Positions 1 to 64,000 are shown, counted from the stretch's first letter. The stretch is 64,000 nt of DNA from Candidatus Multivoradales bacterium (GCA_965248925.1 CBDFLE010000006.1:3168001-3232000), one strand, 5' to 3'. Translations and numbers: made by a program. Notes: generated by a model not told the origin, from the letters alone.

Positions 1-345
1 CGCCAGCAGGCGCCAGGTGTAGGCGGGGAGGTCGGCCTCGCTGTCGACGTCGCCATAGAGCCCGTGGCGGAATTCTTTCTCCGGCTGGGAGCGCACCGCG
101 GTTGTGAGGTAGATCCGCTGGCCCCAGATCACCGGGCTGGAGTGGGCACGGCCGGGGATTGGAGTCTTCCAGCGCACATGGGTGCCGTCTTCGCTATTCC
201 ATTCGAGCGGCGGGCCAGCGCCATCGGCGGTACCCGCAGCATTAGCGCCACGGAAGGCCGGCCAGTTGACGGCGTTGGCTGAGGAGGCGGCGAGCAGCAG
301 GGCGCTCAGCGCCAGGATTCTCTGGCAATGGGTTCTACTAAGCAT
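1..345 (-). CDS. PQQ-binding-like beta-propeller (BamB-like) protein, N-terminal part; runs off the window edge
   Basis: Not in the ORF track. Manual translation from ATG 345: MLSRTHCQRILALSALLLAASSANAVNWPAFRGANAAG...WKTPIPGRAHSSPVIWGQRIYLTTA. Signal peptide plus the WPxFRG and SSPVIWG motifs of this family; GAGGAG upstream. Confidence 0.85.
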   Translation of the reverse strand, partial: MLSRTHCQRILALSALLLAASSANAVNWPAFRGANAAGTADGAGPPLEWNSEDGTHVRWKTPIPGRAHSSPVIWGQRIYLTTAVRSQPEKEFRHGLYGDVDSEADLPAYTWRLLA

Positions 346-357
346 GAAATTCTCTCC

Positions 358-1200
358 TCAACTTTGCCCGTTGTCGGCATCTGCCGGGGTTTTTTCGACT
401 GCGGTCTCAGCGGCTCGCTGCAACACCACTTCTTGGCCCGCATTGCGGAGCGTGACCGTGCTTCCCTGGCCATCCTCTCCGCGGCTCATTTCGAGCTTGG
501 CCGCCGGCATCTCGCGAATTCTGAAGTGGCTCTCGTCGAGAGCTTCGAGGGTCATTTCCTGCGGCCCGAAACTGATCTTGAAAGCCCCGTCGGCGTTGAC
601 CTTGAGTTCGATGGCGAATTCGTTCTCGCCTTCGTAGCGGCCGGCGTAGCTCGCCAGCAGTTCGGCGGGGGCGTCGTAGCCAGTGGGTTCGGGGGGCTTG
701 GCGCCAGCCTTTTTCAATATCGCGATCAACCCCTCGTTGTTTTGCTGGGTGACAGCGGCGAGGGCGCCGTCGAGGGACTCTTGGTTGACTTTGCCGGTGG
801 CGATGACCCGCTCGATGACTTCGGGGTGATCGCGTTGGATCGCCAACATCAGCGCTCCCTGAATACCCTCGGCGCCGTTCTCCACCAACAAGGCCACTAC
901 CTCGGCGTGGCCGTTCATGGTTGCCCAGATAATCGGTTGGGCCTTGTAGAAGGTGTCTTGGCGGTTGACGTCGGCGCCTTTCTCGATCAGGTATCGCACC
1001 ACTTCGAGCTGGCCCTTGTCGCAGGCGTAGGTCAGCGGGCTAGCGCCGTATTGGGTCGTCGAGTCGGCCTCGACACCGCTTTCCACCAACTGTTGGACGG
1101 TGGCTAAATCGCCCTCGCGGGCGGCGGTGAAGATCGCTTCTTCAGCCGCCAGCGAGGATGCCAGGGCGAGGCAGGCGAGCCAGGGAGTGAGCTTGCGCAT
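358..1200 (-). CDS. Secreted ankyrin-repeat protein with a C-terminal DUF3471-like beta domain
   Basis: Signal peptide MRKLTPWLACLALASSLAA; ankyrin repeats (AAREGDLATVQQLVESG, SPLTYACDKGQLEVVRYLIEKGADVN, PIIWATMNGHAEVVALLVENGA); 'LASYAGRYEG' start of the C-terminal domain. Start moved to ATG 1200. Confidence 0.85.
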   Translation of the reverse strand: MRKLTPWLACLALASSLAAEEAIFTAAREGDLATVQQLVESGVEADSTTQYGASPLTYACDKGQLEVVRYLIEKGADVNRQDTFYKAQPIIWATMNGHAEVVALLVENGAEGIQGALMLAIQRDHPEVIERVIATGKVNQESLDGALAAVTQQNNEGLIAILKKAGAKPPEPTGYDAPAELLASYAGRYEGENEFAIELKVNADGAFKISFGPQEMTLEALDESHFRIREMPAAKLEMSRGEDGQGSTVTLRNAGQEVVLQRAAETAVEKTPADADNGQS

Positions 1201-1373
1201 GAATTCTCCGGGTGAGTTGGGGACGGTGCAGCACTGCTGCCACTGACCGGCGATGAAGGTGATTTGTCGAGACCCATCCATTCTACGTTTTATTGGGGCC
1301 AAAGATTCACCGGCGAATCAGCTACAATCCGGATGATTTTCACTGCGACCGACTAGATTCCACAGGAGGCCAG

Positions 1374-2735
1374 ATGGCGACATCCGGGGTACCTTCGTCC
1401 GCGCGGCGCGGACGCCCTACACTCCTCTTGCCGTTCCAGGAGTTCTTCCGCAAGGAAAGCTCGAGCGGCAAACTTCTGATGTTCAGCACCGTGGTGGCGA
1501 TGGTCTGGGCCAACTCGCCGTGGGCCGCGTCTTACCACCATCTCTGGCATACCGAAGTCACCCTCGGGGGTGGTGTTTTCCAGCTGACCCAATCTCTCCA
1601 CCACTGGATCAACGATGGTCTGATGGCGGTGTTCTTCTTCCTGGTCGGCTTGGAGATCAAACGCGAGTTGCTGGTCGGCGAGCTGTCCAGCCTGCGCCAG
1701 GCGGCATTGCCGATTTCGGCCGCGGTCGGTGGCATGGTGGTTCCGGCGGTGATCTACACCGCCCTCAACTTCGGTGGCGAGGGCCTGCACGGTTGGGGAG
1801 TGCCAATGGCCACCGATATCGCCTTTGCCCTCGGAATCTTGTCGCTGCTGGGGAATCGCGCTCCCTTGGCCTTGAAGATTTTCCTCGCTGCTTTGGCGAT
1901 CGCCGACGACCTCGGCGCGGTGCTGGTGATCGCGCTGTTTTACACTGACGAGATTTCCTTCGGCTTGCTCGGCGCCGGGATGGTCATCTGGGCGGCGATG
2001 TTTGGCCTCAATTTCATTTTGCGGATTCGCCATCCCCTGCCCTATTTGTTGCTCGGTGGGTTGCTCTGGTTAGCGTTCTTGAAGTCAGGGGTGCATGCAA
2101 CCGTCGCCGGGGTATTGGCGGCATTCGCTATTCCCGCTCGAACCCGGATCAACTCGCGCGAATTCGTCAAACGGGCACATCTCTACTTGCAGGAATTCGA
2201 AGAGGCTGGCGAGCCCGGCGAGAGCACTCTGACCAACGAACGCCAGCGGGCGGCGTTGATGAGCCTGGAGCGGATTTGCGAGAAGGCCGAAACACCGCTG
2301 CAGCGACTGGAGCACAAACACCATCCCTGGGTCAGCTACGTGATCATGCCGCTGTTCGCGCTGGCCAACGCCGGGGTTTCGTTGCGCGGTGGCTTGGATG
2401 CCCTAGCCAATCCAGTGAGTCTGGGGGTGATCGCCGGCTTGGTGATCGGCAAGCAGTTGGGGATCTTCGGTAGCGCCTGGTTAATGGTCAAATTCGGTTG
2501 GGCGAGCTTGCCGACCGGGGTGGGTTGGCGGCACATCTATGGCGCCGCGCTGCTCGGCGGAGTGGGCTTCACCATGTCGCTATTTGTTGCCAACTTGGCG
2601 TTTGATAGCGACGAGCTGCTGCTGATCACCAAGTTGGGTATCTTGACGGCGTCGGTGGTTGCCGGCGTCGCCGGTTGGCTGGTCCTGCGCGGAGCGCCAA
2701 GGGTCGATGAGCCCGAGGAGATCTTCACCGATTAG
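1374..2735 (+). CDS. nhaA: Na+/H+ antiporter NhaA
   Basis: Motifs WINDGLMAVFFFLVGLEIKRE, GWGVPMATDIAFALG, LAIADDLGAVLVIALFY, GVGFTMSLF; AGGAGG RBS before ATG 1374. Confidence 0.95.
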   Translation: MATSGVPSSARRGRPTLLLPFQEFFRKESSSGKLLMFSTVVAMVWANSPWAASYHHLWHTEVTLGGGVFQLTQSLHHWINDGLMAVFFFLVGLEIKRELLVGELSSLRQAALPISAAVGGMVVPAVIYTALNFGGEGLHGWGVPMATDIAFALGILSLLGNRAPLALKIFLAALAIADDLGAVLVIALFYTDEISFGLLGAGMVIWAAMFGLNFILRIRHPLPYLLLGGLLWLAFLKSGVHATVAGVLAAFAIPARTRINSREFVKRAHLYLQEFEEAGEPGESTLTNERQRAALMSLERICEKAETPLQRLEHKHHPWVSYVIMPLFALANAGVSLRGGLDALANPVSLGVIAGLVIGKQLGIFGSAWLMVKFGWASLPTGVGWRHIYGAALLGGVGFTMSLFVANLAFDSDELLLITKLGILTASVVAGVAGWLVLRGAPRVDEPEEIFTD

Positions 2736-2810
2736 TCCGCGGCGACGGCCGGCGGTGCTATGGTGCGCCGCCGGGAGCAAACCCCGAGAAGAACCCTTGG
2801 AACCATCGCT

Positions 2811-3551
2811 ATGAGACGTCGTCACGAGTTGTTGCCGAGCACCGCCATGGGTCGCCGCATGCACGTTTGGTGCTTCGGCCACTGGGGTGCTCCCGTGTTG
2901 ATTTTCCCCTCGGCGGCGGGATTCGCCCACGAGTGGGACCGGCAAGGAATGGTCGAGGCATTGCAGCCGTTGATCGAGGGCGGCAAGATCAAGCTCTACT
3001 GTCCGGAATCCAATGTCGCCGAAAGCTGGACGCGTAAGCAGGGCCACCCCATCGAGCGCTTGCAGCGCCACCAGGCTTATGAGCATTTCGTGCTCGACGA
3101 GCTGGTGCCGTGGATTCGTCACGACTGCAACTCGGAGGAGATCCGCATCGGCGCCAGCGGTTGCAGTCTGGGTGCCTTCTACGCCGCCAATTTCGCCCTT
3201 AAACATTCGCGACTATTTCACTATGCCTTGTGCTTGAGCGGTCGCTACGAGGCCAGCCAGTTTCTCGATGGCTTCTCTAATACCGAGGTCTACTTCAACA
3301 ACCCGATGGCCTACCTCAGCAACCTCGAGGGCGACGCTCTCGAAGAAGTGCGGGCCAATACCCATTTGACCCTGGTCTGTGGCCAAGGAGCGTGGGAAGA
3401 GGGCTGCATCGAAGAGACTCACTTGTTGGCCAACATTCTCGAGGCTAAGGGGATTCCCCATTATCGCGACATTTGGGGCCACGATGTCAGCCACGATTGG
3501 GCTTGGTGGCGCCGGCAGGCGGTCTTTCATCTGGGTAAGGCTTTTGGCTAG
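2811..3551 (+). CDS. Esterase family alpha/beta hydrolase
   Basis: Nucleophile elbow GCSLGA, FGHWGAPVLIFP, YFNNP and C-terminal WGHDVSHDWAWW. Confidence 0.85.
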   Translation: MRRRHELLPSTAMGRRMHVWCFGHWGAPVLIFPSAAGFAHEWDRQGMVEALQPLIEGGKIKLYCPESNVAESWTRKQGHPIERLQRHQAYEHFVLDELVPWIRHDCNSEEIRIGASGCSLGAFYAANFALKHSRLFHYALCLSGRYEASQFLDGFSNTEVYFNNPMAYLSNLEGDALEEVRANTHLTLVCGQGAWEEGCIEETHLLANILEAKGIPHYRDIWGHDVSHDWAWWRRQAVFHLGKAFG

Positions 3552-3715
3552 CCCAGCTCGGCGGCGACGATCAGCCGATCGGTTGGGTCGCCTTGCAGCT
3601 GTAGGGCGAGTTCCTGAAGGCCGTCGAATAGGCAGCTGTTCTCGACCGGCGCGATAGGATCCTGCCGACTGCTCGCCCGAGCTTCGATTCATCTCACCAA
3701 CCACTGGGGGACGCT

Positions 3716-5134
3716 TTGAGAGAGTATCTGCAACACTACGTCGATGGTCAGTGGGCCGAGCCCACCACCGATGCCACGATCGAGGTGATCCACTCGACCA
3801 CCGAGGAGGTCATGGGCCGGATTCCCGAGGGCAGTGGCGAAGACGCGGGCCGCGCGGTGCTCGCCGCCCGGCGGGCGTTTGCCGGCTGGGCGGCGACGCC
3901 AGTTGCCGAGCGCGCCGAGTATCTCGACCAACTGGTTAGCGGCCTGGCCGCCCGCCAGCAGGAGATCGGCGAGGTGATTTCGCAAGAGGTCGGAACCCCG
4001 GCGAAGATGGCCTGGGCGGTGCAAGCGGGTCTGCCGATCAAGGTGATGAAGTCGTTTGCCGAGCTGCTCGGCGAGACCACCTTCGAAGAGCAGATCGGCA
4101 ACTCGCTAGTGTTGCGCGAGCCGATCGGCGTGGTCGCCTGCATCACCCCTTGGAACTACCCTCTGCATCAGATCGTCGCCAAGGTGGCGCCAGCGCTGGC
4201 CGCTGGCTGCACGGTGGTGGTCAAGCCCTCTGAAGTGGCGCCGATCAATGCCTTCATGCTGGCCGAGGTCGTCGACGCGGTGGGCTTGCCTGCTGGGGTT
4301 TTTAATCTTGTTTCTGGCTACGGGCCGGTGGTGGGTGAGGCGCTGGCCAGCCATCCCGAAGTCGATATGGTCTCTTTCACCGGCTCGACCCGAGCTGGAA
4401 TCCGGGTGGCCCAGGTGGCCGCGACGACAGTCAAGCGAGTGGCGCAAGAACTCGGTGGCAAGAGCGCCAATGTGATTCTCGACGATGCCGATTTGCCCAA
4501 GGCGGTCAGGGTCGGGGTGGGCAACGCCTTTTTCAATTCGGGACAGACCTGCTCTGCTTGGACCCGGATGCTGGTGCCACGAGAGCGTCACGACGAGGCG
4601 GTAGGACTGGCCAAGGAGGCCGCTGAGCGGCTTACCGTCGGCGACCCGGAAGCTGGCAAGGCCAAGCTCGGGCCGTTGGTTTCAGCGGCGCAACGGCAGC
4701 GAGTGCGCGAGTTTATCGACCAGGGGGTGGCGGCTGGGGCCGAGCTGGTCACCGGTGGCGCCGAGCCGCCGGAGGGTTTGGAGACGGGTTTCTTCGTCCG
4801 TCCGACGGTGTTCGCCAATGTGCGTGCCGATATGAGCATCGCCCAGCAGGAGATCTTCGGGCCGGTGTTGTCGATTATCCCCTACGATGACGAGGCCGAT
4901 GCCATCCGCATCGCCAACGACACTCAATTCGGCCTGCATGGCGCGGTCTGGTCGGCCGACGCGGAGCGTGCTCAGCGGGTAGCGCGGCAGTTGCGCACCG
5001 GCCAGGTCGACATCAACGGCGGCGCCTTCAATCACCGGGCCCCCTTCGGTGGCTACAAGCGCTCCGGCAACGGCCGCGAGTACGGCAAATACGGCCTCGA
5101 GGAGTTCTTGGAGATCAAGTCCTTGCAGCTGTGA
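3716..5134 (+). CDS. Aldehyde dehydrogenase family protein
   Basis: ITPWNYP, FTGST, catalytic ELGGKS and [25 protein letters not shown]. Confidence 0.95.
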
Positions 5135-5274
5135 GGCAGCTCGTCGGTCACCGACTTTCTACCTTTTTGCCTCTAAGTAGGAACTCCGCCTGCGGGAATG
5201 TTCCGGCTGCAAAGAAGGTGATCATGCTCAATGCTCCAGTCTGCGACCAGTCTAGCGGACCTCCCGAGAGGCAA

Positions 5275-6486
5275 CTAGCCCGCTTCTCTAGCCTGGCGCC
5301 GCAGCTCGAGCTTGGCGACGGTCTCGCGGTGGACTTCGTCGGGGCCGTCGGCGAGGCGCAGGGTGCGCGCGCCGGCCCAGGCGTAGGCGAGGTGGAAGTC
5401 GTCGCACACACCGGCGCCACCGTGCGCCTGGATGGCGCGATCGAGCACCCGCAGGGCCAGGTTGGGGGCCACGACTTTGATCATCGCAATCTCGGCGCGG
5501 GCTTCCTTGTTCCCCACCGTGTCCATCATGTAGGCGGCTTTCAAGGTCAGCAGGCGGGCTTGCTCGATCTCAATTCGTGAGTCGGCGATTTCAGCGCGCA
5601 AGGTGCCTTGCTCGGCCAATGGCTTACCGAAGGCGACCCGCTCGCTGGCCCGCCGGCACATCGCTTCGAGGGCCCGTTCGGCGACTCCAATCAGGCGCAT
5701 GCAGTGGTGGATGCGGCCCGGTCCGAGGCGGCCTTGAGCGATCTCGAAGCCGCGCCCTTCGCCGAGCAACATGTTGCTGGCGGGTACCCGCACGTTGTCG
5801 AAGTTGATCTCGGCATGGCCGTGGGGGGCGTCGTCATAGCCAAAAACCGACAGCATGCGCTCGATGGTGACCCCTGGTGTGTCAAGCGGTACCAGGATCA
5901 TCGATTGGCGGCGATAGGGCAGTGCTTCTGGGCTCGACTGGCCCATCAAAATGGCGATCTTGCAGCGCGGATCGCCGGCCCCGGAGGTCCACCATTTGCG
6001 CCCGTTGATGATGTACTGGTCACCGTCGAGTTCGATCCGGGTGCGGATGTTGGTGGCGTCTGAGGAGGCGACATCGGGTTCGGTCATGGCAAAGCAGGAG
6101 CGGATCTCTCCCGCCAGCAGGGGCTCTAGCCACTGCCGCTGCTGCGCGGCGCTGCCGTAGCGCGCCAACACTTCCATGTTGCCGGTGTCGGGAGCGGCGC
6201 AGTTGAACACTTCTGGTGCCCACAGCACCCGACCCATGATTTCGCACAGCGGCGCGTAGTCCTGATTGCTCAAACCGGCGCCTTGGTCGCTGTCGGGAAG
6301 GAAGAGATTCCACAGCCCGGTGGCTCGCGCCTGGCGTTTCAGCACCTCCACGATCGGCGGTACTTGCCACCGGTCGCCAGCAGCGTGCTGGTCGCGGTAG
6401 GTGATCTCGTTGGGATACACCTGCTGGTCCATGAAGGCCTGCAAGCGCTCGCCGTAGTCTTGGGCTCGGGCCGAGGGTTCGAACAT
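5275..6486 (-). CDS. Acyl-CoA dehydrogenase (ACAD10/11, FadE2-like)
   Basis: [63 protein letters not shown]. Confidence 0.95.
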
Positions 6487-6522
6487 CGGATCTCCTCGTT
6501 TTGGTGGTTCGACCACGGCCGA

Positions 6523-7890
6523 CTAGTGGCGGGTCAGCGCGGCGGCGATTTCGGCGCCGACGGCTTCGCCGAGGAGGCGGTTGCCGAGCGGGCCAGGGTG
6601 GCAGCAAGGGTCACGGTAGAGGGTCTCCGGATGGTCGCGGAAAACCCCGGTCAGATCTCTAAAATAGATCTGCCGACGGCGCAGCTCTTCGCCACGGGCG
6701 AGCAGTAGTGGATAGCCGGCAACGGTGGCGCGACTCCACAGCCGGTGCGGGTTGTAGAACCGCTGGCGCTCCTCGTTGCTCAGCGGCTTGGTGCCTTCCA
6801 GATGTTGGTTGGGTTGCAGCAGGTGCAAGTAGACGGCGCCGAAGCGCTCGCTCAAGGCCGCCATGCTCAGGGAGGCGTCGCGCCAGATGTCGGCGATTAG
6901 CTGCAAGCAGGGCAGGGATTCGCTCAAGCAGGGATCGTCGAGACTTGCCAGTGAGTCAGAGCGGCTGTCGCCGAGTTCGCTGAGCCCACTTTCGAGTTCC
7001 ACCGACCGAGCTTCTCCGACCCGTACGCGATAGCCGATCATCGCGCGCAGCAGGGCTGAGGTGGCCCAATGTGGGTGCCGCTGAGCAAAGCTGCGTTGAT
7101 ACTCGGTGCGACGCCGGTTGAGCAACAGCTCGGCGGTGGCTTCGATTTCGGCCTCGCTCGGTGAACCACTAGCGAAGTCGACCGCCAAGGCCAGGTAGTC
7201 GCGGTAGGGGAACAAGGGGTGGTCGCCGCGGCTGGCGTCGGAGACACCGAGGGCGAGTTCGTTGAAGCCGTCGAGGTTCACCACCACGTCGAGGGGCACG
7301 TCGAGCAGGATGCATTGGGCTAGCAGGTTGAGCTGTTGCGGTTGTTTGTAGCCGCCAAAGGCCAGGTTGATCAGGCGGATTCGTCCGCGCAGCTCGGGCC
7401 GCAGCTCCTGCAAGCGACGAATGATCGCGTCGCCACCTTCGAGCGCCAAGTTGAGCGCCACCGAGCCGCCGAACAAGCCGACCACGAAGTCCTCTTCATT
7501 CAGTTGACGAAAATCCTCGATGGCCGAAGGGATGCCGAAGGTGTTGATGCGGTTGTGGCTGCGGTACCACTGCTCGGCCGCGGAGTCGGGAAATCCTCGC
7601 CTTCTAAGGGGTACTCGTGAGCCATCGGCTCTCCTGGACCAGCCGAGGAATGGATGCACCACCATCTTGCTGCTGGCTGCGGGCGGTTCAGCAGTCTGCT
7701 GCGAGTCGGCGTCTTGCTCCTTGGCCGACCCATCCGTCAGCTCGTAGTACGAATCGAAAATTGCCCGCTCGACGGGCATCAGGTCGAGCCAACGGACGGT
7801 TACCTCGGCTGCCACCAAGGCTAATAGGGCAGAGACCGCTGACAGCAGCAGCTTGGGGGCGAGTTTGGCCAATGAAATACGGTAGGACAT
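6523..7890 (-). CDS. Membrane-anchored SGNH/GDSL-like hydrolase-fold protein
   Basis: N-terminal TM helix; blocks VGLFGGSVA, NLAFGGYKQPQQ, LDGFNE, LQPNQ and D-x-x-H (YRDPCCHPG). Confidence 0.7.
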   Translation of the reverse strand: MSYRISLAKLAPKLLLSAVSALLALVAAEVTVRWLDLMPVERAIFDSYYELTDGSAKEQDADSQQTAEPPAASSKMVVHPFLGWSRRADGSRVPLRRRGFPDSAAEQWYRSHNRINTFGIPSAIEDFRQLNEEDFVVGLFGGSVALNLALEGGDAIIRRLQELRPELRGRIRLINLAFGGYKQPQQLNLLAQCILLDVPLDVVVNLDGFNELALGVSDASRGDHPLFPYRDYLALAVDFASGSPSEAEIEATAELLLNRRRTEYQRSFAQRHPHWATSALLRAMIGYRVRVGEARSVELESGLSELGDSRSDSLASLDDPCLSESLPCLQLIADIWRDASLSMAALSERFGAVYLHLLQPNQHLEGTKPLSNEERQRFYNPHRLWSRATVAGYPLLLARGEELRRRQIYFRDLTGVFRDHPETLYRDPCCHPGPLGNRLLGEAVGAEIAAALTRH

Positions 7891-7941
7891 CGGTCGATCA
7901 GTGCGCGGCAGAGCTTCGATTTATAGCACGGGAACGGGCGC

Positions 7942-9831
7942 TCAGCTCGCTAGTAGGCGGTGGGTGGCGAGCAGGCGGTCGGCGGAGGATGCCAGGCCGC
8001 CGGATCTCGAGCGTTGCCGCCACAAATAACGAAAATCCTCGGTCAGCTCGACCACCTCCGCCGCCAGGGCGAGTCGCCGCGGGCGGGCAATATGCTCAAG
8101 TCTAGCTGCTGGGCCAAGCGAGCAGCGTGCCTGGCCGATACGCGCCGCCACTGCCAGGGCCTTGGCAACCCAAGCGAGTTCGGCCGCCGCTACTGTGCCT
8201 TCGCCGGCTGCGGGTTGGGCCCTGGCCAGCTCGTCCCCTAGCTCGACTGCGCGCTGCTCGGCTCGTTGCAGATCGCCGCGGCATAGACCACGGTACCGTG
8301 GATGCCGCAGATCATCTTGTGGGAAGCACAGCAGGTGAAAGAGTGGCGAGCCATTCTTGGGCCGCGCCTCGAGTGTTAGGTAGAGGTCGGCGAGGGCTCG
8401 CTGAATCCCGCCCAGGTGTTCGGCCCGGTCGCCAAAGAGCAGCAAGTCCAGATGCTCGGCCCAAGGGGCGGTCAGGGCTTCACCGGCGGTCTGCGTGTTC
8501 CAGGCGAAAGCCGCGCCAGCGGCGAAACCCAACCAACTGACCGCCATCGGTTGCAGGTGACCGTGGTCGCCCCAATCGGTAACCAGATAGCCGCAGGCGC
8601 CTTGCTCTCTGCCGTGGCGAGCTGCTGCGGCCAAGTTCAAGAGAGCGTTGTGTCCGCGTCCGGCCAAGCTGCACCAAGAGCTGGTGCCAGGACAGACGTA
8701 GTGTTCGAGCCCCGAGGCCGCCAGCTTGGCACCATTCTCGGCAAAGGGGTGGTCGGCCTCGTAGCCCCACTCGAGAGCGATGGCGTCCATCGGCAACTCG
8801 GCGATCAGCTCGGGATGTTCGAGCGCGATATCGCCCCAGAACATTATCCGCCGGCCACGATCTTTGGCCAGCCGGTGTACCTGGCGCAGGAAATCGAGGT
8901 AGACCCGAAACTTGCCGCGCTCGGCGCAGGCTGCCGCCGAGCGTCCGCGGCCGAGGTCCAGGGTCTCGTCGAGCCCCACATTGAATAGCCGGCTGCGAAA
9001 ATTTGGTAGCAGCTGATCGTAGAGTTCGGCCAGCAGCTCCAGCGAGCGTGGATCGGTGGCGCAGAGTCCAAAAGGCTCGGGCCGCAGGCTGAAGGGATGC
9101 TCGATGCCTTGGGGACACTCCGCCAACGGGCGGTAAGGGGAGTGGATCAGCCAGCGGTGCCAATGACCGAAGCTGTTCTGGTTGGGCACCAGCTCGATGA
9201 AGCGCTCGGCACAGTAGGCGTCGAGCTGGCGCATGTCGTTGCCAGCGAACGGGCTCCATCCCTTCCAGACCTGCTCGTGGCCAGCGTAGGCGAAGGTGTG
9301 TTCGACATAGAGCTGTAGCTGGTTGATCTTCCAGCTGGCCAGCTGGTCGATCCAGGAGAACAAGCTGTTGAGCTTGGGCACCCGATTGCGGCTGATGTCG
9401 AGCATCACGCCGCGGTGGCGAAAAGCAGGTCGGTCGAGGACTCGCAGTCCAGCGATCGACTCACCCGGTCGCCGGGCGGCGTGCAATCGCAACCACTGAG
9501 ACAAGGTGGCGATGCCGTAGAACAGACCCGCCGCATCGCCTGCCGTGACCGAACAGCCCACGGCTTCGATGCGCAGGCGGTAGCATTCGCTGCCCAGCCG
9601 CTGATCCACAGCGAGCTGGAGTTGGCCCTGTTCGCGCGGTGATTCCAGCAGCTCACACCGATGCTCTGCACAGGCCGCCAACAGCAAGGCGCGGGCGCTG
9701 GCTGGCAGGCTGGTAGTAGCTGTGTCCGCCACGGTGGCCGCCAGCGCCAGCTGAGGTCCGAGGTGAAAGCCCTCACCCGAGCTGTGCAGCTGCCGTGGAG
9801 GTGGCAGCAGGAGGTCTTGCAGAGGAGTCAT
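7942..9831 (-). CDS. Glycoside hydrolase family 20 (beta-N-acetylhexosaminidase-like)
   Basis: DRPAFRHRGVMLDISR, KINQLQLYVEHTF, catalytic acidic pair in NVGLDET, TDWGDHGH. Confidence 0.9.
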   Translation of the reverse strand: MTPLQDLLLPPPRQLHSSGEGFHLGPQLALAATVADTATTSLPASARALLLAACAEHRCELLESPREQGQLQLAVDQRLGSECYRLRIEAVGCSVTAGDAAGLFYGIATLSQWLRLHAARRPGESIAGLRVLDRPAFRHRGVMLDISRNRVPKLNSLFSWIDQLASWKINQLQLYVEHTFAYAGHEQVWKGWSPFAGNDMRQLDAYCAERFIELVPNQNSFGHWHRWLIHSPYRPLAECPQGIEHPFSLRPEPFGLCATDPRSLELLAELYDQLLPNFRSRLFNVGLDETLDLGRGRSAAACAERGKFRVYLDFLRQVHRLAKDRGRRIMFWGDIALEHPELIAELPMDAIALEWGYEADHPFAENGAKLAASGLEHYVCPGTSSWCSLAGRGHNALLNLAAAARHGREQGACGYLVTDWGDHGHLQPMAVSWLGFAAGAAFAWNTQTAGEALTAPWAEHLDLLLFGDRAEHLGGIQRALADLYLTLEARPKNGSPLFHLLCFPQDDLRHPRYRGLCRGDLQRAEQRAVELGDELARAQPAAGEGTVAAAELAWVAKALAVAARIGQARCSLGPAARLEHIARPRRLALAAEVVELTEDFRYLWRQRSRSGGLASSADRLLATHRLLAS

Positions 9832-10009
9832 GATGAGCGACTCTATACTCTTGTTTCCGGATCATTTTGTTTCCGGGTCATTCTTGACAAGGTAGTGCCA
9901 TACTCAGATTATCAAGGACTCGACGTTGTAAGCATGAAGACAGGGGGTGCGCTGGTGGCCCTTGGCGATCTGGCATCTGGTGCCCCAACGATCTAGGGAG
10001 AAGCGTGGG

Positions 10010-10912
10010 ATGAAAGGGAGTTGGCAAAGGTCTCAATCGGTGTTGATTTCGCTACTGTGGCTCCTGCTGCCTGCGATCTGCATGGCGGCCCCGGTATTGG
10101 CAGCTCCGAGCGCTGCCCCACCGCCGGTCGGTGTACGCTTGCAGTTTGAAGTCCGTGATCTGCGCGATCAGCAGGCACCGTTGACCATGACCTCAATTCT
10201 GGTCGCTGGCGCGCGCCTGCGCATGGATGGAGCTTTTTTGGCTGGCGAGGTCACAACCAGCATGATTTTCGACGCCCAAGCGGGCGAGATCTGGTGCATC
10301 GATCATCGCCAGCAGCGCTATTTGGTGCTGGATCGCGAGACTGTCGAAGGGATGGCCGGCATCCTGCGTGAGACCATGGAGGAACTCCAAGCGGCGCTCG
10401 AAGACGTTCCCGAAGAGCAGCGCGAGGTAGTCCGGGCGATGGCTGAGACGCGATTGCCCAAGGACCAGCTCGAGCCCAAGATCAGTTCTCATTGGGCGGT
10501 CGAGGAAGAGGCGGAGCAGGCTACCAAGGCAGGTTATCCCAGCCGCCGATACCGGCTGTTGCACGAGGGTCGCGAATTGCGCCAGCTGTGGCTCACCGAG
10601 TGGCACAACCTCGAAGGTGGCAAAGAGATCGCGGAAGTGCTCGACGCTGCCGGCCTGTTGTTGCTTCAGCTGGTCGAGTCGGGAGAGGAGGAGTTGCTCG
10701 ATCTCGGTGCCGCGGAGCTACTCGCAGCCAACCTGCTGGTTGGTATCACCGGTCTCGGTGGCTTCCCGGTCGAAAGTACCGAGTTGGTCAAGGGCGAAGC
10801 GATTCGCCGCACCACCCTCAAGTCGATAAAGCGGCATCGTGTCGAGCCGGCGTTGTTTGCCTTGCCCGCAGGATATTTGCGCCAGGAACCGAGAATGGGG
10901 GTTTTGCGGTGA
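10010..10912 (+). CDS. Secreted DUF4412-like protein
   Basis: Signal peptide; 'LRMD...SMIFD...IDHRQQRY' and C-terminal 'FALPAGY' typical of DUF4412. Stop overlaps the next start (GTGA). Confidence 0.65.
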   Translation: MKGSWQRSQSVLISLLWLLLPAICMAAPVLAAPSAAPPPVGVRLQFEVRDLRDQQAPLTMTSILVAGARLRMDGAFLAGEVTTSMIFDAQAGEIWCIDHRQQRYLVLDRETVEGMAGILRETMEELQAALEDVPEEQREVVRAMAETRLPKDQLEPKISSHWAVEEEAEQATKAGYPSRRYRLLHEGRELRQLWLTEWHNLEGGKEIAEVLDAAGLLLLQLVESGEEELLDLGAAELLAANLLVGITGLGGFPVESTELVKGEAIRRTTLKSIKRHRVEPALFALPAGYLRQEPRMGVLR

Positions 10913-13371
10913 ACACTTCAGTAGCGGCACGGCCGGCCTTTGTCGCGCGTTTTAACGCTTTTGTGACCGACCAAGCCCCTTTCGCCATGGAGGTGGCGCG
11001 TTCGGCCTTGGATGCTGCCGTGCGTCAGCTGCCACGGCAGACGTTCTCTAGCCCGCGTCAGCTGGACACCGTGCGCCGCCTGCTGGCCAAGGAATTGCGC
11101 CTCCGCTTGCGACCGCTGCCCGAGGACGAGCGACTCGAGGTCGCCCCCGGCGTTCGAATGGCGGAGCGCCAAGGGCAAGCAATCGAGGATTTGGTGGAGA
11201 TGTGTGACGGATTTCTCCATCGCGAATCCCTGCTGGCCTCGCTGAGCACAGCTGAGCGCCGAGAGATCCTCGGTGGCATGATCCTCACTCGCGCGGTCGA
11301 CAATCGACTCAAGCTCCTGCACGCCAAGGGCGAAGTGTTTTGGGACGAAGTCCAGTTTCCTGGCACGGGCTACCGCTCGTTGGGCAGGGAGGCGGTCTAT
11401 GCTGCCGGTTTGCGCCTGCGCCGTGGTAGCGAATGGCGAGGTAAAGACGGCGGCTGGAATGGGGACTTGGTGGCGCCTTCGCGGCGCGGCCTCGGCCTGG
11501 CGTTGGCCATGCACCCCGAGCCTGATTTGGTTTATCGCGCGCTGAGCGCTCAGGCCGGCAAAGGGGGGGCGCCGCCTGCGGGGCGAACGTCGTTCTTTGG
11601 CGACCTCGCGCGCGGGGTTTTGCCAGCCGCCAACTCGGCGGCAATTTCCAGCCTGACCGCCACCGGTTTCGCTCTTGCCTTGGCGCGAGAGGACGCAGGA
11701 CGGGTAGCGGTGGTGTTGGTCGGCGACGGTGGTAGCGCTCTCGGTGAGTGGCACGAGGCGATCAACCAGGCCGCCTTGCGTCGCCTGCCGGTAGTTTTCT
11801 TGATGGAGTCCGAACCCGCGTTGGCGTCGACCGAGGCCGCCGAATCGGCAGCTCGACAGTTGGCGGACAAAGCCGCGGGTTATGGCTTGCTGGCGCTGAG
11901 AGTCGATGGCGCGGATCCCGACGCGGTGGCGGTAGCCGCCGCCTGGGCGGTGGAGCGCGCGCGTCAGGGAAGCGGCCCAACCTTGCTCGACCTAGTGGCG
12001 ATGCGCATGTGTGGCGTTACCCACGCCACCGATGATTTTTATTTGGGTCAGGGGGCGGAGCCTGGCTGGGACTACGCCGAGCTTGGCAGCGCCGGCTGCG
12101 CCGACGCCGAGTCCTATCGCTATTGGTCAGAGCGCGATCCGATCCAGCGCTACGCCGCCCGTCTCGCCGTGGAGCAATTGGTCACCGCCGAGGAGGTTGT
12201 CACCTGGAAGGCCGAGGCCGAGGAAGTGGTGGAAGCCGAAACGCAGAGGGTACTCGATGCCCCGTGGCCCAAGGCGCGGACGGCAGGGGAGGGCGTTTTT
12301 AGCGATCAGCCGCCGGCCCACCGCAGCGACCCCTTATTGCGTCGGGTCGCGCGCCAGGAGGTCCGCCAAGGACTGCCGGATCTCGAGACAGGGGCTCCCT
12401 ACCATCCTGCCGGTGCTGGTTTTGGCGAGGCGATCCAGCGCGGTCTGGAACAGGCCCTCGAAGCCGATTCGCGAGTTTTCCTTTTTGGCCCGGCCTGCGA
12501 GGCTCGGGATCAACGAAGCGCGGTGCTCGAACCCATACGCCAGCTGCATGGCCAGAGGGTGCCTTGCTCGCCGTCGTCGCCGGCCGGAGTCTTGGGAATC
12601 TGTATCGGTGCGGCATTGGCCGGACAGAGGCCGATTGGCGAGATCCGGGCGGCGGAAATCGCCAGCGCCTTCAATCCCCTGGTCACTAGCGCGGCGCAAT
12701 TACGCTTTCGGTACGGCCAACCGGTACCGATGGTCTTGCGCGTACCCGGCGGCGAAGCTCATTCGCCTGACCCGGCCAGTTTGACCTGGTTCTACAGCGC
12801 TCCTGGACTGAAGATCGCCGTACCGTCAACGCCGCAAGACGCCCAAGCCATGCTGTTGGCGGCGGTGGAAGATCCGGATCCGGTGCTGTTTTATGAACCG
12901 ATGGAACTCTACGAATCGGTTGAGCTGCGCCAGCCGTTACCCGATGGATTGCCCGAGCCTCTGCCGCTGGGGCGCGCCGCGCTGCGCCGCGCCGGCTCCG
13001 ATCTGCTAATTGTGTCGTGGGGTGCTTTGGTCCACCGGGCGCTGCGGGTGGCTGAGAAACTGGCAGAGGCCGGCACGGGGGTCGCGGTCCTCGATCTGCG
13101 CAGCCTAGTGCCCCTCGATAGGCAGTGCTTATTGCGCTGTGTCCGCCATTGCGGCCGAGTCTTGATCGTCCACCGGGATAGCCGCATGGGGGGGGTTGGC
13201 GAGAGCTTGGCGGCGATCATCCAAGAAGAAGCCTTCGAGTATCTCGACGCCCCAGTGCGCATTCTTGGCGCCCTGGACACCCCCATGCCCTACTCGCCTC
13301 CCTTGGTTGAAGCCTTTGTCCCCGGTCAGGCCGAGATCGAGCGCGCCGCGCGCCTGCTGTTGGCCTATTAA
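10909..13371 (+). CDS. Fused 2-oxoacid dehydrogenase E1 alpha/beta homologue with degenerate catalytic motifs
   Basis: Alpha-like GDGG..GEWHEAIN, VDGADPDAV, GPTL; beta-like PGLKIAVPSTPQDA, DPDPVLFYEP, VLDLRSLVPLD, LDAPVRILGALDTPMPYSPPL. Start moved to GTG 10909. Confidence 0.85.
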   Translation: MNTSVAARPAFVARFNAFVTDQAPFAMEVARSALDAAVRQLPRQTFSSPRQLDTVRRLLAKELRLRLRPLPEDERLEVAPGVRMAERQGQAIEDLVEMCDGFLHRESLLASLSTAERREILGGMILTRAVDNRLKLLHAKGEVFWDEVQFPGTGYRSLGREAVYAAGLRLRRGSEWRGKDGGWNGDLVAPSRRGLGLALAMHPEPDLVYRALSAQAGKGGAPPAGRTSFFGDLARGVLPAANSAAISSLTATGFALALAREDAGRVAVVLVGDGGSALGEWHEAINQAALRRLPVVFLMESEPALASTEAAESAARQLADKAAGYGLLALRVDGADPDAVAVAAAWAVERARQGSGPTLLDLVAMRMCGVTHATDDFYLGQGAEPGWDYAELGSAGCADAESYRYWSERDPIQRYAARLAVEQLVTAEEVVTWKAEAEEVVEAETQRVLDAPWPKARTAGEGVFSDQPPAHRSDPLLRRVARQEVRQGLPDLETGAPYHPAGAGFGEAIQRGLEQALEADSRVFLFGPACEARDQRSAVLEPIRQLHGQRVPCSPSSPAGVLGICIGAALAGQRPIGEIRAAEIASAFNPLVTSAAQLRFRYGQPVPMVLRVPGGEAHSPDPASLTWFYSAPGLKIAVPSTPQDAQAMLLAAVEDPDPVLFYEPMELYESVELRQPLPDGLPEPLPLGRAALRRAGSDLLIVSWGALVHRALRVAEKLAEAGTGVAVLDLRSLVPLDRQCLLRCVRHCGRVLIVHRDSRMGGVGESLAAIIQEEAFEYLDAPVRILGALDTPMPYSPPLVEAFVPGQAEIERAARLLLAY

Positions 13372-13469
13372 AGTCGCTGGCTAGCGCCCGCTGAGCGTCG
13401 CGCTTTGGCTGAGCTGTCTAAGAAAATGGACAGCGCTGTCGGTCTGAGAGGTCAGAGAACAAGGAAGGA

Positions 13470-13501
13470 CGCTGGCGGCTGAAAAAGATGAGCCGCCAGC
13501 G
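13470..13501 (-). terminator. GC-rich hairpin, probable intrinsic terminator
   Basis: Perfect 11-bp inverted repeat CGCTGGCGGCT / AGCCGCCAGCG with a 10-nt loop, followed on the minus strand by a pyrimidine run (TCCTTCCTTGTTCTCT); lies between convergent genes. Confidence 0.55.
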
Positions 13502-13629
13502 CAGGATGAGGGAACGTGGCAGGAGTCAGGTAGGTTGCTCAGCGCCGGGGCGGTGAGGGAGTGTCCCGGTCGAGACCGAAACCACCGCGACAGCGTTTTC
13601 CAAAAGTGTCAGAGCAGGGTGCTTGAAGC

Positions 13630-15071
13630 TCATCGGTTGTTCTCCGCGGACGGAGCGTTGCCGAATCCTGCTCGTCTCCATGGTGTACTAGCAAAGGCCG
13701 TGCCGGCTTTCGATTTAGCTTGTCGATAGTAGGTAGGGGCGCGGCTGGTCACTGCTGGGGGAATCAGATCAGTTTCGATCTTGGCGGAGTTGTCGGGCCC
13801 TTGGGTCCGGGCCTGGCGCAGAAGGATCATCAAGTCGCCGCCGCCGCTGGGGGGCAGGTTGGCGCTCGCCAGGAGGGCGGTGCCGGCCGCGGTGGTTTGG
13901 GCAGCTTGCCAGTGGAAGAGGAGGTCTGAGGGTGCCAGACGACTCAGGGCTTGTTCCACGGATCGCGGGTCGCGAATGATCGGCGAGAGCACGAAGGGAG
14001 GGTCGGGGCGCATCTCGCGGGTCTGCTGGCTATCGATGTAGTACAGCTCACCGGTGAGGGCGAGCATGCTGACAGTGCGAGTGTCCAGTCGCCGAGTTGG
14101 ACTCGCGGATCGCGCAGCCAAACAGTGCCGTTGCCGCGGTGATAGAAAGTCACCTGTTGGCCTTCGACTGACTCGGGTACCTCGATCTCCAACCACCAGC
14201 GATGCCAGTCGTCGGTGAGCTGGTCGAAGGTCCACGAGGCGTCGCTGCTGGCCCAAAGACCGCCTGAACCCCAGGTGAATCCATCGGCTCGAGCTTCGAG
14301 GCCGATGCGCAAGATCTCGCTGTGCTGGCGACCGGTGGGCAGAGCAATGTCCAGGGTGGCGGAAAAGCCGCTGAGGTTGGGGATGACCCCAAGGCCCTGG
14401 AGATCGCGATGACGAGCATAAGTCGTCGTCGCCCGCTTGGCCGCCGCCGGATCGATCCGGGCCAGCAGCTCGACGACGGTGGTCATCGCCAAGCGTGGAT
14501 CCTTGCAGTCGAAACCAGCAAGACGCAGCGGCCGGCTGGCCTTGCGATTGTACTCTCGCATCCACAACAACAGTTCGCGCAGGCCACGGCGGTAGAAGAC
14601 TTTGTTGGGCCAGGCGTGTCGAGCGATCAGCTCATCGAGGTCGCCCTCGCCGCCGCGAACCCACCGGTCAAGCAAGTGGGCATGGGCCGGGTCGATCTCC
14701 AAGGCGAAGACCTCGAAGACGGCTTGCTCGGCCAGATCAGCGAACAAGCGATGGGCCAGGCGGTGGAAGTCGTCGACCCCATGCTCGCTCTCCCCCAGGC
14801 CGACGACCCGAGCATCGCCGAGCCAAGCTCTCAGGGTCTGTAAGTCGGTGGCGCTACCGCTCTGCTCCGGATCGATGCTGAGCAGGGGTGCTACGAACTC
14901 ACCCAACGGATCTTTTCTGTCCCCGGTTCCTTCCAGCAACCCGAGCAGACGATGAATCCCGCGACAAATCCGGCCAAGGCTGTTCTGAGCGAGAGGGTGG
15001 TCATTGAGAGGTGCAAGCTCATTGTGAGTCAGCGGCTGATGGCAAAACCAGTCATCTTTGCAGATCACCAT
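13630..15071 (-). pseudogene. Erythromycin esterase family gene, internally deleted and frameshifted
   Basis: Frame 13944..15071 has ARVVGLGESEHG, FALE and GFD motifs plus a beta-sandwich insert, then decays. A second frame (from about 14070 to 13630) has a C-terminal-like segment (SVEQALSRL...DLMILL). The intervening RD..MA and WAHNxH region is absent. Confidence 0.6.
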
Positions 15072-15414
15072 AGCGCTGGCGCAGCCTGCGCTCTTTGTCG
15101 ATCGGGCCGTAGAAGGTCACCACCAGCACTCGCTCGCCCAAGTCGACGAAATATTTGACCAGATAGTTTTCTTGGCCGATGAGGACCTCGACCTTGTTCA
15201 AGTCGAGAGCTGCTGAGGCTTTGGCGGCGAAGCATAGGTCGAAATTGGCCGCCGGGCCCGTGCCAAGCTCTTCGAATCGATTGCACTTGATGGTCTGCGC
15301 GTTGGTCATTTCAACCTGAAGAGCACCGACTTCGAGAGCCTTCGATGCTTCATCCCACACCATTTGGCATGGAATGGCATGGCTAGGCACAGGACTGCCA
15401 ATATCCGGGAGCAT
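15052..15414 (-). CDS. Hypothetical protein
   Basis: 120-aa ORF with globular-looking composition, co-oriented with its neighbours; no recognised motif. Confidence 0.4.
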   Translation of the reverse strand: MLPDIGSPVPSHAIPCQMVWDEASKALEVGALQVEMTNAQTIKCNRFEELGTGPAANFDLCFAAKASAALDLNKVEVLIGQENYLVKYFVDLGERVLVVTFYGPIDKERRLRQRYGDLQR

Positions 15415-15488
15415 TGCGCACGATTCCGAGAGAAAACGATAGCGCTGGTCATCATGGGAAGGTTCTCTATAGTTGGCGAACTTAGAAT

Positions 15489-16007
15489 TCAGGGATCAGC
15501 CGCAAACAACCTAATCTCGTCTTGCTCTCCAGGCATCTTTAGGTTGCTATCTAAAGCGAAGCCGAGCTTCTCAAGCAAACCGATGGAAGCTGTGTTCTTA
15601 GGTGAGGTGATGGCTAGCAGGCGACCGAGGCCGAAGGTCTGGCGGCCGTGGGCGATCACCGCGGCGGCGGCCTCGTAGCCGTAGCCTTGGGAGCGGAAGG
15701 CTGGCAGATAGGCGAAGCCGATGTCGGGATGGTCGAGGTGATCGCGCCGCAACAGTCCACACATGCCGATCGGTTGCCCTCCCTCCTTGAGTTCAACCCG
15801 GTTGAGGCCGAACCCGTGTTGCTGGTAGCTCACCATAGGGCCGTCGCGCAGATAGCGTCGAGCATCTTCCTCGTCGCGTACTCCGCGATCCCCGATGTGT
15901 TCCAAGAATGCCGCGTCATTGAGCAGTTCGACAATAAAACGGGGATCAGCGGTGGAGCTGTCGCTGAACCGGCGGATGATCAGGCGTTCGGTTTCTAGAA
16001 TCTGCAT
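15489..16007 (-). CDS. GNAT family N-acetyltransferase (RimJ/RimL type)
   Basis: LETERLIIR, PIGMCGL, DIGFAYLPAFRSQGYGYEAA, NTASIGLLEKLGF. Confidence 0.92.
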   Translation of the reverse strand: MQILETERLIIRRFSDSSTADPRFIVELLNDAAFLEHIGDRGVRDEEDARRYLRDGPMVSYQQHGFGLNRVELKEGGQPIGMCGLLRRDHLDHPDIGFAYLPAFRSQGYGYEAAAAVIAHGRQTFGLGRLLAITSPKNTASIGLLEKLGFALDSNLKMPGEQDEIRLFAADP

Positions 16008-16010
16008 GAC

Positions 16011-16739
16011 TCAGGGGCTCTCGATGGCCTCTATCCGCCGCTCGTAGCGGATCGAGAGGATCGGCATGATGATCGGCAGCAGACAGTAAGCGAAGCCGGC
16101 GAAGGTGCCAAGGTTGCCGGGGGCGAGCAGGGCGAAGAGGGCGGAGAGCAGGCCGATGGCAGCTTGTGCCGTCCAAATGGTGACTTGCTGCTGGGTGCGC
16201 AGCCGCTCGACGGCGTCGAGGCCCAGGCTGTCGGCACAGCGCAGGGCACGAAAGTTGAGGGCCGCCAGGGCCCCGGACATGGCCAAGGTGCCGATGCCGT
16301 AGGCGACGAACAGGCCGATAGCTTCTCGCAAGCTGTTGATTTCGAATTGCGACGGTAGGCGCCCGCCGCTCATCCAGCCAAAGAAGGTCGAGAACATCAC
16401 TCGCAGTGGATAGACGTAGACCAGAACGACAAAGACCAGGCCGAGGGAGATCATCGTTGCCGGCATATCTTCGAGGCCATAGCGTTGACTCCATTGGCGG
16501 TGAGCGAACCAGAACATCATGATCAGCGCGAAGCTGGCGGCAAAGGCCGGGATGCCGAGCAAGGCTTCGATCATCTGTGAATAAGTGGTCGGCAAACCGT
16601 CGACCGCGATCACCAGCAGGCTCATCGAGAAGGCGAAGGCGGCGTCGACGAAGGTTTCGAGCCGGGTCATCTCGATGCCACGCAGGCGCACGCCGTGGCG
16701 GCGGGTCAAGAGGCGGAGCTTTTCTTCGGTCCACAACAT
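16011..16739 (-). CDS. TMEM175 family (DUF1211) K+ channel-like membrane protein
   Basis: RLETFVDAAFAFSMSLLV (RxxxFSD-like motif), FAASFALIMMFWFAH and about six TM helices. Start moved to ATG 16739. Confidence 0.8.
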   Translation of the reverse strand: MLWTEEKLRLLTRRHGVRLRGIEMTRLETFVDAAFAFSMSLLVIAVDGLPTTYSQMIEALLGIPAFAASFALIMMFWFAHRQWSQRYGLEDMPATMISLGLVFVVLVYVYPLRVMFSTFFGWMSGGRLPSQFEINSLREAIGLFVAYGIGTLAMSGALAALNFRALRCADSLGLDAVERLRTQQQVTIWTAQAAIGLLSALFALLAPGNLGTFAGFAYCLLPIIMPILSIRYERRIEAIESP

Positions 16740-16767
16740 GGGTTCAGGGAGTTTGGCAGCGCGGTGC

Positions 16768-19278
16768 TCAGCGCCTGCCGCGTTCTTCGGTATGGGTTTC
16801 GACGGTCGCCGGTAGCGACTCTTGTTCTGGTGTTGATTCGATGGCAATGTAGGTCTCCAGCCAGCGATGGGTTTCCCACAGCATGTGCAGGATCGACTCA
16901 TGGGCGCGGTAACCGTGGCTCTCGTGCGGCAGCATCACCAGTCGAGCGGTGGCGCCATGACCCTTAAGGGCGTTGTAGAAGCGCTCACTCTGCATCGGGA
17001 AAGTGCCGGAGTTGTTGTCGGCCTCGCCGTGGATCAGCAGTAGCGGCTCGTTGATCTTCTCGGCGTGCATGAAGGGGGACATGCTGAAGTAGATCTCGGG
17101 GGCTTCCCACAAGGTGCGCTCTTCGGCCTGGAAGCCAAAGGGGGTCAAAGTGCGGTTGTAGGCCCCGCTGCGAGCGATGCCAGCGGCGAATAGGTCGCTG
17201 TGGGCAAGTAGGTTGGCGGTCATGAAAGCGCCGTAGCTGTGGCCACCCACCGCGATGTGTCCAGGCTTGGCGACGCCACGGCGGATGCATTCTTCGACCG
17301 CTGCTTTGGCGCTCGATACCAGCTGCTCGCGGAAGGTGTCGTTGGGTTCGTCGTCGCCTTCACCAACGATCGGCATCGACGGGTTTTCGAGCACGGCGTA
17401 GCCCTGGGTGAGCCACAGGGTCGAGGAGTACCAGCCGACGCGATCAAATCGATGGGGTGAGTCGGTGACCTGACCCGCCGCGGCGGCACTCTTGAACTCG
17501 CGCGGATAGGCCCACAACAGCAGGGGTATTGGACCGTCGCGCTCAGCGTCGTAGCCAGCCGGTTGATAGAGGGTGGCGGTGAGGTCGACGCCGTCGCCGC
17601 GTTGGTAGCGAATCAGTTCTTTTTTAATCCCCTTCAGCTCTGGCGTGGGGTGCGGGAAGTGGGTTAGCTGGCGTTCGACAGCGCCGCTAGTGAGGTTGCG
17701 GACAAAGTAGTTGGGCGGTTCCTCAATCGACTCGCGGCGGGTCAGCAAGTGGTTTTCGTCAAGCATCAGCAGCGGGCGTTCGTAGTAGGGCGCCGCCGAG
17801 TGGAAGAGGCGCCGAGTTTTCTTGCTGCCAAGGTGGATGGCATCGAGGAATGGGCGATCGCCTTGTGGAGAGGCGCCGCTCGATACCAGATAGAGGATCT
17901 CGCCATCCTCGCCACCGGTCTTGAGTACTTGCCAGCCAGCCGCGTTGGGCTCGGTCAGCGGGCTGCCGGGGTCGCTGTAGCGATCTTCCCAGGACCGTTC
18001 GATGAACACCTCGGGCGGTGCTTGGGGCGAGTCGGGTCGCAGGCGGCTAACTCGCACTTGGCGGGTCTTGCGCCAAACCTCGGCCACTAGAGCCAGGTCG
18101 CCGCGGCCCCAGTTGATCTCGGCCAGACGATATCGCAGGTCCATCAGCGGCTGAGGGTTGTCGCTGAACGGTGCCGCCAGGTGATAAACGCGGTCGCGGA
18201 ATTCAGCCGGGTTCTTGGCGTCGCCACCATCGAGTGCTTCTACCCAGACCAGGTCCGCCGCTTGGTCGGCGCGCCATTCGTAGCGCCGTGGCCCAGTGGC
18301 GACGTTGTCGAAACCAGTCGGGATTTCCTCGAGTACTGGCAGTTCAGCGATCAAATGCGCTTCTCCGCTACTGAGGTCGTGAGCCTCGATACGGCGGCCA
18401 AAGCGCCAAGCCGGCACCAGATACGAAAACGGCCGTCGCAGAGTCTGGACCATCAAATAGCGTCCGTCGGGGGACGGTGATAGGCGCCACAGCAGGCCAG
18501 GTTGACCTATCTTCTGCGCCCTGCCGTCGAGGTCGATGCGCATCACTTGACTCTGCAAAAAGTGTGCGAAGAGGGCCTCGTCGTGAGGGTTCTGCAGCAG
18601 GTCTTGGAAGGTCCGGGCGGGGGCGGTGCGGCCTAGGTTTTCGAGGATCACCGGCCCCGCTGGGGTCGTTGCCGGGCGCGGCGCGGTGCCGCGGTTGGCG
18701 ACCAGTGTTGGACAGATCAAGGCCCGACTGTCAGGTAGCCAAACCGGGCGGACAAAGGCGGCTAGATTGAGTTCTACACTGCCCAATCGTCGGGCGCTGG
18801 CAGTGGCCAGCTCGGCCACCCAGAGTTCGATACCATCGCCGCGGGTGTGGGTGAAGGAAATGTACTTGCCGTCGGGTGAGAAGGAGAGCACTTCCAGCCT
18901 CGCTGCTGCTGGCAAGCCGCGCACCGGACGGGGCGCGCCGCCAGTAACATCGAGCACCGACAAAGCACTCGCCGGTCGGCTGCGACTGGGGCCGTTATTG
19001 GCTGGGCGAATGCGCAGTCCGGCCAGTCGCAGCTCTTTTTCGGCAAGTTCCGAGATAGATGGCAGGCTGGGATATTCGATCAGTAACAAATGCCGGTGAT
19101 CCGGGCTCAGCTGGACTCGCGGTGTTGGCGGCCGAGTGACCATCGCGGCTAATGCTGCCGGCGGTGTGCGGTAGAGCGCCTTGGTTTCGTCGCTGTCAGC
19201 GGCTACTGGCGAGCCGGCCAATGCCAAGATCGCGAGAATCGAGAGCAGGCGGCGAGTGACGGTTTTCTCAGAACTCAT
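16768..19278 (-). CDS. S9 prolyl oligopeptidase family serine peptidase (glutamyl endopeptidase-like)
   Basis: Signal peptide, propeller region, GGHSYGAFM (Ser), HGEADNNSGTFP (Asp), LPHESHGY (His), AYNRTLTPFGFQ. Confidence 0.93.
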   Translation of the reverse strand: MSSEKTVTRRLLSILAILALAGSPVAADSDETKALYRTPPAALAAMVTRPPTPRVQLSPDHRHLLLIEYPSLPSISELAEKELRLAGLRIRPANNGPSRSRPASALSVLDVTGGAPRPVRGLPAAARLEVLSFSPDGKYISFTHTRGDGIELWVAELATASARRLGSVELNLAAFVRPVWLPDSRALICPTLVANRGTAPRPATTPAGPVILENLGRTAPARTFQDLLQNPHDEALFAHFLQSQVMRIDLDGRAQKIGQPGLLWRLSPSPDGRYLMVQTLRRPFSYLVPAWRFGRRIEAHDLSSGEAHLIAELPVLEEIPTGFDNVATGPRRYEWRADQAADLVWVEALDGGDAKNPAEFRDRVYHLAAPFSDNPQPLMDLRYRLAEINWGRGDLALVAEVWRKTRQVRVSRLRPDSPQAPPEVFIERSWEDRYSDPGSPLTEPNAAGWQVLKTGGEDGEILYLVSSGASPQGDRPFLDAIHLGSKKTRRLFHSAAPYYERPLLMLDENHLLTRRESIEEPPNYFVRNLTSGAVERQLTHFPHPTPELKGIKKELIRYQRGDGVDLTATLYQPAGYDAERDGPIPLLLWAYPREFKSAAAAGQVTDSPHRFDRVGWYSSTLWLTQGYAVLENPSMPIVGEGDDEPNDTFREQLVSSAKAAVEECIRRGVAKPGHIAVGGHSYGAFMTANLLAHSDLFAAGIARSGAYNRTLTPFGFQAEERTLWEAPEIYFSMSPFMHAEKINEPLLLIHGEADNNSGTFPMQSERFYNALKGHGATARLVMLPHESHGYRAHESILHMLWETHRWLETYIAIESTPEQESLPATVETHTEERGRR

Positions 19279-19487
19279 GACGGATCCTCCGCCAGGATTC
19301 GAGTGTTGCGTTCGGCCGGAAGCTAGGAACTCGACGCCAGGCTAAGCAAGTTTTGGGCGGTCGGAAGAGCCTGCTAGCCTAGCATGCCACGGTCGTTGCG
19401 CCGGCTTCCTCCACCCGTGGTGAAGTGCGGCCATGGGGTTGATGGCGACGGTTTGGCCAGGCGTGAAACCTCCCATTCCTGGAGGAT

Positions 19488-20222
19488 CTAAGCCAGCCGG
19501 CCAGCGAGCTTCTGCTCACCGGGGCGCAGGGCTAGCACCAGGCGAGCGTTGTTGCTGGGCGGCCAGAAGTTCTTGCGGACCTCGACCTCGAAACCGTGTC
19601 TTTCGAGGTCCCGCGCCACTTTGGGCAACAGCATGCTCAGGTAGTACATGATGAAGGGGGGGCGCCACAGCAGATTGCGCAGCGCTATCGTGGTATCGAA
19701 TCCAGTGGCCAACCAGAGTCGTGGGCTCCACCGCGGTGGGCGCTTCGCGGTGACGAAGACGAAGCGGCCGCCGGGGATCAGAGCGCGAAAGACGGCGGCG
19801 AACAAGCGCGGCTGGTCGCCAGGTGGAAAGTGGCCCAGAGCGCCGAAGCAGGTGATGAGATCGAATTGGCGGGCGAAGTTCATTTGCAGAACATCGCCGT
19901 GCAGCAGTTCTAATTTTGTTTCCGCGGTAGGCGGCTCGGGGTGCTCACCCGCCTGGGCGAGCATTCCACGGCTAAAATCGATGCCCACCAAGCGGCGCCG
20001 GCAGAGCGGTGCCAACATCCTCAAGCCAGCGCCGGTGCCACAGCAGAGGTCGAGGATGTTGTCGACCGGGTCGAGTTCACCAGCCACTGCCGAGAGCAGC
20101 TTGTCGGGGGTGCGGAACGGGGTGAGATCGAACTTGCTCGCCAGCAGGTCGTAGCCGTGCTCGGTCGACGACAGAGACTGCCGGACAAGCTCGCCGAAGG
20201 TGGGTCCTCGAGGGTGGAACAT
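19488..20222 (-). CDS. Class I SAM-dependent methyltransferase
   Basis: ILDLCCGTGAG, GIDFSRGML, FDLITC, LIPGGRFVF. Confidence 0.88.
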   Translation of the reverse strand: MFHPRGPTFGELVRQSLSSTEHGYDLLASKFDLTPFRTPDKLLSAVAGELDPVDNILDLCCGTGAGLRMLAPLCRRRLVGIDFSRGMLAQAGEHPEPPTAETKLELLHGDVLQMNFARQFDLITCFGALGHFPPGDQPRLFAAVFRALIPGGRFVFVTAKRPPRWSPRLWLATGFDTTIALRNLLWRPPFIMYYLSMLLPKVARDLERHGFEVEVRKNFWPPSNNARLVLALRPGEQKLAGRLA

Positions 20223-20275
20223 GCCCAGCGAGCATATCGGCTCTTACGGGGCAGGATCGCCGCCGGCTGCGCCGC

Positions 20276-20812
20276 CTAGAGCTTCAGCACCAGCTTGGTC
20301 ATATCGTGCTGGTTGCCGTCCGGATCGGTGCCGTATCCTGGCCACGCTTGGGACTGGAAACCGAGTCTTTCGAGGGTCTCGATCGCTTGCTGCTCGAGGT
20401 CCGAGATCAACATGCAAGACAGATGACGCAGGCCGTTGTTTTTTGCTGTGTCGATCAGGTGATTGACCAGCAAGGTACCGAGGCCGGCATCCCGCCAATG
20501 GGGATCGATTAGCCACTTGATCCGTCCGACCAACCGCAGTGGTCCTCGGTCGCGGCAATGCAACGAAGCATCGGCGACAATCTGAGCACCGTCGAGCGCT
20601 AGCAAGGGCAAGACCCGGTCATAGTTGAGGTTCTGACCCCAGCTCTCGACCAAGCCAGGGTCGTCAAGCCGCTCCCAGGCGAAACGGCGGGTGTCTTCGG
20701 GAAGGCGCTGAAAGAACTCGAATAGTGCCTGGGGATCTTGCTCAGCAAAAGGGCGCACCAAAATGCGCCGTCCGTCGCCGAGTACCGCCTCTTGCGGGTA
20801 GCGGTGCTGCAT
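20276..20812 (-). CDS. GNAT family N-acetyltransferase
   Basis: DGRRILVRP, IVADASLH, IDPHWRDAGLGTLL, LERLGF; GGAGGAG RBS before ATG 20812. Confidence 0.85.
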   Translation of the reverse strand: MQHRYPQEAVLGDGRRILVRPFAEQDPQALFEFFQRLPEDTRRFAWERLDDPGLVESWGQNLNYDRVLPLLALDGAQIVADASLHCRDRGPLRLVGRIKWLIDPHWRDAGLGTLLVNHLIDTAKNNGLRHLSCMLISDLEQQAIETLERLGFQSQAWPGYGTDPDGNQHDMTKLVLKL

Positions 20813-20858
20813 CGTGAAGACTCTCCTCCAATGTTCTTGCTCGAAACGAGCGGGCAAA

Positions 20859-22133
20859 TCATAACACCGCCGGGAGTTGCAAGTGGGTGGCACTTTGGGC
20901 CAACCAAGCGAGCAAGCGATCGACATCCGGCGCTCGATGCCAGCCATGGAGTGCGATCCGCAAATAGCCTTCGCGAACCGAAGCGTAAATGCCGCCGCGA
21001 ATTCCATCTTGGAGGATTCGGTCGAAGCATTCAGCGCCGTGTCCGCAGTGATGTAGGGCGATAATCGAGCCGAGGCGCCTGGCCTTCAGCAGGCCCTGCA
21101 GGCGTTTGCTCTCGAGGCGCCAGTCGGGTAGCTCGGCCAGTCCGTCGAGCAGCTGGCATTGCAGACCGTGAAGGTGCTGGGCTATGCGCCGCGGGCCAGC
21201 CTCGAGGATCAGTCCCATGGCGGCACCAAAGGCAACGCAGCTCAGCAGGTTAGGGCTGCCGGCTTCGAGGCGCTCACCGGTGGTTAGCCATGCGCGGTCG
21301 AAATCGGTTGATGGACGGGCGAAGTTGCCGGCCGCCTCGACCGACAGCCAGGAACCGGTCGGCGCCAAGCGTTGGCGGAAGGCTGCGGCGGTCCACAGAA
21401 ACCCCTGGCCCTGCGGCGCCAGCAGTCCCTTGTGACCGCCGCAGGAGAAGGCGGCCAAGCCGTCGAGGTGGGTCGGTACCTCACTGGCGGGAAGGGTACC
21501 GGCGCCTTGGATTCCGTCGACCACCAGATCGATGCCGCGCTCGGCGCAACCCGCGACCAGCCGCCGCAGATCGAGGCGCAAACCATCTTGGAAGCGCACC
21601 CAGCTGACCGCCAGCAGGCGAGTCCGCGGGCCGCAACTGGCGAGCAATCGCTGCTCCGGATCGGCGGTTGTGCTAGGTGGTGCCGACTGCCAGGCCGCGG
21701 CGCCGGCTCTGTGCCCGGCCCACAAGGGCGCCTCGCGAACAGTCACTCCGCGCTGGCGCAACGCTAGCCAAGGCCAAGCATTGCTGGGGAACTCGCCGAG
21801 GGGCAAGAGAACCTCATCGCCGCTTTGCCAAGGGTAGCCCTGAGCCACCGCCACCAGGCCAGCGGAGGTGGTGGGTACCAGGGAGATATCAGCTTCGCGA
21901 CCACCGATCAGCGCTGCCGCGGCGGCTCGGGCGCGTTGTGGGATGGCGAGAAAATCCTTCTTCCAGCTCAGGGTCCAGGGGCGGGTCTCGCGGCTCAAGA
22001 AACGTTGAGTGGCTGCCGCGGCGGCCACTGGTACTGGGCCCTCGGCACAGTGCATCACCCACAGCACATGGTCTTCCAAGTCGAAGGCGGCGCGGGGCAA
22101 GGGTAGGGGAAACCCTTCTGTAGACGTTCGCAT
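20859..22133 (-). CDS. Aminotransferase class V-fold PLP enzyme (cysteine desulfurase-like)
   Basis: EFPSN..PW, VSWVRFQDG, VVDGIQGAG and the PLP lysine in GGHKGLLAPQG. Confidence 0.88.
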   Translation of the reverse strand: MRTSTEGFPLPLPRAAFDLEDHVLWVMHCAEGPVPVAAAAATQRFLSRETRPWTLSWKKDFLAIPQRARAAAAALIGGREADISLVPTTSAGLVAVAQGYPWQSGDEVLLPLGEFPSNAWPWLALRQRGVTVREAPLWAGHRAGAAAWQSAPPSTTADPEQRLLASCGPRTRLLAVSWVRFQDGLRLDLRRLVAGCAERGIDLVVDGIQGAGTLPASEVPTHLDGLAAFSCGGHKGLLAPQGQGFLWTAAAFRQRLAPTGSWLSVEAAGNFARPSTDFDRAWLTTGERLEAGSPNLLSCVAFGAAMGLILEAGPRRIAQHLHGLQCQLLDGLAELPDWRLESKRLQGLLKARRLGSIIALHHCGHGAECFDRILQDGIRGGIYASVREGYLRIALHGWHRAPDVDRLLAWLAQSATHLQLPAVL

Positions 22134-22208
22134 GATGCTATCTTCGCAAATCTTGTTCGTGGTCGCGAACCCTCGAACCTTGGATGAACAATCCGCAGCG
22201 CGACCGGC

Positions 22209-24173
22209 ATGAAAATGAGTCCTACCGCACAGGGAAGCGATCACCATGAGCCTCGACCGCTCGCCGGCTTGGCAGTGGTTTGGGCGCTTCTTTCAGCTTT
22301 GCCATTCTTGTTGGTTGCGCCGCTGGTCGCTGTCGTTCATTGGTTCGAGGCGGCTCACCGATTCGGTTTCCTCGGCGGGTTGCGGCATGCCCTCGATTAC
22401 GCTTTTCTGCCACTTTCAGTGCGCCTCGCGGTTGGGTTATTGCCGGCGGTTTTGCTGGTCATGTTGGTGCATCTGGGCTGCGCTCAAAGGCTGCAACGCC
22501 GGCTGGCATTGTTCGGCGGGCTGTTGGCTGGAGGCGTGGCTGGGGCCACGGCCAGCTATTTTGCCTCGGGGCCGATAGCGGCGGACCCCTCCTACGGTCG
22601 ATCGATCTGGTCGTTCTTGCCCGATGATTTGCTCAGTGCCGTTTTGGTCTTTGCCATCGCGGCTCTGGTTGCGGGTCTGGCGTGGAGGAGCTTTGCTCGG
22701 GTGGTGCCCTGGGCGTTCCTCGATAGTCGGCCGCGGCGTTGGTTGCTGGCGTTGGCAGCCGTGTTCTATGGCTTGATGCTGGTGGTAGCCGTGGCGGCGC
22801 CGCTGGTGGTAGCCGAACCGGTCGCTAGCCGACCCAACGTGCTGTTGATCAGCATCGATACCCTGCGCGCTGATCATCTCGGCGCTTATGGATATGCTCG
22901 CGACACTAGCCCACGAATCAATAACTTTGCCCAGCGGGGGGTGCTCTATGAACAGGCCCAGAGTTCCGCGCCATGGACCTTGCCGGCCCATGCCAGTTTG
23001 TTCTCGGGCCTCGATCCCAGCGAGCATGGCATCACCGAATATGCGAGTGACGGCGATACTTGGCAGGTTCTTGACCAGGAAATTCCGCTGCTGGCAGAGC
23101 AGTTGCGGGGCCATGGCTACACCACCGCGGCTTTCACCGGCGGTGGCTTGCTGGGTTCGCGCTTCGGATTGGCGCGGGGTTTCGACATGTATCGCAGCGA
23201 CGGCCGTCGCTTGGAGGACTATCATCCGGCGGTGCTCGGTTGGTTGCGGCGCAATCAACGCTGGCCGTTTTTTCTTTTCTTGCATTTCTACAATGTCCAT
23301 CGGCCTTACCGTCCGCCGGCGCCCTACGATAAGCTCTTTTCGGCGGCTGAGGGGGAGTCCTTCGCAGCGGCCGATCTGGAGGATTTCTGCGCCGCCGCGG
23401 AACAACGCGGCACTCCGCCCACGGCAGCGTTTCTGCGGCAGGTGGTAGCGCGTTATGACGGCGAGATTCGCTATCTCGATACCCTGTTGGGTGAGGTCTT
23501 TGATCAGCTAGAGCGCAGCGGTCTGAACGACAACACCCTGGTGGTGTTGCTGTCTGATCATGGCGAGGCATTCTTCGAGCACGGCAACTGCGATCATCTG
23601 AAATCGCTCTATCAACCTCTCGTTCGCGTACCTTTGATCGTCGCGGGTCCCGAGTTGCCTAGCGGTTTGCGGGTCCCCCAGCCGGTGCAACTCAAAGATG
23701 TGGGGCAGCTGATTCTCGACTATGTTGGGGTGGCCGACGAACTGGGTTCGCAGCCACGGCGGTTGCTCGCCGAGTTACGCCGCCAGGCCAGCGGTGAGCC
23801 GCCGGAGCCCGCTCTTGCCTATGCCGAGACCTGTTGCAAGGGCTACCGGCGCGATGTCGAGGGCTGGCACCACCAGCCTTGGCAAAGTGGTATTCGCTCG
23901 ATACGCTCTGCGGGTTTCAAGCTGATTACTGATGCCCAGGGGATACCACTCGAGCTGTACGATATGCAAGACGATCCAGGCGAGCGGCACGATCTGCTCG
24001 CTAGCGAGGATCCCGCGGTGAGCAACGCTCGCCACCAGCTAGAAGCGGCGATGGCCAAGCGGTTGCTCAAGATTGACCAACAGCGAGCGCGGTGGCAATC
24101 ACTGGCCGGCCGCCGACAATCGCTCGACGAGGAGACACTACGCCAGCTGCGCCAGCTCGGTTATGTCGACTGA
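22209..24173 (+). CDS. Membrane-anchored sulfatase-like hydrolase/transferase
   Basis: About five N-terminal TM helices, then PNVLLISIDTLRADH, WTLPAHASLFSG, HFYNVHRPY, YDGEI, LSDHGE, ELYDMQDDPGE and LRQLGYV. Confidence 0.9.
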   Translation: MKMSPTAQGSDHHEPRPLAGLAVVWALLSALPFLLVAPLVAVVHWFEAAHRFGFLGGLRHALDYAFLPLSVRLAVGLLPAVLLVMLVHLGCAQRLQRRLALFGGLLAGGVAGATASYFASGPIAADPSYGRSIWSFLPDDLLSAVLVFAIAALVAGLAWRSFARVVPWAFLDSRPRRWLLALAAVFYGLMLVVAVAAPLVVAEPVASRPNVLLISIDTLRADHLGAYGYARDTSPRINNFAQRGVLYEQAQSSAPWTLPAHASLFSGLDPSEHGITEYASDGDTWQVLDQEIPLLAEQLRGHGYTTAAFTGGGLLGSRFGLARGFDMYRSDGRRLEDYHPAVLGWLRRNQRWPFFLFLHFYNVHRPYRPPAPYDKLFSAAEGESFAAADLEDFCAAAEQRGTPPTAAFLRQVVARYDGEIRYLDTLLGEVFDQLERSGLNDNTLVVLLSDHGEAFFEHGNCDHLKSLYQPLVRVPLIVAGPELPSGLRVPQPVQLKDVGQLILDYVGVADELGSQPRRLLAELRRQASGEPPEPALAYAETCCKGYRRDVEGWHHQPWQSGIRSIRSAGFKLITDAQGIPLELYDMQDDPGERHDLLASEDPAVSNARHQLEAAMAKRLLKIDQQRARWQSLAGRRQSLDEETLRQLRQLGYVD

Positions 24174-24335
24174 ACCAGGTGTTAGCCTCGCGGATTGTGT
24201 AGGGGCCGTGGCATGCGCCCGTTTGTGCTGTCCGAGCCGCTGGGCGCACGCCGTGCGCCCCTACGAAAACCTATTGTTGTCAATAACTTGTGAATTTCCG
24301 AGACGGTGAGTTAGAGCGAGTTGGAGCACAGCGTT

Positions 24336-25547
24336 ATGGAAAAAGAGCCCACCACCGTTTCCCCCGACACGGTTTCGTCATCGGATTCGGACCCCTCTGA
24401 CGCTAAGTCGCCGGCGGCTTCCAAATTGGCCCTGGTATTGACCGGCGGTGGTGCCCGTGCGGCTTATCAGGTGGGATTGCTGCGCTGCATGGCGCGGCAT
24501 ATGCCGGATCTGCAAGTGCCGATCATCACCGGGGTCTCGGCGGGGGCGATCAATGCGGCGTTTCTGGCTTCCCACCCCGGGTCGTTGAAGGACGCGGCGC
24601 ACGACCTGTGCAAGGTTTGGGAAGGGATTGAGTTTGAGCATGTTTTTCAGGTCGGTGTTGGGCCGCTGTTGCTAAGGGGTCTGCGTTGGGTCACTCGCCT
24701 GGTGTCTGGCGGTAGCCAGATGACCCCGGCGCCGCGCGGCCTGGTCGATACCGAGCCGTTGCACGAACTGCTCGAACGGACTCTAGAAACTGGCCCAGAC
24801 GGCGAGATCGTTGGCATTCAGCGCAACCTCGACGCTGGCCACCTCGAAGCCGTGGCCCTAGTCACCTTGCGTTACTCCACCGGCCAGACGGTGACTTGGT
24901 GTCAAGCAAACGAAGTCACAGATTGGCGCCGCGCGCGGCGCCGTAGCCGGCAATGCCGGTTGAACATTGACCATGTGATGGCATCCTCAGCGTTGCCGCT
25001 GTTCTTCCCGGCGGCCAAGCTTGGCGAGGATTGGTACGGCGACGGTGGGATTCGTCACTCGGCGCCGCTGTCGCCGGCGTTGCACCTTGGTGCCGATCGG
25101 GTGCTGGCGGTGTCGACGCGGTATCATCGCAGCCAGGCCGAAGCCGACCAGCCGGTGGTCAGCGGCTATCCGCCGCCGGCACAGATCGTCGGCAATTTGA
25201 TGAACTCGGTTTTTCTCGATGTGCTGGATCGCGACATTCTGCGCCTGCACCGGCTTGACGCCCTGGTGCGGCGATTGCCGGCGGCGGAGCGCGAGGGTAT
25301 GCGGCCCCTAAAGATCATGCTGTTGCGGCCTTCGGTAGATCTAGGCAAGTTGTCGGCGAATTATGAGGTGCGCTTGCCTAAGGGGTTTCGCTGGTTGACT
25401 CGCAGTCTGGGTACTCGCCAGACAAAGAGCCCCGACTTTCTGGCCATGTTGATGTTTCAACCTGACTATCTGCGCCAACTGATCGACATTGGCGAACGCG
25501 ATGCCGAGGCGCGGCTGGATGAGATTGCTCGGCTGGTGTCGGCCTGA
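24336..25547 (+). CDS. Patatin-like phospholipase
   Basis: GGGARAAY, GVSAG (Ser) and DGG (Asp) motifs. Confidence 0.92.
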   Translation: MEKEPTTVSPDTVSSSDSDPSDAKSPAASKLALVLTGGGARAAYQVGLLRCMARHMPDLQVPIITGVSAGAINAAFLASHPGSLKDAAHDLCKVWEGIEFEHVFQVGVGPLLLRGLRWVTRLVSGGSQMTPAPRGLVDTEPLHELLERTLETGPDGEIVGIQRNLDAGHLEAVALVTLRYSTGQTVTWCQANEVTDWRRARRRSRQCRLNIDHVMASSALPLFFPAAKLGEDWYGDGGIRHSAPLSPALHLGADRVLAVSTRYHRSQAEADQPVVSGYPPPAQIVGNLMNSVFLDVLDRDILRLHRLDALVRRLPAAEREGMRPLKIMLLRPSVDLGKLSANYEVRLPKGFRWLTRSLGTRQTKSPDFLAMLMFQPDYLRQLIDIGERDAEARLDEIARLVSA

Positions 25548-25689
25548 GCCAAGCCGCCGCGGCTAGCACTAGGCAACACGCGAGGGGTCGGTTGGCGCCA
25601 GAGGTTGTTGCCGCGGTAGCATGGTAGGTCGGGACGGGTAGATTTTCAGGAGTCGTCTAACTGCTTGCCAACTGTCGAAGGAGTTCGAG

Positions 25690-26559
25690 ATGCGATGCTA
25701 TTTCGCCAAGGATCTCAAACGTCGCTTGATTGCCACCGGGGGTATCGCTGGTTGTTTGCTAGTGGTTCTTGCCTCCGGCGTGTTGGCGGAGTCATCCAAG
25801 GGGCGAGTGGGCTACCGAGCCCATGGTCGCTACGCGCGCCCGGCACCGCCGCGGGCGACGCAGCAGCCGCTGCCGATCGTCGGTACGGCATTTCCAGGCA
25901 ACGTGCCGCGCACGCAGCAGAAGTACTACCGCGTACTGCCGCCCTACGCCTCGAATACCCAACCCTTTCACAGCAATCCGCACTACCCGTCCGGGGTGCC
26001 GATCGATCCCCGCGCACTGCCCAGTTTAGGCGCTACTCGCTTCATCACGGTGCTGCCACAGCCGGTGGTCTATCTGCCGACCAACGCTGTGTTCCGGTCA
26101 CCGGCCGAGGTTCTGCAGGCCGTACCGCAGCCGATCGCGCCGCCACAGCAAGTAGGGACGGCCCCCTCCGGTGCGCCGATCTATGTGGTGGTGCAGGCCC
26201 CTCCGGCACCGCCGGCACCTTCCGCGCCTCCGGCCAGCACGCCCCCCGCCGTGTCCCCAGCAGCTCCTACGGCGGCGCCGGCACCCCCCCGCGGACCGGG
26301 CGGACTCCGTTTTCGCGTGCAGCCGGCCGATGCTCAGGTCTTTCTCGACGATCGGTTGCTCGGTGAGGGCGCTGCTCTTTCGGCCCAACTCGAAGCCATG
26401 GTGCTTGATGCCGGGGTCTACATGCTCGAAGTACGCCACCCAGACCATCGTTCGGAACGTCTGTTCTTTGGCGTCTATGCCGACACCGAGGTTGAAGTAG
26501 AAATCGATCTGACCCGTCGGGACGGCCGCCGCCGCTCGTGGGTAGATATTGATAGTTGA
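25690..26559 (+). CDS. Secreted Pro-rich protein with a C-terminal PEGA-like domain
   Basis: Hydrophobic N-terminus, Pro/Ala linker, and GGLRFRVQPADAQVFLDDRLLG...GVYMLEVRHPDH. Confidence 0.65.
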   Translation: MRCYFAKDLKRRLIATGGIAGCLLVVLASGVLAESSKGRVGYRAHGRYARPAPPRATQQPLPIVGTAFPGNVPRTQQKYYRVLPPYASNTQPFHSNPHYPSGVPIDPRALPSLGATRFITVLPQPVVYLPTNAVFRSPAEVLQAVPQPIAPPQQVGTAPSGAPIYVVVQAPPAPPAPSAPPASTPPAVSPAAPTAAPAPPRGPGGLRFRVQPADAQVFLDDRLLGEGAALSAQLEAMVLDAGVYMLEVRHPDHRSERLFFGVYADTEVEVEIDLTRRDGRRRSWVDIDS

Positions 26560-26779
26560 GAATAATCGGCTAAGAGTAGAGATTCTCTGATCGCCTGCCA
26601 ACCACCAGTGAGATTTCTGTATCTCGCTACAGGTATCGTCAGCATGCCTCTTCGGTGCCCGGATTGATAGACCAATCGTGGCGTTTTTCAAGCACCCCCT
26701 TTGAGGTTTTCGCCTTCTTGGGTCTCTAGTCGCCAAGAAAGTGCGGCAAGTCGGTCGGCCAGACTTATAATCGCAGGTT

Positions 26780-29587
26780 ATGGAAGGGACCACCCTGGGT
26801 CCGTATCGCCTCGAGAAGCGGCTAGGTGCTGGTGGTATGGGGGAGGTCTTCAAGGCGCATGACGACCGTCTGGGTCGATCAGTGGCGATCAAGAGGATCC
26901 TGCCCACTAAGCAGCAAAGTGCCGGTTTTCGTCAGCGTTTGCTAAGGGAAGCACGGGCTATTGCCCAGCTTAATCACCCGGCGATCGTTCAGATCTACGA
27001 CATCTTCCAAGACGGTGATAGCGACTGCATCGTCATGGAGTTTGTCGAGGGACAGCGCCTCGATAAGCTGATCCGCGAGAGCCGGCTCGACTTGGAAACG
27101 GTGTTGCGTTGCGGCAAAGAAATTGCGAGTGGGCTTGCTGAAGCCCATTCCAAGGGAATCCTGCATCGTGATCTGAAGACTGAGAATGTCCTGCTGAGCG
27201 CCGCCGGTGACGCCAAGCTGCTGGATTTCGGCTTGGCTCGCCCCCTCCGACCGACAGAGTTCGACGCCTCGCTCACCGCCCACGACCAGATGGTCGGCAC
27301 CAGCCGAACCTTGTCTCCCGAGTACGCCAGCGGCGACGAGATCGACCATCGCTCGGACCTTTTCCAGTTGGGAGTGCTGCTCTACGAAGCTTGTACCGGC
27401 AGCTCACCGTTCAAGGCCCAGAACACCCTCGCCACCCTCAAGCGAGTGATTCTGCACACCCAGGCACCGGTGGCGATGTTGCGCCCCGAGGTGCCGCCAG
27501 AGTTGTCGGAACTGATCGACAGGTTGTTGGAGAAGGACCCTGAGGATAGGCCGCAGAGCGCAGCCGAAGTGGCCGAGGAGCTGGCTCTGATGTTCGGCTC
27601 CACCACTTCGTCGGAATCGATGGTGCGCAGCAACCAGTATCGGCGGCCCTCGCGACTGACAGCGGTGCTTGCTGTGCGTCGGGGAACGTTTTGGCTCGCT
27701 GCTCTGGCCATGCTGCTGCTGGCGCTGGGGATAGGGTTTTACTTCGTTGGCGGGCGAGCCGGTCGCGAGCAACAAGGACCGGGCTTACTGCAGGCCAAGG
27801 ATTCGGTGGTGCTGGCGCATCTCGACAACCGTACCGGCGACGCGGATCTCGATCACTCCGTCGGCACCGCGTTGCGGGTGGGGCTCAATCAGTCTCGTTT
27901 TGCTTATGTGCTGCCGCCGGAGCGGGTAGCCGACGCTCTGGATCGGATGGAGCGGCAGCCGGGCTCGAGAATCGATCGCCAACTCGGCATCGAAATTTGC
28001 CAGCGGGAGGCCTCGAAGGCTCTGGTGAGCGGCAGTGTGGTCAAGGTGGGTGACAACTACAAGATCAGTGTTGAGCTGATCGACCCCGGCAATCAGCGTA
28101 GCGTGTTTACCTTCTCGGCCCCTGCCGAAGGGCGAGACGGGATCCTCAACGCGGTCGAGCTGGCGGCACGGGCCCTGCGCGCCAACCTAGGCGAGTCCTT
28201 GGCGACGATCAAAGAGAGCGCCCTGCCCTTGGAGAAGGTAACCACCCCCCATTTGCAGGCCCTTGAAGCCTACTCGCTGGCCGCCAGACATCATCTGCAG
28301 GGTGATCCCGAGGCCGCTATCCTGCTGCTCGAAGAAGCGCTTGAGATCGACCCCGGCTTTGCCATGGCGCACGCTCGCCTGGGTACTATTTATCGCAATT
28401 TGCAGCGCGGAGGGGAACTCGCCCCGAGGCATTTCGAGCGGGCCTTGGAGCTGCATGACCGACTGGCTCCCCTGGAGCGGCTCTATGTCGAAGGTTGGGT
28501 GGCCTCAACCCAGGGGGAACCGGGTGAGATGGTGCGGATCTGGTCGCTGATGAGTTCTCTTTACCCGCAACACGACTCCGGGCACTACAACCTGGGGATG
28601 GTCTACTGGCAGTTCCAGAATCAGTACCAGATGGCCGCAGAAGCCTTGCGCGAAGCCAGCGAGCTGGTCAATAACAGTCGCCGCTACCAGGCGATGATGA
28701 TGTACGGCTACTGTCAGCTGGCACTCGGTGAGCGTGAGGGTGCTCTGGTCAGCTTCGAAGAGGCCCGGCAGCAGCAGACGGACCAACCTGTGGCGGCTCT
28801 TGCCTTGGTAGATGCCTACCTTGCCGAGCGTCGTTACGACCCAGCGCGGCAGCTGGCGGAGAGGGTGGTTCGAGAGACCGCCGATCAGTGGCAGGTTCAG
28901 GCCAAGCTGCGTCTAGCTTTGTTGGAGATGGACCGGGGCCGTTTTCCAGCTGCCCTTGATCGGTTGACCGAGGTGATTGCCCAAGCCGAAGCGACGGGGC
29001 TCGCGCGGCCGGCCCTGGTCGCTCGCCTGGCTCGTATCGCCGTGCTCGAGATCGAAGGCGATCGGGATAGCTTCGCGCGCGAATTGGACATCTCGATCTC
29101 CTCCGCTCGCCAGCTGTTGGGCACCGAGAGCGCCGTGCTGAGCTCCTCTCCAACTACTTTGCTGGTGATGCTCGGCAAGCTTGGCTTACGCCATGGATCG
29201 GCTGAACAAGCACGGCAGATTTTCGGCTGGCTAGCGCCGCTGGCCGAAGAGACCGGATATGCGCTGCGCCGGGCCTACGTCAAGATCCTGGAAGGCGAGA
29301 TTCTAGCTTTTGAAGGACAGGTGCAGCTGGCTGACGAGCGTTTGCGCGAGGCGATCACTATCGCCGAGCCGATTCAGGCGCACGAAAGTCTGGCCCGTCT
29401 ATGGATGGCGGCGGGCCAAGAAGAGACCGCGGCGATCCACTTTGCTTGGCTGCGCCAGCACCGCTCACGCGCCTTTGTCGAGTGTGTCGGCTATTGCTTT
29501 GGTCGTGAACTCAATGTCTTGGCCTTGCAGCAGGCCGAGGAATGGCGGCCGCTGACAGCGAATGAAGCGGGATCGGACACCGACTAA
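26780..29587 (+). CDS. Membrane Ser/Thr protein kinase with C-terminal TolB-N-like and TPR region (resembles the receptor half of 'peptide modification system cyclases')
   Basis: Kinase motifs LGAGGMGEV, VAIK, HRDLKTEN, DFG, SPE, DLFQLG; TM FWLAALAMLLLALGIGFYFV; NRTGD, LNQSRF, LGESL, TPRs (IDPGFAMAHARLG); terminal WLRQHRSRAFVE...LNV. Confidence 0.9.
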   Translation: MEGTTLGPYRLEKRLGAGGMGEVFKAHDDRLGRSVAIKRILPTKQQSAGFRQRLLREARAIAQLNHPAIVQIYDIFQDGDSDCIVMEFVEGQRLDKLIRESRLDLETVLRCGKEIASGLAEAHSKGILHRDLKTENVLLSAAGDAKLLDFGLARPLRPTEFDASLTAHDQMVGTSRTLSPEYASGDEIDHRSDLFQLGVLLYEACTGSSPFKAQNTLATLKRVILHTQAPVAMLRPEVPPELSELIDRLLEKDPEDRPQSAAEVAEELALMFGSTTSSESMVRSNQYRRPSRLTAVLAVRRGTFWLAALAMLLLALGIGFYFVGGRAGREQQGPGLLQAKDSVVLAHLDNRTGDADLDHSVGTALRVGLNQSRFAYVLPPERVADALDRMERQPGSRIDRQLGIEICQREASKALVSGSVVKVGDNYKISVELIDPGNQRSVFTFSAPAEGRDGILNAVELAARALRANLGESLATIKESALPLEKVTTPHLQALEAYSLAARHHLQGDPEAAILLLEEALEIDPGFAMAHARLGTIYRNLQRGGELAPRHFERALELHDRLAPLERLYVEGWVASTQGEPGEMVRIWSLMSSLYPQHDSGHYNLGMVYWQFQNQYQMAAEALREASELVNNSRRYQAMMMYGYCQLALGEREGALVSFEEARQQQTDQPVAALALVDAYLAERRYDPARQLAERVVRETADQWQVQAKLRLALLEMDRGRFPAALDRLTEVIAQAEATGLARPALVARLARIAVLEIEGDRDSFARELDISISSARQLLGTESAVLSSSPTTLLVMLGKLGLRHGSAEQARQIFGWLAPLAEETGYALRRAYVKILEGEILAFEGQVQLADERLREAITIAEPIQAHESLARLWMAAGQEETAAIHFAWLRQHRSRAFVECVGYCFGRELNVLALQQAEEWRPLTANEAGSDTD

Positions 29588-30822
29588 CCACCAGAACCCG
29601 TGGGCTGGCCGCGCAAGGCCAGCGTCGGCCGAGAGTCCTCAGCCGCTGCCGGCACTCCACAGCCACAAACCGCGATGGAACCTTCCATGGCAGGCTCCAG
29701 GCCGAGTTCTTGCTCGACGTTGGCGCCGTTGATGGCGGCGCTAAAGAAAGCTCCCAAGCCCAGCTCGGCGGCTACCAGGTAGAAGGTCTGGCTGAGGTGG
29801 GCGGCGTCCATCAGGACCACCCCATAGGTCTTGGCACTGTCGCCATATTTCCAGAAATTGCGTCGAAAGCGGGCGGTCAGAAACACCAGCACCTGGGCCC
29901 CAGAGGGAAAAGACTGGCCCGCGGTTAGTTGGTCGGCTAGTTGTTCTACCCGTTCTGGCGCCAAGGCTCGTACCAAGCTCAGTCCGTGCTGGCCAGTGTT
30001 GTAGTGGTAGAAGCCGGCAGCCAAGTCTTCGACGTCGCGGACCAGGGGATAGGCTTCTATGGGATGCAGCGCGCCGCCTGAAGGACTGGTCTTGTGTAGC
30101 ACCTCGAAATCGGCCGACAGCCTCGAGCTACCGTGGCAGCCGAAGACCTGGAACAGCAAGGTAGATAGATCTTGCAGCCGTAAAGAGCGCCGAGGATTGA
30201 AGCGGCGAGTGGTTCTGCGCTGAGCTAGCAGGCGGTAGAACGGGCGATCAGTCTCGGCTGTCGGTAGGGGTTCAGGAGATGCCGCGTTGGTCGGCTGGTG
30301 AAACGCTGTTGGCGCTACCCCGCGCTGGGCGGCGAATTCGGTGAATAGCCGCTCGTTGTTGCGGACCAGCTGGTTTTGCTCGTCCTCATCATTCGGCACT
30401 CCCAAGTCTTGATCTCGCCAGCGGTTCATGAAGTGGTAGAGCGCCGCCTGGGCTGGCCAGCCGGCCTCCCCGATGCGCTGATCGCGCTCGCGAAGAGCCG
30501 TTGGGCCGGGCTCCTCCTGGTCGCTGAGTAGCAGCCCAATATCGATCAACTTGGCGATCAGCTGTGGCTTGGCAGCGGTTCGTTCGAGCAGCAGGTCGAC
30601 CGCAAGCCACTGGTCGCGGGGTACGCTCAGCAGTAGCTCGACTTCGCTGGTAGTGATGCAGTGGCGGGTCGAAGTAAGCAGCGAAAGAGCTTGCAACTCA
30701 GTCTGAGAGCGCAGCTCGACCGCGCCGCGGAGCAGAGCCCCGAGATCGACGACCTGCTGGTCCGCGAGTTCGAAGAACAGGTTGCGAGGCCGCTTGACGC
30801 GCAGTGTCGATTCTTCTGTCAT
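29584..30822 (-). CDS. SagB/nitroreductase-family putative peptide maturation dehydrogenase (FMN-dependent)
   Basis: RRTTRRF, HKTSPSGGALHPIEAYPLV, GFYHY, RFRRNFWKY, MDAAHLSQTFYL, LGLGAFFSAAIN, plus a ~190-aa N-terminal extension (DLGALLRG..., AALYHFMNRWRD). Confidence 0.9.
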   Translation of the reverse strand: MTEESTLRVKRPRNLFFELADQQVVDLGALLRGAVELRSQTELQALSLLTSTRHCITTSEVELLLSVPRDQWLAVDLLLERTAAKPQLIAKLIDIGLLLSDQEEPGPTALRERDQRIGEAGWPAQAALYHFMNRWRDQDLGVPNDEDEQNQLVRNNERLFTEFAAQRGVAPTAFHQPTNAASPEPLPTAETDRPFYRLLAQRRTTRRFNPRRSLRLQDLSTLLFQVFGCHGSSRLSADFEVLHKTSPSGGALHPIEAYPLVRDVEDLAAGFYHYNTGQHGLSLVRALAPERVEQLADQLTAGQSFPSGAQVLVFLTARFRRNFWKYGDSAKTYGVVLMDAAHLSQTFYLVAAELGLGAFFSAAINGANVEQELGLEPAMEGSIAVCGCGVPAAAEDSRPTLALRGQPTGSGG

Positions 30823-30933
30823 GGGTCAATTTGGCCCCTGGACCGACCCGCGGGATAGCTGTATCGAGAGCTTCGAGGTCGGTATTCGACCCGTGTTTGG
30901 CCTTCTCGCAGATGCACGATGCCCAGATACAAC

Positions 30934-30980
30934 AAACCCCCCAGACTCGTACTCAACCGTAGCTGGAGTCGGGGGGTTTT
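30934..30980 (-). terminator. Stem-loop between the precursor and dehydrogenase genes (terminator or mRNA-stabilising hairpin)
   Basis: Minus strand AAAACCCCCC-GACTC-CAGC-TACG-GTTG-AGTAC-GAGTC-T-GGGGGGTTT, followed by GTTGT; 12 nt after the precursor stop. Confidence 0.7.
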
Positions 30981-30992
30981 CGGGACTGACGG

Positions 30993-31292
30993 TCAGTGTA
31001 CGAGCGAATCGTCCGTCAGGAAAGGAACCCAGGGCAAGATTCGACGCCGACTGGAAGCCGACAAATCCTTGACCCCAGCCGCCAGTTCGGCGCTGCCCGG
31101 CAAGGTGACACTCTGCGGAATGTCCGCCGGATCGACGATCAGTCCGAGCTGCGCGAAGGCAGCTGAAGGATCCTCTCGCAGCTGAGTTCTAAAAGTTGGG
31201 TTGTGGTGGACTTGCCGCAGTAGCTCGAGCTGCCGCTGTGGCAAAGGGTCGCTGGATAGCGAGCTTCTTAAGTGGGAATTCGCCAGACGCAC
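30993..31292 (-). CDS. NHLP (nitrile hydratase-like leader)-related RiPP precursor peptide, ~99 aa
   Basis: GTG 31292 follows AAGGGGGG. Sequence MRLANSHLRSSLSSDPLPQRQLELLRQVHHNPTFRTQLREDPSAAFAQLGLIVDPADIPQSVTLPGSAELAAGVKDLSASSRRRILPWVPFLTDDSLVH carries the LL....P.FR..L..DP.AA..QLG leader motif and lies directly upstream of the SagB-like gene. Confidence 0.8.
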   Translation of the reverse strand: MRLANSHLRSSLSSDPLPQRQLELLRQVHHNPTFRTQLREDPSAAFAQLGLIVDPADIPQSVTLPGSAELAAGVKDLSASSRRRILPWVPFLTDDSLVH

Positions 31293-31534
31293 TCCAAGGC
31301 CCCCCTTTGGGTCAATGGCGATTAGGGAAGTGTATTCGTCCTCAGTAAAGCACCGGATGGTCGAGGATCGAAGCGATAGTAAAATTGCACTTTCTCGGTT
31401 GGGTAGGCTATCAAATGTCTCGGCCAAGAAGCGATAGCCCAGTAGAAATTGGCCAGAGCGAAAACATCGACCAAGAATAGGAGGCTAGACAGTGAAAATG
31501 GGCTCTCCCCCCTTCCACCGGTGGTGGCTGGCCC

Positions 31535-31738
31535 TCAGCAGGACTTGATTTCTGCCCAGGAGGCACAGACTTTGCGGATTTCACCAGGGTCGGCGCGGTC
31601 TAGAGCATCGGCAGTGAAGGCGCGGATTTCAGCGTCTTCGATGCCGGATTGGCGCATCGCCTGCCGAATCGCGCTGACCCAAGCGAATGGGTTGTGGCTG
31701 CTCAAACAAATTTCAATGTCGGGGTATCGCGGGTTCAT
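31535..31738 (-). CDS. Small hypothetical protein
   Basis: MNPRYPDIEICLSSHNPFAWVSAIRQAMRQSGIEDAEIRAF...CASW; compact alpha/beta pattern that I recall from a small uncharacterised family. Confidence 0.6.
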   Translation of the reverse strand: MNPRYPDIEICLSSHNPFAWVSAIRQAMRQSGIEDAEIRAFTADALDRADPGEIRKVCASWAEIKSC

Positions 31739-32061
31739 CAGCATTCTTGGCGCCTCGTCTAACAAGTTAGACGCTTGAAGGCTGGAATTCGTTCCGTATG
31801 CCTTGGTGATTTTTCAGATTCCGTGGTCTTCCAGGGCCGCCTGAGAAAAAAAGGTGCAAGACTGATTCCAGGCGCTGGGTAGTGTCAGGCAGCAACAGCG
31901 GCGCGGAGAGCGTATGCCGGGGTTGACGATCCATGTCCTCCGGATGGGGCGGTTGAGAGGGCGGCTGGGTTATCCTAGATTCCCCGGTGCCAAAGGTGGG
32001 GATCGATGGGGACTTTCCCCGCTGCGATCCCCTTTCACCTCGATAGCAAGGAGTCCAACCT

Positions 32062-33105
32062 GTGCCAGATCCTCGAGTCCCGCGAAGGCGGTGGACACCC
32101 GTCGTCGTCGTTCTCGGCGCCTTGCTGGCCTCGGTGGCAGTCGGCCAAACACCGGCCCGACTCGCCAGCCGACTGAACTCGGATCTCGATCTGCTGTTGC
32201 AGCTTCTCGAAGGAGAGTTCGACAATTACTGGCAAGCGCGAATCGACCGCGAGAGTGAGGTCGAATTCCCTCACCGCCGCGTTCACGCGCTCTTCTCCCG
32301 CGTCGAGCTGGCGGCGCTGGGCCCGCATGTGTTCTACGTTCAGCAGACGGAGGATGGCGACTCGGCGAAGATCGTCGGCCAGTGGTTGTACAGCTTTCGC
32401 ACCGATCTCGAGCAGCAGGAGATCGAGATGTCAGTGCATACCTTTGCTGATCCCGCGGCGATGGTGGATGCCCATCGTCAGCCGGCCAAATGGAAGCAGG
32501 TGAGACTCGCTGATCTGAGCAGCCATCCCGGCTGTGAGATCTACTGGCAACGGCGTGAAATCCTCTTTGTTGGACAAACCCTGGAGGGGGCGTGTCGGAT
32601 TGGCTCAGAACATTCCACCGACCCCTTGGTGGTGACCGAAGATTTCCGCTTGACTGCCGACGGGCTCTGGCTTGAGCAGCGTGCCGAGACGGTCGAGGGT
32701 GAGTATGCCTTCGGCCCTCGTGGGGGAGTGGCACAGCAACTTCGCAGAGTGCGCTATTTTGATTGCTGGAGCGCTGTTAAACCGCAGCAAGAGGATCGGG
32801 AATGGGATGTGTGGCGTGATCTCGTGCTCCACGATCAGGGAGGGGTGGTGGAGTTGAAGCCGGCGGATGGCAGAGTGGCCCGGTTCAGCTTTGAACTCTT
32901 TCAGGCGGTCTTTGAGGGCGAAGACCGAGTGCATGTGTTGCAGCTGGCGGTGCACCAAGTGGGTACAAAAGAATCGATCGCCTACAGTTGGTCGAGTCCC
33001 GCTAGTTCCCAGTTAGGTGTCAACCTGCGTTTTCTCCAGATCGGCTGCACCCGTCGTCCAGCAGAAGCTCAGGCCTTGGGCATCAGCAGCCAGAGCAGTA
33101 GGTAG
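32062..33105 (+). CDS. CpcT/CpeT chromophore-lyase-like secreted protein
   Basis: Signal peptide; LEGEFDNYWQ, HRRVHALF, FYVQQ, W/R-LYSF and PGCEIYWQR motifs of the CpeT-like beta-barrel, plus a second C-terminal domain (LHDQGG). Confidence 0.7.
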   Translation: MPDPRVPRRRWTPVVVVLGALLASVAVGQTPARLASRLNSDLDLLLQLLEGEFDNYWQARIDRESEVEFPHRRVHALFSRVELAALGPHVFYVQQTEDGDSAKIVGQWLYSFRTDLEQQEIEMSVHTFADPAAMVDAHRQPAKWKQVRLADLSSHPGCEIYWQRREILFVGQTLEGACRIGSEHSTDPLVVTEDFRLTADGLWLEQRAETVEGEYAFGPRGGVAQQLRRVRYFDCWSAVKPQQEDREWDVWRDLVLHDQGGVVELKPADGRVARFSFELFQAVFEGEDRVHVLQLAVHQVGTKESIAYSWSSPASSQLGVNLRFLQIGCTRRPAEAQALGISSQSSR

Positions 33106-33251
33106 ACCACGGTGCCGGGGAAACCCACTGAAGCGATCGAAATCACTACGAACAAGACTCGCACCAGGGTTGGATCCCACCCCAGCCATTTGGCGATGCC
33201 GCCACAAACGCCACCGAGCATCCGGTTGCTTCTCGATCGATAAAGGGGCAT
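33069..33251 (-). CDS. pspC: PspC domain membrane protein
   Basis: LYRSRSNRMLGGVCGGIAKWLGWDPTLVRVLFV...YLLLWLLMP; GGAGGA RBS. Confidence 0.9.
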   Translation of the reverse strand: MPLYRSRSNRMLGGVCGGIAKWLGWDPTLVRVLFVVISIASVGFPGTVVYLLLWLLMPKA

Positions 33252-33387
33252 GAGAGATCCTCCACAGGTCGTTTATCAGCGCCGCTGAACCAGCGACTGG
33301 GTCTGTCATCAAAGGCTACGACGCAGTGCGGCATGTTATTCACCCGATCCACTCGACCGGTTTGGCACCAGGGGTTGGCGAGAGCTG

Positions 33388-34815
33388 TCAGTTGCCTGCT
33401 CGGTCGCTGGCTGGGGGAATCAGCTCGAGGGCCAGCAAGCGGTCTTTGCCGCGCAGGTAGAGCAAGCCTTGGGCGAGCACGGGTTCGTTCCACACCGGAT
33501 ACGGCAGCAGCGGCCCTGTCTTGCCGGCGCCGGCTCTGGCGACCTCGCGGTAACCTTCGCCGCTGGCTTCGACCAGCAGTAGTTGGCCGCGTTCGGTAGA
33601 AACCAGCAAGTGGTTGTCGACCCAGATCATCGTCGCACGGCCAAGCTCTCCTTGGCGCCACAGCACCCGGCCGGTGGCGGCCTCGATGGCGCGCAGTTCA
33701 GCCCCGCCGCTGCTCTCACCGCTAGAACCCCAGACGATGCCCTGGCGGTGGATCGGAGTGCTCCAATGGCAAGCCAGGCTCTTGCCTCGGGGCGGGTCGA
33801 CCCACACCGGTTTGGCGCCGCTCGGACCCACCTCCAACAGGGCTGCTCCCGGACCATAGGCTTCGGTAATCAGCACCCGCTGGCCGATCACCACCGGGTT
33901 GGCGGCGTTGACCGAGAGCAGTTTCATAGCCCGCCACGGAAAGTGAAAACCGACCTCGCCGCGGACCGGATCGAGGCCCACCAGACCGCCGCGGGCAAGG
34001 ACAAAGGCCCAGCGCCGGCCGCCGAGGGTCGCCAGCACAGGGCTCGAATAGCTGGCCAGCTCGTTGCTCACCTGGTACCGCACCTCACCGCTGAACTTGT
34101 TGAAGGCGACGACGCCGCTGCCATTGCCGGCCACCGGTCCGCGGTGAATCGACGGGCTGTCCGGCGGGCTGCCGCCGATCATGACGAGTAGCAGGTCGCC
34201 CTCGATCGTCGGGGTCGAGCCGACACCGAAGAAGTTCTGCACCACGCCGAAGCGTCGCTGGGTGTCGACTTCCCAGAGCAGCTTGCCATCACCCACCCGG
34301 TGGCAGCGCAGCCGACCTTCGACACCGAAAGTGTAGACCCGGTCGCCATCGATCACCGGTGACGAGCGGGGCCCGGCGCTGAATTTGTACAGGTCTTGGT
34401 AGTCGGTGGGGTGCTCGTTGTGCCACAGCTCGCGGCCAGTTTCGCTGTGGAAGCAGGTCAGGCGAGCCTGGTCGCCGTGTCGGTCGTAGAACAGCAACCT
34501 GCCGCGAGCCACCGCAGGACCGGCGTAGCCATCGCCGACTGGCCGCTGCCAAACCTGCCGCAGACCTTCTGCTGGCCAGGCGAGCAGCAGGCCGGTTTCG
34601 GTTGAGGTCCCATCGCCGTTGGGGCCGCGAAAAGTCGGCCAGTCGCTGCCATCCCTCCGGCTGCGCAAGTCCTTGGGCAGAGGTTCTTTGGCTGCTGATT
34701 CAGCGGCAAGGGGCCAGGCGGTTCCGCCAGCTGTGGCGAGTGCCAGCCAGCAAACCAGCAGGTAGGTCGAACAGCCATTGCGGTCGGCAGATAAGCTCAT
34801 GCTGGAGGCCAGCAT
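33388..34815 (-). CDS. PQQ-binding-like beta-propeller protein
   Basis: Signal peptide, DWPTFRGPNGDG, GPRSSPVIDGDRVY, SYSSPV and repeated G..LW docking motifs. Confidence 0.85.
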   Translation of the reverse strand: MLASSMSLSADRNGCSTYLLVCWLALATAGGTAWPLAAESAAKEPLPKDLRSRRDGSDWPTFRGPNGDGTSTETGLLLAWPAEGLRQVWQRPVGDGYAGPAVARGRLLFYDRHGDQARLTCFHSETGRELWHNEHPTDYQDLYKFSAGPRSSPVIDGDRVYTFGVEGRLRCHRVGDGKLLWEVDTQRRFGVVQNFFGVGSTPTIEGDLLLVMIGGSPPDSPSIHRGPVAGNGSGVVAFNKFSGEVRYQVSNELASYSSPVLATLGGRRWAFVLARGGLVGLDPVRGEVGFHFPWRAMKLLSVNAANPVVIGQRVLITEAYGPGAALLEVGPSGAKPVWVDPPRGKSLACHWSTPIHRQGIVWGSSGESSGGAELRAIEAATGRVLWRQGELGRATMIWVDNHLLVSTERGQLLLVEASGEGYREVARAGAGKTGPLLPYPVWNEPVLAQGLLYLRGKDRLLALELIPPASDRAGN

Positions 34816-34907
34816 ATCGCCCTTGTCGGTTGTGCGCTCCTGGACCCTTGGTGCATGCTAGGCGCTGGCTTCCTAGAAGTTTCTCAGCCGTCCCGAAGCA
34901 GGAGGTA

Positions 34908-35324
34908 ATGATGGTCAAACGTATCGACAAGAACGATCAGGAATGGCGCCAGCACCTCACCGACGAGCAGTACCGAGTTTGTCGTAAGGAAGGCACGGAG
35001 CGTGCCTTCTCCGGTGAGTATCACGACTGCAAGGATGACGGCACCTATCGCTGCGTCGGTTGTGGTGCGCCGCTATTTGCCGCCGCGACCAAATTCGATT
35101 CTGGTACCGGTTGGCCGAGCTTCTGGCAGACTGTGGATGGCGAGCAAGTGGCGGAGCGTGAGGATCGCAGCTTCCTCAGCCGCCGCACTGAGGTCCACTG
35201 CGCGGCTTGCGAGTCCCATCTGGGTCACGTTTTCACCGACGGGCCGCAGCCCACGGGTTTGCGTTACTGCATCAATTCGGTAGCGCTGAAGCTCGATCGC
35301 CAGGCTGGCGAAGACCAAGAGTGA
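34908..35324 (+). CDS. msrB: Peptide-methionine (R)-S-oxide reductase
   Basis: GTERAFSG, CVGC, KFDSGTGWPSF, HLGHVF.DGP.PTGLRYCINS; GGAGG RBS. Confidence 0.96.
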   Translation: MMVKRIDKNDQEWRQHLTDEQYRVCRKEGTERAFSGEYHDCKDDGTYRCVGCGAPLFAAATKFDSGTGWPSFWQTVDGEQVAEREDRSFLSRRTEVHCAACESHLGHVFTDGPQPTGLRYCINSVALKLDRQAGEDQE

Positions 35325-35368
35325 GCGGTGTGGCCGCGCACTTCTGCCCGCACCGTGGCGACTTCGGC

Positions 35369-36217
<849 letters not shown>

Positions 36218-36429
36218 CGGTTCTGCTCTCCTCTCGAAGCGAGCCCTCAGCACATCATTCGCCTCGACCTAGAGCCACCTTTGAGCGTCATGTGTCGGTC
36301 ATCTTTGTGTAACGGATTTGCGCCTCTAGATCACGCCGGGTTGGCTTGGCAGAGACGATGTTCAGGGACTGCCCTCGAAGCCAGCGAGAGGACCGTCCAC
36401 TGGCTGAGAGATCTGACTCAGCGCTCCAG

Positions 36430-37137
36430 CTAGGGCACGAAGCGATAGCCGGCGCCGCGCACTGAAACGATGTGCTGCGGATCGGCGGGCTTGTCTTCGA
36501 GTGCTTGGCGCAGTTTGCGGATGAAGTTGTCAACGGTGCGGCTCTCGATGTCGCCGGAGAGTCCCCACACTTCTTCCAAGAACACCCGCCGCGAGATCAC
36601 CTCGCCAGGACGCGCCGCGAAGAGCTTGAGCATGGCGATCTCGCGCGGCGAAAGGTGGATTTCCTTGCCGCGGCGGCGGCTTGCTTGGAAGGTCTGGAAG
36701 TCCACCGTCCACGGGCCATAAGCGAGGGTGCGCACCTCGCTATCGGCCTCTGGCGGGTTGCTGGTTCGGCCCCAGACCTGGCGCCGTAGCGCGCCGCGGA
36801 TCCGCGCCAGCACCTCGTCGAGGTCGTAGGGTTTGAGGATGTAGTCGTCGGCGCCGGCGTCGAGACCGCGGATGGCGTCGTCGCTGTGGTTGCGGGCGGT
36901 GACCATCAGAATCGGCTGCATGTGGCCGACTTGTCGCAGTCGGCGGGCGACCTCAAAACCATCGATTCCGGGCAACATGATGTCCAGCAGCAGCAGATCG
37001 AAGGCCTCCAGCTCGGCGGCCTCCAACATGCTCTCTCCAGTGTCGAAAATCTCGACGTCGTAGCCCGAATTGCGTAGGTTGAAGGCCAGCCCCTCGGCCA
37101 GATGGCGCTCGTCCTCAACCAGCAGAATGCGGCTCAT
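36430..37137 (-). CDS. OmpR-family response regulator
   Basis: VEDE, LDIMLPGIDG, GADDYILKP and winged helix RTVDNFIRKLR...VRGAGYRF. Confidence 0.95.
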   Translation of the reverse strand: MSRILLVEDERHLAEGLAFNLRNSGYDVEIFDTGESMLEAAELEAFDLLLLDIMLPGIDGFEVARRLRQVGHMQPILMVTARNHSDDAIRGLDAGADDYILKPYDLDEVLARIRGALRRQVWGRTSNPPEADSEVRTLAYGPWTVDFQTFQASRRRGKEIHLSPREIAMLKLFAARPGEVISRRVFLEEVWGLSGDIESRTVDNFIRKLRQALEDKPADPQHIVSVRGAGYRFVP

Positions 37138-38150
37138 GCAGCGATGGCTCCGTTGCTCTTGGACAAAGGTAGGCGGATGTTGACGGTGAGGCCATGGCCG
37201 CTGCCGACACTGGTGGCGCTGACCTTGCCGCCGTGTGCCTGGACGATCGAGCGGACGATGAAAAGGCCGATGCCGGTGCCCTTGCGCGCCCGGCTCGGAA
37301 AGGCTCTCTGGACGCGGTAGAAGCGGTTGAAGAGATCGGGTAGGGCGGCAGCCGGTACTCCCAGACCGCGATCGCTGAAACGTAGCTCGACCTCTTCTTC
37401 GCGGCGCTCTACGTTGAGGGTGATGCGAGGTGGTTCGGTGCCCGCGTAGCGCACTGCGTTGTCGACCAGATTGTCCAGCACCTGGCGGAACATCATGTTG
37501 TCCAGCTCCACCCAGGTCTCGTCAGAGTGATGCAGTTCGAACTCCAGCTCGTGCTCTTCGTGCAATTGGCGGGCATCCTCGGAGTAGTCGGCCAGGTAGG
37601 CGCCGAGTTCGAGTTCTTGCGGTGTTACCTGAAGTTCGTCGCCGCGTCGGTCGATTTCGGCAGCGCGCAAGATGTTTGAGATCAGCCGCGATAGGCGTTC
37701 GACGTCGAAGAGGATCTTCTCGACAAAGTTGCGCCGGTCGCCAGGGCTGAGTTCGGCGCTGCGCAGGGTTTGGGCGAAGAGCTTGATCGACGACAGGGGC
37801 GAGTTGAGTTCATGCGACACCGAAGCGATGAAATCGGATTGCCGCTGCCGCCAGCGGATATGGCCGAAGAGCTGAGCGCCGAGGATCGACGACAGGATGA
37901 TGATGGTCAGGAACAAAGCGGTGCCAAGGGCGATGAGAGTGCTACGAAAAAAGGCTCCTTGCTGTGCGGCGAGCTGCTTGAGCTGTTGATAGTCCTGTAC
38001 TAGAGCAACGTTCCACAGCACCGTCAAAGTGATGGTCAACACCAGCACGACCACGAAGAGGATGATCGGGCCGCGGATCGAGAGGTGGCGGTAGCTGGAT
38101 TCGCTCAAGAGTTTCGGTTTCCGGAGTTCGGAGTTGAGGTCAAGCGGCAT
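37134..38150 (-). CDS. Sensor histidine kinase with two TM helices and a very short external loop
   Basis: H-box VSHELNSPL, N-box NLVDNAVRY, DRGLG, FNRFYRV, GTGIGL; stop overlaps the regulator start (ATGA). Confidence 0.93.
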   Translation of the reverse strand: MPLDLNSELRKPKLLSESSYRHLSIRGPIILFVVVLVLTITLTVLWNVALVQDYQQLKQLAAQQGAFFRSTLIALGTALFLTIIILSSILGAQLFGHIRWRQRQSDFIASVSHELNSPLSSIKLFAQTLRSAELSPGDRRNFVEKILFDVERLSRLISNILRAAEIDRRGDELQVTPQELELGAYLADYSEDARQLHEEHELEFELHHSDETWVELDNMMFRQVLDNLVDNAVRYAGTEPPRITLNVERREEEVELRFSDRGLGVPAAALPDLFNRFYRVQRAFPSRARKGTGIGLFIVRSIVQAHGGKVSATSVGSGHGLTVNIRLPLSKSNGAIAA

Positions 38151-38192
38151 TCTAGCGCGATGGTAGATTCGGCAGTCTTTGGAGGTTCCGAT

Positions 38193-39893
38193 ATGCCGCA
38201 GATCCGTACGCGACCGCTGCCCCTCGCCGTTCTAGCCGTATCTTGTCTTCTCATCGCCGTTAACCCGATGTTGGCTGAGCCGCCGATGCCGATCGAGGAC
38301 GCGCCGCCGCGGGCCGAAGGCGAAGGACCCTGGAGTCAGCTAATTCTGCGCGGCGGCATCTTGGTAGATGGCACTGGCGCACCGCCGCGTGGGCCGGTCG
38401 ATATCGTCATCGAAGGCCATCGCATTGTCCGCATCGAGAGTGTTGGTTACCCAGGGGTGCCGATCGAGGCCGACAAGCGGCCGGAGCTGGGTGAGGGTGG
38501 CCATGAACTCGAAGTTTCGGGGATGTATGTTCTACCCGGTTTTGTCGACATGCACGGTCATATCGGTGGCCACGATCAGGGCACGCCGGCGGAGTACGTT
38601 TTCAAGCTGTGGCTCGGGCACGGCATCACCACCATTCGCGATCCGGCCTGCGGTAGCGGGCTCGATTGGTGTTTGGCGCACAAGCAGAAGAGTGCGGACA
38701 ATGAGATCACCGCGCCCCGGATCGAAGTCTACGTGGTCTTCGGCCAGGGGCTCGACGACCCATTCACCGAGCCCGAGCAGGCGCGCCGCTGGGTACGGCA
38801 GGTCGCCGAACAAGGGGCCGATGGGCTGAAGTTCTTTGGCTATCGGCCCGACATCATGCAAGCGGCGATCGAGGAGGCCACCGCCCGCGGCCTAAGAACC
38901 GCCTGTCACCATGCCCAGTTGGCGGTCACCCGGGTCAATGTGCTCGACACCGCCCGCTGGGGCTTGACCTCGATGGAGCATTGGTATGGCCTGCCCGAGG
39001 CTTTGTTCGACGATCGGGTGATCCAGGACTACCCGGTCGACTACAACTACAACAACGAGCAGCATCGTTTTGGCGCGGCCGGCCGGCTGTGGGCCCAGGC
39101 GGCAGCGCCCGGCAGCGCCCGCTGGGAAGCGGTGATGGACGAGTTGCTAGAACTCGACTTCACCCTCGACCCGACCCTGACCATCTACGAAGCCAGCCGC
39201 GACCTGATGCGCGCCCGCCGCGCCGAATGGCACGAGGAGTACACCCTGCCGTCCTTGTGGGATTTCTACCGCCCGAGCCGTAAAGCGCACGGTTCCTACT
39301 GGTTCGACTGGTCGACCGAAGACGAGGTCGCCTGGCGCGGCAACTTCCGGCGTTGGATGGTGTTTCTCAATGAGTACAAGAACCGTGGCGGCCGAGTCAC
39401 CGCCGGCTCCGACAGCGGTTTTATCTACAAGCTTTACGGCTTCGGCTACATCCGCGAACTCGAACTGCTGCGCGAAGCCGGTTTCCACCCCCTTGAGGTG
39501 CTGCGCTCGGCGACTTACCTCGGCGCCGAGGCGCTTGGCCGGGTCGCCGAGATCGGCTCGGTCGAGCCCGGCAAGCTGGCTGACCTGATCGTCGTGCCCG
39601 AAAATCCGCTGGCCAACTTGAAAGTGCTTTACGGCACCGGCGCGATCCGGGTCGACGAGGACAACCAGCCGGTGCGGGTCGGCGGCGTGCGCTGGACGAT
39701 CAAAGACGGCATCGTCTACGACGCGCCACGGCTGCTCGCCGACGTGCGGAGAATCGTCGCCGAGGCCAAAGAGCGAGAGGGGCGAGAGCTGGTGCAGCCC
39801 GGCATGCCGGGGGATCAGCCGCCGGCCGAGGGGGGCGAGGACCAGCCGCAGGGGGATTCGGCTGCAGCCGCTGAGGGGCTGCCGATCAGCTGA
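38193..39893 (+). CDS. Secreted amidohydrolase family protein
   Basis: Signal peptide; LPGFVDMHGH, SMEHWYG, AGSDSG and IGSVEPGKLADL. Confidence 0.9.
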   Translation: MPQIRTRPLPLAVLAVSCLLIAVNPMLAEPPMPIEDAPPRAEGEGPWSQLILRGGILVDGTGAPPRGPVDIVIEGHRIVRIESVGYPGVPIEADKRPELGEGGHELEVSGMYVLPGFVDMHGHIGGHDQGTPAEYVFKLWLGHGITTIRDPACGSGLDWCLAHKQKSADNEITAPRIEVYVVFGQGLDDPFTEPEQARRWVRQVAEQGADGLKFFGYRPDIMQAAIEEATARGLRTACHHAQLAVTRVNVLDTARWGLTSMEHWYGLPEALFDDRVIQDYPVDYNYNNEQHRFGAAGRLWAQAAAPGSARWEAVMDELLELDFTLDPTLTIYEASRDLMRARRAEWHEEYTLPSLWDFYRPSRKAHGSYWFDWSTEDEVAWRGNFRRWMVFLNEYKNRGGRVTAGSDSGFIYKLYGFGYIRELELLREAGFHPLEVLRSATYLGAEALGRVAEIGSVEPGKLADLIVVPENPLANLKVLYGTGAIRVDEDNQPVRVGGVRWTIKDGIVYDAPRLLADVRRIVAEAKEREGRELVQPGMPGDQPPAEGGEDQPQGDSAAAAEGLPIS

Positions 39894-42024
39894 GGAATAG
39901 GTAGGCGAGGAAGAGCAGGATCACCAGGACCACGGTCGGAGTTCCGAAAGACAGAGCACTTCGCTGCCAGGGCTCTAGCTGCTGCCAACGTTGGCCGAGA
40001 GTTAGCTGAGTCTGCCGGCGATCGCGCCCTATTTCCTGTTGCAGCTGATCCGCCGGGACCTGACTGACGTTGCGTCGCGCTTCAGACTGTGATCCTTCGA
40101 TCATCCTGCGGTGACGCTGGCGGATCTTGCTCACTTGCGGCGGGCTACTAGAGGTCCCGCCGCTGCTTTGGAGTTTTTGTGGCGTGTAGTCGACCCTCAA
40201 AGTTCTCGGCGAGGTAACCTGTTCCAGGGGCTGATCCACCTTCGGAATGAGGTAGGAGAAATGGGCGCCGCTGTGCAGGATGTAGATCTGAAGTCCACCG
40301 CTGCCCAGCTGCAGTGAGCCGATCAAGATGACCTGATCGGTGTTGGGTGGTGCCTGAACGATGTGGACCGTGCAGTTAGTGAAGCCCTGCCTTGCCAGAA
40401 TCGCCAGCGCCCGCTGACCGGAGGGGTGGCTGATATCGATCTGCTCACCGGCGGCAATGCCGATGTCCGCCTGGACGATGGCTTGGCGAAGCTGGCCGAT
40501 GGTCTCGGAGTCTTCCCGGCCGTAAGCCCGTGCCATGCAGCGCAGAAAGCAGTTCATTTGATCGCCGGACACCCGCTCGATGACGAAAGCCTGGCCCACC
40601 TGCTGTACTCCGGGCTGCTCGAGCAGCTTTTCAAAAGCGACCTGCTCGACGAAGTCGGGTTGCTCCCAATCCGGAGACCGCACGAACGGCTGCGGGCCCA
40701 AACTGGGCATCTCGATCTCCATCCACGGGCTCATCAACAGCACCTGTCGATTGCGGTCGACCGGTAGCTCTTTGAGCCGCTCATTGAGCCTGCCCTGGGC
40801 TTGCCCCAGCTCCTGGGTGCCGCTAGGCCAGAAGTCGTAGCCTCCGCCGTCGGCGATCAGCGCCCAGAACTGATAGTGGGTGAGCGTCAGATAGATGCGG
40901 CCCTGGGTGTAGTCGAGCACCACCTTGGTGTTGTGCTCCCAATCTGAACCGGTGCCGGTGTACTCGGCGAAGCCCTCTGGCCCCTGCCGACCCTTGACGA
41001 TTGCCGAACCGGCGCCGGTTTGCGAATGGGTCGCGTAGTGACCGTGCAGCGCCGGTTGCGGGGCGTCTTTGTCGAACTGGTTCTGCGGCAGCCTGCCGGA
41101 AGAGTCTTGGTGCCAGCTGCGCAGCGTGCCGGGCGCGTCGGGGCTCTTCTCTTTCCGCTTCTTCTCGTCTTCGGTTCTCTCGTCGACGACCGCTCCGCTG
41201 TCCAGCTGGAAGCGCACGTCGAACATCAGATTGATCAGCGGGCGAGGCAGAATCTGCTTGGCGACTTCCCACGGCAGGCGGGTGATCGGTAGACTCTCTT
41301 TGTGGTACGCCGGGTCTTCTTGGCCGAGGGCTCCGGCTAGCAGTACCGGGCCGATCGCCTGACCAAGAGACTCGTACATGCTCTCGTCGCTGCCCCACAT
41401 CACGCCTTCTGGCTGGCCGCGATGGGTCAGCGAAGTGTGCTGATACTCGTCACCTTCGAAGACGCTCTTCGGCATGGTGGCGTACCGGGTATCGCGGTTG
41501 GGCTGGGCAGGACCGCCTGGATTCTGATCGGGCTTGAACTTCTTGTATCCTGCTCTGATGCAATGGTTGATGTTGCCAGGCAATTCCGCGAGAAGCCCGA
41601 GCTTCTCCTCTCGAGATTTCTCAGGGAATGAGTTCGCCCTACGGAAATACTTGGCGGCTTTACTGTTGTCGAGTCCTGCGGCGATCTGGATCGCATAGGC
41701 GAGGTCGTCACGGATCGCCAGGTCGAAGTATTCGTCGAGCTGAGCATCATCGAGCTGGTCGAGGGTCAGGCCCAAACCTTGGGCATAGGCTTGCGGGGTG
41801 ATTACGATCAGGCGCTGGACAGTGTTGGCCGGTGCGCGTCGAGGTTCTCCGATCACTCGGTGGCCGAGCAGCTGGGCTCGTTGGATCCTCGCTTCGAGCT
41901 GATCTGGGGAGGGGGTCTCCCGCGAGCCCATCCGCTGATCGATCGTGGACTCGGGTGAGCGAGGTCGCGACCGGAAGTCGGCGTGGACTGGCGGAGGCGA
42001 GAAGGGCTTGTCAACTCGATGCAT
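39886..42024 (-). CDS. Multidomain toxin/effector-like protein (putative RNase + OTU-like protease + C-terminal TM)
   Basis: 712-aa ORF; N-terminal low-complexity segment ending in VQR; HQDSSGRLP...FAEYTG...KVVLD...IYLTLTHYQ; VSGDQMNCFLRC...HSGAHFSYL; hydrophobic C-terminus VVLVILLFLAYLFLS. Confidence 0.75.
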   Translation of the reverse strand: MHRVDKPFSPPPVHADFRSRPRSPESTIDQRMGSRETPSPDQLEARIQRAQLLGHRVIGEPRRAPANTVQRLIVITPQAYAQGLGLTLDQLDDAQLDEYFDLAIRDDLAYAIQIAAGLDNSKAAKYFRRANSFPEKSREEKLGLLAELPGNINHCIRAGYKKFKPDQNPGGPAQPNRDTRYATMPKSVFEGDEYQHTSLTHRGQPEGVMWGSDESMYESLGQAIGPVLLAGALGQEDPAYHKESLPITRLPWEVAKQILPRPLINLMFDVRFQLDSGAVVDERTEDEKKRKEKSPDAPGTLRSWHQDSSGRLPQNQFDKDAPQPALHGHYATHSQTGAGSAIVKGRQGPEGFAEYTGTGSDWEHNTKVVLDYTQGRIYLTLTHYQFWALIADGGGYDFWPSGTQELGQAQGRLNERLKELPVDRNRQVLLMSPWMEIEMPSLGPQPFVRSPDWEQPDFVEQVAFEKLLEQPGVQQVGQAFVIERVSGDQMNCFLRCMARAYGREDSETIGQLRQAIVQADIGIAAGEQIDISHPSGQRALAILARQGFTNCTVHIVQAPPNTDQVILIGSLQLGSGGLQIYILHSGAHFSYLIPKVDQPLEQVTSPRTLRVDYTPQKLQSSGGTSSSPPQVSKIRQRHRRMIEGSQSEARRNVSQVPADQLQQEIGRDRRQTQLTLGQRWQQLEPWQRSALSFGTPTVVLVILLFLAYLFLS

Positions 42025-42176
42025 GTGGGTGACTCGGTGGTCTGTTCCCTTGAGGTCTTGCCGCCCAACAATATCTGGGTCAGCTCATCCCGGCAGAGGA
42101 CCATCGATTCTACGATGATCTAGCGAACCTCTGCCGAGGCGAGACCCTGGGGCACTGCTCGATGGCTTTCCTAGCC

Positions 42177-42215
42177 TTGACCTGAGTAGGAATCTTCATA
42201 TAACCTTTTGGTTAT
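42177..42215 (+). promoter_or_regulatory. Sigma70-like promoter with overlapping ArsR-type operator palindrome
   Basis: TTGACC (42177-42182)-N16-TATAAC (42199-42204); inverted repeat ATAACC-TTTT-GGTTAT (42200-42215) overlaps the -10 box and the ATG. Confidence 0.65.
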
Positions 42216-42582
42216 GCATAAGAGCCAGCTCGACCTCGTGTTCTCAGCCCTCGCGGATCCGACGCGCCGCGGGATGCTCGAGCAACTCGCCGGCGGGCAG
42301 GCCAATGTCGGTGCCTTGGCGAAACCCCATGCCATGTCACAGCCCGCCGTATCGAAGCACTTGCGGGTTCTGGAACGGGCAGGGTTGATCCAGCGCACGC
42401 GGTGTGGACGGGAGCACCACATCCGGGTCGATTCGCGACCCATCAAGGCAGCCAGCACCTGGATAGGACGCTACACGCGGTTCTGGGGCCAGCAGCTCGA
42501 CGACGTCGAGGCCTATCTCAAAGCACCAGAGAGAGACTGGCCGGGACAAAGCCACAGGAGAGATACCAGCGATGAGCAATGA
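42214..42582 (+). CDS. ArsR/SmtB family transcriptional regulator
   Basis: VFSALADPTRRGML, MSQPAVSKHLRVLERAGLI, GREH. Confidence 0.93.
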   Translation: MHKSQLDLVFSALADPTRRGMLEQLAGGQANVGALAKPHAMSQPAVSKHLRVLERAGLIQRTRCGREHHIRVDSRPIKAASTWIGRYTRFWGQQLDDVEAYLKAPERDWPGQSHRRDTSDEQ

Positions 42583-43048
42583 AGTGAAATTCGAAGAAGG
42601 CAAGCTGATCATCACCCGGCGTTACGACGCGCCGCGGGAGGAGGTGTTCGAGGCCTGGATCGAAACCAGCAAAGTGCAGCAGTGGTGGGGCTGTGCCGAG
42701 TGTACGTCGGTGCGCTCGGAGGTCGAGCCCAAGGTCGGCGGTCGCTACAACCACCACATGACGATCAAAGGAGCCGGCGAAGTGCCCGGCTTTGCCACCC
42801 TCACGGAATACGATCCACCGGCGCGGCTGGCCTACGTCTCCGCCGACCCGGAGGGCGCCGAGGACAACATGAAGGTCACGGTCGAATTCATCGAGGCCGC
42901 GGGTGGCACCTTGGTGCGGCTCGTCCACGCCGGTATTCCGGAGATGAAAGTTGAGGGTGATATCGAGCTGCGTCAGATCATCCGCGGCGGTTGGACCGCG
43001 GCGCTGGGCAAACTCGCGACTCTTCTCGCTGCGGCCCAAGAGCGCTGA
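42572..43048 (+). CDS. SRPBCC (AHSA1/START-like) ligand-binding protein
   Basis: ITRRYDAPREEVFEAW, VGGRY, YDPPARL, GTLVRLVH, GWTAALGKL; usual ArsR-SRPBCC pairing. Confidence 0.9.
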   Translation: MSNEVKFEEGKLIITRRYDAPREEVFEAWIETSKVQQWWGCAECTSVRSEVEPKVGGRYNHHMTIKGAGEVPGFATLTEYDPPARLAYVSADPEGAEDNMKVTVEFIEAAGGTLVRLVHAGIPEMKVEGDIELRQIIRGGWTAALGKLATLLAAAQER

Positions 43049-43102
43049 CAGCTGCTGAATCCTAGACCAGTATCCAAAACCAGCGAATCGAAGGGAGACT
43101 CG

Positions 43103-43432
43103 ATGGCCCCAGACAAGAAAGACCCGACCGATCCGATGTGCCGCAGAGCGAGCGGCTATCCCAAGGTAAACCAGGGAACCTCCTGCACCCAAAACTCTTT
43201 CAAGGTCGGTAAGAAGGCCTTCCTGTACGTCGGCCCGCAGGGCGGACGGTACAAAGCGATGTTCAAGCTCGAGGACTCCAGGTCCGAAGCCGTCGAGTTG
43301 GCCAAAGTCGATCCCGACTGCTATCAGGTGGGATCGACCGCCTGGGTCACGGCCCGCTTCACCGCCGATCGACCGATGCCGAAAGAACTTTGGCAGCGCT
43401 GGCTGGAGGAGAGCTACCAGCTGAGCCTGTAG
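43103..43432 (+). CDS. MmcQ/YjbR-like protein
   Basis: FKVGKKAFLY, MFKL, GSTAWV and WLEESYQL pattern; AAGGGAG RBS. Confidence 0.7.
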   Translation: MAPDKKDPTDPMCRRASGYPKVNQGTSCTQNSFKVGKKAFLYVGPQGGRYKAMFKLEDSRSEAVELAKVDPDCYQVGSTAWVTARFTADRPMPKELWQRWLEESYQLSL

Positions 43433-43571
43433 CGGCATTCGCGCTCCTAGGCTGCCAGCTAGACTGCCCCCAACAAACCAGCACCCAAGGGCCAGGAGGT
43501 GCTCGCGGAGTCATCGAGATGGCAACGAAGTGCGGATGAACGCCGCAACTCTGTAAAGGGAGAGACCTTCG

Positions 43572-43934
43572 ATGGTGGACTACCAGATCGACGCGCGACG
43601 ATTCCGGACGCCCAAGAACAACGAACTCAAGGTGGGACACCAAGGTGAGGCCTCGACCCTTCACCGCCAAGGCTGGTTCATCCAGAATCTGGTGGGCACC
43701 GTCGGCCGGGATGCCTACCAGATGAAAGCTCCCCGCGCCCTGGTCTTGCAGCACCGGCACGGGCTGCGCTATGTGCTCGCCGAAGGTGGCGACGAGGTCG
43801 GCAGTTGCGCTCAGCGGGATTTCGACGATCAGGACGATTGGACCGCCGAGTTCCAGGCGCCGCGGGATTGGTCGCTGGCGCTCACCGCTTTCGTGGCCTG
43901 GTTGGTGGGTGAGGCGCGCAGCATGGTCGACTGA
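43572..43934 (+). CDS. Hypothetical protein
   Basis: 120-aa beta-rich ORF with an AAGGGAG RBS. Confidence 0.55.
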   Translation: MVDYQIDARRFRTPKNNELKVGHQGEASTLHRQGWFIQNLVGTVGRDAYQMKAPRALVLQHRHGLRYVLAEGGDEVGSCAQRDFDDQDDWTAEFQAPRDWSLALTAFVAWLVGEARSMVD

Positions 43935-43946
43935 CCGCCGTCGGGC

Positions 43947-44903
43947 TCATCTTCCCTCGGGTAAGGCGCCCCGTCCCAGCCGGGTGGCGATGAGGCCGAG
44001 GACGCTGGTCAGCAGCAGCAGCATCGCTAGGCCGATAGCGCCGCCCAGCGAGGGCTGGCGCATGAGGGTGAACCTGGTCGGCAGGCGCGGATCGAACCAG
44101 CAGGTTGTTTCGATGCCGAGCTGCAACAGCCGGAACTCCTGCACCGATCGGGTCCCGATGCCGGTCGAGAAGCCGGCGGCTACTAGGATCTGGTCCCCGA
44201 GGTTGATCTCGACCGCAGCGACGGGGTGCGCCCGTAGCATGAGTGCCGACTTCTTTCCCATGCGAGCAGACGCCGAGATGTCGCCCTCGACCTTCGAGAA
44301 CACGATACGCCGGTCGACGACGCGGCGGGGTGCCCGGTCGAAGCGCGGGTACGGCTCGTGTTGTCGGCGATCTTCATCAGCACAGTGCGCCCTTCGGTGT
44401 CCTGCGCGTCGGGATCGAGCCCCGCTTGTAGCAGCGTCTCGAGTATCTCGGGGTCCTTCACCAAGTGAAGCAGGGGAATGCCAAAGGAGTCGCGAGCCGC
44501 CCCATCCCCCAAGCCGCGCCGAGCGATCGTCCCGGCCTGTTGGTCGTCGCCGTTCTCGATCACCTTCTTGAGGTGCCGCGCTCGGGCCTCGAGCATCTTC
44601 CAGCCGAACGCGGTTTCCGTCAACAGCTCCCCGGGGGGCGGCCGGAGCGAGGGTCACCGCCGCGGCCGCGAGCAGCAGCAGACCGAGCAACCAGGGGCCG
44701 GCTTACCACAGGCTGTCGAAGACATGGCGGGCGCCAGCCAAGCTGAGGTAGAGGCCGCTGTAAAGCAGGGTAGCGCCGACTACACCCAACGAGATCGCGA
44801 TGGGGATCGTGACGAAATCGTGGAGAAGGAACAGCCAGACCACGATCGCGGCCAGAAAGGGGAGACAGCCACCTCGCTGAGCCGGGTAGGCGGTGGCTTC
44901 CAA
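43947..44903 (-). pseudogene. Disrupted membrane protein gene with an ankyrin repeat
   Basis: TM segment 44903-44706 reads through an in-frame TAA (44703-44705) into another TM. An ankyrin segment (PLLHLVKDPEILETLLQAGLDPDAQDTEGRTVLM) is in a second frame, and the C-terminal TM segment is back in the first frame. Confidence 0.65.
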
Positions 44904-44950
44904 TCTGTGCCCAAGCCGAAGGCGATACTCCTAGCTGCTCCGCAGCAGCA

Positions 44951-44997
44951 TTGACAAGTTCCAGATGCCCTTGATATCTTCTTGGTTGATCGACCAA
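44951..44997 (+). promoter_or_regulatory. Sigma70-like promoter and TetR-type operator
   Basis: TTGACA (44951-44956)-N18-TATCTT (44975-44980), immediately followed by the near-perfect palindrome TTGGTTGATCGACCAA (44982-44997). Confidence 0.65.
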
Positions 44998-45020
44998 CTA
45001 AGGAATCTTGCCTGATATCC

Positions 45021-45683
45021 ATGCCTGCCTTTCCCTCACCGATGCCCGAACTGACCACCCGCGACCGTCTCCTACACACGGCGCGCGCCCTGTTCCAAGC
45101 TCAGGGCTACGGGGCCACTGGGCTAGCGCAGATCCTGCGCGAGTCGGGAGTCAACAGCGGCAGTCTTTACCACTACTTCAAAAGCAAGGAAGATCTCCTG
45201 ATCGGCGTGCTGGAACTCTATCGCGACAACATCTGGCCGATGCTGCTGCAGCCTGTTTTCGACCGGCATTCAGATCCCTTGGACCGGGTTTTTGCCTTGC
45301 TCGACGCTTACCGCGAACGTCTCCTCCTCTCCGAATTCCAGAGTAGCTGCCCGATCGGTAATCTGGCACTTGAACTCAACGAGTTCCAACCGCGGGCCTA
45401 CGAGTTGGTGGCAGCGAATTTCGAGCAGTGGCGGACCATTGTCCGCGACTGCCTGGTCGCAGCCGCCGAACGACTTGCCGCCGACACCGATCTCGATCAA
45501 CTCGCTACTTTTGTGCTGGTGACGATGGAGGGGGGAGTGATGTTGAGCCGGTCCTACCGCGACGTCGCCCCGTTTGATGCCGCGGTAGGTGCTCTCAAGG
45601 ACTACATCCACCGACTCGAAATCGACCGTGATCGCGACACTCTGAGCGCGCCCGCATCCACGAAAGGTACGAAGAGACCATGA
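45021..45683 (+). CDS. TetR/AcrR family regulator (NemR/LmrA-like); start could be ATG 45042
   Basis: LFQAQGYGATGLAQI...GSLYHYFKSKEDL and SCPIGNLALE. Confidence 0.92.
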   Translation: MPAFPSPMPELTTRDRLLHTARALFQAQGYGATGLAQILRESGVNSGSLYHYFKSKEDLLIGVLELYRDNIWPMLLQPVFDRHSDPLDRVFALLDAYRERLLLSEFQSSCPIGNLALELNEFQPRAYELVAANFEQWRTIVRDCLVAAAERLAADTDLDQLATFVLVTMEGGVMLSRSYRDVAPFDAAVGALKDYIHRLEIDRDRDTLSAPASTKGTKRP

Positions 45684-46237
45684 TCCAACGTTGTGTTGTT
45701 CTACAGACCGTCGTCGCCCTTGCCGTCCTAAGTGTGCCCTTCTTAAGCTCTGCTGCGACCGCCCCTCCTGTGGCGTCAGCGAGCCCGAGCGCAAGTCCGA
45801 TGGCCGGTTTCGACCGCCTGATCGGCGGCGAGTGGCAAATCTCGATCCTCCGCCATCGCTTCGCCTGGGGCATCGGCCAGCACACTGTGTTTTCCAGGAG
45901 TTACGACCATGAGGGCAAGTTCGTCGCCGAGGCGCGCTGGTTCTGGCATCCTGGCGAGAAGGTCATCAAGGGCTATTCGATCGATGCCACCGGCAAGTCG
46001 TTTGCAGAGATGACGACTCATTTCGAGGGTGACACGATGAGTAATTTTCTCGAGATAGTCAACCCTGACGGGACTATGTCCTCCTACACTGGCAAATGGG
46101 TCTTCACGGACGATAATCACTACGATTGGACACTCTTCAGCCATGGTGCTGATGGCGAGAAGACCCAGGCTATGCAGGCGACAGCCAGCCGAGAAGCGCC
46201 GCCCGAGGTGGCCGCTGCAAGCCGTGAGGATGACTGA
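45680..46237 (+). CDS. Secreted beta-barrel (DUF1579/lipocalin-like) protein
   Basis: Signal peptide, FDRLIGGEW and alternating beta-strand pattern; ATGA overlap with tetR. Confidence 0.6.
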   Translation: MIQRCVVLQTVVALAVLSVPFLSSAATAPPVASASPSASPMAGFDRLIGGEWQISILRHRFAWGIGQHTVFSRSYDHEGKFVAEARWFWHPGEKVIKGYSIDATGKSFAEMTTHFEGDTMSNFLEIVNPDGTMSSYTGKWVFTDDNHYDWTLFSHGADGEKTQAMQATASREAPPEVAAASREDD

Positions 46238-46333
46238 GGCGGGGCGCCACGGCGCTGGCCCTCGGTGTCCGCAGATGACTCTTGGCGAGTTGCAGAGTCT
46301 TGAGCCGCCTGGCTTTCAGCCAATTCAGCTCTT

Positions 46334-47548
46334 CTAGAGAAAACGTTGCAGATGCTTCAGCACCTGCCGGGCCAGGGGGGACTTGCGATAAACGTAGACC
46401 TCGCCCGGTATCTGATCTAGGTCTTCCTCGCCGCCGGCGAGCTGCTTGGAAATGGCCAGCAGGAGATTCTTTGGGCCATGGCGGCGGAGCAGCTCGAGGC
46501 GGCTTTCGACCGCGCCACGACGCCAATAGCCGAGCACTTCCATCACCACTCGGGTGCCGCTCTCTGCGTGATCGAAGATGAAGTCGGGTACCAGCACCCC
46601 CTCGCCGCCGAGATCGACCAGCTCGCCTTCGGTGGAGACTTGCCAGGGAGTGTCGAGTTCAGCGAAGCGCCGCGGTAGCCAGCTGACCTCTTCCGGCTGC
46701 CATTGGCCGGTGAGCTTGCTGGGTGAACGTAAACCTTTTTTGGCAGACAGTTTGAAAGTGCGTTGCAGTCGCTTCTTACCCCAACGCAGCTCGGCTTCGA
46801 GCTGCCAGTGGTCGAGGTGCAAGAGCGCCGGTAGAAAGCTCGCCATTTGCAAGCCGTAGCGTTGGCTTGACTGGAAAAGTGACAGGGGGCCGTCGAGCAC
46901 CACCACCCAACTACCATTCTGGCCACGTTCGAGACGGTGCATCAGCTGAAAGAATTTGATCTTCTGAAACAACGCTCGATGGCGGCGTGGGTTCTTGCCC
47001 GCTAGCTCGAGTCGCAGGTTGACGGCGCGCAGCAGCACCACCTGGGCGAGGGCGACGTTGTAGCGATCGAGTAGCCATTGCGGGTCACAGCGCTTGAAGC
47101 TGATCAACCGCTGCTGGTCCTTGAGGTCGGCGTAGAGGTGGTCGTCGAGCTCGCCGGCTGGCAGCTCCAAGCTGGCCGCCGCCTGCTCGATGACGGCCTC
47201 GCGGTCGAAGGCGAAAGGCCCATCCTGCACCGGCTCTCGGTAGGCGTTGGCGGCGGCGGTGAAGACCGCGTGGCGCAGCTCGTCGGGCGGCTGCGGGGCG
47301 GTGGTCTCGAAGACACAGCGGTCACGGAGCAGCTTGGCCAGGCCGCGGTGCAGCAGAAAGGCAGTGCCGGTGCCGAGCAGCTCGTCGAGCTCGGCGTCGA
47401 GCTCGGCTTGGGGATGGCCGCAGAAGGCTGCGAACGTCGCGACCAGGGTGTCGGCCAGGGCTAGCAGATCAGCATCGGTTCGCTCGACATAGCGTGGTTT
47501 GACCTCGCCACGGTAGGTCCGCGCCAGCAGTAGGTCGGAGGTCAGCAT
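46334..47548 (-). CDS. DUF790 family nuclease (Bax1-like)
   Basis: MLTSDLL, RGLAKLL.DRC.F, LYADL, RYNVALAQ, DGPLSLF...RYG and the PD-(D/E)xK-like VPDF...MEVLGYW. Confidence 0.88.
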   Translation of the reverse strand: MLTSDLLLARTYRGEVKPRYVERTDADLLALADTLVATFAAFCGHPQAELDAELDELLGTGTAFLLHRGLAKLLRDRCVFETTAPQPPDELRHAVFTAAANAYREPVQDGPFAFDREAVIEQAAASLELPAGELDDHLYADLKDQQRLISFKRCDPQWLLDRYNVALAQVVLLRAVNLRLELAGKNPRRHRALFQKIKFFQLMHRLERGQNGSWVVVLDGPLSLFQSSQRYGLQMASFLPALLHLDHWQLEAELRWGKKRLQRTFKLSAKKGLRSPSKLTGQWQPEEVSWLPRRFAELDTPWQVSTEGELVDLGGEGVLVPDFIFDHAESGTRVVMEVLGYWRRGAVESRLELLRRHGPKNLLLAISKQLAGGEEDLDQIPGEVYVYRKSPLARQVLKHLQRFL

Positions 47549-47549
47549 C

Positions 47550-48932
47550 TCAGCTTGTGCTCCGTTGATAGGCATCGTGTTGGCGGCGGCGCTCGCTGGT
47601 GAATTCTTCGGCGGTGTCCTCGGCCACTACCTCGTAGAGCAGTGCTCGCTTGTCCTTGGCGCGGCGCAAAATGCGGCCCAGGCGTTGCACATGCTCACGC
47701 ACCGTGCCGCTGCCCGAGAGCACCACGCCGATGTTGGCGGCTGGTATGTCGACCCCCTCGTTGAGCACTCTTGAGGTGACCAGGAAGGGCAGCTCGCCGG
47801 CATTGAAGGCCGCCAAGGTGGCGTGGCGTTCTTTGATCTTGGTCTGGTGAGTGATCGCCGGGATCAAGAAGCGGCGGGAGATCTTGTAGACCGTGGCGTT
47901 GTCGTTGGTGAAGATCAGCATGCGGTCCTGGCGGTGGCGGCTGATCAGCTTCTCCAGCAGTCGCAACTTGGCGCCCGAGGCCTGGGCGATGGCCCGTTGG
48001 CGGCGGTAGGCGAGGAAGGCACGGCGGCCTTCTTCGCTGCGGGAGGTCGCTTGTAGAAACCGCGCCCAGCCTGACGGTCCGCCGAAACGAATCTGATGCT
48101 GTTCGACGAATCCGCGATAGATCTGCCGTTCCTCGCTGTAGGCCTCGCGCTCTTCGTCCGACAGACGGACCCGCACTCTCTCGGTGTCGTACTCCGCCAG
48201 GTAGCTGCCGGCCAGTTCGCCGATTTCGCGACGGTAGACGATCGGCCCTACCAAGTTGTCGAGCAGCCTTTCGCCGCCGTCTTCGCGCTCCGGAGTGGCG
48301 GTCAGACCGAGGCGGAAGGGGGCGATCGACAGCTCGGCGGCGGTGGCGTAGGTCGGTCCCGGCAGGTGGTGGCATTCGTCGAACACCAACAAGGCGAAGC
48401 GGTCGCCGAGTTTGTCCATGTGCAGGTAGGCCGAGTCGTAGGTGGTGACGGTCAGCGGCCGGGGTTCGAAATAGCCGCCACCGATCAGTCCGACTTCGAC
48501 CTCGAAACCGGTCGACAGCACGCCATACCACTGTTGCATCAGGTCGAGGGTGGGAGTGACCACTAGAGCGCAGCAGCCCAAGCGCTCGATGATCAGCTGG
48601 GCGACGTAGGTCTTGCCGGCGCCGGTGGGCAACACCACCACGCCGCAGCGGCCTTCTTGCCACCAGGCCTCCACCGCCTCTTTCTGGTGTGGGAAAGGGG
48701 TGCGTTCGAGACGCGATGCGAGGGCTTGGTCGCTGTAGGCGCGAGCTGCGTTGTCGTACTCCAAGCCCGAGCGATGGAGCGTTCGCACCACCTCGCGGTA
48801 GCGAAAGGCTGGCGCTCGCCACAATCCCACTCGGGAATCCCAAACGCAGCCCGGCGGTCGCAGCTCCGCGGGCGCTTCACCCGCGGTGGGGCGTAGCACG
48901 AGGGTGCCGCGGTCGAACTCCAAGCGAATCAT
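47550..48932 (-). CDS. XPB/Rad25-like SF2 DEAD/DEAH helicase
   Basis: LPTGAGKT, PTLDLMQQW, FDECHHL, LGLTATPER, VLNEGVDIP and QRLGRILR. Confidence 0.92.
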   Translation of the reverse strand: MIRLEFDRGTLVLRPTAGEAPAELRPPGCVWDSRVGLWRAPAFRYREVVRTLHRSGLEYDNAARAYSDQALASRLERTPFPHQKEAVEAWWQEGRCGVVVLPTGAGKTYVAQLIIERLGCCALVVTPTLDLMQQWYGVLSTGFEVEVGLIGGGYFEPRPLTVTTYDSAYLHMDKLGDRFALLVFDECHHLPGPTYATAAELSIAPFRLGLTATPEREDGGERLLDNLVGPIVYRREIGELAGSYLAEYDTERVRVRLSDEEREAYSEERQIYRGFVEQHQIRFGGPSGWARFLQATSRSEEGRRAFLAYRRQRAIAQASGAKLRLLEKLISRHRQDRMLIFTNDNATVYKISRRFLIPAITHQTKIKERHATLAAFNAGELPFLVTSRVLNEGVDIPAANIGVVLSGSGTVREHVQRLGRILRRAKDKRALLYEVVAEDTAEEFTSERRRQHDAYQRSTS

Positions 48933-49036
48933 GGGCGGATCTTACCGCTGCTGCGCTGCGTATAATCCTCGCAGCGACAGAGATCGCTGTTCAGGGGTCG
49001 ACGCTTCGCCAGATTTGCCAACCGCAGGAGGATCCC

Positions 49037-49960
49037 GTGTTGATCGACAAGCTTCTCACCACCAGGGCGTGGACTCGCCGAGGCCGGCTTGGCACCCTGA
49101 CCGTGCTCTGTGCTGCCGCCTTGGCTGGCCAGCTGTTGACCGCGACGCCGGCCGCGGCCGGCCGTCTGGAGGATGCCTTGCGCAGCCGCTGGCAAGGAGC
49201 CTGGGTGGTGATCCGTGCCGATGTCCGCTCCGCTTGCGGCGAGGCCTACAGCAACAATAGGGTGTCCGGCCGCCTGGTCAGCGGCAAGGGCGAGCAGCGC
49301 CTGGCCCTCGGCGAGCTCGGGCAGATTCACAAGATTGACGTCAAGCGGCAGCGCATCGATGTCTTGATCGACCTCGTTGAGCCCCTGCGGGTGGCCTATG
49401 TCGAGGGGCCCTTCGAGCTCTACCGCCAGGCCGCTTGCAAGATCGAACTCCAGCTCGACGTTTCCCGGCAGGTAGTCAAGGCGGCGCAGGAAGAGCAAGT
49501 CGGGGAGTTCTTGCTAGCCGTGTTGGAGCGCTACGACAGCCGCGCTGAAGCCGAGGAATCTGAGCTCTGGAATCTGCGCCGGGTCGAGCCTTTTCCCGAG
49601 GGCTATGATCGTCTGCTGGCTGACTACGACGCCTGGCGAGCAGAGCAGATCTTCGTCGCGGTGCGCGAGAAGCTGGCTCGGGTGCTCGACGAAGCGGTGC
49701 GAATCGCTGACCGGGCACGCTCAGACGACGCCTACGGCGCTGGTTTTACCACCGGCTTACGCTCCACTTCGGCGCATTACCACACTGCTGCGGACTGCGG
49801 GCTGCTGGTCGACAAGGTCTACTACCCCGGCTCGGTGCCGAGTCCGCCAAGCTACGATTCAAACTCGGCCAGGGATGCTTGGCGGGACGGCTATGGCGAC
49901 GGTCAGGCGTTGAGCTTCCACCTCGATCTGGCGCGTCAACTCGAACGTTGTTTGCCCTGA
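49037..49960 (+). CDS. Hypothetical secreted protein
   Basis: AGGAGG RBS before GTG 49037; signal-peptide-like segment ending TPAAA; four Cys in the mature part; no recognised domain. Confidence 0.6.
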   Translation: MLIDKLLTTRAWTRRGRLGTLTVLCAAALAGQLLTATPAAAGRLEDALRSRWQGAWVVIRADVRSACGEAYSNNRVSGRLVSGKGEQRLALGELGQIHKIDVKRQRIDVLIDLVEPLRVAYVEGPFELYRQAACKIELQLDVSRQVVKAAQEEQVGEFLLAVLERYDSRAEAEESELWNLRRVEPFPEGYDRLLADYDAWRAEQIFVAVREKLARVLDEAVRIADRARSDDAYGAGFTTGLRSTSAHYHTAADCGLLVDKVYYPGSVPSPPSYDSNSARDAWRDGYGDGQALSFHLDLARQLERCLP

Positions 49961-49982
49961 GTTGTTATAGCGGACCGCGCGC

Positions 49983-51338
49983 TCAGAGCCGCAGATCGTA
50001 TTTCTTGATCTTGCGATAGATCGTGGCGCGGCTCATTCCAAGCTCGTCAGCGGCATTCTCAGGATTGCCTCGGGCGTGTTCGAGAGCCTCGGCCACCTGC
50101 CTTTTCTCGCGCCGTTCTGGAGCCGACAAGGCCAGTTCCAGGGGTGAGTCGGAGGGCTCGGAGGCGGTGGCCAATTCTTCGGCGAGCATGCTGGGTTCGA
50201 GTGTTTCGCCGCGATGCAGGACGACGACTTCCTCCATCACATGTTGCAGTTCGCGGACGTTGCCGGGCCAAGGATAGGCTTCGAGCGCCTCGACTACGGC
50301 TAGGGTCAGACGGGGCGCTTCGAGATCGTGATGGCGAGCGGCTCGTTGCAAGAAGTGACGCGCCAACAGTTCGATGTCGCCGGCTCGCTGGCGCAACGGT
50401 GGCAGCCGCAGGCTTACCACCCGCAGCCGGTAGTAAAGATCCTGACGCAATTTTCCGCTCGCTAGAGGGTCGGCGTTGGTGGCCGCAAGCACCCGCAGAT
50501 CGACGGTGTGCGACTCGGCGGAGCCCAGCCGCTGGACGACGTGGTCCTGCAAGAAACGCAGCAGCTTGGCCTGCACGCTGTAAGACATCTCGGCGATTTG
50601 GTCGAGAAAGAGGGTGCCGCCCGCGGCCTGCTCGCAGTAGCCGACATGGTGGTCGCGGGCGCCGGTGAAAGCCCCCTGGCGATGGCCGAAGAGGGCACTC
50701 TCGATCAACTCATGGGGAATGGCGGCGGCATTCACCGCCACGAAAGGACCCTGGCTGCGCGCGCTGGCTTGGTGAATTGCCCGCGCTACCAGTTCCTTTC
50801 CGGTACCGGTCTCGCCGAGGATTAGCGCCGAAGCATCGGTTGGCGCTAGATTGTCGATCTTGCGAAAGATCTGCCGCATCGGCTCACTGCGCCCGATCAA
50901 GCCGTGGAATCCATCGTCTGTGCTCGGCTCAGGGGCACGCTCGATCGCCGCGCGGCGCGCCACCCGGCCAAATTCTAGAGCGTCATTCACCGCTCGCTGG
51001 AGGCGGTCGAAGTCCAGCGGCTTGGTGATGTAGTCGCTGGCGCCGCGACGCATCGAACGGACGGCGTCGTCGACCGAAGTGCTGCGGGTGATCATGATCA
51101 CCGGCAATCTGGGCTGTTGCTGCTTGACCTCAGCCACCAGTTCGGTACCGTCGTCAGCGCCCAACATGACATCGAGCAACAGCAGGTCGGGAACTTGGCG
51201 TTCGAGTTCCAGCCATAGTTCGGCGGCGCTGCCGGCTTCGCGGCAGGCAAGTCCGTGGCGGCGTAGCTTGAGGCTGACGATAGCCCGCAGATCCGGATCG
51301 TCATCGACGATCAGCACGGTGGTGGGTCGCGGGCTCAT
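49983..51338 (-). CDS. Sigma54-dependent NtrC/Fis-family response regulator with Walker B E->Q
   Basis: REC domain (VDDD, LLDV, YITKP), GETGTGKE, GAFTGA, LFLDQI, WPGNVREL and Fis HTH SRATIYRK. Confidence 0.9.
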   Translation of the reverse strand: MSPRPTTVLIVDDDPDLRAIVSLKLRRHGLACREAGSAAELWLELERQVPDLLLLDVMLGADDGTELVAEVKQQQPRLPVIMITRSTSVDDAVRSMRRGASDYITKPLDFDRLQRAVNDALEFGRVARRAAIERAPEPSTDDGFHGLIGRSEPMRQIFRKIDNLAPTDASALILGETGTGKELVARAIHQASARSQGPFVAVNAAAIPHELIESALFGHRQGAFTGARDHHVGYCEQAAGGTLFLDQIAEMSYSVQAKLLRFLQDHVVQRLGSAESHTVDLRVLAATNADPLASGKLRQDLYYRLRVVSLRLPPLRQRAGDIELLARHFLQRAARHHDLEAPRLTLAVVEALEAYPWPGNVRELQHVMEEVVVLHRGETLEPSMLAEELATASEPSDSPLELALSAPERREKRQVAEALEHARGNPENAADELGMSRATIYRKIKKYDLRL

Positions 51339-53512
51339 GCTCTCGACTCCTGAGTCTTGCCGCGGGCGAGCCTGACCGCCGCGGACAGTCGCTCAAGGCC
51401 ATCGCCCGCCGCCGAGCCGTTGTGGCCGCGGGCTGCTGCTTCGATCTGCTCAGCAGCTGCGGCGACGCAACTCACGAGCTGCTTCCAGGCCGTCCAGGTG
51501 GGGCATCTGCCAATCCATCAGAATCGCCTCGAATGGCGAGGTGGTTGCCAAGCGAACCGCCTCGCGGCCATCGCTGGCGATCTAGCAACGCAAGCCCCAG
51601 CGTTCGAGCATGCGCTGGCAGAGTTCGGCCAATGGTGCCGAATCCTCTGCGATCAGCACCCGTCCGGTGAGCGGGGGCAGAGTGGGGAGAGTGGTGTTGC
51701 TGAGCTCCAGTTCGGCGCTTACCTCACGCTCCCCCCAGTCGCCACAACCCACCACCGGTACCCGGACCTCGAAGCGTGAGCCCTCACCGGGGTGGCTTTC
51801 GACGCTGATCGAGCCGTCCATCAGTTCCAGCAGCTGCTGAGTGATCGACAGCCCGAGTCCAAAACCTCGGCGCGCTCCAGCAACGGATGGCTCGAGTTGG
51901 GTGAAGCGCTGGAATAGTCGTGCCTGGTCTGCCGGGCTGATCCCAACGCCGGTGTCGATGACTTGAAAGACCAAGGTCGCGGTGGCTGGCTTTTCGTTGG
52001 CCGCGGTGGTGCCGCCAAGGCGCAGAGTGACGCTTCCCTCCTCGGTGTAGCAGATCGCATTGTAGAGCAGATTCGACAGCACCTGGCGTAAGCGCAGGGA
52101 GTCGGCGGCGAAGCTCCATGGCAGCCATGAGCCGGTGTCGATGGCTAGCTTTAGACCATGTTCGACGGCGCGGGGAGCGAAGACCGATCGCAAATGTGCT
52201 ACCAGGCGGGCCAGCTCGGTGCGTCGCACTTCCAGCTGCAAACGGCCGGCCTCGATGCGGCTGATGTCCAGCAGATCGCTGAGCAAGCGGTTGAGATGCT
52301 GGCCATTGTGGCGAATCACGTCGAGGAACTGCGAGATTTCCTGCGGCTCGTGCCGCGAGTCGCTGAGCAGGTCGACGTAGCCCAACATAGCCGCCAGCGG
52401 GGTACGGATCTCGTGGCTGATGTTGGCCAGAAAGCGGCTCTTGGCCTGATTGGCGGCGTCGGCCGACTCCTTGGCCTCGAGCAGCTCGGTGGTGCGCTCG
52501 TCGACCCGTGCTTCGAGTTCGCCTCCGGCGATTGAACGCGAGGCCTGCTCGAAGCGCAACACCGGGTCAGCGATCCAGCGGGCGGTGACCAACCCGAGCA
52601 GAGTAGTCAGCATCATGGCGGCGAGCGACAACCAGAGGGTGGTGCGGCGCAGCTCGACCAACGGTGCACCAACGGTGCCAGGAAGTCAGATTCGGGCACC
52701 ATGCCCTTGGCGGGTCGCACCAACGAGGCGTCGTCCGCTGAGGAAGCGATCAGCTCTCCCGAGCGTTCGAGGATGTAGGTCTGGCCGCTGCGGCCGATCT
52801 TCAGGCCACGGAGGAACTGGTTGACTCGGGCCAGGGTCAGGTCGACGCCGAGAACGCCGAGCAGTTGGCCGGTCTGGTTGTAGAGCGGTTGGCTGGCGGC
52901 GATGGCCAAGCTGTCTTCGGCAAAGAAGGTGTAGACCGCGCTCCAGGTGGGTCCGCCAGCTGCCACCGCGGCGCGGAACCAGGGGCGTTGTCGGGCATCA
53001 AAGCCCGGGGTCGATTTGAGCAGTTCGCCGGGGCGGCCCGTGGCGTCGGCTCGGTACTCTGTGCGGGTGCCGGCGATCAAGCCAAGCTGGGAGTCGAGGT
53101 CGGTGCTGTCGACGACGATGGTGCCATCGGCGATACGGCCGGCACCGGCGGCGCCGCCGGCCGCCGAGGCCCAGAAAGCAAACGACGGTTCGGGTTGGAT
53201 CGCTAGCTGGCGGTGGAAATGCTGGCCCAGGGCGGTCGGGTGGTGGGAACCAAGCTCGCCGAGTTCGATAGCGGCGGCGGTCTGTTGGTTGATCTGCCAA
53301 GCGGATTCTAGGTGGGCGGCGACGTACTGCTCTATCCGGGCCGTAATCTCGCTACGCAAGTGCCAAGTCACCTGCTCGACCGCTTCACGGCCATTGCGCA
53401 GCGACAACCAGCCGACCAACGCCACGGCGATGAACAGCTGAAGCAGAAAAGGGACCAGCAAGACCGCTCTGAGCGGTAGCTGGAGAGTGCCGGATCGCTG
53501 CGCGCGCATCAT
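51335..53512 (-). pseudogene. Hybrid sensor kinase (dCache-HAMP-HisKA-HATPase-REC-Hpt) pseudogene
   Basis: dCache (FDARQRPWF) in 52613..53512; HisKA (SHEIRTPL) and HATPase in 51582..52661; frameshift at an 11-bp tandem duplication; in-frame TAG at 51582-51584 inside REC, which continues as [15 protein letters not shown]; an Hpt-like tail ends at a TGA overlapping the NtrC ATG. Confidence 0.85.
52657..52678. repeat. Exact 11-bp tandem duplication ACCAACGGTGC x2
   Basis: Read directly at 52657-52667 and 52668-52678. Removing one copy restores VPESDFLAPLVELRRTT in frame. Confidence 0.9.
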
Positions 53513-53609
53513 CGATTCCTCGTCGCCAAATTAACGCAACCGGAAATAGGCCCCTTGGGTTGCACGATTCCTAAGCGCATAAAGTGAGGGCCGCGGCCGT
53601 ATTCAAGAC

Positions 53610-54119
53610 ATGAGCCCTAAGCACTTATCACCTGCCGTCAGCCGGCGTCAGATCTCTCTCGATCCCCGCGGGATCAAGATCCTCGGTGTGGTGACTTGGG
53701 TGGTAATTCTGCTGGGGTTCGTCTGCACCGTGCCGCTGGGAACGAACAAATACTCGTCGGGGGAGATCTTCTTCATCCTAGCCTTCACCGTCGCCGGTTT
53801 GCTCCTCACGGTGGTCAGCTTGAAGAGATTCCGCAAGGTCAGCTTGGCGGGCGACAGTCTCTACCTGGCGGATGCTCGAGGCGATATCCTGGTGCCTTTG
53901 GCGCAGATTGACAGCGTCGACGAGATCGGCGACCGGTCCGGTGGTCACCGCACCTTGCGGATCCGCTTGCGCGAGCCGATCGGACTCGGCAAGGAGTTCT
54001 ACTTCACCGTCACCAACACCGAGCAGCGGCCTTATGAAATCTTCTCTTACCGCGAGCCACATCCGTTGGTCGCGGAGTTGCGCGAGCAGGTCGAGGCTGC
54101 TGTCGCCGCGGGTTCTTAG
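53610..54119 (+). CDS. Hypothetical two-TM membrane protein with a PH-like C-terminal domain
   Basis: Two hydrophobic helices followed by a beta-rich segment (ILVPLAQIDSV). Confidence 0.6.
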   Translation: MSPKHLSPAVSRRQISLDPRGIKILGVVTWVVILLGFVCTVPLGTNKYSSGEIFFILAFTVAGLLLTVVSLKRFRKVSLAGDSLYLADARGDILVPLAQIDSVDEIGDRSGGHRTLRIRLREPIGLGKEFYFTVTNTEQRPYEIFSYREPHPLVAELREQVEAAVAAGS

Positions 54120-55174
54120 AGCCCCAACAACTGCTGGCGCTCGGCGCGACTCGCCGCGATCGCTCGGTGGAGAGTCCACTGGCCGCGGGCTCGGGCCAGG
54201 TGGTGTTCGCCGGCGCTGCGGTAGCGCCCTGGATTCCAGCCAAAGTAACGCTCGGCCAAGGCGTCGGCGGCGAAGCGGCTGGCTAGTTCCAGGCTGATCC
54301 ACTCTGGGCCGAGCAGCAGGGCTTGCCGTTCGGCGGCAGCGAGCAAGCGACCCAAGCCTTGGCAGTAGCCGTCCAGGGAGGCGGCGAAGAGTTCGAGGTC
54401 GAAGCCAGGATCAGGGTCGTCTTCAGGACCGCCAGCGCACCAGGAGCGCCAGGCGTCGCCGAGTTCATGGGCGAGGTGCATCGGCGCCACGGTGTCGAGG
54501 TCGATCAAGCAGATCGCCTGTGCTTGCTCGGCTGCCGCGTCAGCTTCGAAGAGCAGGTTGTCGAGTTTCAAGTCACCGTGACAGATCCGATCGGCGAGCT
54601 GGCCCAGGGGTTCTAGTGTCGCCGCTGTTTGTTGGATCTCCGCCGCCAGGGGAGCGATCTGGTCGAGCAAGCGGTGTCGAGGATGCTGCCGCAGCGCTCG
54701 GTGCAGGGTGTCGAGATGGAAGGGGGTGTCGTGCACGCTGCGGCGCAGGCCGACGAAGTGATGTTGGGCTCCATCTAAAGCACCGTGGAAACGACCCACC
54801 AGGTGGCCCGCTTGCCAGGCTTGGTGGGGGCCGCTGGTCACCGCCCACACGCGTCCATCGACATAGCTCATCAGGCGCCAGACTGAGCCATCGTCCAATT
54901 CTGTCCACAGGTTGTTGTCAGCGGTTCGCTCGAGCCGCGGAGTGGTCAGGCCGGCGGCGGCCAGTTTTTCGGTGACGAAGTTGATGTTGCGGTGCACCTG
55001 AGGTGAGAACACTGGGTTGAGGCGCTGCAAGATAAATCGCCGCCGGTCGCACTCGACCCGGAAAGTATCGTTGATCAAGCCGCCGCCAAAGGGCTTGGCG
55101 GAACCTCCGCGAGCGTTGGGGAAGGCGGCCAGAGCAAGCTCGATGGACTCGGTGTTGGGGGCGACTTTGGGCAT
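54116..55174 (-). CDS. Aminoglycoside phosphotransferase-fold kinase (N-acetylhexosamine kinase-like)
   Basis: GGLINDTF, FILQRLN..F, HGDLKLDNLLF, LIDLDTV, ELASRF.AD and YFGW. Confidence 0.88.
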   Translation of the reverse strand: MPKVAPNTESIELALAAFPNARGGSAKPFGGGLINDTFRVECDRRRFILQRLNPVFSPQVHRNINFVTEKLAAAGLTTPRLERTADNNLWTELDDGSVWRLMSYVDGRVWAVTSGPHQAWQAGHLVGRFHGALDGAQHHFVGLRRSVHDTPFHLDTLHRALRQHPRHRLLDQIAPLAAEIQQTAATLEPLGQLADRICHGDLKLDNLLFEADAAAEQAQAICLIDLDTVAPMHLAHELGDAWRSWCAGGPEDDPDPGFDLELFAASLDGYCQGLGRLLAAAERQALLLGPEWISLELASRFAADALAERYFGWNPGRYRSAGEHHLARARGQWTLHRAIAASRAERQQLLGL

Positions 55175-55269
55175 TGTCAAGTTTGTTTCGTTAACTCCAA
55201 GAATAGCATGGCGCCGCAATGCGGCAGGAAGATGGCAATCGCTCGGCGCAACCGGGGCATAATGCCCTC

Positions 55270-56304
55270 ATGCAGAAGGTTGAAACGAGCAGCAAGCCAA
55301 ACATTGCCGGAGTCGAGCGCTATGAGACTTGTGCCGGTCGGCAGATTTATCGGTTGAGGGTGGAGGTCTTCCCTGGCTTTTCTGGCAATGCCTATCTGGT
55401 GGACGACGGCGACCAGCCGATCTTGGTGGATTGCGGCTCGGGCCAGCCGCAGGCCAATCTCGACCTCGACCGGCGGCTGGCCGAGGTTGGCGAGCTGGGT
55501 CGGTCGATCGGCTGGAGCGATTTGCGGGCGGTGGTGCTGACCCACGGTCACATCGATCATTTTGGTGGCCTGTCCCATCTGCGCCACCACACGGACGCGC
55601 CGGTGCTGATCCACGCTCTCGATCGGCGGCTGCTGACCGGTTATCAAGACCAGTTGTTGGCGGCGTCGCGCAGGATCGACTCGTTCTTTGCCGATGCTGG
55701 AATCGATGCCCAGCGGCGACGGCGCTACATGGAACTCTACAAGAGCATGAAGGGGTTGTTCACTTCGGTCGAGGTCGATGAGCTAGTTGCCGAGGGACCG
55801 ATTCTCGGTGGCGCTCTCGAAGCGATTGCTACTCCGGGGCACTGCCCGGGCCATGTTTGCTTGCGGGTTGACGACGTTCTGCTGACCGGTGATCTCGTGC
55901 TGGCGGCGATCTCGCCCAATATCTGGCCCGAGACAATTACCCCGAGCACCGGTCTGCTGCACTACCTGGAGTCCCTCGACCGGGTGACGGCGCTGCCAGA
56001 TATCCGGCTGGGGTTGGGTGGTCATGGCGGACCCATCGACGACATCGCGGCCCGCGCCCAGGCTATCCGCGCCGAACACAGCGCGCGGCTGGAGAGCATT
56101 CTCGAACTCTGTGCCGAGCCGCGAACGGTGGCCGAGCTGAGCAAGATGATCTTTGGCGAGGTACGCAGCTACCACATCCTGCTGGCTATCCTCGAAACCG
56201 GGGCCCTGGTGGAGTACCTCGAGCTGCATGGTGAGTTGCTGCTGACCAACGTTGCCGAGCTGGAGTTGCCCGGTTCTCCGGCTCTGCGCTACCAAAAAGC
56301 CTGA
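55270..56304 (+). CDS. MBL-fold metallo-hydrolase with a C-terminal winged helix
   Basis: LTHGHIDHFGG, TPGHCPGH, LTGDLVL and GGHG. Confidence 0.9.
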   Translation: MQKVETSSKPNIAGVERYETCAGRQIYRLRVEVFPGFSGNAYLVDDGDQPILVDCGSGQPQANLDLDRRLAEVGELGRSIGWSDLRAVVLTHGHIDHFGGLSHLRHHTDAPVLIHALDRRLLTGYQDQLLAASRRIDSFFADAGIDAQRRRRYMELYKSMKGLFTSVEVDELVAEGPILGGALEAIATPGHCPGHVCLRVDDVLLTGDLVLAAISPNIWPETITPSTGLLHYLESLDRVTALPDIRLGLGGHGGPIDDIAARAQAIRAEHSARLESILELCAEPRTVAELSKMIFGEVRSYHILLAILETGALVEYLELHGELLLTNVAELELPGSPALRYQKA

Positions 56305-56327
56305 ATCGGCAGTCTTTGATGTCGCAA

Positions 56328-58001
56328 CTAGGGTGATTTCGACCACAAGTCTTGAGCAAGGCGAATTAGCCGTGCCAGCTCAGCGGCTTGAGGGTCGCCG
56401 GTTTGGCGAGCTAGCGAGGTGGCGACGGTGGCGAGCCTATCGGCGTCTGGTGGGCTTGCCGCGGGCGATTCACCGAGCAGCAGGCCGTACTCTGCCACCA
56501 GGCTGCATAGCCTCATGGCTGGGCTCGCCGCGGTCCAGTTCAAGGCGAAGTCTTCGCTGCCGATGGGTTGCTCAAGGGTCCTCGCCTCGCCGCCTCCTAC
56601 CGCGGTCCAGCGTAGCTTGGCGGTGGCGATGAGGTCGTTGGGTTGGAGCGGCCGGTGTAGTTCGACTTGCCACATCGCGGTTAGCTGCTGGCCGTTGCCG
56701 ACTGCACCTCCAGTCGCCGAGTAGGCGCTGAGTCGCGGCTCGACGGAATTGGCTCGGCTAGCAGGGTTGGCAGTGCCAGGGTCCCGATAGCCCAACAAGC
56801 GATAGCTCGATACCGACCGTGGATCGAATTCAATCCATGCCTGGGCGGCGGTGGCAATCTTCCGGCGGTCCGGAGAGGGCCCCTGGTCGACGATCCCGGC
56901 CCGGCGACTGGTGATCGTCACCCGGAGCAGGTATTTGGGTGCGCCGCCAGCGAAGATCGAGGGGGCGCCTTCGACCCGCAGCGCAAAGTCGGCTGTCGTC
57001 GGCGCGGTGTCGCCGTAATCGAAGTGGTTCAACAACTGCTCGATCCGCACTGTTTCACGGGGTGGCATTTGGCCTGCTTCGAGGGAGGACCGCAAGACCG
57101 CGAAGGAGGTGTTGCCGACCTCCAGCCCAAAGTTGGAAAGAGGGGAGTCGTCAGGGTCGAAGAGCGGTTGAGAACCGCTGCTCGGTGACGGGGCTAGCCG
57201 CACTTGAGCGAGCTGCTCTTCGAGTTGCCGGGAGTGATGAATCGTGGCGGTCGATCGCCTGCGGGCCGCCTGCACCTCGATATCTTGCAACTCATTGAGC
57301 GGCGCCGCGGTGGTGGCGACGCGGTGGGTCGCCTGGTCAATGCTGGGAGGTGGCGTCTTGGCTAGTGGTGACGAGCGTGCTAGGTCGGTGGCGATCTCGG
57401 CCGCGGCTCGTTGCGGCTCTTGCAGCCGTGGCTTCGCGGTGGAAACCGATGGGGCTTGCTTGCTCAACCTTCTCTGGGCGAGCGCCGCCTCGTTGAGCTC
57501 TGCGGGTGCTATGGCTGCTGGTGCCGAGAGGGCCGCGGTTGCGGCCGCCTGGGTCGCAGGTACTGCTGGCGGCGCGGAATCTGCGCGGCGAACATGAGTC
57601 TGCTCGGCCGCCACGGTGGGCGGGTCGGTGGGCGGAAGTTCCTTCGGTGTAGTCTTGCTGGGCGAGGTTGTTGGCGCTGGCGGCGCCATGGTCTGGGCCG
57701 CTCCAAGATCAGCCGCGCGCTCGAATCCTCCGTCGCGGGTCATCGGCTGGCCTACTTGCAGGTAGAGCCAGCCGGCGCCGATCACGCCGATCAGGCTGGC
57801 GGCGAGCAGACGGAGTCGTGGCCAGCGACGTTGGCCCGGTGGCGGTTTGCTGAAGGGGTCGGCTGGTGGTAGCTCCAGCTGTTCCGGAATCTCAGCTTGA
57901 ATGCGTTCGAGGAGGTCCGGGGGAACTGCAATGTCGGTCGACGGTGGCGCCGGGTAATGGCGCAACAGCTGGCGTAGGTTGGCATCGGTCAGTCTGCTCA
58001 T
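56328..58001 (-). CDS. Anti-sigma-like membrane protein with YfbK-type (vWF_A N-terminal + DUF3520) C-terminus
   Basis: Start moved to ATG 58001 (TGATG coupling with the sigma gene); PPDLLERI, TM (LLAASLIGVIGAGWLY), Ala/Pro linker, PLSNFGLEV...VRIEQLLNHFDY, IEFDP..V.SYRLLGY and VAEYGLLL. Confidence 0.8.
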   Translation of the reverse strand: MSRLTDANLRQLLRHYPAPPSTDIAVPPDLLERIQAEIPEQLELPPADPFSKPPPGQRRWPRLRLLAASLIGVIGAGWLYLQVGQPMTRDGGFERAADLGAAQTMAPPAPTTSPSKTTPKELPPTDPPTVAAEQTHVRRADSAPPAVPATQAAATAALSAPAAIAPAELNEAALAQRRLSKQAPSVSTAKPRLQEPQRAAAEIATDLARSSPLAKTPPPSIDQATHRVATTAAPLNELQDIEVQAARRRSTATIHHSRQLEEQLAQVRLAPSPSSGSQPLFDPDDSPLSNFGLEVGNTSFAVLRSSLEAGQMPPRETVRIEQLLNHFDYGDTAPTTADFALRVEGAPSIFAGGAPKYLLRVTITSRRAGIVDQGPSPDRRKIATAAQAWIEFDPRSVSSYRLLGYRDPGTANPASRANSVEPRLSAYSATGGAVGNGQQLTAMWQVELHRPLQPNDLIATAKLRWTAVGGGEARTLEQPIGSEDFALNWTAASPAMRLCSLVAEYGLLLGESPAASPPDADRLATVATSLARQTGDPQAAELARLIRLAQDLWSKSP

Positions 58002-58600
58002 CACGGGTTTTCCTCCAGGGTTACCCGTAGCCAACCCATGGCCCTTTTCAGGCGTTTGCGGATGGCGGCGCCGGTCACCTTCTCGGAACGGGCGATCTCG
58101 GCCACCGAACAGTCGCCCCAGAACCGTGCGCAAACGGTGAAGCGGAGTTCCTCGGGCAGGCCGACGACCGCTCGGCGCAAGCGGTCGGCAACCTCGCCGC
58201 GGTCGAGGCTTTGGTCTTGGCCGGGGGCTGGATCGCGCAGGACGGCCGCTTGCTCTTCGGCTAATGGCTCGACCGGTTGAGGCCGCCGGATGTGGTTGAG
58301 GAAAGTGGTGTAGGCGATGCGGTAAAGCCAGGTGGCGAGGCGGGAGCCGCCGCGAAACCCCGGCAGCGCCTTCCATGCCTTGCGGTAGGTCTCTTGGGTC
58401 AGATCAGCAGCCAGCTCGCGATCACCACCGGTGAGGCGGAAAAGGGCGGTGAAAGTGGTGCGGTAGGTGCTGGCGGCGAGCTGCTCCGCGGCTTGCCGGT
58501 CGCCGCGGCCGAAGGCGGCCAGAAGGCGGTTTTCTTGCTGTGCTTCGAGCATGGTTGATGCCACGGCCAGGGGGTCGGGGAGTGCGCTCAATCTTGCCAT
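58001..58600 (-). CDS. ECF RNA polymerase sigma factor
   Basis: AADLTQETYRKAW, LATWLYRIAY and region 4 SVAEIA...AIRKRLKRA; AAGGAG RBS before ATG 58600. Confidence 0.92.
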   Translation of the reverse strand: MARLSALPDPLAVASTMLEAQQENRLLAAFGRGDRQAAEQLAASTYRTTFTALFRLTGGDRELAADLTQETYRKAWKALPGFRGGSRLATWLYRIAYTTFLNHIRRPQPVEPLAEEQAAVLRDPAPGQDQSLDRGEVADRLRRAVVGLPEELRFTVCARFWGDCSVAEIARSEKVTGAAIRKRLKRAMGWLRVTLEENP

Positions 58601-58705
58601 CGCACTCCTTTGGACACCGGCGCCGCCGAAAATGCAACTAGCGCGGGCCGGTGCCATGACTGAAGGCTCCTCCCGCTGCCCTGTCGTGGCTCGGTCGCGC
58701 CGATC

Positions 58706-59056
58706 TCAGCGCTTGCGGCGGAAGGCCCGGCGGAGGCGGTCGGTGAAGGTCGTCGCGCTCTTCAGTGACGGCTGCTCGCCATGGAGATAGGTGTCGAGCT
58801 TGCCACGGGCAATCGCCGCTTCGATGGTATGCAAGATCTTCTCAATCTTCATCCGCACCGCCTGCTCCTGGTCCTGTTCTTCCAGCGCCTGCTCGATGAT
58901 TTCGCTGTAGGAGATCCGCTTTAGCCACAACACGGTGCCATGGTCGTAGATCTTCACTTCAAAGGAGGCCGCCGCTACCCCCAGGTCTTCGGCCTGGATG
59001 TGGTAGGTCAGGTCCTGATGTTGGAAGTATCGATTGAGACAGGGGATCAGTGCCAT
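58706..59056 (-). CDS. Conserved hypothetical protein (YHIQxED motif)
   Basis: LNRYFQHQDLTYHIQAEDLG...IY..G.VL..KR.SY...H...I..GKLD, a pattern I recall from uncharacterised acidobacterial and myxobacterial proteins. Confidence 0.65.
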   Translation of the reverse strand: MALIPCLNRYFQHQDLTYHIQAEDLGVAAASFEVKIYDHGTVLWLKRISYSEIIEQALEEQDQEQAVRMKIEKILHTIEAAIARGKLDTYLHGEQPSLKSATTFTDRLRRAFRRKR

Positions 59057-59227
59057 GGCATTGCAATCCTGGGGGGGTTGAGGAAGGTCAAGAATAGAGC
59101 ATATCAGGCCCAAGAAAGGGCAGAGTGATCTGAAATATATGCGCGTCAGCGGCGTTTCTAGAAACAAGGCCAGCTTTCAGGCCGGTCCACGAGATGATCT
59201 CGTGGCCGACGAACGGAGGATTTAGAT

Positions 59228-59776
59228 GTGTTAGCCGCCATCCCAGCACAGTCGCTGCCGACCCCCTCGGCCAACCTGGAGGGTATCTTCCAGCAACACC
59301 ATGGGCGGATCTTCGGTGCTGCGTACCGGATAACCGGTACCGCTCAAGACGCCGAAGATGTGCTGCAGACGGTGTTTCTACGCTTGTTGCGTCGCCAGGA
59401 CGAAGTGGATTTGTCGCCCAGCCCGGCGAGCTATCTGCATCGGGCAGCGGTGAATGCTTCTTTGGACTTGTTGCGTTCCCGCTCTCGGTCGCGCTCCTTG
59501 CCCCTTGATGAGCTGCACGGCGAGCTGTCAGCGAGTGATCATCTAGCGCCAGACCGTCGCCAGCACGATCGTGAGCTGCGGCGCTGCCTGCGCCAAGCGA
59601 TGTTGGAGCTGTCGGAGAAAACCGCCGAGATCTTCACTCTGCGCTACCTGGAAGGCCTACAGAATCGTGACATCGCCGAGCTGATGGGAATCTCCCAGGG
59701 GCGGGTGGCGGTGACTCTGCACCGGGCTCGCGGCCGGGTTAGAAAAGAGATGCGTTCATTCCGAGGAGGACAGTGA
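59228..59776 (+). CDS. ECF RNA polymerase sigma factor
   Basis: AYRITGTAQDAEDVLQTVFLRL, YLHRAAVNASLDLLR and DIAELMGISQGRVAVTLHRAR; GGAGG RBS. Confidence 0.93.
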   Translation: MLAAIPAQSLPTPSANLEGIFQQHHGRIFGAAYRITGTAQDAEDVLQTVFLRLLRRQDEVDLSPSPASYLHRAAVNASLDLLRSRSRSRSLPLDELHGELSASDHLAPDRRQHDRELRRCLRQAMLELSEKTAEIFTLRYLEGLQNRDIAELMGISQGRVAVTLHRARGRVRKEMRSFRGGQ

Positions 59777-59777
59777 G

Positions 59778-62423
59778 ATGAATACCAATAAGCACAATCC
59801 GGTGGACTTGATCGACCAAGCTGCCGAGCAGATCCGTCAGGCCAAGCCGTTGGCCGAGCAAACCGCACAGGCCGCGGATCGCGTGTGGCAGCGTCTGTCC
59901 GGCGATGGCGCCGCCGCCGCTGCTGACGCCGCTGAAGTCGAGCGCCTGGATGGCCATGAAGACTACGAGGCGTTGATCCCGGCTTACTTGGCGGGCTCGC
60001 TGAGCGACGCCCGCAAGATGTTGTTCGATGACTACCTGCGGGAGTCGATGCCGTTGCGGCGCGCGCTCAAGCAGGCTCGCGCCGGCTTGCCGCCCCAGCA
60101 GCAGCCAACCGTGCGCCCATCGGCGGCCGGATTCTCCAGTCGCTGGGCGATGGCTGCCCTGCTGGTGGTGGGGGTCGGCATGGCGGCTGTGCTCGGTTGG
60201 CAGCTGTTGCCGTTTGGCTCTGCCGTTCAGGCGGTCGTAGTAAGCGCCGATGGCGACCTCTTCCGGGTCGGCGATACGTCTCACTTGCCTCTTGAGCGAG
60301 GGGACTCCATTCGTCGCGGCGATGCGGTTCGGGCCGGTCGCGCGGGTGGCGCGGTAGTCAAGTTGAATGATGGCTCCTTGGTCGAACTTCGTGCTCGCAC
60401 CGAGATGTCGATTCGCAGCAATCGCCGAGGCACCACCCTCGACCTTGAGCGAGGCAGCGTCATTGTGCAGGCCGCCAAGCAGCGGGACAAACACCTCTAC
60501 GTTGCCACTGAAGACTGCCTGGTGTCGGTGACCGGAACGATTTTCTCGGTCAATCATGGCACCAAGGGATCGCGGGTCTCGGTGATTGAGGGTGAGGTGC
60601 GGGTCGACTACTCTGGTCAGGAATCGGTGTTGCTGGCGGGTGACCAAGTGGCCACCCACACCAGTTTGCTGGCCCTGCCGGTGAACCAAGAAATTGCCTG
60701 GAGTAAGGACGTCGATCACTATCTGAGCGTGCTCGGTGAGCTGTCCAGCCTGCGCCGCGAACTGCGCCAGGGTTTGGCTCCGAGTAGCCTGCGGTACTCC
60801 AGCCGGTTGCTCGATCTGGTACCGCCCGAGACCGCCTTCTACGCCGCCGTGCCGAATCTCGGCGAGGCCCTGGGCGAGGCGCGCCAGATCATCGACCAGC
60901 GCATCAGTGAGAGCGAGATCCTCTCGCAGTGGTGGCGGCAGACGAGTCAGAGCAATGGCGAGTTCCAGCAGCTGGCCGGCGATATCCTCGACCGCCTGCA
61001 GCGCCTCGGCGACTATTTGGGCGATGAGCTGGTGGTCAGTGGCCAGCTGCTCGGTAGCGACGACTTCAGAGGTCCGTTGGTATTGGCTGAGATCAGCGAC
61101 GCTGAGGGCCTGCGCGGCTTCCTCGAGCAGCAGCTCGACGACTGGAGTGCCGAATGGCAGGAAACCGGCGAGCAGGTTCTGTTTGTCGAAGATCCTTTCG
61201 CCACCGCTGGCGAAGGTCTACGGCTGTGGTTTGAAGGTGATCTCCTGGTGGCAACCCCGAATGCCAGTCTGCTGGCCGAGGTTGCTGGTTTCGTGTTGCA
61301 CGGCCGCAGTAACGGCTTTGTCGACAGCAGCTTCTACAACAGCATTGCCGAACTCTACGACGAAGGCGCCGACTTGCTGCTGGCGGTCGATGTGGAGCGG
61401 GTGATCCACCAGACCACCGACGAGGCCGATGCCAGCGGCCTGGCGATTGCCGAGAACCTTGGCATCGGCCAGCTGAAGCATCTGCTGGTCGAACAAAAGC
61501 GGGACGCGGAGCGGGTCCAGCACCTGGCTTCGCTGACCTTCGACGGCACCCGCCAAGGCCTGGCGGCATGGATCGCCGCGCCTGCGCCGATGGGGGCCTT
61601 GGAGTTCATCTCTCCCGATGCCAAGCTGTTCACCGCGGTGGTTTTCGAAGACCCCTCGGCGCTGGTCGACGATCTGCAGGAGCTACTGCCCGAGAACGGC
61701 TTGAACGAGCTGTTCAGCGAACTCAGTGGCCGCTTCGGCATCGACTTGCGAGAGGACTTCATCGCGACCCTTGGGGGCGAGGTGGCCTTCGCGATCGATG
61801 GGCCTTTGCTGCCCTTGCCGGCTTGGAAAGTGGTGCTCGAGATCTACGACCCGGCCCGCTTCCAATTTGCCATCGAGGCGGCCCTGACGGAAGCCAACAC
61901 GCAGCTCACCGCCGCTGGCGAACCGCCGCTGGTGATGGAGCACAGCCAACTCGGTGGGCGGACGGTGCACACCATTCCCTTCCGTGGCTATGAAGTGAGC
62001 TACGCTTTTGTTGAGGGCTACTTGGTGGTGACCCCAGGAGTGGCGTTGCTCGATCGCGCCATCCGCTACCAGCAATCGGGCTACGTGATTACCGACTCGC
62101 CACGGTTCGCCGCCTTGCTACCGGCTGATGGCCAGGACAATTTCTCGGCGCTGATCTACCACGACATCGTCAGCCTGGTGGAGCCTTTCGCCGAGACCTT
62201 GGCCAGCGGCCAATTGAGCGACGAGCAGCGGGCGCTCATCGATCGCTTGAAGGCTGAGAATCGTCCTTCCCTAGCCTACGTCTACGCCCGCTCGGATCGC
62301 CTCACCTTCGCCGCTGGCAGTGATGGCGATTGGGTCGGCATGGGAATTCTCGCGGTGCTAGGATTCGACAACCCGCTCGGTCTTGGCAAGTTGCTCGAAC
62401 AGGCGACCGGAGGCGCTATCTGA
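59778..62423 (+). CDS. FecR-domain anti-sigma factor with a large extracytoplasmic domain
   Basis: Anti-sigma-like N-terminus, one TM, FecR motifs (LNDGSLVEL, VSVTGTIFSV, VSVIEGEVRV) and a ~550-aa C-terminal region. Confidence 0.85.
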   Translation: MNTNKHNPVDLIDQAAEQIRQAKPLAEQTAQAADRVWQRLSGDGAAAAADAAEVERLDGHEDYEALIPAYLAGSLSDARKMLFDDYLRESMPLRRALKQARAGLPPQQQPTVRPSAAGFSSRWAMAALLVVGVGMAAVLGWQLLPFGSAVQAVVVSADGDLFRVGDTSHLPLERGDSIRRGDAVRAGRAGGAVVKLNDGSLVELRARTEMSIRSNRRGTTLDLERGSVIVQAAKQRDKHLYVATEDCLVSVTGTIFSVNHGTKGSRVSVIEGEVRVDYSGQESVLLAGDQVATHTSLLALPVNQEIAWSKDVDHYLSVLGELSSLRRELRQGLAPSSLRYSSRLLDLVPPETAFYAAVPNLGEALGEARQIIDQRISESEILSQWWRQTSQSNGEFQQLAGDILDRLQRLGDYLGDELVVSGQLLGSDDFRGPLVLAEISDAEGLRGFLEQQLDDWSAEWQETGEQVLFVEDPFATAGEGLRLWFEGDLLVATPNASLLAEVAGFVLHGRSNGFVDSSFYNSIAELYDEGADLLLAVDVERVIHQTTDEADASGLAIAENLGIGQLKHLLVEQKRDAERVQHLASLTFDGTRQGLAAWIAAPAPMGALEFISPDAKLFTAVVFEDPSALVDDLQELLPENGLNELFSELSGRFGIDLREDFIATLGGEVAFAIDGPLLPLPAWKVVLEIYDPARFQFAIEAALTEANTQLTAAGEPPLVMEHSQLGGRTVHTIPFRGYEVSYAFVEGYLVVTPGVALLDRAIRYQQSGYVITDSPRFAALLPADGQDNFSALIYHDIVSLVEPFAETLASGQLSDEQRALIDRLKAENRPSLAYVYARSDRLTFAAGSDGDWVGMGILAVLGFDNPLGLGKLLEQATGGAI

Positions 62424-62463
62424 CTACTGGTCAGAGCTTTCGGACGCAGCTGAGAGTATCCAG

Positions 62464-62497
62464 AAGAGCCGGTGGGAAGGGTCCCGCCGGCTCTTTT
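62464..62497 (+). terminator. Rho-independent terminator
   Basis: AAGAGCCGGTGGGA-AGGG-TCCCGCCGGCTCTT-TT hairpin with T tract, 40 nt after the FecR gene. Confidence 0.8.
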
Positions 62498-62624
62498 GTG
62501 GGTGTCTGGGTGATGTTTTGAAGAGTCTGAAATCCAGCTGAACGAAAGCGAAACTTTCGCCGGCCGGATCGCGTTATCCTGGGTAGGAACGGTTCAACTA
62601 GCCTCGTATTCAAAAGGAAAATCG

Positions 62625-63554
62625 ATGGTTCCAGTGATGCAGCTCGAAGGGCTGTCCGTCCATTTCGGAAAGTTGGCGGCGTTGCAGAATCTCCAAGGGG
62701 ATTTCTCCGCCCGATCGATCGGATTGCTGGGCCCCAATGGCGCCGGCAAGACGACCCTGATTCATACCCTGTTGGGTTTCTATCGACCTAGCTCCGGCAC
62801 AGCGCGAGTGTTTGGTAATGATATTCAAACCCAAGACAGGGCGGCACGGGCGCTGATCGGCTACATGCCAGAGCGGGATAGCTTTATCGCCGGCATGAGC
62901 GCGGTGCGCTTTGTGCGGATGATGGCCGAGCTGTCTGGCCTGCCGCCGCGGCAAGCGCTCGAACGAACCCATGAGGCACTCTATTACGTCGGCTTGGGCG
63001 AGGCTCGCTACCGTCCCCTCGACAGCTACTCCCAAGGTATGAAGCAGTTGGCGAAGTTGGCACAAGCGCTAGTTCACGGGCCCCGCCTCCTGTTCCTCGA
63101 CGAGCCCACTAATGGCCTTGACCCGCCGGCCCGGCAACGCATGATCAAGCTGATTCGCGAGATCCGTGATGCTGGCGAAGTGCATGTGGTGCTGTCTTCC
63201 CATCTGCTCCGCGATGTCGAAGAGTGTTGCGAGGACGTGCTGATCCTCAAGGACGGCAAGATTGCTTATACTTGCAATTTGGAGCAGGAACGCAGCGCCA
63301 ACCGCAAGTTCATAGAACTCGAGTTGATGGGTCCGATCGACCGGTTTGTCGAAGGCGTGCGGCGACTCGGTTGCGAGTGCGCGCGCCATGGCAAGCGGCG
63401 TATCAAGATGGTGCTGCCGCCAGAAATGGAAATTCGTGCTTTGTACGAACTTGCCGCTGAGCACGACGTTCAGATGCGTCATTTGGACTACAAGAGAGAT
63501 TCGTTGCAGGATATCTTCCTGAAGGCGATGGAGGATAATCGTGGCGGTCTATGA
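62625..63554 (+). CDS. ABC transporter ATP-binding protein
   Basis: [28 protein letters not shown] and SSHLL; AAGGA RBS. Confidence 0.95.
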
Positions 63555-64000
63555 ACGAACTTACCAGCGTTACGAAGGGCGGATAACACCTGCCTGGTCG
63601 CGCTTCTTGGTGTTGCCTCGCTTTGCTTTTGCAGATTTGATGCAGAAGAAATTCTTCCTGATTTTCCTGGTTTTCTGCTTCTTCTGGCCGTTGATTTCGG
63701 CGGTAACGATCTATGTGTCGCACAACACCAAGTTGCTCGAGAACTTTGGCATACCCATTGCTGGATTGTTGAAAATTGATGCTCGCTTCTTCAAGATTTT
63801 CTTGATTGTCCAGGGGTATCTGGCTTTCTTTATAACGGTCTTGGTGGGGCCAGGGTCGATGTCGCGTGACTTGGCCAACAACGGCATGCCGCTCTACTTG
63901 TCGCGACCCTTCTCGCGGGCGGAGTATATTCTCGGTCGCCTGTCGGTTCTGACTATCCTGATCTCTGCTATTACTTGGCTGCCGGGCTTGCTGTTGTTCG
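63541..64000 (+). CDS. ABC-2 type transporter permease, N-terminal part; runs off the window edge
   Basis: Not in the ORF track. GGAGG RBS, then GTG 63541 [13 protein letters not shown]...[32 protein letters not shown]. Confidence 0.88.

Follow-up and report, generated by a model that had tools for sequence, protein, structure and literature searches.

The cassette described here almost certainly represents a case in which a Hanks-type kinase has been swapped for the class III cyclase on a cassette-specific sensor. Across a whole acidobacterial family, the gene of this sensor remains linked to those of a peptide of the NHLP clan and a SagB-type dehydrogenase that has no YcaO partner. We consider the cassette to be probably a four-gene signaling module, namely the Ser/Thr-kinase-output variant of the TIGR04509/04510/04511 system, that works by the mechanism proposed below, and we favor signaling over antibiotic production alone as the role of the module. 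A literature search found no paper on the TIGR04509, TIGR04510 or TIGR04511 families; the three-gene cassette was previously defined by annotation models only, and the kinase-output form is a variant of this known cassette. The window is the whole stretch of 64,000 nucleotides that was analyzed, and the features below are given in its coordinates.

26780..29587, + strand: Ser/Thr kinase-TM-TPR gene, 935 aa (open reading frame; TIGR04510 and Pkinase matches)
26804..27562, + strand: Hanks-type kinase domain, residues 9-261 (Pkinase, 180.4 bits)
27680..27760, + strand: sole transmembrane segment, ~residues 301-327 (Kyte-Doolittle)
27767..29584, + strand: sensor ectodomain, residues 330-935, with N-x-T-G-D and Q-S-R motifs followed by TPRs
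29584..30822, - strand: SagB-type dehydrogenase gene, 412 aa (open reading frame; TIGR04511)
30523..30822, - strand: N-terminal domain of the dehydrogenase, ~residues 1-100, beta-beta-beta-alpha-alpha-alpha (AF2 model)
30931..30982, - strand: hairpin in the gap between the peptide and dehydrogenase genes, a stable fold followed by a U-rich run
30993..31292, - strand: NHLP-clan peptide gene, 99 aa, GTG start (TIGR04509 relative)
31535..31744, - strand: gene of a 69-aa protein ('small76'), the fourth gene, upstream of the peptide gene

The kinase and dehydrogenase genes are convergent, and their stop codons overlap by 4 bp (29584-29587). The kinase, the dehydrogenase, the hairpin and the ~99-aa peptide reported in the first-pass annotation were all recovered where it had placed them. 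Its statement that no YcaO, radical SAM, lanthipeptide enzyme or transporter lies beside the cassette is borne out by the flanking genes, which encode a sulfatase, a patatin, a CpeT-family protein, a BamB-like protein and a desaturase. Moreover, the YcaO model PF02624 has no match across the whole genome (7.98 Mb, 96.9% complete). The conserved 69-aa gene was absent from that annotation. In a PADLOC search, the kinase gave only generic kinase-domain matches, and the other three proteins (dehydrogenase, peptide and 69-aa protein) matched 0 families. The stretch containing the hairpin (30915-31000, - strand) folds at -34.1 kcal/mol (z = -2.77), only 1 of 200 shuffled sequences folds equally well, and a UUUGUUGU run follows. 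A simple terminator scan did not list the hairpin because its loop is longer than the limit of the scan. Lying between the peptide and dehydrogenase genes, it likely acts as a partial terminator.

All of the motifs of Hanks Ser/Thr kinases are present in the kinase-sensor protein (Gly-rich loop, VAIK Lys, alpha-C Glu, HRD, DFG and SPE/APE), and G16, G18, G19, G21, K38, E57, H129-R130-D131, K133, N136 and D149-F150-G151 are invariant in an alignment of 22 orthologues. According to the Kyte-Doolittle scale, one hydrophobic stretch at ~residues 296-344 occurs in 22 of the 22 aligned kinase forms, appearing as two overlapping windows in 3 of them. Because this single transmembrane segment lies between the two parts, the kinase is placed inside the cell and the TPR part (TPRs at ~residues 489-740) outside. 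It had been predicted that residues ~330-935 would align to TIGR04510 and that the N-terminus would match Pkinase, and this is what was found: residues 305-919 align to profile positions 214-813 of 814 at 318.2 bits, and Pkinase occupies residues 9-261. The protein has no class III cyclase-like domain (TIGR04510 ~positions 2-191), and the loss of this part explains why its score lies below the curated cut-off of 400 bits; the genuine TIGR04510 members among the sequences analyzed here score 452.8-641.7 bits. It nevertheless has the transmembrane segment, the sensor/TPR part, and the TIGR04511 and TIGR04509-like neighbors that are expected of TIGR04510.

When the sensor part of TIGR04510 is considered separately, the kinase-sensor scores 318.9 bits, compared with at most 69.5 for any other protein of the same genome. 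Generic metagenomic kinase-TPR proteins reach 192-210 bits on TIGR04510 vs. 318 for the kinase-sensor, and the ectodomain is thus nearer to this family than such proteins are, as had been proposed. The earlier reading of the post-membrane motifs was correct in assigning a TIGR04510-type ectodomain, but motifs of the N-x-T-G-D kind are not by themselves specific to the cassette because the post-membrane architecture is largely common to generic kinase-TPR proteins. A comparison of the ectodomain with the PDB gave generic TPR matches only.

In the ectodomain tree, the cassette kinase forms, the cyclase forms and the TIGR04510-passing proteins constitute one group of 31 of the 66 rows (SH-aLRT 94, a value from a quick search and not a bootstrap). 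Outside this group lie 35 of the 36 generic kinase/BTAD-TPR proteins, and the sole generic protein inside it (P0015) passes TIGR04510 at 452.8 bits. In the kinase tree, 17 cassette kinases form a clade with 4 metagenome hits (98). In two other proteins (L050 and P0005), a cassette-type ectodomain is combined with a kinase of another lineage; therefore, at least two swaps are indicated.

A sensor partner was found in 18 of the 24 loci of relatives. One is a full TIGR04510 cyclase (641.7 bits), and the remaining 17 have the kinase form, which confirms for 17 of 24 loci the expected conservation of the kinase-dehydrogenase-peptide linkage. The two computable objections that the first-pass annotation had raised against itself, namely an ectodomain no closer to TIGR04510 than generic proteins and a linkage not conserved in other genomes, are therefore both contradicted by the results. 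Canonical cyclase forms occur in a same-family genome (G011), which holds the kinase form as well, in a Lysobacter MAG and in a betaproteobacterial MAG. Both forms have a convergent sensor gene. The order of the other two genes is peptide then dehydrogenase here and in locus L054, and dehydrogenase then peptide in the two proteobacterial loci. In Actinomycetota, an AAA-containing TPR partner adjoins the peptide-dehydrogenase pair in 45 of 51 loci. A phmmer comparison with two domain queries assigned 25 of 46 such partners a cyclase-type N-terminus alone, 18 a cyclase-type N-terminus plus a BTAD-type region, and 3 neither. Of three partners analyzed with Pfam, two consist of Guanylate_cyc, AAA_16 and TPR domains and one of Trans_reg_C, BTAD, AAA_16 and TPR domains. 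The earlier proposal of an interchangeable output domain thus holds, as a cyclase or a kinase is found on the same type of ectodomain, and cyclase-AAA-TPR or SARP-type proteins lie beside the same pair in Actinomycetota.

The dehydrogenase is a member of TIGR04511, with 313.7 bits against a cut-off of 240 over profile positions 1-371 of 380, and it is the only TIGR04511 gene in the genome. It also matches TIGR03605 (120.6 bits) and Nitroreductase (65.8 bits), the latter at residues 199-389 after an N-terminal extension of ~195 aa. The motif W324-K325-Y326 is invariant in 15 dehydrogenase sequences, and a role for this Lys-Tyr motif has been described in TOMM dehydrogenases, according to the available part of a preprint (bioRxiv 10.1101/2023.09.25.559410). 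In the AF2 model (mean pLDDT 84.6), the N-terminal domain has strands at 8-55 and helices at 58-94, and this predicted fold resembles a leader-recognition (RRE) domain. The best structural match of the model is ThcOx (E = 2.6e-16, 416 aligned columns). ThcOx / CyaGox (PDB 5lq4, 8pz5) represent the best full-length sequence and fold match among solved structures, and they similarly have a leader-binding-type N-terminal region followed by an FMN nitroreductase domain. However, the identity between ThcOx and the dehydrogenase here is ~24%, and the azoline substrates of ThcOx come from a YcaO enzyme, which this genome lacks.

The reading frame of the peptide is open from 31427, and the GTG at 31292 yields 99 aa, in agreement with the 87-98 aa of the orthologous peptides, which start with ATG. 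Its leader is conserved, and its C-terminal tail is aromatic (W-x-x-F). Its TIGR04509 score is 20-21.2 bits (E = 2e-4 to 5e-4), below the cut-off of 34, and the TIGR04509 and Os1348 family models match 10 of 10 orthologous peptides (best TIGR04509 E = 6e-9). Judging from these scores, the peptide is a divergent TIGR04509 relative that lies below the score of a member. A profile of the peptides matches nitrile hydratase alpha (E = 3.6e-4) and, weakly, the Os1348 structure 6LK7 (E = 0.19). Across the orthologue alignment, the C-terminal tail is variable and contains no conserved Cys, Ser or Thr. With no such conserved residue to cyclise and no YcaO in the genome, the cluster does not qualify as a TOMM.

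The three-gene system of Xanthomonadales named in the first-pass annotation fits the cassette: the dehydrogenase passes the TIGR04511 cut-off, the TM-plus-TPR sensor part aligns with TIGR04510, and the peptide is related to TIGR04509 below its threshold. The cassette differs in having Pkinase in place of the cyclase domain and in the extra 69-aa gene. The architecture of a cyclase followed by TPRs, as in TIGR04510, is also that of the guanylate cyclase XC_0250 of Xanthomonas campestris, an established signaling protein (886 aa; class III cyclase at aa 32-191, TPRs at aa 413-625), and An et al. (2013, PMC3770947) report that its cGMP acts on XC_0249, leading to c-di-GMP, and that biofilm is affected. 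The available text of that paper mentions no peptide or dehydrogenase, and cGMP is the output there, whereas phosphorylation is predicted here. The NHLP-Burk TOMM clusters with a TIGR03903 kinase/cyclase fusion contain YcaO cyclodehydratases and transporters, according to the part of Haft et al. (2010, PMC2887384) that was available; in contrast, YcaO is absent from the genome here. The kinase of the window scores 103.2 bits on TIGR03903 against a cut-off of 705.75, with the kinase domain only, and an actinobacterial partner matches positions 285-863 at 193 bits.

We propose the following mechanism for the module. The RRE-like N-domain of the dehydrogenase would dock the helical leader of the peptide, and the enzyme, with FMN and its Lys-Tyr motif, would oxidise the C-terminal aromatic tail at some position by taking away two hydrogens. 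Azolines cannot arise in the absence of YcaO; therefore, alpha,beta-dehydrogenation is a possible chemistry. The peptide, matured or in a complex, would be the cognate partner of the TPR sensor, which would reply by Ser/Thr phosphorylation here and by a cyclic nucleotide in the canonical form. The 69-aa protein, which is specific to the kinase forms, would be a candidate for a substrate or an adaptor. A coupling of peptide and sensor is suggested by the two genomes (G008 and G010) in which the 69-aa gene, the peptide and the kinase remain together and the sole TIGR04511 dehydrogenase lies elsewhere, and by the way in which the peptide distances track the ectodomain. The correlation of these distances is r = 0.71 for 16 loci, which are related sequences taken without phylogenetic correction; fast-evolving parts of related sequences correlate through kinship alone. 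Given the dehydrogenase N-domain, the partial correlation for the same 16 loci, likewise uncorrected for kinship, is r = 0.49 (p = 0.002), and the reverse partial correlation is r = 0.11 and not significant.

The proposal that the ectodomain binds the peptide directly as its ligand is more tentative, and we give it somewhat less than even weight. The peptides have no signal peptide, no hydrophobic segment, no conserved double-glycine site in the orthologue alignment and no linked transporter, and the route to a periplasmic sensor is therefore unexplained. Furthermore, the partners in Actinomycetota, whether cyclase-AAA-TPR or SARP-type, are cytoplasmic with their TPR domain included; therefore, a single model of peptide binding by TPRs needs different compartments in different phyla. 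A still broader view seems rather doubtful to us, namely an undescribed and widespread class of peptide signaling in which an NHLP peptide, oxidised by a SagB-type enzyme independently of YcaO, is the cognate ligand of dedicated TPR sensors, outputs have been exchanged repeatedly, and the 69-aa protein is a dedicated phospho-relay partner of the kinase. In such a class, the Hanks kinase of the present cassette would correspond to a cGMP-type cyclase in Proteobacteria and to STAND cyclase or DNA-binding SARP forms in Actinomycetota, and the new chemistry would perhaps be alpha,beta-dehydrogenation in the aromatic W-x-x-F tail.

An alternative explanation, which we regard as unlikely, is that the cassette is a minimal antibiotic or bacteriocin-like RiPP cluster in which the dehydrogenase matures the peptide to a bioactive product, and that the kinase, or elsewhere the cyclase or SARP, senses an unrelated cue from the envelope or the environment and only switches production on. 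Proteins of the SARP/BTAD-AAA-TPR type are typical pathway regulators of antibiotic clusters, and such partners occur beside the pair in Actinomycetota. In addition, the variable tail of the peptide recalls hypervariable RiPP cores. The only studied relative in the clan, Os1348 of Pseudomonas sp. Os17, belongs to a cluster (OS3, Os1348-Os1351) that combines an NHLP-clan small protein with a SagB-type dehydrogenase without SagC/SagD, and it aids antibiotic activity; the authors also raise a possible signaling role for the cluster (PMC7726476). However, as far as the available text of that paper goes, the cluster of Os17 contains in addition an acetyltransferase, a HEXXH peptidase and efflux genes, which are absent here, and it lacks a sensor kinase or cyclase. 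Across the 18 kinase-form loci, there is no conserved gene for export, a protease or immunity. Moreover, the sensor is the largest partner and keeps the peptide gene adjacent even where the dehydrogenase is elsewhere, and the divergence of the peptide follows the ectodomain more than the peptide-binding enzyme.

A reversed flow of information appears less probable still. In this case, an outside cue would reach the sensor, the kinase would phosphorylate the peptide, the dehydrogenase or the 69-aa protein, and the peptide-dehydrogenase pair would be the regulated effector. In every architecture, the cytoplasm contains the output domain together with the peptide and the dehydrogenase, with the TPR part of the kinase form outside, and peptides without export signals are consistent with this arrangement. 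The 69-aa gene occurs in 12 of the 24 relatives' loci and, among 80 wider loci, in 8 of 13 kinase-form loci vs. 0 of 67 others, and this confinement to kinase forms would fit a kinase-specific substrate. However, the only invariant serine of the 69-aa protein (S24) lies within a predicted helix, and its other Ser/Thr positions vary. A cyclic nucleotide would also need a receptor protein to act on the peptide, and the cassette loci examined have no conserved protein of this kind. It is highly improbable that the kinase is instead a peptide-modifying enzyme resembling class III/IV lanthipeptide synthetases, whose Ser/Thr phosphorylation of the core functionally substitutes for YcaO: the kinase domain matches LanL (94 bits) and LanKC (53.9 bits) and several peptide tails are Ser-rich, but generic kinases match LanL similarly (71-80 bits), the cut-offs are far higher (650 and 575), no lyase or cyclase domain is present, no tail Ser/Thr is conserved (one orthologue, L033, has none past the L-P-S motif), and a 600-aa extracytoplasmic sensor is unexpected on a biosynthetic kinase.

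The peptide-dehydrogenase pair is joined to four different outputs (a kinase, a membrane cyclase, a STAND cyclase and a SARP-type regulator); therefore, the constant part can be argued to be the unit that generates or senses the signal. The kinase variant represents a natural domain-swap experiment, and, because autophosphorylation can be followed, it may be easier to assay than the cyclase form. If the sensor does bind the peptide as its ligand, then the long-missing input of the cyclase family would be named, YcaO-less SagB enzymes would have a first function, and the kinase would be a rare bacterial Hanks kinase that acts as a peptide receptor.

The 69-aa protein matches no Pfam, NCBIfam or PADLOC family, and its model (pLDDT 83.8) has no match in the PDB. 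Of 16 additional places that were inspected, 13 have a paralogue of this protein away from any cassette, which weakens the support that the 69-aa gene lends to the module. The same genome also encodes a protein that combines a kinase, a TIGR04510-like cyclase, a transmembrane segment and TPRs.

The cassette, which combines an NHLP-like peptide, a TIGR04511 dehydrogenase and a TIGR04510-type sensor, is known but uncharacterised, and no paper on TIGR04509, TIGR04510 or TIGR04511 was found under the accessions or the family names. The form with a kinase output represents a new variant of it. The genes reported by the first-pass annotation at 26780-31292 are present in the window, and a 69-aa ORF that was absent from its list brings the group to four genes spanning 26780-31744:

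26780-29587, + strand: ORF, 935-aa kinase-TM-TPR protein (the sensor)
29584-30822, - strand: ORF, 412-aa dehydrogenase
30915-31000, - strand: hairpin stretch, from the last peptide codons into the spacer ahead of the dehydrogenase gene
31292 (most likely start, GTG; frame open from 31427), - strand: ORF, 99-aa peptide
31535-31744, - strand: ORF, 69-aa protein, upstream of the peptide gene

The stop codons of the kinase and dehydrogenase genes overlap and have bases 29584-29587 in common. The peptide length of 99 aa fits orthologues of 87-98 aa with ATG starts. The hairpin has a long stem (-34.1 kcal/mol, z = -2.77), which was equalled by 1 of 200 shuffles and is followed by UUUGUUGU. The flanking genes, which encode a sulfatase, a patatin, a CpeT-family protein, a BamB-like protein and a desaturase, are unrelated.

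We consider the replacement of a cyclase by a kinase on a conserved sensor to be well supported. As the first-pass annotation had proposed for the post-TM part, the sensor aligns to TIGR04510 (residues 305-919, positions 214-813 of 814, 318.2 bits), and Pkinase occupies the cyclase's place (residues 9-261, 180 bits); a single hydrophobic segment lies at residues ~301-327. The protein falls below the 400-bit TIGR04510 cut-off solely because the first 200 positions, which represent the cyclase domain, are missing. The kinase catalytic residues do not vary across 22 orthologues. Moreover, the ectodomain is nearer to TIGR04510 than generic kinase-TPR proteins are: cassette kinase proteins score 318-327 bits and true cyclase members 452.8-641.7, whereas the generic metagenomic kinase-TPR proteins P0013, P0018 and P0037 and the BTAD form P0064 score 192-210, and on the sensor part of the model the window kinase reaches 318.9 bits versus 69.5 for the next-best protein of its own genome. 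Because generic proteins attain 192-210 bits, the sensor architecture is more widely shared, although the cassette proteins still stand out. A homologue search with the ectodomain (residues 330-935) returned 10 matches with 93-96% query coverage (E 2.5e-118 to 9.9e-64), followed by a gap to E = 1e-46 and coverage of 34-71%. An unrooted ectodomain tree with 66 rows was derived from a quick search with SH-aLRT support rather than bootstraps. In it, one 31-row group (SH-aLRT 94) takes all cassette-linked kinase and cyclase forms and the metagenome proteins that pass TIGR04510, and it excludes 35 of the 36 generic proteins. An acidobacterial cyclase pair is placed amid the kinase forms, and the proteobacterial cyclases are placed near the base of the group. 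XC_0250, a protein of 886 aa composed of a cyclase plus TPRs, is reported to produce cGMP (An et al., 2013, PMC3770947). A reading of the locus as a defence system was rejected, since PADLOC matches the kinase domain alone.

The linkage of kinase, dehydrogenase and peptide extends across genomes. In a search of 41 genomes, counting the window's own, TIGR04511 was matched above the cut-off in 18, and some match was obtained in 22 of 23 same-family genomes. The 24 relatives' loci analysed are those with a match along the greater part of the profile, which leaves out two partial matches on short frames. A sensor gene adjoins the dehydrogenase gene in 18 of the 24 (17 kinase, one full cyclase), a peptide is detectable in 17 and the 69-aa gene is present in 12. 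In one genome, G011, a cyclase cassette coexists with a kinase cassette. In two of the six sensor-less loci the contig stops on the side in question; the other four have no sensor within ~6 kb. In two of these four genomes, G008 and G010, another contig carries a dehydrogenase-free group:

L132:5252-9463 (G008:C164): 69-aa gene, peptide gene and convergent kinase-sensor gene
L133:1050-5388 (G010:C620): 69-aa gene, peptide gene and convergent kinase-sensor gene

The sole TIGR04511 gene of each genome lies on a different contig, in one case (locus L037) adjoining a DDE transposase. Therefore, the peptide has been kept with the sensor and not with its enzyme. The orphan dehydrogenase of G008 (L034:5014-7308(+), G008:C24) lies in an open frame of 765 aa, with ~350 residues beyond the usual N-terminus. 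Acyl-CoA dehydrogenase, TetR and patatin genes were rejected as cassette parts; each occurs in only 4-6 of the 18 kinase-form loci (patatin genes near the kinase in 4), which we take for local synteny.

Other outputs beside homologues of the dehydrogenase, which the first-pass annotation had suggested looking for, were found in a scan of one genome per species. The scan yielded 386 dehydrogenase relatives, and partner types were counted in the best 80:

Kinase-TM-ectodomain partner: 13 of 80 loci, all Acidobacteriota
Ectodomain without kinase: 4 of 80
AAA-containing TPR partner: 46 of 80 (45 of 51 Actinomycetota and 1 of 2 Gemmatimonadota loci)
No partner found: 17 of 80, several at contig ends

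Three of the four kinase-less ectodomains are full cyclase forms, including those of a Lysobacter MAG and a betaproteobacterial MAG, and the fourth is truncated at the end of its contig. The Actinomycetota partners (L047-L125; e.g., L124:3567-6671(+) and L059:8185-12069(-)) are cytoplasmic AAA-TPR proteins of the STAND type, which carry at the N-terminus either a cyclase or SARP/BTAD plus a cyclase-like region. Pfam domains were read on three actinobacterial partners, of which two have Zn-ribbon, Guanylate_cyc, AAA_16 and TPR and one has Trans_reg_C, BTAD, AAA_16 and TPR; the others were classed by phmmer with those N-termini. The 46 AAA-TPR partners come in two arrangements: 28 share the dehydrogenase's strand, mostly just upstream (24 cyclase-type by phmmer), and 18 are convergent just downstream (16 with BTAD and the cyclase-like region together by phmmer); one matches the cyclase-ATPase part of TIGR03903 at 193 bits. 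What stays constant in this survey is therefore a set of peptide, dehydrogenase and TPR-bearing signalling protein, and the output domain is variable. In a Haliangiales MAG, one open frame (L048:6196-6966(+)) contains two tandem NHLP-like peptide copies, and the dehydrogenase is followed, on its own strand, by an 888-aa kinase without the cassette-type ectodomain (L048:8299-10962(+)).

In the kinase-domain tree, the 17 cassette kinases and four metagenome relatives form a clade (support 98), and its sister (99, long branch) is a 1060-aa protein of the window's own genome encoded outside the window (L126:4860-8042(-) = G000:C6:3412859-3416041). This protein contains, in order, Pkinase (12-267), a TIGR04510-like cyclase domain (292-480, 198 bits), a TM segment and TPRs, and it may represent an intermediate architecture for the domain swap. 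The kinase was possibly acquired by fusion to a cyclase that was then lost. Two further proteins with cassette-type ectodomains, L050 and P0005, have kinase domains from other parts of the tree, and this suggests at least two independent kinase acquisitions.

The dehydrogenase scores 313.7 bits on TIGR04511 (cut-off 240) and is single-copy in the genome. In its model (pLDDT 84.6), a beta-beta-beta-alpha-alpha-alpha domain at the N-terminus precedes a nitroreductase fold at the C-terminus. ThcOx, a cyanobactin oxidase, is its best full-length match among solved structures, by sequence and by fold (fold comparison E = 2.6e-16, 416 columns). W324-K325-Y326 is invariant; one study ascribes catalytic importance to a Lys-Tyr motif of TOMM dehydrogenases, and alpha,beta-dehydrogenation to a related flavoenzyme (bioRxiv 10.1101/2023.09.25.559410). 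The window peptide scores 21.2 bits on TIGR04509, under the cut-off of 34; all 10 of its orthologues match TIGR04509 and the Os1348 NHLP-clan model, and among PDB entries their profile matches the alpha subunits of nitrile hydratase (E = 3.6e-4). Besides their helical leader, the peptides have two motifs in common, V-x-L-P-S and a C-terminal aromatic W-x-x-F. Their alignments contain no conserved double-glycine site and no conserved Cys, Ser or Thr, and the latter excludes azole formation. The first-pass annotation had noted no YcaO nearby, and no YcaO domain occurs in the whole 7.98-Mb genome (96.9% complete). We infer that the peptide undergoes some other two-electron oxidation. No literature on stand-alone SagB with NHLP was found; in Pseudomonas sp. 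Os17, a YcaO-less SagB is reported to adjoin a small protein of the NHLP clan that has been linked to antibiotic activity (PMC7726476).

It is plausible that the peptide is a ligand and the TPR sensor its receptor. Across 16 loci, with kinship uncorrected, peptide distances correlate with those of the ectodomain (r = 0.71), the dehydrogenase N-domain (r = 0.60) and the kinase domain (r = 0.38). Controlling for the dehydrogenase N-domain leaves a partial correlation of 0.49 (p = 0.002) between peptide and ectodomain; the reverse partial is 0.11 (p = 0.23). Because the sequences are related and the statistics ignore phylogeny, these correlations are no more than suggestive; together with the gene grouping in G008 and G010, they would favour a coupling of peptide and sensor. 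However, neither a signal nor a membrane segment is present in the peptide, the dehydrogenase or the 69-aa protein, no conserved exporter or protease was found in the 18 kinase-form loci, and the TPR part of the Actinomycetota forms is cytoplasmic, all of which count against the ligand idea. A complex prediction for ectodomain 330-935 and peptide, both given as alignments, scored 0.02 and is neutral either way.

The 69-aa protein is, with low confidence, a candidate kinase substrate or adaptor. Within cassettes, its gene occurs only with kinase forms (8 of 13 kinase-form loci and 0 of 67 others among the best 80 of 386). Its model has a beta-alpha-alpha-alpha-beta fold (pLDDT 83.8), with no PDB match by Foldseek at E <= 0.001; no family was found in Pfam, NCBIfam or PADLOC, and neither an ESM Atlas search nor a weak search for longer or fused homologues gave a lead. 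Multi-domain matches to its profile were uninformative, namely the TPR protein P0226 (spurious repeats) and weak DMP19 and CMD matches. The family comprises 331 representative clusters at E <= 0.001. Of 16 further places examined, 13 have a solitary paralogue, some of them in genomes without the cassette; these solitary copies (L127-L131, L134-L137, L139-L142) have no peptide, dehydrogenase or cassette kinase nearby, and some are in same-order genomes without a TIGR04511 match. The window's own genome has a weak second match (G000:C5:1365965-1366120, E = 1e-4).

Two neighbouring frames may be recorded here. Immediately upstream of the kinase gene, 25690-26559(+) is a Pro/Ala-rich ORF of 289 aa with no Pfam family. 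The CpeT/CpcT family is known from phycobiliprotein lyases, and a 347-aa protein with this domain (67 bits) is encoded at 32062-33105(+) of the window, in a host that is apparently a non-phototrophic acidobacterium.
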